DNA from: Abditibacteriaceae bacterium
GTDB lineage: Bacteria > Armatimonadota > Abditibacteriia > Abditibacteriales > Abditibacteriaceae
Length of the DNA stretch: 24,007 bases
Assembly: GCA_031425655.1 (NCBI GenBank)
Contig: JANPJS010000217.1
Coordinates: 1 to 24,007, forward strand
Reading direction: 5' to 3'
Of the stretch, positions 1 to 24,007 are shown piece by piece (position 1 is the stretch's first letter; every line of letters starts with the position of its first letter). The position numbers and the translations under genes were made by a program. The notes beneath the pieces are model-generated. The model did not search any database. It was not told the origin of the DNA and saw only the letters and a program-made list of their open reading frames with translations.

Positions 1-402
1 CTGCTGGTGAGTGAACCGATCGCCGCCGATCCGAAGAAGGCGGAGCTCAAGCGGTCCTTGGATGCCGCGGTCCGTATTCTGGTGGCCGCGGGATATACGA
101 TCAAACGGATCCCGATGCATGCGCCTTTCGCCGCAGACGACGCCGACAAGCGTATTTGGCGGACCTACGCCAACAGCGTCTTCGTTCGTGGGCCGGCGGG
201 CGATTTTGTCCTCGTGCCGACCTACACCTCGGATAAGAGTCCGAAGGCCGCTCAAGACATCGAAGCTGAAGCACTCAAGACTTATGCCGACGTGTTCAAG
301 GCGAAGTATCCGACCTCGAAGATCATCAAGATCCCCTCGATGATGATCATCGAGGATGGTGGGGCCGTGCACTGTTCGACGATGCCTGTGTCGGCGGAAT
401 GA
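1..402 (+). CDS. Agmatine deiminase / peptidyl-arginine deiminase family protein, 3' part (5'-truncated by the window)
   Basis: Frame is open from base 1 to TGA at 400-402. C-terminal GGAVHCSTM matches the GG-x-x-HC-x-T catalytic Cys motif of pentein deiminases; upstream TYANSVFV and LVPTY segments also fit this family. Confidence 0.7.
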   Translation: MLVSEPIAADPKKAELKRSLDAAVRILVAAGYTIKRIPMHAPFAADDADKRIWRTYANSVFVRGPAGDFVLVPTYTSDKSPKAAQDIEAEALKTYADVFKAKYPTSKIIKIPSMMIIEDGGAVHCSTMPVSAE

Positions 403-432
403 GCGGAAGCGCTCGTCTCGAGGAACGACGGC

Positions 433-867
433 TCAACTACGCAGGCGCTTCACGGCTTCGTTGACGGCGGTTCCGCCCACCACAGCACCGCTCGCCTTGA
501 GGTGCTTCATCGCTACACCCGTGGCTGCACCTTCACTTCCTGCGGCCTTGATCGCGTCCGCGACCGGCGCCAACGCTTTGACGATGTCATCGGCGCTGAG
601 CTGCTTCGGTAGCAACGTCTCGAGCACACGATTTTCTTCTTCGAGCTTCTCGCGCATCTCGGCACGGTCCTGCACGACCGCCAACGTTTCGGTGTTGGAT
701 TTGATCAACTTGCGGATGATCTTCTGTGCGGCTTCGTCATCCACGGTGGCGCCGCGATTTTCGGCGGCTTGAATTTCTCCGAGGGCGACGCGGAGCACGT
801 CGCGTTCGATGACGCGGCCGCCTTTCATCGCTTCGATGACCCGTTTTTTGATGTCTTCCGCCAGCAT
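433..867 (-). CDS. yqeY: GatB/YqeY domain protein (144 aa)
   Basis: MLAEDIKKRVIEAMKGG...LRVALGEIQ...LETLLPKQLSADDI...GVAMK is the typical YqeY pattern. ATG at 867 is preferred over GTG at 888, which overlaps the SDR stop. Confidence 0.85.
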   Translation of the reverse strand: MLAEDIKKRVIEAMKGGRVIERDVLRVALGEIQAAENRGATVDDEAAQKIIRKLIKSNTETLAVVQDRAEMREKLEEENRVLETLLPKQLSADDIVKALAPVADAIKAAGSEGAATGVAMKHLKASGAVVGGTAVNEAVKRLRS

Positions 868-881
868 GATGTTCGGAGACC

Positions 882-2285
882 CTACCACTCGGTGGGCTTA
901 TAATCCTTGTAAAAAAGCCCGAATGCGTGCTCGCCGGTCGAAAGCCCGTCGAAGATCGGCGCGACGATGCGGGCCGCGCCGTCGACGATGTCCAGCGGGG
1001 GCGAGAAGCCTTGCTCCTCGACCTTACGCGCCGCGATGACGGCCGGATCTTCGTCGGTCACCCAGCCGGTGTCGACGCTGTTCATGTGGATTCCGTCCTT
1101 CGCGTATTCACTCGCCGAGGTTCGGGTCATCATGTTGAGCGCGGCCTTGGCCATGTTGGTGTGTGGATGTTTGTCGGTCTTGAAGCGCCGGTAAAATTGG
1201 CCTTCCATCGCCGAGACGTTGACGATAAAGCGGCGCGGATGCGGCGAACGCAGCAAAAGCGGCTTCAATTTCGCGTTGAGCACGAAGGGCGCGACGGCAT
1301 TGACCAGATGCACTTCGAGCATTTCAAGTGTTGAGATTTCATGCAGGCGCCGCCTCCACGAATGATGCGGACGGGCATCGAACTGCTGGCCGTCGGCGTC
1401 CAACTGCCCGTGTGGAAAGTGTGCTTGCAACGCGGCTTCGCCGGGATAAAGCGGATGCCGCTCCAAAAGCGCCGCGCGGTTGGGCGACGCACCATTTGCA
1501 ATGAGCATTTGCGCGCCGTCGGGCAGTGCGAGGGCGTTTTCGGCATCAAGCAAATGCTGATAAAACGCCAACGGGCGCTTGACGGTTTGTGCGGCGTTGT
1601 GAATCACGATGTCGAGATGCGGCTGCGTTTCGAGCAAATGCGCGGCAAACGCTTCGACGGAAGACAAATCGCGTAAATCGAGGCCGAAAATCTGCAAACG
1701 GTCGCGCCACGCTGCAAAGTCGGTTTCCGCGCCAAAACGTCGCGCCGCATCGCGCGCAAAGCGCGTGGTGAGCAACACGCTTGCACCATCGCGCAGCAAG
1801 CGCAACGCGACTTCATAACCGATTTTGATGCGCCCGCCGGTGAGAAGCGCCGTTCGCCCACGCAAATCGGCGCGTTGCGTGCGCTTTTGCCAGTTAAACG
1901 TCGCGCAATCGGGACACAATTGATGATAAAACCAGTGCAGTTCGGCATAAGGCTGCTTGCAGACGTAGCACAACGCGGCGCGACTTAGCGAACGCTGTGA
2001 GTCGGCGAGAGCGGCGCTCTGCGGCGCAGCGGGAAGCGTGAGCGCAGAGCGCGAAGTTTCTGCGCGTTCACGCTGTTGTTGCACCAAAAGCGTCGTCGCA
2101 CGCAGGTCGCGGTCGAAGGCGGCGCGCGTTTCACGGGCGGTGCGGCGCTGACCTTTTTTGCCTTGCGTGTGGATTTTGGCGACCAAAGCCTTCATCCTCT
2201 CATCGTCGTTGATGACGGACGGGTCTTCCGAAATTTGCTGCAACACGCGCAGGCAAACCTCGCGCTCGTGCGGTGAAATTTCCAT
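882..2285 (-). CDS. Atypical SDR-family NAD(P)-dependent oxidoreductase with N-terminal CxxC...CxxC zinc-finger-like motif (467 aa)
   Basis: Rossmann motif ALLTGGRIKIG, LDIVIHNAAQT, IVNVSAMEG, HTNMAKAALNMMTRT, MNSVDTGW; CYVC...CPDC upstream. Start moved to ATG 2285 (MEISPHERE) because the ORF-track extension to 2405 runs through tRNA-like genes. Confidence 0.88.
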   Translation of the reverse strand: MEISPHEREVCLRVLQQISEDPSVINDDERMKALVAKIHTQGKKGQRRTARETRAAFDRDLRATTLLVQQQRERAETSRSALTLPAAPQSAALADSQRSLSRAALCYVCKQPYAELHWFYHQLCPDCATFNWQKRTQRADLRGRTALLTGGRIKIGYEVALRLLRDGASVLLTTRFARDAARRFGAETDFAAWRDRLQIFGLDLRDLSSVEAFAAHLLETQPHLDIVIHNAAQTVKRPLAFYQHLLDAENALALPDGAQMLIANGASPNRAALLERHPLYPGEAALQAHFPHGQLDADGQQFDARPHHSWRRRLHEISTLEMLEVHLVNAVAPFVLNAKLKPLLLRSPHPRRFIVNVSAMEGQFYRRFKTDKHPHTNMAKAALNMMTRTSASEYAKDGIHMNSVDTGWVTDEDPAVIAARKVEEQGFSPPLDIVDGAARIVAPIFDGLSTGEHAFGLFYKDYKPTEW

Positions 2286-2293
2286 AAAAACGG

Positions 2294-2367
2294 CGGAAGC
2301 GGACGGGACTCGAACCCGCATTTTCCACATCTGGAGTGTGGTGTTCTTCCCTTGAACTACCGCTTCC
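2294..2367 (-). tRNA. tRNA-Trp(CCA)-like RNA with 8-bp acceptor stem (array unit 4)
   Basis: Hand fold: GGAAGCGG-TA-GTTC(AAGGGAA)GAAC-A-CCACA(CT CCA GA)TGTGG-AAAAT-GCGGG(TTCGAGT)CCCGT-CCGCTTCC-G, followed by CCG. Confidence 0.85.
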
Positions 2368-2375
2368 AAAATCGG

Positions 2376-2452
2376 AGGAAGCCGGGAGGAGTTGAACCTC
2401 CACACCTCCTGAATGCAATTCAGGCGCTCTTCCCTTTGAGCTTACGGCTTCC
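2376..2452 (-). tRNA. Irregular tRNA-like RNA, anticodon UGC by register, 8-bp acceptor stem (array unit 3)
   Basis: Hand fold: GGAAGCCG-TAA-GCTC(AAAGGGAA)GAGC-G-CCTGA(AT TGC AT)TCAGG-AGGTGT-GGAGG(TTCAACT)CCTCC-CGGCTTCC-T, followed by CCG. No G3:U70 pair. Confidence 0.75.
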
Positions 2453-2460
2453 AGAAAAGG

Positions 2461-2549
2461 TGAAAATGGGCGGGACTTGAACCCGCATTACTCGCGCGAA
2501 GTTCCAGGTCAAGCCGGGCCGAGCGTGCTTCCCTTGCACCACCATTTCC
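2461..2549 (-). ncRNA. tRNA-like RNA with an elongated (about 33 nt) anticodon arm, 8-bp acceptor stem (array unit 2)
   Basis: Hand fold: GGAAATGG-TG-GTGC(AAGGGAA)GCAC-G-CTCG[25 nt]CGAG-TAAT-GCGGG(TTCAAGT)CCCGC-CCATTTTC-A, followed by CCT. Confidence 0.72.
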
Positions 2550-2561
2550 CTATCGCGCCGC

Positions 2562-2635
2562 AGGGAACCGGAAGGAATCGAACCTTCACCTCGCCGAGTT
2601 GCAGTCGGCTGCTCTTCCCTTGAGCTACAGTTCCC
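2562..2635 (-). tRNA. tRNA-Cys(GCA)-like RNA with 8-bp acceptor stem (array unit 1)
   Basis: Hand fold: GGGAACTG-TA-GCTC(AAGGGAA)GAGC-A-GCCGA(CT GCA AC)TCGGC-GAGGT-GAAGG(TTCGATT)CCTTC-CGGTTCCC-T. U discriminator as in tRNA-Cys. Confidence 0.85.
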
Positions 2636-2653
2636 ATAGAGGCACTCCTTTCA

Positions 2654-2682
2654 AATATGGCGCGCCAAAACTCCAACGTCAA
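2654..2682 (-). promoter_or_regulatory. Putative sigma70-type promoter for the tRNA-like array and SDR
   Basis: Minus strand TTGACG (2682-2677), 17-nt spacer, CATATT (2659-2654); 18 nt separate it from the first tRNA-like unit. Confidence 0.6.
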
Positions 2683-2742
2683 CACAAGAACGCTTCAGTT
2701 TCCGGCGTTGCTGGCGTTGTAAAATAAAAGACTGCCCCGCTT

Positions 2743-5460
2743 ATGAACGACTTCGCCCTGCCATCTTCGGAAAATGCGCCGCTGATTCGCTGGTTTTGGC
2801 GCGCCGATGCCGACGCGCAAGGCATTTGGCGCGAGATGGATACGCTGCGAAAAAGCGGCTATGGCGGCCTGATTTTATGGCCGGACGGCGCGCAAGTCGG
2901 CTATTTGGGCGCCGAATGGATGCAAAAGGCGCGCTGGACGGCAGAAGCGTGCGCCGAACTTGATTTATCGCTGTGGCTAACCGACGATTGGACGCAGCCA
3001 TCGGGCAGCGGCGAATTGGCGCGCGGGCAAAACGAAATCGCGGCGCGTGGGCTGCGTTTTGAAACGCTGCGCGTCAGCCGCAGTGAAGCGCGTTCGTGGC
3101 GCGCACCGTCTGCGCGGCCTATCGCGGCGTGGGCCGTCCCGTGCGGCGACGGCTCGCCGCGCTTTGGCGAAGCCGTAAATCTGATGCCCGAATGGGACGC
3201 CAATCCCACGCGCGCCGTCAGCGCGTTCGGCGAAGACGTGCAGATTCTGCTGTTTCACGAAGCGATTCTCGAAGATGTAGATCGCCTGCATCCCGACAGC
3301 GCGCGATTGTTCCTTGAAAGCGCGCACGAAGCCTACCACGCGGCGCTGGGCGACTGGTTCGGCACGACGATTCGTGGCTTCTGGACAGCCGGGCCGGCGC
3401 TGCCGCAACGCACAGGCGATGAATTTCCGTGGTCGCCGGGCTTGCAAGCAGCGTTTCGAGCCGCGCACGGCTACGATTTGCGCGAGCGGCTGCTGTCTTT
3501 AATCGCGCCGACCGGCGACGACGCCGCTAAAGTGCGGCACGATTTCTGGCAAAGCGTGGCGCTGCTACTTGACGAAAGTTGGTGGAAACCGCTGCGCGCA
3601 TGGTGCGAAAATCACGATTTGCAACTCGTGATATGGGCGCAGCCGGACGGCGAAGCCTCGTATCAAGCGCTTGTGCAGGGCCACGCCGACCCGCTTGTAG
3701 CATTACGAGCCGGGCATCGCATCGCCGTCACGGGCGGCGAAAATTTGCTGTGGCCGCGACTTGCGGCCTCTGTGGCCGCGATGGAAAATCAGGCGGCGCC
3801 TTTCGTGGTCTGGCCCGCCTCTTCGCTTTCGACGCCGCAAGACCGCCTGCCCGTCTGGCAAAATTTATGGGCGCAAGGCGTCGGCGGCAGCGTGTCGAAC
3901 AATGGGGAAGCACTTCAGCCTTACGCCGAACACATCGCTTTGTGGAACGCTTCGCTGGCGCGCTGGCAAAGCGTGCTGGGCGCGACGCGGCCCGGCGCTC
4001 GCATCGGCGTTTTGATGGCCACGCGCTCGGCGTGGGCGCATTATCATCCGCAAGGGCACCGTTTCACGCGCTGGATTTGGGAAGATTACGCCTTCACCGC
4101 CGAACTGCTCGACGAATTGCATTACGACTTTTTGCTGATCGCCGAAGACGATTTTTTGGCCGCACGCGAGGAAAACGGGCAGCTTTTCGCGGGCCGTGCG
4201 GGCTTGCCCCTCGATGCCATCGTGATTCCCGGCGTGACGACGCTGCATCAAAATTCGTGGCGTAAATTGGAAGATTTCGTGACGGCGGGAGGCAAAGTTA
4301 TCTGTCTGGGACTTCTGCCGCGCTGGAGCCAAATCGGGCGCGATACCGAGTTAGAGAACCACATTTCGCAGACGACGCTGCTCACCGTTTCCGATCTTTA
4401 CGCGCAAGGCCAAACCGATCTTGACGGCGAAGAATCCTCGACCGGTTTCCCGATTACGCGCCAAAACGAGCGCGAAGGCCGCATGGCCTGCTATCAGCCG
4501 CAACTCAACTTCGACCGCGCCGATGCCCTTCTGCGCGTGCGCCAAATGATGAAAGACTGCCTGCCCGCCGGCTGCGAAACGCAAACGCCCGGCTTGCTTT
4601 TCGCGCGCCGCGCGGCGGCGGACGGCGACTTGTTTTTGCTGGTCAACGGCGGCGCGGCGCAAATCGCGCACGCGCGTTTGCGTCCGGCCAACGCCGACAG
4701 TGGCGCACTTTTTCAACTTGATGCGTGGACGGGCGAAACGCGCGCCCTGCCCGTTTGGATGGAATTCGGCGCCGACGAAGGCGGTGGTTTCAGCATCGAA
4801 TTGACTCTCGCGGCGGGCGAAATTCGCCTGCTGCAATGGCGACGCGGCGCCGACGGCCCGCGTGTGCAGCGCGCCAACTTCGTCCTCGAAAGCTACGACG
4901 GCCAGACCGCGCGCGGCTACGCGATGCAAAACGGCGCCGCGCGCGTGCAAGTGCGCCAATCGGAGCGCATTCGCACTTTTTCGACTGAGGTTTTGCGCGT
5001 CCCGACGGGGCTGTTTTTACCGGACGAATGGCTGGCGCGGCCTTTAGGTGAATTCGCGCCGCCGGAAAATGAAATCGAAGAATCCTTCGACGAAATACTC
5101 GAACCGGGCACATTATTGCTTGCCGCCGGTTCGTGGCGCGAGCAAGGCTTGGATACTTACGCCGGTGCCGTGGACTATGCGCAAACCTTTGCGCTGCCGC
5201 AATCGTGGAGCGGCTGCCGCGTGTGGCTGGAATTATCGCAACTGCGCGAATCCGTCGAAGTGTGGCTCAATGAAACGGGGTGCGGCGTGCGTCTCGCGCC
5301 GCCGTGGCGCTTTGAGGTCACACAAGCCTTGCGTCCCGGCGCCAACGCGCTGCGCCTTCGCCTTTGGAGCGGCACTTCGCCCAATTCGGACGCGGGCTTG
5401 CTCGGCCCGGCGCGCTTGGTCGCGTATCCGATTGTCGAAATCAAAACGGAGAAACCATGA
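2743..5460 (+). CDS. GH106 (alpha-L-rhamnosidase)-like protein with C-terminal sugar-binding beta-sandwich; catalytic motifs look degenerate
   Basis: N-terminal PLIRWFW...GYGG...YLGAEW...LWLTDDWTQPSG; FPWSPGL...GYDL...KVRHDFW; class I GATase-like middle segment (LHYDF...IVIPG); C-terminal GSW...YAGAVDY...VEVWLN...PPWRFEVT...G.N.L...GLLGP. Confidence 0.7.
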   Translation: MNDFALPSSENAPLIRWFWRADADAQGIWREMDTLRKSGYGGLILWPDGAQVGYLGAEWMQKARWTAEACAELDLSLWLTDDWTQPSGSGELARGQNEIAARGLRFETLRVSRSEARSWRAPSARPIAAWAVPCGDGSPRFGEAVNLMPEWDANPTRAVSAFGEDVQILLFHEAILEDVDRLHPDSARLFLESAHEAYHAALGDWFGTTIRGFWTAGPALPQRTGDEFPWSPGLQAAFRAAHGYDLRERLLSLIAPTGDDAAKVRHDFWQSVALLLDESWWKPLRAWCENHDLQLVIWAQPDGEASYQALVQGHADPLVALRAGHRIAVTGGENLLWPRLAASVAAMENQAAPFVVWPASSLSTPQDRLPVWQNLWAQGVGGSVSNNGEALQPYAEHIALWNASLARWQSVLGATRPGARIGVLMATRSAWAHYHPQGHRFTRWIWEDYAFTAELLDELHYDFLLIAEDDFLAAREENGQLFAGRAGLPLDAIVIPGVTTLHQNSWRKLEDFVTAGGKVICLGLLPRWSQIGRDTELENHISQTTLLTVSDLYAQGQTDLDGEESSTGFPITRQNEREGRMACYQPQLNFDRADALLRVRQMMKDCLPAGCETQTPGLLFARRAAADGDLFLLVNGGAAQIAHARLRPANADSGALFQLDAWTGETRALPVWMEFGADEGGGFSIELTLAAGEIRLLQWRRGADGPRVQRANFVLESYDGQTARGYAMQNGAARVQVRQSERIRTFSTEVLRVPTGLFLPDEWLARPLGEFAPPENEIEESFDEILEPGTLLLAAGSWREQGLDTYAGAVDYAQTFALPQSWSGCRVWLELSQLRESVEVWLNETGCGVRLAPPWRFEVTQALRPGANALRLRLWSGTSPNSDAGLLGPARLVAYPIVEIKTEKP

Positions 5461-6428
5461 ACACCCTTAAAGTTGCTGTATTGGGCGCGTCGGGAATCGG
5501 GAAAAATCACGCGCGCTGGTTTCATCAGCACGGCTGCGAGGTAGTAGCATTTCTCGGCTCGTCGGCTGAAAGCGTGGCGCGCACGCACACGGCGCTGCAA
5601 GCCGGTTTCGGATTCACCGGGCGCGGCTACACCGATTTAACGGAGTTGCTGCGCGAAGCCACGCCAAACATCGTTTGCGTTTCCACGCCGCCGCCGCACC
5701 ATTTCGCGCAAGTGTTGGCGAGCCTGCGCGCCGGCGCGCACGTTTTATGCGAAAAGCCGCTGGTTTACGACCCGCAAATCGCGCCCGATGAGTTAATCGC
5801 GCAGGCCAATCGTTTGGTCGAAGAAGCGGAAATGTTCGGCGTTTTATTGGGCACGCAGATGCAATATGGCCCGGCGTTGGGCCATTTGCTGCGCGCCGCG
5901 AACGTCGAAGCCGACGACGTGCGCGATTATGAAATGTTGATGGAAACCAAAAACATCAAGGACAAGCGCGACTACGAGCAAATCTGGATTGACTTGTCGC
6001 CGCACGCGCTCAGCGTCTTGCAGAAGCTGGGCGGGCCGGACGCAACTATTGACGAGGCTTCGATTGATGCGACTATCGGCGAACGAGAATCCATCGCGCG
6101 CTTTACGGTTTTGCGTCCCGGCGGCACGCCGATTCGCGCCCATGTGACGGTGCGTTTCGACCCCGAAGCGAATCCACCGCAGCGTTATTTCGGCTTCAAC
6201 GGCACGCGCATCGGCTACGCGGGCCGCAAAAACGCGATGGGCGACTTCGTTTCGTTTCTGAGCGGGCCGGGCGGGACGGAAACCGAATTGCCCGACTTGG
6301 TAGATTTGCTCATCGGCGATTTCGTGCGCGCCTGCCGGGGCGAAAACTCAGTCCCAGTTTCAGGGGCCGAAGGCGCGCAAAACGTCGCGTGGCAGCTTAG
6401 AGTCGCCGAAAAAGCGCAACGCGTGTAA
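5457..6428 (+). CDS. Gfo/Idh/MocA family oxidoreductase (323 aa)
   Basis: LKVAVLGASGIG, VCVSTPPPHH and GAHVLCEKPL motifs. ATG at 5457 overlaps the upstream stop (ATGA), with GGAG at 5448-5451. Confidence 0.9.
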   Translation: MNTLKVAVLGASGIGKNHARWFHQHGCEVVAFLGSSAESVARTHTALQAGFGFTGRGYTDLTELLREATPNIVCVSTPPPHHFAQVLASLRAGAHVLCEKPLVYDPQIAPDELIAQANRLVEEAEMFGVLLGTQMQYGPALGHLLRAANVEADDVRDYEMLMETKNIKDKRDYEQIWIDLSPHALSVLQKLGGPDATIDEASIDATIGERESIARFTVLRPGGTPIRAHVTVRFDPEANPPQRYFGFNGTRIGYAGRKNAMGDFVSFLSGPGGTETELPDLVDLLIGDFVRACRGENSVPVSGAEGAQNVAWQLRVAEKAQRV

Positions 6429-6439
6429 AAACGGCCCGA

Positions 6440-6535
6440 TGGCAAAAAATGGCGGGCAAAAAATAAGAACATTCATGGCATTTAGGATGATCAATGCCAC
6501 TTTTCCGCCATTTTTTGCCACTTCATTTTTTGCCA
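6440..6535. repeat. REP-like palindromic element between convergent genes (possible bidirectional terminator)
   Basis: TGGCAAAAAATGGCGG (6440-6455) is perfectly complementary to CCGCCATTTTTTGCCA (6505-6520). Unit GGCAAAAAAT occurs twice forward (6441, 6455) and twice reversed (6510, 6525). Inner TGGCATT/AATGCCA stem. Confidence 0.75.
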
Positions 6536-6577
6536 AGTTCTGGCTTTCGAGACTGCCTACTGCCGTCCGGCGTTTGA

Positions 6578-8071
6578 CTATTTCCCTACAATTTCCCGCC
6601 ATACGTTGATGCCGCTGAGCGCACAGGCGACGGTGCCCTGCCCCGGAAACGTCCAATCGCCGGCGATCCAAAAATTGCGCAAGCCCAAACGCTGTGGCAA
6701 CGCGCGCAGGTTGGCATTAGCCAGCGTTGTCGGCACACCGCCGACGTTGCCGCGCTGGCGTTGCGTGTAACTTTGCCAGGTGCGCGGCGTGCCTACGACC
6801 ACGAATTTGCGGCCATCATCGAAGTCCGGCAGCAAGCGACGCACGCCGGTCAGCAATTTCTCGCGCCATTCGCGTTTGCGGATGCGATATTGCTGCGGCG
6901 AAAGCTCGTCCCATTCGGCCAAGCGGGTGTGCGTCGAAGCCGTGAGCGCACGCCAACCGGGCGGAGCCTGCGCTACGTCGCCGAAGGAGGAAAGTGACAC
7001 GAAAACGTCGCGCCCATCGCCGGGGCGGGCCTGGTAGTCGAGCAGCACTTGTTGATGCTGCCAGACTGCGCCGTTATCGCGCGGCAAAACGTCTTCGCGC
7101 ACGGCGGCATACAACGTAACCGCGCCCCATGCCTGCGGGCCGCGTTCCAGCATCGCACCCAGATTGCGCCCGGCGCGCGGCGGCAAATCCACCAATTCCG
7201 CGACATTGGGCAGCGGCACGTTCGCTACGACTTTAGCCGCGCGATACGTCGCATTTTCGCCGATGATTTCAAAAGCGCCGCGCCCGGCCACAACGCGCGT
7301 AACGTGTTCACCAAAGCGCACCGTTCCGCCGCGTTGCACGAACGCTTCGCACAACAATTTCGCAAGCGTGCCCATGCCGCCTTGCAAGTGATAGGCGCCG
7401 TGCCGAAACAAGTCGAGGCCGGAACAACCGTTGGTTAAAGGCGCCTCATGAGCTTCGCTTTGCGTCGTGATAATGAGTAAAAGGTTGATTAAAGCCACGA
7501 AATCCCGATCATGCGAGATTTTTAAAACGCCCAGTGCGTCGGCGACAGTAGAGCCTAAAAACGGCAGCATCGGCATTAAGCGCGGGTCGGCGAGCGCCAG
7601 ATTGCGACGCCAATCGCGCGAGGTTTGCAAAGGCAAGGACGGCAATTTTGACAAAGCGCGCCAGCCGCAATCGGCCAGAGATTCCTGTAACTTCCAGAAG
7701 AGTTCCTGACCGGCGCGATGTCCCGGCAAAGTGCGTCGCGCTTGTTTCCAGCGTGCCGTGTCGTGCCAGAAAATCACTTCGCGCTGCGGCAAAAGCACAC
7801 GCAGGCCGGGCAGCAAATGCGCGTCGTAATTATGCACGCCGAGCCGCTCGAAGACGCGACGGTGCAAGCCATTGGCTTCAAAACCAAGCGCGACGGTTGC
7901 GCCCGCAGAAAACGTGAAAGCGCCCAACGAAAAATAGCCCGCACAGCCACCGGGCTTATCGTGCGCTTCGAGCAAAAGCACACGCGCGCCGTCGTTTTGA
8001 AGCAGAGCCGCCGCCGTCAGCCCGGCAATGCCGGAGCCAATCACGCAGACATCGAAAAAATTGGTTTCCAC
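6578..8071 (-). CDS. FAD-dependent phytoene desaturase-family oxidoreductase, resembling cyanobacterial-type C-3',4' desaturase CrtD
   Basis: DVCVIGSGIAGLTAA...LLEAHDKPGGCAGYF...FTFSAGAT, HLQGGMGTL, VGTPRTWQSYTQR..G.VGG, WIAGDWTFPGQGT. GTG at 8071 is chosen because the ORF-track start at 8122 lies inside the MITE-like element. Confidence 0.8.
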   Translation of the reverse strand: METNFFDVCVIGSGIAGLTAAALLQNDGARVLLLEAHDKPGGCAGYFSLGAFTFSAGATVALGFEANGLHRRVFERLGVHNYDAHLLPGLRVLLPQREVIFWHDTARWKQARRTLPGHRAGQELFWKLQESLADCGWRALSKLPSLPLQTSRDWRRNLALADPRLMPMLPFLGSTVADALGVLKISHDRDFVALINLLLIITTQSEAHEAPLTNGCSGLDLFRHGAYHLQGGMGTLAKLLCEAFVQRGGTVRFGEHVTRVVAGRGAFEIIGENATYRAAKVVANVPLPNVAELVDLPPRAGRNLGAMLERGPQAWGAVTLYAAVREDVLPRDNGAVWQHQQVLLDYQARPGDGRDVFVSLSSFGDVAQAPPGWRALTASTHTRLAEWDELSPQQYRIRKREWREKLLTGVRRLLPDFDDGRKFVVVGTPRTWQSYTQRQRGNVGGVPTTLANANLRALPQRLGLRNFWIAGDWTFPGQGTVACALSGINVWREIVGK

Positions 8072-8108
8072 AGTGAGTTTTGTTAAGCAACACCCGTTCC
8101 ACGACGGC

Positions 8109-8328
8109 CATGGCAAACGCATTAGAAAATTGGGAGGCCAAAGAGGGTGTCATTCCGAGCGGGCGCCCTCTGGGCAGGATTTGCGAGTAGAACGAGCTAA
8201 CGCAGTCGAGGAATCTTAATTTTCGGTGCTACGGCAAGATTCCTCGACTCCAAAACTCGCTGAGGCTCGTTTTTTCGCTCGGAATGACACTCTCTTTGGC
8301 TCTTCAAAATCCTAATGCGTTTGCCCTG
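8109..8328. mobile_element. 220-bp MITE-like element with terminal inverted repeats and an 11-bp flanking direct repeat
   Basis: Ends CATGGCAAACGCATTAG (8109-8125) and CTAATGCGTTTGCCCTG (8312-8328) match at 16/17. Flanked by TCCACGACGGC at 8098-8108 and 8329-8339. Internal stems 8137-8161/8276-8300 (24/25) and 8204-8217/8236-8249 (14/14). Confidence 0.75.
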
Positions 8329-8400
8329 TCCACGACGGCGGAATTGTAGTTTCAAAAATTGGGCGCGGGGTATACTTTCGTATAATTCCGGAGGATTATC

Positions 8401-9093
8401 GTGTTGAAATCGCACCGTTCGTTGGACAAAGGCTTCACTCTGATCGAACTCTTGGTCGTGATAGCGATAATCTCTTTACTCGCCGCGCTCGTGTTTCCGG
8501 CTTTTTCAAGGGCGAGAGAAAACACGCGCAAAACCAGTTGCTTGAATAACCAGAAACAGCTTGCCACGGGCTTTTTGCAATATACGCAGGACTACGACGG
8601 GATATTGCCCAGCAGCACTGACGGCAACCCCGGCGATGGCCAGTTGGGCGGGTGGATTTTCTATCAGCCGTTTGGAGGCGCACCGGGATCGTTCGATGTC
8701 AGCCGGGGCAGCCTTTACCCTTACTTGAAAAACAAGCAAGTCTATATTTGTCCCTCGGATTCGGCGGGGCAAAGAAGCGGTTTGTCCTACGCCGTCAACG
8801 GCTGCCTGGAAAGCAGTCCAACCGCAGCGCCTCCGCTGAACGGCATCCGCACCGGCAGAAACGTAGCCGATTTCAGCAACACTTCGATGTGGATGCTACT
8901 GGGCGAAGAAAGTGCAAGCACCGGAAGCACAGACGATGGCTACCTGTGGATCAACAACGACTGGACGGCGCGCCATCTTCAGGGCAATACCCTTTCCTTT
9001 TTGGATGGACACGTTAAATATATTCGCGTTGAAAACGGCAAGCTGACGCCGACCAACTTTCAATACGCCGGCGGCACGTCCTGCCCGCCTTAA
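8401..9093 (+). CDS. DUF1559 / prepilin-type N-terminal cleavage-methylation domain protein with H-X9-DG motif
   Basis: KGFTLIELLVVIAIISLLAALVFPAFSRARENTRKTSCLNNQKQL...QYTQDYD, YICPSD, C-terminal HLQGNTLSFLDGHVK. GGAGGA at 8390-8395. Confidence 0.92.
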   Translation: MLKSHRSLDKGFTLIELLVVIAIISLLAALVFPAFSRARENTRKTSCLNNQKQLATGFLQYTQDYDGILPSSTDGNPGDGQLGGWIFYQPFGGAPGSFDVSRGSLYPYLKNKQVYICPSDSAGQRSGLSYAVNGCLESSPTAAPPLNGIRTGRNVADFSNTSMWMLLGEESASTGSTDDGYLWINNDWTARHLQGNTLSFLDGHVKYIRVENGKLTPTNFQYAGGTSCPP

Positions 9094-9114
9094 GCGTCAG
9101 CGAAGCCGGAAGCG

Positions 9115-9150
9115 ACAGCCGAGGCGAATACCTCGGCTGTTATACTTTTT
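9115..9150 (+). terminator. Hairpin plus T-tract after the DUF1559 gene, overlapping an extended -10 box for ispH
   Basis: ACAGCCGAGG-CGAATA-CCTCGGCTGT followed by TATACTTTTT; TG-T-TATACT at 9138-9146. Confidence 0.6.
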
Positions 9151-9162
9151 GGCGGTGCATTT

Positions 9163-10125
9163 ATGTCTTTAGAAAAAGTTTTATTGGTAGCCCCACGCGG
9201 TTTTTGCGCCGGCGTGGTGCGCGCTGTGGATATTGTCGAGGAAGCCCTTCAAGTCACGCGCCCGATTTACGTTCGCAAGGAAATCGTTCACAACAAGTTC
9301 GTGGTGGACAACCTGCGCGACAAGGGCGCGGTTTTCGTCAGCGAACTCGAAGAAGTGCCGGACGGAACCGCAGGCAATCCGGTGATTTGCGTGTTTTCGG
9401 CGCACGGCGTTTCCCCGGCGGTGCGCGCCAGGGCGAAGGAAAAACACCTCTTCGTCATTGACGCGACCTGCCCTTTAGTCACCAAAGTGCATTTGCAGGC
9501 CATTAAATACGCGAAATTGGGCTATCAAATCATTCTCATCGGCCATCACGGCCACGAAGAAGTCGAGGGCACGATGGGCGAAGTGCCGCACGCTGTTCAC
9601 TTGGTCGCCGATTTAGGCGAAGTCGAAGAATTGCAATTCGCGCCCGACGAAAAATTGGTTTTTCTGACACAAACCACGCTCAGCGTGGACGACACGCGCG
9701 ACATCGCCGAAGCCTTGAAAGCCAAGTTCCCGCAGCTCGAAACGCCGCCCGTCGAAAGCATATGCTACGCCACGACCAATCGGCAGGCTGCCGTCAAAGA
9801 ATTGGCGCCCTTGTGCGATTTGATTCTCGTTATCGGCGCGCAGAATTCCAGCAACTCGCAGCGACTTCGTGAAGTCGCCGAATCGTGCGGCACTCGCGCT
9901 TTCCTCATTGACGACGAGCGTTCGATTCACGACGAATGGTTTGATGGCGTTAAAACTGTCGGCATCAGCGCCGGGGCCAGCGCGCCCGAAGTTTTGGTCG
10001 AGCGCGTAGTCAGCGATTTAAAACGGCGCGGCGCGTGGCAAGTCGAAACGCTGCCCGTCGTGCCCGAAGACGTGTTCTTCCCGTTGCCCAACACGCTGCA
10101 AAAGCTGCCGCTTGTCGCGGTGTAA
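9163..10125 (+). CDS. ispH: 4-hydroxy-3-methylbut-2-enyl diphosphate reductase
   Basis: PRGFCAGVVRA, EIVHN, FSAHGV, IDATCPLVTKVH, GHHGHEEVEG, TQTTLSVDD, ICYATTNRQ, NSSNSQRL, GISAGASAPE; all three Fe-S Cys motifs present. Confidence 0.98.
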   Translation: MSLEKVLLVAPRGFCAGVVRAVDIVEEALQVTRPIYVRKEIVHNKFVVDNLRDKGAVFVSELEEVPDGTAGNPVICVFSAHGVSPAVRARAKEKHLFVIDATCPLVTKVHLQAIKYAKLGYQIILIGHHGHEEVEGTMGEVPHAVHLVADLGEVEELQFAPDEKLVFLTQTTLSVDDTRDIAEALKAKFPQLETPPVESICYATTNRQAAVKELAPLCDLILVIGAQNSSNSQRLREVAESCGTRAFLIDDERSIHDEWFDGVKTVGISAGASAPEVLVERVVSDLKRRGAWQVETLPVVPEDVFFPLPNTLQKLPLVAV

Positions 10126-10130
10126 AACCG

Positions 10131-10170
10131 CAAAACGCCCGGCTCAAACAAGCCGGGCGTTTTGATTTAT
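10131..10170 (+). terminator. Rho-independent terminator of ispH
   Basis: CAAAACGCCCGGCT-caaaca-AGCCGGGCGTTTTG, a perfect 14-bp stem with T-rich tail, starting 6 nt after the stop. Confidence 0.85.
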
Positions 10171-10259
10171 TTCAATGCCTTTGAAACCTAATCGTCACGG
10201 ATGAGCTTTAAGAAGTTACCCTCCGTTAATATGCCGTTAACCGGGCGGCGGTAAGATTT

Positions 10260-10380
10260 GGGGAAATGGTTCCAAAGCGGAGCCAAACTTCATTTTCCCC
10301 CAGCGCCCCTACCGCCCCTCGGAGTGATTCCGAACACGCCGCCGCTTCCGGTTCTCCCCCGGACGGCGGCGTTGTCATTT
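10260..10380 (+). ncRNA. Candidate structured intergenic RNA or 5' leader
   Basis: TAAGAT -10-like box at 10252-10257. Three successive hairpins, the last ACGCCGCCG-ct-TCCGG(ttctccc)CCGGA-CGGCGGCGT at 10336-10372 followed by TGTCATTT. Confidence 0.3.
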
Positions 10381-10502
10381 GCAAAGGCCTCATCCGACGA
10401 TGAGGCGCGCATCAATGATAACGCGGCGATTTTTCACAGGGAAAAGGCTTTTTGGCAATATCCTTGTCTCTGGCAGAACATCGCTTATTTTGGTGTCCAA
10501 TC

Positions 10503-12686
10503 ATGAGACGTTTTTCTACCTTTTCACAAAATTCCACACGCTGCGCCGGTCATCGGCTGTTGTGCATGGCGGCACTTTTGCTTTTTGCAAACGGGCCTGC
10601 GCACGCCACTGATTACGTGTGGACGGGTGCAGCTTCTACGGATTGGAACCGGGCCGACAACTGGCTGCCCAGAGGTGTGCCGGGCGCCGGCGACGGAGCT
10701 ACGGTCGGCGCACAGCGTGCGGTCAACGCCAGTCAAGCTATAACAATTGCGCGCCTGACACTGGCGCCCGCCAGCCAATTGCAGGGCGGCGGCATCATCA
10801 CCGTCACCGATGCGGCGTTGCTCACCGATGTGAAGCTCAGCGGCAGCGGCGCGCTCAAAGTTGCATCCGGCGCCGTCATGAATCTCAATTCGGTCGGCAC
10901 TAATAACGGTTTAATCAGCGGGCTGCTGGGTATTCTCACCAATACGGTTTTAAATTTGTTGATGGACAAGCCGATTATCAATGCGGGCACCATCAACTGG
11001 AACAGCGGCAACTTGAAAATCGGCGCCAACTGGCAAAACAACGCCGGCTCGGTTCTCGACATTCGCACGAATAACGTGCTGGCGCAAAACACCTTATTAG
11101 GCGTGACATTCACTAATAACGGCACGCTGCTCAAATCAAGCGGCGGCACCACGACGCTTACACCTGCGCTGCAAAATAGCGGCACCATTCAGTTTTTGGC
11201 GGGCACTTTGGACGCACAGGGCGGCTTCACGCAAAGCGCCGGACTTACGCAATTCAACGGCGGCACACTGAAAGCGCAAACGATGCTGGTGCGCGGCGGC
11301 AAAGTCGGCGGCAGCGGCACTTTAATCGGCAATTTGCAAAACGACGGCGGCGCGGTCGCACCGGGATTTTCGCCCGGCACCATTACCATCAACGGCAATT
11401 ATACGCAAAGCGCGTCGGGCGTCCTCGACATGGAAATCGGCGGTTTAGCGGCGGGCACGCAATACGACCAGATGGTCGTCAACGGCAGCGCGACTTTAGG
11501 CGGCACGCTTAACATCGTGCAATACAACGGTTTCACGCCGGGCGCCGGCACCAGTTTTCAACTGATTAAATATTATTCGTGCTCCGGCGCGTTTGCGGCG
11601 ACCAATAACGTGTTTGCAACTTCCGGCGTTTACTTCGCCACCACAAAAACGCCCAGTTATTTAGTCGCGCAAACCTACGCGGATACCACCATACCCGGCG
11701 CCGCCGTCAGCGCCCCGTTAGCGAATGCGGCCAAGTCGTCTTTTGCCAGCGCGACCGGCACAGCCAGCGATGCGGGCAGCGGATTGAACAAAGTCACAGT
11801 CCGGCTTTATCGCTATGCCGCCGGCTCGACAGCCGCCGGTTATTGGAACGGCACGGCATGGGACGGCGCTTACGACACCAAACACGAGCGCCCGGCAACC
11901 GGAACCGCAAGTTGGAGCTTAACTTTGCCGACGCTGGCTCAAGGGCAATACAGTGTGCGCGCCACAGCCACGGACAAGGCCAAAAACAACGGCGTTACCT
12001 CCGACGTGAACTTCTGGGTAGATTCCACCGTGCCCGCCAGCGTGAGTTTCGTCGCGCCGGTTTCCAATTCCACAGTCGGCGATCTCAATACGGTTACCAT
12101 CGCGGCCAGCGACGGCAGCATTGGCAGCGGCATCGCCGGTGCGACTTTACAAATCAAAAACAGCAGCAGAAATTATTGGACTGGCTCAACGTGGTCATCT
12201 AAAGCCACCAATTTGACTGCGAGTTTGAACGGCGCCAATTGGACGCGCTCGAACAGCAGCGCCACGCCGATGCCGAGCGGTTCGCTTTTGCCCTTCGGCA
12301 CTTATCAACTTATCGCCACCGCTACCGACCGCGCCGGGTTAGCGAAAACCGTCACGATCAGCGTGACAGTCGCCGCAGGAACCATGACCGCATCGCGCCT
12401 TGCCTTCGCCGCGTCCGGCGTGGAGCTTTCGTTGGCCGAAGCGAGAGCGAATCAAGCGCACCTTTATTTCACGGCGCCGCTACGCGCGACCACGGCGCAG
12501 AGTTTCAGCGTGACGGTGGACGGCGCGCCGGTTTTCGTAACGAGTGTTAGCACCAACGGCACCAGCCTCACGCTGCATTTGTCGCGCGCACTCTTGTCCG
12601 GCGAACGCCTCACTCTGATCTGGCGCGGCTTGCTGGACGAAGCCGGCCACCTGCACTCCGGCCAAACCGGACTTGTCGCCCAGTAG
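10503..12686 (+). CDS. Secreted Gly/Thr/Asn-rich protein: beta-helix passenger-like N-terminal region plus Ig-like repeats
   Basis: Signal peptide ending AHA-TDY; WTGAASTDW...NW motif; VAPGFSPGTITINGNYTQ...LDMEIGG...QYDQ passenger-like segment; two repeats of ASD..SG...YW.G..W...Y...ATATD.A. Start could also be ATG 10566. Confidence 0.8.
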   Translation: MRRFSTFSQNSTRCAGHRLLCMAALLLFANGPAHATDYVWTGAASTDWNRADNWLPRGVPGAGDGATVGAQRAVNASQAITIARLTLAPASQLQGGGIITVTDAALLTDVKLSGSGALKVASGAVMNLNSVGTNNGLISGLLGILTNTVLNLLMDKPIINAGTINWNSGNLKIGANWQNNAGSVLDIRTNNVLAQNTLLGVTFTNNGTLLKSSGGTTTLTPALQNSGTIQFLAGTLDAQGGFTQSAGLTQFNGGTLKAQTMLVRGGKVGGSGTLIGNLQNDGGAVAPGFSPGTITINGNYTQSASGVLDMEIGGLAAGTQYDQMVVNGSATLGGTLNIVQYNGFTPGAGTSFQLIKYYSCSGAFAATNNVFATSGVYFATTKTPSYLVAQTYADTTIPGAAVSAPLANAAKSSFASATGTASDAGSGLNKVTVRLYRYAAGSTAAGYWNGTAWDGAYDTKHERPATGTASWSLTLPTLAQGQYSVRATATDKAKNNGVTSDVNFWVDSTVPASVSFVAPVSNSTVGDLNTVTIAASDGSIGSGIAGATLQIKNSSRNYWTGSTWSSKATNLTASLNGANWTRSNSSATPMPSGSLLPFGTYQLIATATDRAGLAKTVTISVTVAAGTMTASRLAFAASGVELSLAEARANQAHLYFTAPLRATTAQSFSVTVDGAPVFVTSVSTNGTSLTLHLSRALLSGERLTLIWRGLLDEAGHLHSGQTGLVAQ

Positions 12687-12711
12687 CTCCGGGCGCGAAA
12701 CTGATGTCATC

Positions 12712-13599
12712 TTGAAACCACGCAGCTTTCTCCTTCTCACAGCTTTGGCGCTGGGCGGTTGCGGCGGAGGCGGCGGGCCGGTCACACCGCCGGCCAATCT
12801 GGGGCGCGTGGTGTTTCAATCGAACCCCGGCGGAAACTTCGACATCGTGGCCATGAACGGCAACGGCACCGGACGGCTTTTATTAACGCGCGATGCGGCC
12901 AACGACACCGAACCGTCATATCGCTTCGATGGCCGGCGCATCACTTTTGTCTCCGACCGCGACGGCAATTCGGAAATCTACGCCATAAACGACGATGGCA
13001 GCGCGCCGTTACGCCTGACGACCAACAATTACGAAGACGATCAGCCGGTTTTCAGCCCCGACGGCTCCAAAATCGCCTTTCGCGCCCGTCCCGACGGTAT
13101 TAACAGCGATCTATTTCTGGTGAACGCTACCGGCGGCCCGGCGCAGCCATTGACTACGCATCCCGCCTTCGATTTCGACCCGGCCTTTTTGCCCGATGGC
13201 CGTCTGCTCTTCGTTTCCGACCGCAACGGCGCGTTAGGTGGCGGTAATTTTCAAATCTATCGCCGCGAAACCAACGGGAATGCCACGCGCCTGACCAACG
13301 ACGCTTCCAACCAATTCGCGCCCGCTGCCAGTTCGGATGGAACGCGCATCGCTTTTGTTTCCGACCGCGACGGGCAAAACGAAATCTATATGATGAGCGC
13401 CAGCGGCGGCGCGCCAACGCGGCTGACAACGAACGCCGCCAGCGATCTCGACCCGGTTTTCACACGCGACAACCGCGCCCTGATTTTTGCCTCCGACAGA
13501 GGCGGCAACTTCGACTTGTATCGCCTCGACTTGCAAACTCAGGACATAACGCCCCTGACTTCGGCCCCGACGCTCGACCGAAATCCCGACGCACGATGA
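12712..13599 (+). CDS. TolB-like beta-propeller lipoprotein (PD40 repeats)
   Basis: TTG start gives MKPRSFLLLTALALGGC (lipobox LGGC). About six repeats of P.FSPDG..I.FVSDRDG..EIY. Confidence 0.88.
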   Translation: MKPRSFLLLTALALGGCGGGGGPVTPPANLGRVVFQSNPGGNFDIVAMNGNGTGRLLLTRDAANDTEPSYRFDGRRITFVSDRDGNSEIYAINDDGSAPLRLTTNNYEDDQPVFSPDGSKIAFRARPDGINSDLFLVNATGGPAQPLTTHPAFDFDPAFLPDGRLLFVSDRNGALGGGNFQIYRRETNGNATRLTNDASNQFAPAASSDGTRIAFVSDRDGQNEIYMMSASGGAPTRLTTNAASDLDPVFTRDNRALIFASDRGGNFDLYRLDLQTQDITPLTSAPTLDRNPDAR

Positions 13600-16500
13600 A
13601 ACATTTTGCGGCGCGCCTTTTTTGCGGATTGTTCTTTTTCTGCGCCGTCGCGCACGCTGCGCCAACACCGCCATCGGCAACGGTTCGCACCGTGCGCGGC
13701 ACGGCATGGCGTTTTCCATCGGGGAAAAAGATTCCCAATCCGCCGGCATTGAAGACGCGCGAATCGCTTTTCAGCGGCGACGTAATCGGCACCGGCGCCG
13801 ATGGCCGCGCTGCGCTTTTGTTTAGCGACGGCGCGCAACTGCGCCTCGATCATAACGCGGCGGTTGAAATCACGCGGCCCGAAACCGTAAAAGGGCGCAC
13901 CAGTTTGTTTCGCGCTTTGGGCGGCGAAATCTGGGCGCGCCTGCGACCCGGCAACGCCATTCGCACGCGCACCGTCGCGCTGGGCGTGCGCGGCACCGAA
14001 ATTTTGCTGCGTGTCGCGCCCGACGACGGCACCACGACCCTCACGGTTATCGAAGGCGAAGTTGATTTTTTCAACGAGTTTGGCCGCGTCGTCGTCGGCC
14101 CGGCCCAACAGAGCATCGCGCGGCCCGGCCAAGCGCCGACGGCACCCGTCACGATTGAAAATCCCGCTTTTATTGTCGAATGGACGCTCGATTTATCGCG
14201 CGCCGCACTGCCCCGCGAAAAGCAATTCGGCAATCTGGCAACCGCTACTAAAGGCGACTCATTTTTCGCATCGCGTCGTTTTGCCGAGGCTTTGGCCGAG
14301 TTCGACGCCGCCAATAAAATCGCGCCGAACCCTGAACTGCAAACGCGGCGCGGTTGGGCGTTGCTGGAATTGGATCGCTTGGACGAGGCCGTGGCCGCTT
14401 TCGAGGCTGGCGGCGATTCCGAAACGGCTTTCGCGGGCCGCGCGTGGCTCGAACTTTCGCGCGAAAAACCGAACACGGCGGAAACTTTCGCGCGCCGCGC
14501 TTGGGCCGCCGCGCAGAGCGCTCAAGAGATTTACGAAGCGAACACCGCGCTCGGCGTGGCCCAGTTGCGACAGGGCAAAACGGCAGAGGCGACCGAAACT
14601 TTAAACGCGGCGCTGCAAGCTGCGCGCGATTTGCCGAAAGGCGATTATCAGGCCCGCGCCTGGCTGTCGCTGGCGCTTTTGGCGCGCAACGACCGCGCCG
14701 GCGCGTTGCGTGAAGCTGAAATTGCCGCGCAAGCCGCGCCCACTTCACCGACGGCGCAAAGCCATCTGGCAACGGTGCAATTGTTCACTGGCAACGCGCG
14801 CGAAGCTGAAATCTCGGCGCGACGCGCGGCACTTTTAACGCCGGATGCGCCCGCCGCGCAACTGGTTTTAGCCCAGTCGCTTTTGGCGCGCGGCGATGCC
14901 GATGGTGCCGCACAAGCTGCGGCGCGGGCTGTGGCTTTAGATGACCAATCGGCGCCGGCTTTTTATCTTTTGGGCATAGCCGACGCCGCGCGCCGCGACT
15001 GGCCACACGCCGAACGCAATTTGCAAAACGCCCTGCGTTTATCGCCGGCGTTTTTGCCTGCCGCCAGCGCTCTGGCCCGCGTTTACAACGCCATTGGCCG
15101 TCCGCAGCGCGCCGTCGCTCTGCTGGAAAACATCCCGCAAGGCGAAGCACCGCAAGGCGAAATTCAGGGCGCTTTAGGCGAGGTGCTTTACGAACAGGGA
15201 AATTATGCGCCGGCCATCGCGCGTTTTGGCGTGGCGTTGCAAGCGCAACCGAGCAGCGCGCTGTGGCACGACGGATTAGCACGCGCTCTGCTCTACAATA
15301 ACCAACTGCGCGCCGCGATTGACGCCGCTCAAACCGCCGTGCGATTGGCGCCGCGTGTCGGCGCTTATCACGCCACGTTGGGCTTGGCCTACGATTTCAG
15401 CCGCTTCGGTTCACAGGCAGAACGCGAATATCGTCTGGCGTTGCTGGACGATCCGCAAAACGCACTCGCCCTGACACGCTTGGCGCAAAAACAGGCCGGA
15501 ACCGATTTGCGTCCCGTCGCCAGCAGTTTCGCGCAGGCCTTTTTGAACGATCCCGGCATCGAACGGCGCTTATTGCGCGGCGGCGTGCGCGCCGAATTGG
15601 ACGCTTTAGCCGGCACCTCGCAGGAAGCGCATTTCACGCATCGCGCGGCCAGCGACGAAGGGCGTTTTCATGCTTACGGTTTTGCCGACGCGATAAATGA
15701 TGATCTGAATCGCGCGCACAGCAACAGGCGACTATTGGGCGGCGGCGAATTCCTGACTTACACCAGCGGCCCGCGCGCCAATTACTACGCGGCCTTAAAC
15801 ACGCGGCGCAGCACACGCGATTTGCCCGGCGCGCAGCTTTCGCCGGACAGCGACGACCGCGCGCGATTTGGCTATGGCGAAGCGCAATTCGCCGCGCGGC
15901 GGCGTTATGGGCGCAATTTTCTGTGGGCCGGCGTGCGCGGCAACACTTCGCGCAACGTGACCGACGACCCCGACTTGGACTCTTTTACCGATGGAATCAG
16001 CGGCCTGCCCGTGGCCCGGCAGCGGTTCGATTCACGCGCTTTTGCGCCCGAAGTGCGCTTCGATGTAACAACCAGCGACAAATCACAATTGTCGCTGGGA
16101 TTGGCGCAAACGCACACGACCTTCGAGCGCCGCCGCGACTTAATCGTGCCGGTCGGCAGCAGCGTAGCAACCGGCAGTTTCAACGAGAGCAACCGCGCTT
16201 TGCTTGGCTACGCGCACTGGGCCGGCAAGGTAAACGCAAAGTTTTCACTCGTCGCGCAATTGCGTTGGCAGCGCGAATCGCGCGACCGCACGCTGCAAAC
16301 TTTGGTGCCTGGCCAAGCGCCGATTATCGGGGCCGACGCGCGCACGCGCACTTTGCTTTTGCCCGGCCTGCTGGCGACTTATCAAATGACAGCGCGCACG
16401 GCGCTGCGCCTCAGCCACAATCAGCGCCCGGCAAACGTGACGGAACCAACGTTTTTGCCGCTCGAAACCTTGCTCACCACGCAAAGCGCCGCGCTGCCTT

Positions 16501-17099
16501 TCGGCACGCCGGATCGCTTACGAATCACGCAACTCGATCTCGAACATCAGATGCCGCGCGGCGGCTTTTTGCGCGCTTTTGTTTTCGATAGCACCGCGCG
16601 CGATGCGCTTCTCGGCGGCGCCGACGAGTTGGGTTTTGGCGGAGGATTGCCTGCCGCCGGTGCGCCCGGTTTTGTGGTGGCGAATTGGCGCGCACGCGGC
16701 GCCGGAGCGCGCTACGAAGCGCCGCTGGGCGGCAACTGGTTTTTCGCAAGCGGCGCAGCTTATCGCCAAACCCGCGCTGACGGCACAAGCCGCGCGCCTT
16801 ACGAGCCGCGCTTTTTAGCGGACGCGGCTTTCAATTATCTATCGCCGCACGGCCATAAACTGGGCTTGGTTTTTCGGCATCGTGGCGACTTTTTCGCCGA
16901 CGAAACCGGCGTTTTTGCCGGCGCGCGACCCCGCTTTGGCGCGCAAACTTACGTGGACTTGCTGCTGGCCCACGAGCCTTCGGTGCGCGGCGAGTTTTTC
17001 GTATCGCTGACGAATTTATTCGACCGCACCGAGTTGCAATTCAACGGTTTTCCTTTGCTGGGACGGCGGTTGGTCGCGGGCTACACGCGGCGTTTTTAA
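13596..17099 (+). CDS. FecR domain + TPR repeats + TonB-dependent-receptor-like outer-membrane beta-barrel protein
   Basis: Signal peptide AHA-AP; FecR motifs GDVIGTGADGRAALLFSDG, LGVRGTE, TLTVIEGEV; long Ala-rich TPR region; C-terminal amphipathic strands with SLTNLFD...GRRLVAGYTRRF (terminal Phe). ATGA overlap with the upstream gene. Confidence 0.85.
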   Translation: MKHFAARLFCGLFFFCAVAHAAPTPPSATVRTVRGTAWRFPSGKKIPNPPALKTRESLFSGDVIGTGADGRAALLFSDGAQLRLDHNAAVEITRPETVKGRTSLFRALGGEIWARLRPGNAIRTRTVALGVRGTEILLRVAPDDGTTTLTVIEGEVDFFNEFGRVVVGPAQQSIARPGQAPTAPVTIENPAFIVEWTLDLSRAALPREKQFGNLATATKGDSFFASRRFAEALAEFDAANKIAPNPELQTRRGWALLELDRLDEAVAAFEAGGDSETAFAGRAWLELSREKPNTAETFARRAWAAAQSAQEIYEANTALGVAQLRQGKTAEATETLNAALQAARDLPKGDYQARAWLSLALLARNDRAGALREAEIAAQAAPTSPTAQSHLATVQLFTGNAREAEISARRAALLTPDAPAAQLVLAQSLLARGDADGAAQAAARAVALDDQSAPAFYLLGIADAARRDWPHAERNLQNALRLSPAFLPAASALARVYNAIGRPQRAVALLENIPQGEAPQGEIQGALGEVLYEQGNYAPAIARFGVALQAQPSSALWHDGLARALLYNNQLRAAIDAAQTAVRLAPRVGAYHATLGLAYDFSRFGSQAEREYRLALLDDPQNALALTRLAQKQAGTDLRPVASSFAQAFLNDPGIERRLLRGGVRAELDALAGTSQEAHFTHRAASDEGRFHAYGFADAINDDLNRAHSNRRLLGGGEFLTYTSGPRANYYAALNTRRSTRDLPGAQLSPDSDDRARFGYGEAQFAARRRYGRNFLWAGVRGNTSRNVTDDPDLDSFTDGISGLPVARQRFDSRAFAPEVRFDVTTSDKSQLSLGLAQTHTTFERRRDLIVPVGSSVATGSFNESNRALLGYAHWAGKVNAKFSLVAQLRWQRESRDRTLQTLVPGQAPIIGADARTRTLLLPGLLATYQMTARTALRLSHNQRPANVTEPTFLPLETLLTTQSAALPFGTPDRLRITQLDLEHQMPRGGFLRAFVFDSTARDALLGGADELGFGGGLPAAGAPGFVVANWRARGAGARYEAPLGGNWFFASGAAYRQTRADGTSRAPYEPRFLADAAFNYLSPHGHKLGLVFRHRGDFFADETGVFAGARPRFGAQTYVDLLLAHEPSVRGEFFVSLTNLFDRTELQFNGFPLLGRRLVAGYTRRF

Positions 17100-17108
17100 C
17101 TTCTCATC

Positions 17109-19085
17109 ATGCTGTCACGCGCGCGGCGCTGGATGAAAAATAAGGCGCGGCGGGGCGTGGAAGACCCGGCGAGTTTGAGCCGCGTGCGGCCTTTAACGCG
17201 GCGCCGTCGCTGGCTCAACATCGGCGCAATTTACCTCGCCACCGTTGTGTGTTGCGCCCTGCTTGATCCGCCATCCGGCGGGCATGGGGCGGGCTGGCTT
17301 TTTGACAATGGCGAGCAATATGTTCATGGCGCGCGGCTCTCGGTTTACTGGCGGCGTCACGCTGATTTAGCGAAATGGCTGCGCGAACAAATCGTTTTGG
17401 TGCCGCTTTCCGACGACACTTTCGATAAAGAATGGGGCGCGGGATTTGAAGGCCCGCCGGTGCCGCGCCGCTATCACGCCAAAGTCGTGCGCGAGTTGGA
17501 ACAAGCCGGTGTGCGCGCCATCGTCTTCGATTTGATTTTCGATCAGCCCTCGCCGGATGACGCGGTTTTCACGCGCGCTTTACAAGAATCGCACAACATT
17601 ATTTTGGGCAGCCTGATGCTTGAAGGCGAAGGCGAGCCGACTTTCTTGGCGCCCTCTAAGCCACTGCGGCGCGCGGCGCATTTAGCGCACATTCTGTCGC
17701 CGCAGGGCGCGCAGCAAATGGCCGTCGAGCGGGTGCTGGCCGTAGAAAAAACGCCCGCCGGCCCTTTGCCCGCGCTCAGTTTTCGCGCCGCTTTGGAAGC
17801 CTCCGGTTTGGGCCGCGCGCCGTTGCGCCGCACGCACGAAGGTTGGGATACCGGCAGTTTCACCTTACCTGTCAACGAAAACGGCGATTTCTTCATTACG
17901 TTCTGGGGCAAGCCGTCGGGCGCACGCACTGATGGTTTTTTCCCTTCGGTGCCTTACGAGCAGATTCATCAGGGCGCTCTGAGCGACCCGTTTTACAAAC
18001 AAAACAATTTCTTCAAAAACAAAATCGCCCTCATCGGCGACGTGACGAAATTGGGCAACGATTATCGTTTCACGCCCGCCGGCCACATGACAGGTCTGGA
18101 AATTCAGGCGCACGCGACGGCCACGGTTTTAGCGGCGATTTTGAAGCAACAGCCTTTGATTTATGAAGCGCCGCGCTGGGTGAACTTTCTGATGATCGCG
18201 CTTTTAGCGGCTTTAGCCTGCCGCTTCGCCGCGTCGTGGCGCCTGCACACCGCAACGCTGGCGCTGCTTGGCTTAGTGATCGGTTGGACGCTGCTTAACT
18301 TCTGGTTTTTCACCGATTACGGCATTTTGCTGCATTTCATCGCGCCCTGCGTGGCGGCGCCCTTAGCCACTTTAGGCATTCTAACCGAGCGCAGCCTGAC
18401 CGAAGAACGCCAGAAAAATTTCATGCGCGGCCTGCTGGGGCGTTATGTCAGCCCGCAGGTCGCGGAGTTTTTGGCCGCCGACCCCAATAATTTGCAATTG
18501 GGCGGGCAGAGCGTCACGGCAACGGTGTTGTTTTCCGATGTGCGCGGCTTCACACGGCTTTCGCGCCAGTTGCCGGCGGCGCAAATCGTGGCTTTGCTCA
18601 ACGAATATTTGCAGGCCATGACCGACATCGTTTTCGCGCACGAAGGCACTCTGGATAAATATATCGGCGACGGCCTGATGGCGGTTTTCGGCACCCCGGC
18701 GCCGCAAACCGACCACGCGCGCCGCGCCGTAGCCGCCGCCTTGGAAATGCGCGGCGCTCTGGAAGACTTGCACCAGAAATGGCGCGCTCAGGGTTTGCCG
18801 GAACTGGAAATCGGCATCGGCATCGCCACCGGCGAAATGATCGCCGGCAACATGGGCGCCCGCCAGCGTCTCGACTTTACCGTCATCGGCCCGACCGTCA
18901 ATTTGGCTTCGCGCCTCGAAAGCCTCAACAAAGAGTTGGGCACTCGTCTTTTGATTCACGAAACGACCTTTAACCACCTCAAAGATGAAATTTCAGCGCG
19001 TGGCCCGCTTTCCTCAGCGGTGCACGGTCACGACGAAGAAGAGTTGGTTTACGAAGTGCTGGGGTGGAAAGACGCGCCTTTATAA
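17109..19085 (+). CDS. CHASE2-domain membrane-bound class III adenylate cyclase
   Basis: CHASE2 motifs (PVPRRYHAKVV...AIVFDLIF...DD..F; TP.G.MTGLEIQAH), three TM helices, cyclase motifs LFSDVRGFT, DKYIGDGLMA (Lys indicates ATP specificity), GIGIATG, DFTVIGPTVNLASRLES. Confidence 0.93.
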   Translation: MLSRARRWMKNKARRGVEDPASLSRVRPLTRRRRWLNIGAIYLATVVCCALLDPPSGGHGAGWLFDNGEQYVHGARLSVYWRRHADLAKWLREQIVLVPLSDDTFDKEWGAGFEGPPVPRRYHAKVVRELEQAGVRAIVFDLIFDQPSPDDAVFTRALQESHNIILGSLMLEGEGEPTFLAPSKPLRRAAHLAHILSPQGAQQMAVERVLAVEKTPAGPLPALSFRAALEASGLGRAPLRRTHEGWDTGSFTLPVNENGDFFITFWGKPSGARTDGFFPSVPYEQIHQGALSDPFYKQNNFFKNKIALIGDVTKLGNDYRFTPAGHMTGLEIQAHATATVLAAILKQQPLIYEAPRWVNFLMIALLAALACRFAASWRLHTATLALLGLVIGWTLLNFWFFTDYGILLHFIAPCVAAPLATLGILTERSLTEERQKNFMRGLLGRYVSPQVAEFLAADPNNLQLGGQSVTATVLFSDVRGFTRLSRQLPAAQIVALLNEYLQAMTDIVFAHEGTLDKYIGDGLMAVFGTPAPQTDHARRAVAAALEMRGALEDLHQKWRAQGLPELEIGIGIATGEMIAGNMGARQRLDFTVIGPTVNLASRLESLNKELGTRLLIHETTFNHLKDEISARGPLSSAVHGHDEEELVYEVLGWKDAPL

Positions 19086-19109
19086 ATAGGCACCCGTCGC
19101 ACTTTGCTA

Positions 19110-19138
19110 TTGCGCGGGGGACGTTTTCCCATTATAAT
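19110..19138 (+). promoter_or_regulatory. Sigma70-type promoter of tRNA-Ala
   Basis: TTGCGC (19110-19115), 17-nt spacer, TATAAT (19133-19138). Confidence 0.7.
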
Positions 19139-19162
19139 TTCCCCCGTAGAAACCCGTTTTTC

Positions 19163-19235
19163 GGGGCTATAGCTCAGATGGGAGAGCGCCTCGTTCGCAA
19201 TGAGGAGGTCAAGGGTTCGATTCCCTTTAGCTCCA
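19163..19235 (+). tRNA. tRNA-Ala(CGC), canonical 7/5 cloverleaf, CCA not encoded
   Basis: GGGGCTA-TA-GCTC(AGATGGGA)GAGC-G-CCTCG(TT CGC AA)TGAGG-AGGTC-AAGGG(TTCGATT)CCCTT-TAGCTCC-A; G3:U70 present. Confidence 0.97.
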
Positions 19236-19251
19236 TAAATTAGACTTGACC

Positions 19252-19291
19252 AACAAAAACCACGCATATTCAATGCGTGGTTTTTGTTTTT
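19252..19291. terminator. Bidirectional rho-independent terminator
   Basis: AACAAAAACCACGCAT-attca-ATGCGTGGTTTTTGTT, a 16-bp stem between tRNA-Ala and the convergent hydrolase gene. Confidence 0.88.
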
Positions 19292-19297
19292 GTGGCA

Positions 19298-22200
19298 TCA
19301 ATTCGCCAGCGTGACGGTGCCCCACGAAGCGGGCTGCGTGGCGGCTTCGGATTTCGGCTGCGTCCAAAAAACTTCGCGGTCTTGAGGCGTGCCTTTAACC
19401 GAGAGATTCAAATTCAGGCCCAGTTTTGCTCCCGGCGTCGGCTTGAAATCCTTGATCATCGCCGCTGGAATCAAGCATTCCATGACGTAACCGCCGTTTT
19501 TGCGAAGCGCCGCGCTTTGGATGCCTGCTAAATCGAATCGCGTTTCGGGAATTTCCGCGTTGCGCTTCCATTGTCCGACGTAAACGCGCTTTTGCTCGAC
19601 TTGCGGCGCCAGCCAGAACTGATGATCGCCCGGCTCGTATTGGCGCGGCGTTTTGTTGTCGCGCGTGTCTACGAACAATTCCAAAACATCGCCCATCCAG
19701 AAACTGCGCGGGTCGGGAACGAGAGCTTTGGAATCTTGAACCTGCAAAGCGACGTGCAATCCCTGATTCGACCACGCCAAATTAATATCGGCGTTAGCCG
19801 TGCCCCACGTCGAACCCAGCACCCAGCCGGGCAATTTGGTTTTGGCCGGCCAGTCTTTCAAATCGCCGTCCATGACTAAATTCGGCGCGCTATAAATCGT
19901 CAGACGGCTGGGAATCAGAGGCTGCTCTGCCGTGCGGCCATCGGCGCTTTTGTATTCGACCCCTGCGGATTCGCCTTCTTTCCAGTTCGGCGTCCACTGC
20001 ACTTTGGCCTGCACATCGCGCACTTCCATTGGTTTGAGGGCTTCGACTTTGATTTCCGGCGTTTGCGTGCTCCACGAAGCCGGTAATTTGAAGCGCAAGG
20101 TGCCATCCAATGGCTGCGCCGAGCGATTGCTGAGGCGAATTGTGACATCGCCGTTGCCCGGCTCACCTTTGAGGCCGCGCACCGACATCACAATCGGACG
20201 CTGAATCTGCACGCGAATGGGAATCGAGTGCAAAGGCTCGCCTTCGCTAATCGCCAATCGCACCGTTTTTTCGCCTAACGGTTCTTCGGTGCCGACGCGA
20301 AAAGTCAGGGGAATCGTCGCGGTTTTGCCGCTTTCGACTGCGATATTCGTCTCGCCGCCGGCCTCCGTCCAACCTGCGGGCACTTGCAAGCGCACTTTGC
20401 CGCCAATGGCCGATGGGCGCGCGTTTTTCACTTGCAAATTGGCCGCGACCGAATCGCCCGCCGTGACCGAAACCAAATAGGGCGTTTCGAGACTGTAAGC
20501 CGCTTGGCGAAACCAGCGGCTGTTTTCAGAAATTCCAACTGCGAAAACCGGCTCCATGCCTAATTCGACCGTGGTTTTTTCCAAAGAATTGGCAAAGGAG
20601 TCATAAACTTTGGCATTCTCGAAATTGACGCTTGGCCCTTTTTTGCCGTCTAAAGTCCACAGCGCGGCGACGAGTTTGCCTTCGTTGCGAAACACGTAGC
20701 CATGCGTGTTTTCGCCCGCGTTGATGGTGCCGATGTATTGCGGCTTCGGCAGAATTTGCGTCAGCCCGGCGAAAGCGGCGTAAGACAATTTAGGCAACTG
20801 CTCGTGCGTGAAAAGGCCGCAGCCATCGAAGAATTGGTTGGCTTTTGCGGCATCTAAATCGAAAAACCAGAAGCCTTTTTCGGTTCCCGCCGCCGCCAGC
20901 ATCATAAAAGCGCGCTGCAGATAGGCCGCCTGCTCGACGGGCGTCACGATGGGGCCGGCTTTAGTGTCCCAGCCGAACTCGGTCAGCCAGTGTTGGCGAG
21001 GCTTGCCGTCGCTCGCAGCGACTTTTTTCGCGGCGCGCAGTTGATCGAAAAAGCTCAGCACATTTTCGTCGCCGGAAAAGCCCATGTTGTGATTGATGAC
21101 ATTGGTTTCGGGCGCATCAGTTCCCGCATAATGATGACTGTTGACGACATCAATGGCCGCGAAATCGCCGCTTTGCACCATGCGGCGCAAGCGTTCGGGC
21201 CAAATTCCGGCGCGCCCGTTTTCGACCGCTTTAAACTGCCCTCCGCCGAGCAAACGCGCGATTTCGCCGAATTTCTTGTGATAATTGCCGTAGTTTTTCC
21301 AGCCGATAGATTCTTCGGCTTTAGCGTTGGCCGCGTTCAAATCGTATTCGTTGTCCAGCTCGAAATAGCGCAGCGCGGGAAACGCCATCTGAATGCCGGC
21401 AATTTCGCGCACCCAGTTCAAATCCGGCTCAGTTCCGGCGCCCGGTGGCTTGAGGGCACCGGCGAGGTTTGCCAAAATGCGGGCGCCGTTGTCCTCGTAT
21501 TTCCGCACGATTTTGGGATACCACGGCCATCCGCCGTAGCTTTTATCGGCGCCTTTGGCGCGCACCATCCACTCGTAATTGAAGCCGTAATCGCGGAACC
21601 AGACAATGCCGGCTTTGCGAAATTCGGACAGCAGCACGGCGCCACCCGAATGCACGTTCAGGCCATAAGGCGAAGCCTCTTTTTCCGCGTCGCTCAATTC
21701 GCGCGCGACGGGAATCACGGCGAAGGGCTGCGACGAAGTGGTCTTTTTTCCATCGGCCCACGCGATAGTCGAATCAAGGCGATAAACCCCGAATTTCGGC
21801 GTGTCCAACGGCAGCGAAAGCGAGAGATTATCTTCGACTTTAACGTCTTGCTCGCCGCTTTTGAGGACGTTGTTTTGCGCGTCGAAAACCTTCCATCCAA
21901 CCGCGCCGTTGGCCGCTGCGGGTCGCCAATTTTGCGCCGTTAAGACGAACTGCGGCTTCACGCCGGAAAAGACGTTGTGCAACTCGGTTCCGGCGAGGCT
22001 GACTTTCAAAAGAGGCGTAACCGGCGCGGTTTGCGGCAGATTTTTGGCCGGCGCCGGGTCGGCGGGCGAAACCGGCGTGGCGGCTTTCCACGTCTTGAGA
22101 ATGCCGGTTTCATTGTCCACGTCGGCAATATCGGTTTCGACTTCGAGTTGGTCGAGGCTCAAAAGCGCGCTTGCTTTTTGGTTCTGGATTTCCCAGTTAT

Positions 22201-22687
22201 GCACCAGCACGCCATCAATGCTAAGAGGCTGCACCCACGTTGGCGGGACGGCGAACGTCATCTTTTTCCAGGTGCCGTCGGCGCCTTTGGTGATGTTCCA
22301 ATCCAGCTTTTGACCGCCCGCTTCACTGCGTCCCCAGCCGTCTTTGAATTGCAAAACCCAACCATATTTGGCATCGGCACGAACCCAGAGCGAAACCGTT
22401 TTGGTCACGCCGGGAATGACGAGTGGCTGCGCCGGAGCGCCTTTGAAAAACTCGAAACCTTTGCCGGAAAAGTTCGCTTCAAAATCGAGCGAACTCTTCG
22501 ATTTGGCGGCCAATTCCGCTGCGACGTTGCCCGAAAGCTTGGTGCTACCGCCAGCGCTGCTGTCATCGGCGCCGCGCCACGATGCGCTTTCAAACGGCTC
22601 GGCGGTTTTCTGCACGACGATTTGTGATTGTGCCACCGGGCACAGAACGGCTAAGCAGCCAAAAACAAGGTTACACAGTGTTTTCAT
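19298..22687 (-). CDS. Large secreted clan GH-A (GH39-like) glycoside hydrolase with NEW3/NPCBM-associated-like and C-terminal CBM9-like domains
   Basis: Signal peptide; YFELDNEYD (acid/base), DVVNSHHY, HWLTEFGWDT (nucleophile), PKLSYAAF; two L.(V/L)PA.W Ig-like repeats; C-terminal MDGDLKDW...LAWS...GDVLELFVD...GYVMECLIP. Confidence 0.78.
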   Translation of the reverse strand: MKTLCNLVFGCLAVLCPVAQSQIVVQKTAEPFESASWRGADDSSAGGSTKLSGNVAAELAAKSKSSLDFEANFSGKGFEFFKGAPAQPLVIPGVTKTVSLWVRADAKYGWVLQFKDGWGRSEAGGQKLDWNITKGADGTWKKMTFAVPPTWVQPLSIDGVLVHNWEIQNQKASALLSLDQLEVETDIADVDNETGILKTWKAATPVSPADPAPAKNLPQTAPVTPLLKVSLAGTELHNVFSGVKPQFVLTAQNWRPAAANGAVGWKVFDAQNNVLKSGEQDVKVEDNLSLSLPLDTPKFGVYRLDSTIAWADGKKTTSSQPFAVIPVARELSDAEKEASPYGLNVHSGGAVLLSEFRKAGIVWFRDYGFNYEWMVRAKGADKSYGGWPWYPKIVRKYEDNGARILANLAGALKPPGAGTEPDLNWVREIAGIQMAFPALRYFELDNEYDLNAANAKAEESIGWKNYGNYHKKFGEIARLLGGGQFKAVENGRAGIWPERLRRMVQSGDFAAIDVVNSHHYAGTDAPETNVINHNMGFSGDENVLSFFDQLRAAKKVAASDGKPRQHWLTEFGWDTKAGPIVTPVEQAAYLQRAFMMLAAAGTEKGFWFFDLDAAKANQFFDGCGLFTHEQLPKLSYAAFAGLTQILPKPQYIGTINAGENTHGYVFRNEGKLVAALWTLDGKKGPSVNFENAKVYDSFANSLEKTTVELGMEPVFAVGISENSRWFRQAAYSLETPYLVSVTAGDSVAANLQVKNARPSAIGGKVRLQVPAGWTEAGGETNIAVESGKTATIPLTFRVGTEEPLGEKTVRLAISEGEPLHSIPIRVQIQRPIVMSVRGLKGEPGNGDVTIRLSNRSAQPLDGTLRFKLPASWSTQTPEIKVEALKPMEVRDVQAKVQWTPNWKEGESAGVEYKSADGRTAEQPLIPSRLTIYSAPNLVMDGDLKDWPAKTKLPGWVLGSTWGTANADINLAWSNQGLHVALQVQDSKALVPDPRSFWMGDVLELFVDTRDNKTPRQYEPGDHQFWLAPQVEQKRVYVGQWKRNAEIPETRFDLAGIQSAALRKNGGYVMECLIPAAMIKDFKPTPGAKLGLNLNLSVKGTPQDREVFWTQPKSEAATQPASWGTVTLAN

Positions 22688-22847
22688 GGAAGTCTCTTTT
22701 CAATCTGAGCAGCGATGGTTCACGCTGGCCTTTGCAGCCTCGCATCCAAAATCGCGGCGAATCGCCCCGCTCCGTGTCAACTCTAATAATGCGAAAAACG
22801 CGGCTCGGAATCAATCGGAAACGCGCCGTGCGAGCTTCTGAGCAATT

Positions 22848-23891
22848 ATGATGACCAAACGCAAATTTCTCTCGCTGTGCGGCGCCGTCGTCGCTTTTTC
22901 CACGTTGCCTATCCTGCCGGGCCACGCGCAAGACGCCAAAGTCGGCAGCACGCGCGTCGCGCGCTGGAAAGACGACAAAAAGGCCGCTTTTCTCTTGATG
23001 TTCGACGACGGCTGGCCCAGCCATTGGCAGGTGGCGCTGCCGGAGCTTTTGAAACGCCGGATGACGGCCACGTTTTACATTGTGCCGAATAAAGGCGAAT
23101 TCAAGAAGTTTGAGAAAACGTGGCGTGAGCAATTTTTGCAACAAGGCATGGCGCTGGCGAACCATACACTCACGCACGACGGCCTGCAAAGTCTGGAAGA
23201 CGCCGAGCGAGAATTCACCGATTGCACGGTCTACATCAACGCTTTAATCAGCGAAGTGAGCAAAAGCAAAGAGCCGCGTCTGCTTTCTTACGGTCAGCCG
23301 GGCGTGACCGATTGGAAAATTACGAAGGAGCAGGAAAAAGAGCTAATTGCCAAAAACCGTCTCATCGAACGCCCGACTTTTGTGGGCCACGGCGTCAATT
23401 ATCATCTGAAAACAATGGAAGAAATGTTGGCCTTAGCCGACAAAGCCATTGCGAATGGCGGCATGGAATATCTGGTGATTCACGGCGTCGAGCGCATTGT
23501 GCCCGACTGGAAGTATCAGGATATGTGGGCGTTCAAGCAAAGCGTATTTCTGCCGCTACTGGACGCTTTAGCCGAGCGGCGCGAACGGGGCGATTTGTGG
23601 ATCACCGACCATATTTCGCAGCACAAATACGAAACCGAACGCAGCAGCGCCGAAGTCAAATTATTGGAAGCCACAGGCCAACGCTTGCTGCTGGAATTGA
23701 CCAGCAAAGCCGACGCGCAGCTTTACGATTTTCCCCTCACGCTGATTACGCAGGTGCCGGCAAAATGGCAGCAATGTCAGGTGACGCAAGGCGCCCGCAA
23801 AAGCGTGGTTACCGCGCTCAAAGGCGCTCTCCAATTCGAGGCCTTGCCCGGCGACGAGCCGATTGTCATTGAGCCGGTAGGCGATAAGTAA
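22848..23891 (+). CDS. Exported polysaccharide deacetylase (NodB / CE4-like)
   Basis: VARWKDDKKAAFLLMFDDG, ATFYIVP, LANHTLTH, LVIHGV; C-terminal YDFPLTL...VPAKW...VTQG; N-terminal signal peptide. Confidence 0.85.
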   Translation: MMTKRKFLSLCGAVVAFSTLPILPGHAQDAKVGSTRVARWKDDKKAAFLLMFDDGWPSHWQVALPELLKRRMTATFYIVPNKGEFKKFEKTWREQFLQQGMALANHTLTHDGLQSLEDAEREFTDCTVYINALISEVSKSKEPRLLSYGQPGVTDWKITKEQEKELIAKNRLIERPTFVGHGVNYHLKTMEEMLALADKAIANGGMEYLVIHGVERIVPDWKYQDMWAFKQSVFLPLLDALAERRERGDLWITDHISQHKYETERSSAEVKLLEATGQRLLLELTSKADAQLYDFPLTLITQVPAKWQQCQVTQGARKSVVTALKGALQFEALPGDEPIVIEPVGDK

Positions 23892-23907
23892 CCGGGAGAA
23901 CGATAAA

Positions 23908-24007
23908 CGGGAAGGCGGAAAGGGCGGCAAGACGGGAAGAAATTAAGTTGTGTTTTTTGGAATTTTTGGTTCCATCACCACATTCCAATTCTTCCCGTCT
24001 TCCCGCC
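23908..24007. repeat. REP-like inverted repeat, running off the window end
   Basis: GGCGGCAAGACGGGAAGAA (23923-23941) matches the reverse complement of TTCTTCCCGTCTTCCCGCC (23989-24007) at 18/19; degenerate tandem CGGGAAGR units. Confidence 0.6.

Follow-up and report, generated by a model that had tools for sequence, protein, structure and literature searches.

What role is served by a row of four irregular tRNA genes placed directly in front of a short-chain dehydrogenase (SDR) gene? The question is raised by a 24,007-nt stretch of DNA, hereafter referred to as the window, in which ARAGORN and Rfam detected four tRNA-like genes on the minus strand (2635-2292; Table 1). The original prediction had described four tandem cloverleaves on this strand, and all four were confirmed by ARAGORN calls, with the Rfam tRNA model matching three of them. 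The same ARAGORN run called an ordinary tRNA-Ala(CGC) at 19163-19235, in agreement with the normal housekeeping tRNA-Ala expected at 19163.

Table 1. Coordinates of the features at the tRNA-like array and SDR locus of the window
Feature	Coordinates	Strand	Description	Called by
Divergent extra YqeY-family gene	433..867	-	Directly after the SDR gene; Pfam YqeY 3.6e-13	
SDR gene	882..2285	-	467-aa ORF; Pfam adh_short and adh_short_C2	
SDR zinc-ribbon segment	1905..1970	-	C106, C109, C124, C127	
Unit 4	2292..2367	-	Anticodon CCA; tail GCC	ARAGORN
Unit 3	2374..2452	-	Anticodon UGC; tail UCC; without G3:U70	ARAGORN
Unit 2	2459..2549	-	91 nt; tail ACC; without standard anticodon	ARAGORN
Unit 1	2562..2635	-	Anticodon GCA; 8-bp acceptor helix, then U	ARAGORN
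Sigma-70-like promoter candidate	2654..2682	-	TTGACG-17-CATATT; 9/12 positions, pattern match only	

Units 1, 3 and 4 scored 63.4, 53.4 and 64.2 bits with the Rfam tRNA model (RF00005, gathering score 29), while unit 2 fell below this score and yielded tRNA-Sec alone, weakly (18.2 bits; gathering score 47). Our family model R1, which matches ordinary tRNAs in 61/61 genomes and is confined to SDR loci only at scores of at least 73 bits, gave 77.5, 65.1, 69.6 and 77.5 bits for units 1 to 4. The cloverleaf with eight acceptor pairs is the minimum-energy fold of unit 1; in unit 2, an irregular hairpin of ~24 nt stands in place of the anticodon loop, and the acceptor, D and T arms are as in the others. 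Sequence and folds revealed 8-bp acceptor helices in units 1-4 (GGGAACUG/CGGUUCCC, GGAAAUGG/CCAUUUUC, GGAAGCCG/CGGCUUCC and GGAAGCGG/CCGCUUCC), 5-bp T stems and D stems of GCUC/GAGC, GUGC/GCAC, GCUC/GAGC and GUUC/GAAC, respectively. As had been claimed, the D loops are purine-only in all four units (AAGGGAA in three, AAAGGGAA in one) and the variable loop always ends in U.

The predicted combination of 8-bp acceptor and 5-bp T stems can be formed by every unit, while in the Rfam alignment units 1, 3 and 4 appear as 7/5 tRNAs whose base 73 is C, the first G falling outside the model. Thus, "8/5" means that G-1 pairs with C73, a pair present in 4/4 window units. An eighth acceptor pair is possible in 24 of the 65 tRNA genes analysed from the same genome, three of the 24 being window units; among the ordinary tRNAs it is mostly U-1 with A73 or G73, with G:C in tRNA-His and tRNA-Sec. 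A HisRS-type reading of the units (7/5 with G-1:C73) is conceivable but was not adopted, given the 9-bp members of the family and the conserved A or AC following the helix. The tRNA set of the genome is complete, and ordinary Cys, Trp and Ala-UGC tRNAs are encoded elsewhere; the four window units are therefore extra, and are not the sole Cys and Trp tRNAs of the genome.

Across the genomes of the window's phylum, the family comprised 62 units in 18 loci. The units are diverged (62% mean column identity), with 96.6% of stem cells paired, a level reached by 0/500 shuffles, and with both-sided changes at 20 of the 22 stem pairs, in line with the selection on structure and the paralogous family that had been claimed. 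The extra outer pair is standard in 58/62 units (GC 47, GU 6, AU 5) and shows compensatory change, and the five T-stem pairs are formed in 99.0% of cases over the 62 units; in a separate MAFFT alignment, made from 29 units, pairing reached 95.3% and the outer pair was formed in 29/29. Some members have a 9-bp acceptor helix and hence a 9+5, 14-bp branch, the pair one step inward being A:U. The variable loop has 4 nt in 35 units, 5 nt in 25 and 6 nt in two, the D loop reads AANGGAA in 40/62, and the base after the acceptor helix is A in 24/62, often as AC or ACC and not CCA. A search of viral contigs with the 29-N pattern returned at least 120 matches, at least 47 of them with an intact T stem; among the matches listed, neither the SDR motif nor an 8-bp GGAA...UUCC helix with a following A was present. 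Judged by sequence, the units are a lineage-specific family of non-canonical tRNA genes with a 13-bp acceptor/T branch and a 7-nt purine D loop.

We further compared the SDR loci with and without units. Among 401 genomes of the window's phylum, 18 of the 59 SDR loci carry 1-7 units directly upstream on the same strand, so arrays in front of SDR homologs recur beyond the window; the family model found nothing at the remaining 41 loci, and units adjoined the SDR at 0/80 SDR loci of other phyla. Approached from the RNA side, the D-arm/T-loop signature was found at 24 places in 61 related genomes, 19 of which are SDR loci. A ribonuclease-inhibitor-like LRR gene occurs in 17/401 genomes, one in each, and directly follows the array-type SDR in 17/17; units lie upstream of the SDR-LRR pair at 15/15 loci whose upstream DNA is on the same contig. 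This LRR partner matched Pfam LRR_6 (E = 1.6e-25 to 4.7e-09 for four partners) and ribonuclease inhibitor chains in the PDB (2e-27), and a tblastn search for it in plasmids gave no match. In a quick tree, 15/15 array-linked SDRs stood outside two array-free clans, each with a support of 100, and long branches marked the array-linked SDRs. Three parts therefore co-occur across genomes: irregular tRNAs, a zinc-ribbon SDR and, usually, a ribonuclease-inhibitor-like LRR protein. The original prediction was borne out as to paralogous, extra units linked to an SDR, as seen in 18/59 loci of the phylum, and did not foresee the LRR protein as a third part.

The cassette is patchy (17/401 genomes, five families); its flanks differ between loci, and in two same-genus genomes the corresponding site is without it. 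Pfam identifies MurA next to the locus in both G012 and G023, and sequence alone makes the same neighbour probable in G022, which indicates that the locus has to some extent been inherited vertically. Proteins of 315-357 aa encoded within the arrays of G012 and G023 matched no Pfam family and had no usable Atlas match. Some loci have a SUKH-family protein, a Fic protein or an R2K ATP-grasp protein as neighbours. A provirus-classed record that starts at the SDR start codon has one SDR-LRR pair at its edge, and the family model found nothing on this record, which holds no DNA upstream of the SDR. In the window, the SDR gene is followed by the extra YqeY-family gene, whose domain is known to bind tRNA in GatB. 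The genome (G000) has two YqeY copies, one of housekeeping type on contig C148 (153 bits) and the other in the window (49 bits), and each of the other 18 genomes with a match (27 searched) has one.

The encoded SDR has an N-terminal region that is basic and helical, a zinc ribbon of the CxxC...CxxC type and a classical SDR fold that contains an insertion, and its translation contains the motifs TGGRIKIG and HTNMAKAA. It matched Pfam adh_short at 1.4e-16 (PF00106 and PF13561, 61 and 64 bits; cut-offs 26.6 and 27), and its AlphaFold2 model (mean pLDDT 84.9) retrieved generic SDRs alone in Foldseek, with TM-scores of 0.7-0.8 against classical SDRs. Residues C106, C109, C124, C127, H117 and Y120 do not vary among 41 family members that were aligned, nor among 14 array-linked ones. 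The catalytic Tyr expected four residues before the conserved Lys is absent; Thr376 stands four residues ahead of Lys380 and is invariant across the SDR family. A second motif, Y365-x3-K369, occurs in the window SDR and in other phyla, and most copies of the window's phylum lack it with or without arrays. Tyr365 is kept in 12/12 sampled copies from other phyla and in the window copy, and is replaced in 14/15 array-linked copies and in the 23/23 array-free copies of the phylum readable by the pattern, which a further 14 array-free copies did not fit. Loss of Tyr365 was thus rejected as a mark of array-linked SDRs, and the atypical active-site motif is a trait of the whole SDR family rather than of the array-linked copies. 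Function searches of the SDR (PDB sequence search, NCBIfam and ESM Atlas) led to generic SDRs or SDR clusters, the N-terminal 140 residues had no Pfam match, and no PADLOC family matched the SDR, LRR or YqeY proteins.

Upstream of the array, the claimed TTGACG-17-CATATT site is present as a promoter candidate, the sole such match in 300-3000 (0.7 expected from shuffles), and 18 nt lie between the end of its -10 box and unit 1. For 22 array starts of relatives, the best upstream promoter score averaged 7.3, compared with 5.8 for random 120-nt stretches of the same loci. The array had been described as running into the SDR ATG with no terminator, and indeed no terminator-like site was found on the minus strand from 2635 to 2285. 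The acceptor helix of unit 4 ends 9 nt before the SDR start codon, and the gap between the last unit and this codon was 7-26 nt in the seven loci read base by base. The absent Shine-Dalgarno motif was considered as a sign of a leaderless message and found uninformative, because this genome uses the motif weakly (34% of its long ORFs, compared with 20% after shuffling).

Given these observations, we tentatively favour a reading in which the locus is a conserved accessory operon whose tRNA-shaped RNAs act as partners of the SDR and LRR proteins and not in routine decoding; this is a serious possibility that we would not yet call probable. A single transcript would begin at the promoter ahead of the array, an RNase P cut would leave the 8-bp helix, as in tRNA-His and tRNA-Sec, and a 3' nuclease would release each RNA, so that the SDR message keeps a very short leader. 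The released RNAs could then be a dedicated ligand, substrate or carrier of the SDR and LRR proteins, and would be recognized through the shared top half (GGAA...UUCC helix, AANGGAA D loop and T arm). The divergent extra YqeY gene next to the window SDR also speaks for this reading. That this half matters more than decoding is suggested by the replaceable anticodon region and by one body type bearing several different anticodons (18 in the family). A 7-nt anticodon loop is present in 55/62 units, and the remaining seven include four long units with an insert, unit 2 among them; in these, the anticodon region is replaced and the other arms are intact (104, 104 and 114 nt in relatives).

Several observations speak against such a partnership. 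Neither the SDR model and its Foldseek matches nor the Pfam search of its N-terminus gave any pointer to RNA binding, and the window locus lacks an LRR gene, while the same genome has one on contig C79. The family also has units away from the SDR, at a second G197 locus and at G054:C8, and in G012 and G023 some units stand among other unknown genes. Moreover, the well-conserved SDR family works without an array at 41 loci of the window's phylum and in other phyla (Myxococcota, Planctomycetota and others), where the Pfam annotation of 64 same-strand neighbours revealed neither a recurring partner nor an LRR protein. A narrower version of the partnership is rather doubtful: the RNAs would be carriers or substrates, the zinc-ribbon SDR would act on their 3' end or an attached amino acid, and the LRR protein would hold or guard the RNA. 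The 13-bp acceptor branch would then keep these RNAs from the ordinary translation machinery, and the nearest comparisons are glutamyl-tRNA reductase and the tRNA-bound steps of selenocysteine synthesis.

Since the anticodon loops look functional and their arms copy housekeeping ones, decoding or mimicry fits these features equally well. The units may thus be accessory decoding tRNAs, for codon supply, missense insertion or stop suppression, that share a promoter with the SDR-LRR genes, which we regard as unlikely. Consistent with decoding, Rfam tRNA scores reach 53-64 bits, U33 is present in 47/55 and a purine at 37 in 52/55 of the units with 7-nt loops, and several anticodon arms are near copies of housekeeping arms, that of unit 3 differing from the ordinary tRNA-Ala(UGC) of the same genome by one base. 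Identity rules call for G3:U70 in Ala-type UGC tRNAs and for a long variable arm with Leu and Ser anticodons; the UGC units seen lack the former, however, and the CAA and GCU units lack the latter. Three of the 62 units have a UCA anticodon, but the SDR matches adjoining them contain no in-frame stop needing suppression. Bacterial tRNA-Sec is an 8/5 tRNA that functions on the ribosome, according to the available part of PMC5389517, whereas some family members have a 14-bp branch and seven units lack a 7-nt anticodon loop. Decoding also meets an already complete tRNA set, and leaves the strict tie to one gene pair unexplained.

The close spacing of units and SDR gene suggests a role in cis, in which the units would be RNase P/Z cleavage or stability modules for the SDR-LRR message and the freed RNAs would have no job of their own, much as tRNAs punctuate mitochondrial transcripts. 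The last unit lies 7-60 nt ahead of the start codon on the same strand in most loci, no terminator-like site separates units and SDR in the window, and units in G012 and G023 also precede other genes within the same locus. However, one unit would suffice for this purpose and arrays reach seven; D arms, anticodon stems and U33/R37 are kept with compensatory changes that cleavage signals do not need; and short leaders that lack a Shine-Dalgarno motif are nothing unusual in this genome. We therefore hold this role to be improbable as well.

A conflict system, in which the RNAs are decoys for anticodon nucleases or antitoxin-like RNAs that restrain a cassette protein, in the manner of the RNA repeat arrays of type III toxin-antitoxin systems, and the LRR protein is a second shield, would account for the patchy distribution over five families, the variable flanks and cassette-free matching sites, and the long branches of the array-linked SDRs. 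It would also suit anticodon arms that mimic host tRNAs below a distinct top half, an LRR protein resembling ribonuclease inhibitor, the SUKH-family, Fic and R2K ATP-grasp neighbours of some loci and the pair at the edge of the provirus-classed record. Yet the PADLOC search was negative for the SDR, LRR and YqeY proteins, the cassette has no conserved nuclease or obvious toxin, the SDR looks like a housekeeping enzyme outside the cassette, and the diverged paralogs are unlike the identical repeats of type III systems, which leaves this explanation quite unlikely. That the units are decaying tRNA duplicates without function, kept beside the SDR by inherited gene order alone, is very improbable: a few units do have mismatched stems or are fragments (one match of 59 nt, 23.6 bits) and the MurA neighbour is common to two or probably three loci, but the pairing and compensatory changes, an arrangement kept across five families despite differing flanks, and an association that follows both the SDR tree and LRR gene presence all argue otherwise.

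No description of an array-SDR-LRR cassette was found in the literature searched, and its recurrence across genomes suggests an undescribed RNA-protein gene cassette. To our knowledge, a 13-bp acceptor/T branch counts as exceptional in tRNAs other than selenocysteine tRNA; the present family carries it in at least 62 genes, which have 18 different anticodons and are bound to one protein-gene pair across five bacterial families. If the RNAs partner those proteins, they would represent a new use of the tRNA shape beyond routine translation, and would give an initial clue to the function of a widespread, as yet uncharacterised zinc-ribbon SDR family and of ribonuclease-inhibitor-like proteins in bacteria. 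Should the units decode instead, they would interest genetic-code engineers as natural examples of 8/5 tRNAs. As the cassette is small (~3 kb), it is directly testable in a model host.

The arrangement can be set beside several known systems. The tRNA-tufB operon of E. coli joins several housekeeping tRNA genes and a translation-factor gene under one promoter, whereas the window tRNAs are irregular extras tied to one accessory gene pair. Type III toxin-antitoxin loci such as ToxIN, which are patchy accessory loci, likewise combine a promoter (here a promoter-like site), tandem small structured RNAs and a protein gene. However, the repeats of ToxI are 36 nt long, almost identical and cleaved by the toxin itself, while the units here have diverged as tRNA-shaped paralogs and precede a gene for an SDR, not for an endoribonuclease. 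A short-chain dehydrogenase serves as a tRNA-binding platform in human mitochondrial RNase P (SDR5C1/MRPP2), which is alike in its SDR fold and differs in its partner proteins.

Among tRNAs, the units resemble tRNA-His in that the first G pairs with the would-be C73, as in the genome's own tRNA-His, but the anticodon is not GUG in any of the 62 units, and A, AC or ACC rather than CCA follows the helix. The tRNA-Sec D arm is 6-bp/4-nt, whereas the units have a 4-bp D stem with a 7-nt D loop and no long variable arm. With the tRNA-Sec model (RF01852), unit 2 alone matched, below threshold, and the window anticodons are GCA, none, UGC and CCA. Nevertheless, both share a 13-bp branch of an 8-bp acceptor and a 5-bp T stem, the 8/5 branch of bacterial tRNA-Sec being described in the available part of PMC5389517. 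The genome's tRNA-Sec begins GGAGGCGC and ends GCGCUUCC-G-CCA, resembling unit 4 (GGAAGCGG ... CCGCUUCC-G-CC).

Another parallel is offered by the allo-tRNAs (Mukai et al. 2017, PMC5389517), which, in the part of that source available to us, have a 12-bp branch (8/4 or 9/3) and long variable arms. The same part also describes G-1 tRNAs that are charged by HisRS and not used by translation. Four motifs of the window family were not found in the supplementary sequence tables available from PMC5389517, and the available text links no dehydrogenase to such tRNAs, the word occurring twice, in a formate dehydrogenase assay, and not in the supplement. On the same partial basis, both groups have non-canonical acceptor stems, come from uncultured soil or sediment bacteria, combine many anticodons with one body, and include arrays, accessory loci and members probably outside translation (PMC5389517). 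The window family differs in its 8/5 units with short variable loops, in lacking a tRNA-Sec-like D arm, in place of which the AANGGAA D loop predominates, and in its branch of 13 or 14 bp rather than 12, because its T stem has five pairs.

Four minus-strand tRNA-like genes had been predicted ahead of the short-chain dehydrogenase/reductase (SDR) gene, and ARAGORN calls all four, with the Rfam tRNA model also recognising units 1, 3 and 4. Sequence and single-strand folds bear out the stems, purine D loop and terminal variable-loop U of the original prediction: the units have 8-bp end-to-end helices, 5-bp T stems and 4-bp D stems that vary in sequence by unit with pairing preserved, their D loop reads AAGGGAA in units 1, 2 and 4 and AAAGGGAA in unit 3, and each variable loop ends in U. 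The proposed promoter-like site and the lack of a minus-strand terminator-like site from the array to the SDR start codon were both confirmed as sequence patterns, and the tRNA-Ala at 19163, put forward as an ordinary tRNA, is one by ARAGORN.

Features of the window around the tRNA-like array and the SDR gene
Feature	Position	Strand	Details
5'-open ORF	1-402	plus	At window start
YqeY-family gene	867-433	minus	Immediately 3' of SDR gene; Pfam
SDR gene	2285-882	minus	ATG at 2285; 467 aa; Pfam SDR domains
Unit 4	2367-2292	minus	Anticodon CCA; ARAGORN; Rfam tRNA model 64.2 bits
Unit 3	2452-2374	minus	Anticodon UGC; ARAGORN; Rfam tRNA model 53.4 bits
Unit 2	2549-2459	minus	No normal anticodon; ARAGORN; Rfam tRNA-Sec model 18.2 bits, below family threshold
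Unit 1	2635-2562	minus	Anticodon GCA; ARAGORN; Rfam tRNA model 63.4 bits
Promoter-like site	2682-2654	minus	TTGACG-17-CATATT
Divergent 905-aa gene	2743-5460	plus	Weak glycosyl-hydrolase-2 sugar-binding-domain matches below Pfam cut-offs
Ordinary tRNA-Ala(CGC)	19163-19235		ARAGORN

The 8/5 reading of the units (8-bp acceptor stem plus 5-bp T stem) depends on the first G pairing with C73, because Rfam aligns units 1, 3 and 4 in the ordinary 7/5 frame with C73 and places that G outside the model. As a control, the longest possible end helix was measured for the tRNA genes of the source genome. Among the 65 genes analysed it was 7 bp in 31 and 8 bp in 24, three of the latter being window units, so that an eighth pair is by itself common. 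The ordinary tRNAs of this genome mostly form that pair between U-1 and A73 or G73, with G:C in tRNA-His and tRNA-Sec. The distinctive trait of the units, as judged from the alignments, is a G:C closing pair that is preserved by compensatory change across the family. Immediately after the closing pair, 24 of 62 units have A and 14 have AC, and some relatives' units have a ninth acceptor pair.

We located similar arrays by BLAST of the window array against 60 related genomes and aligned 29 units from nine loci with MAFFT. In this alignment 95.3% of stem cells were paired, a value reached by none of 500 shuffles, and sliding the 3' partners by 1-3 columns reduced pairing to 41-56%. The outermost pair was formed in all 29 units (GC 20, AU 5, GU 4). 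A covariance model built on this alignment retrieved 62 units in 18 loci. The 62-unit alignment, which was fitted to that model and so leans to its structure, has 96.6% paired stem cells, both-sided changes at 20 of 22 pairs and a standard outer pair in 58 units. Pairing at this level and compensatory change at 20 of 22 pairs agree with the proposal of a paralogous family under structural selection, and comparison of the sequences shows these non-canonical tRNA genes to be a conserved family.

Within this family, 40 of 62 units have the D loop AANGGAA, and the variable loop measures 4 nt in 35 units and 5 nt in 25. The anticodon loop has 7 nt in 55 units, with U33 in 47 and purine 37 in 52 of these. 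Eighteen kinds of anticodon occur across the 62 units, the commonest being UGC (7), CCA, CUC and GCU (6 each), CAU (5), GUC and GCA (4 each), and GGC and UCA (3 each). A single body type is found with several anticodons, and several units carry an anticodon arm almost identical with a housekeeping tRNA arm, such as that of Ala(UGC); the UGC units seen are without G3:U70, and a long variable arm is missing from the Leu- and Ser-anticodon units. In four units (91, 104, 104 and 114 nt), including window unit 2, an insert replaces the anticodon region, with the acceptor, D and T arms intact.

The source genome (5.98 Mb, 327 contigs) holds 67 ARAGORN tRNA genes, among them ordinary Cys(GCA) on contig C262, Trp(CCA) on C215 and Ala(UGC) on C258, together with a tRNA-Sec gene on C40. 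The window units are additional to these ordinary tRNAs and are not the genome's only Cys and Trp tRNAs. More odd tRNA arrays occur in this genome outside the window, at C61:85-845, C317:19648-20146, C249:81-363 and C70:1011-1089. Among these are a 4.2-kb contig with seven tRNA genes, including 74-nt Leu-anticodon genes without a long variable arm, a 5-gene array, and a tRNA-like gene whose anticodon is UUA (ochre).

Arrays upstream of SDR homologs in other genomes were also found, as had been anticipated. The SDR is present in 9 of 61 related genomes, mostly adjoining array matches. A D-arm/T-loop signature gave 24 matches in 11 of these 61 genomes, and the 19 matches that lie at SDR loci cover all seven SDR-bearing genomes of the window's family. 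Across the phylum, 55 of 401 sampled genomes carry the SDR, and one to seven units stand upstream on the SDR strand at 18 of 59 SDR loci examined; the remaining 41, two of which have less than 500 nt of upstream sequence, showed no upstream unit by ARAGORN or the family model. At seven loci read base by base, the last helix lies 7-26 nt from the SDR start codon. Outside the phylum, where SDR relatives occur in at least 481 stretches, the best 80 of these (Myxococcota, Planctomycetota, Omnitrophota and Acidobacteriota) had no units beside the SDR; nearby tRNAs were ordinary only, at three loci and at least 0.8 kb away, and no recurring partner appeared among same-strand neighbours. The units hold a fixed place upstream of one SDR clade. 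In two genomes of the window's genus (G002 and G003) the neighbouring glycosidase-like gene is retained; the SDR is absent from both and the approximately 1.5 kb read beside that gene holds different ORFs and no tRNA gene, which marks the window segment as accessory. In another genome, an SDR-like gene (L024/L025; G041:C60:9503-10507) that is split in two, with an in-frame TGA in one of the pieces, adjoins an odd 89-nt tRNA-like gene called Glu(UUC) by ARAGORN.

The SDR family combines a basic helical N-terminal region, which has no Pfam match, with a CxxC...CxxC ribbon that does not vary and an insert-bearing classical SDR fold (41 aligned members, 56% mean column identity; AlphaFold2 model, mean pLDDT 84.9). 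Thr takes the place of the canonical catalytic Tyr across the whole family, and structure and sequence searches with the SDR returned generic SDRs only. A quick maximum-likelihood tree built from 64 SDRs places the array-free proteins in two clans with support of 100 each, the first comprising other phyla plus six copies from the window's phylum and the second 31 copies from that phylum. The 15 array-linked SDRs all have long branches and fall between these clans along the backbone, with the window SDR nearest the first clan. This topology fits a single origin of array linkage, and the long branches leave the exact placement uncertain.

In relatives, the SDR is followed by a gene for a 380-420-aa protein with Pfam LRR_6 repeats that resembles ribonuclease inhibitor (E 2e-27). 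This LRR family occurs in 17 of 401 genomes, one per genome and always directly after an SDR (17/17), and units lie upstream of the SDR at all 15 LRR loci with upstream DNA assembled on the same contig. Contig ends interrupt two cases: the locus of G335 is split over two contigs, and in the source genome a second, partial SDR and then the LRR gene start at the edge of contig C79. Array units, SDR and LRR gene co-occur as three. Two array-linked SDRs are without the LRR gene: that on G054:C1, followed by a SUKH-family gene, and the window copy, followed by a divergent YqeY gene. YqeY genes number two in the source genome and one in each of 18 other genomes with a match. An IMG/VR record classed as provirus (L464:1-2460) has an SDR-LRR pair beginning exactly at the record end, with an SDR 57% identical to array-linked SDRs; the 41.8-kb record contains no tRNA and starts at the SDR, without upstream DNA.

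Irregular tRNA genes were also seen beside other proteins. In G012 and G023, proteins of 315-357 aa with 44-52% mutual identity (L107:3250-4194 and L107:4502-5464 in G023; L109:5772-6842 in G012) sit between irregular tRNA groups on the same strand and have neither a Pfam match nor a usable Atlas match. Three paralogous proteins of G054 (L108:5457-6332 and L108:6743-7696 on C1; L114:3149-3949 on C8), 27-35% identical and one with a Pfam LRV repeat, adjoin irregular units on the opposite strand. G197 has a second accessory locus at a distance of 1.3 Mb from the SDR cassette. Its two high-scoring units, at L467:3644-3718 and L467:5358-5432 (79.6 and 82.7 bits), have 9-bp helices with tails of ACC or ACG and adjoin an ATP-grasp gene of the R2K type together with a DUF2201/AAA pair. 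A single tRNA-like gene with D arm GUAGCCCAAGGGAAGAGGC and anticodon region CCCCCUAAAAGGG, variously called Phe(AAA), Leu(UAA) or unknown by ARAGORN, recurs in metagenome loci L131, L146, L149, L159, L164, L167, L178, L181, L209 and L221.

The array and the SDR would share one transcript. Ahead of 22 array starts, promoter-like scores averaged 7.3 versus 5.8 for random stretches. Five arrays (L109, L107, L110 and L108; G012, G023, G022 and G054) have a TAAAAT or TACAAT box whose end lies 6-8 nt upstream of the first unit, so that transcription there may begin at the 5' end of the tRNA itself. RNase P processing of tRNA-His and tRNA-Sec is the model for an 8-bp helix, and by analogy RNase P could cut the units so as to leave theirs. 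The unit RNAs would also be freed from the transcript. The original observation stood, and its interpretation as tRNA mimics serving the SDR is supported in part. We tentatively rate a partner-RNA role highest, because the conserved features lie in the top half, units lacking an anticodon loop are kept, and the tie to two proteins is strict. Against this, the anticodon loops look functional, the SDR works without arrays elsewhere, and units occur at other accessory loci (the second G197 locus and G054:C8) and before the unrelated 315-357-aa protein family of G012 and G023. Beyond the partner-RNA role, a bolder and less likely reading would make array, SDR and LRR protein a new RNA-protein system. 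Of the rival roles, accessory decoding and cis-acting processing punctuation seem to us equally unlikely, decoy or antitoxin-like RNAs of a conflict system slightly more so, and absence of any function highly improbable.

The full texts searched, from outside the subscription journals, yielded no account of tRNA arrays linked with an SDR or LRR protein. The units share the 8/5 branch with tRNA-Sec but differ from it in arms and anticodon. Also among the closest RNAs are the allo-tRNAs and the polycistrons of irregular tRNAs described by Mukai et al. 2017 (PMC5389517), which have a 12-bp branch and long variable arms; four motifs of the unit family are absent from the tables of that paper.
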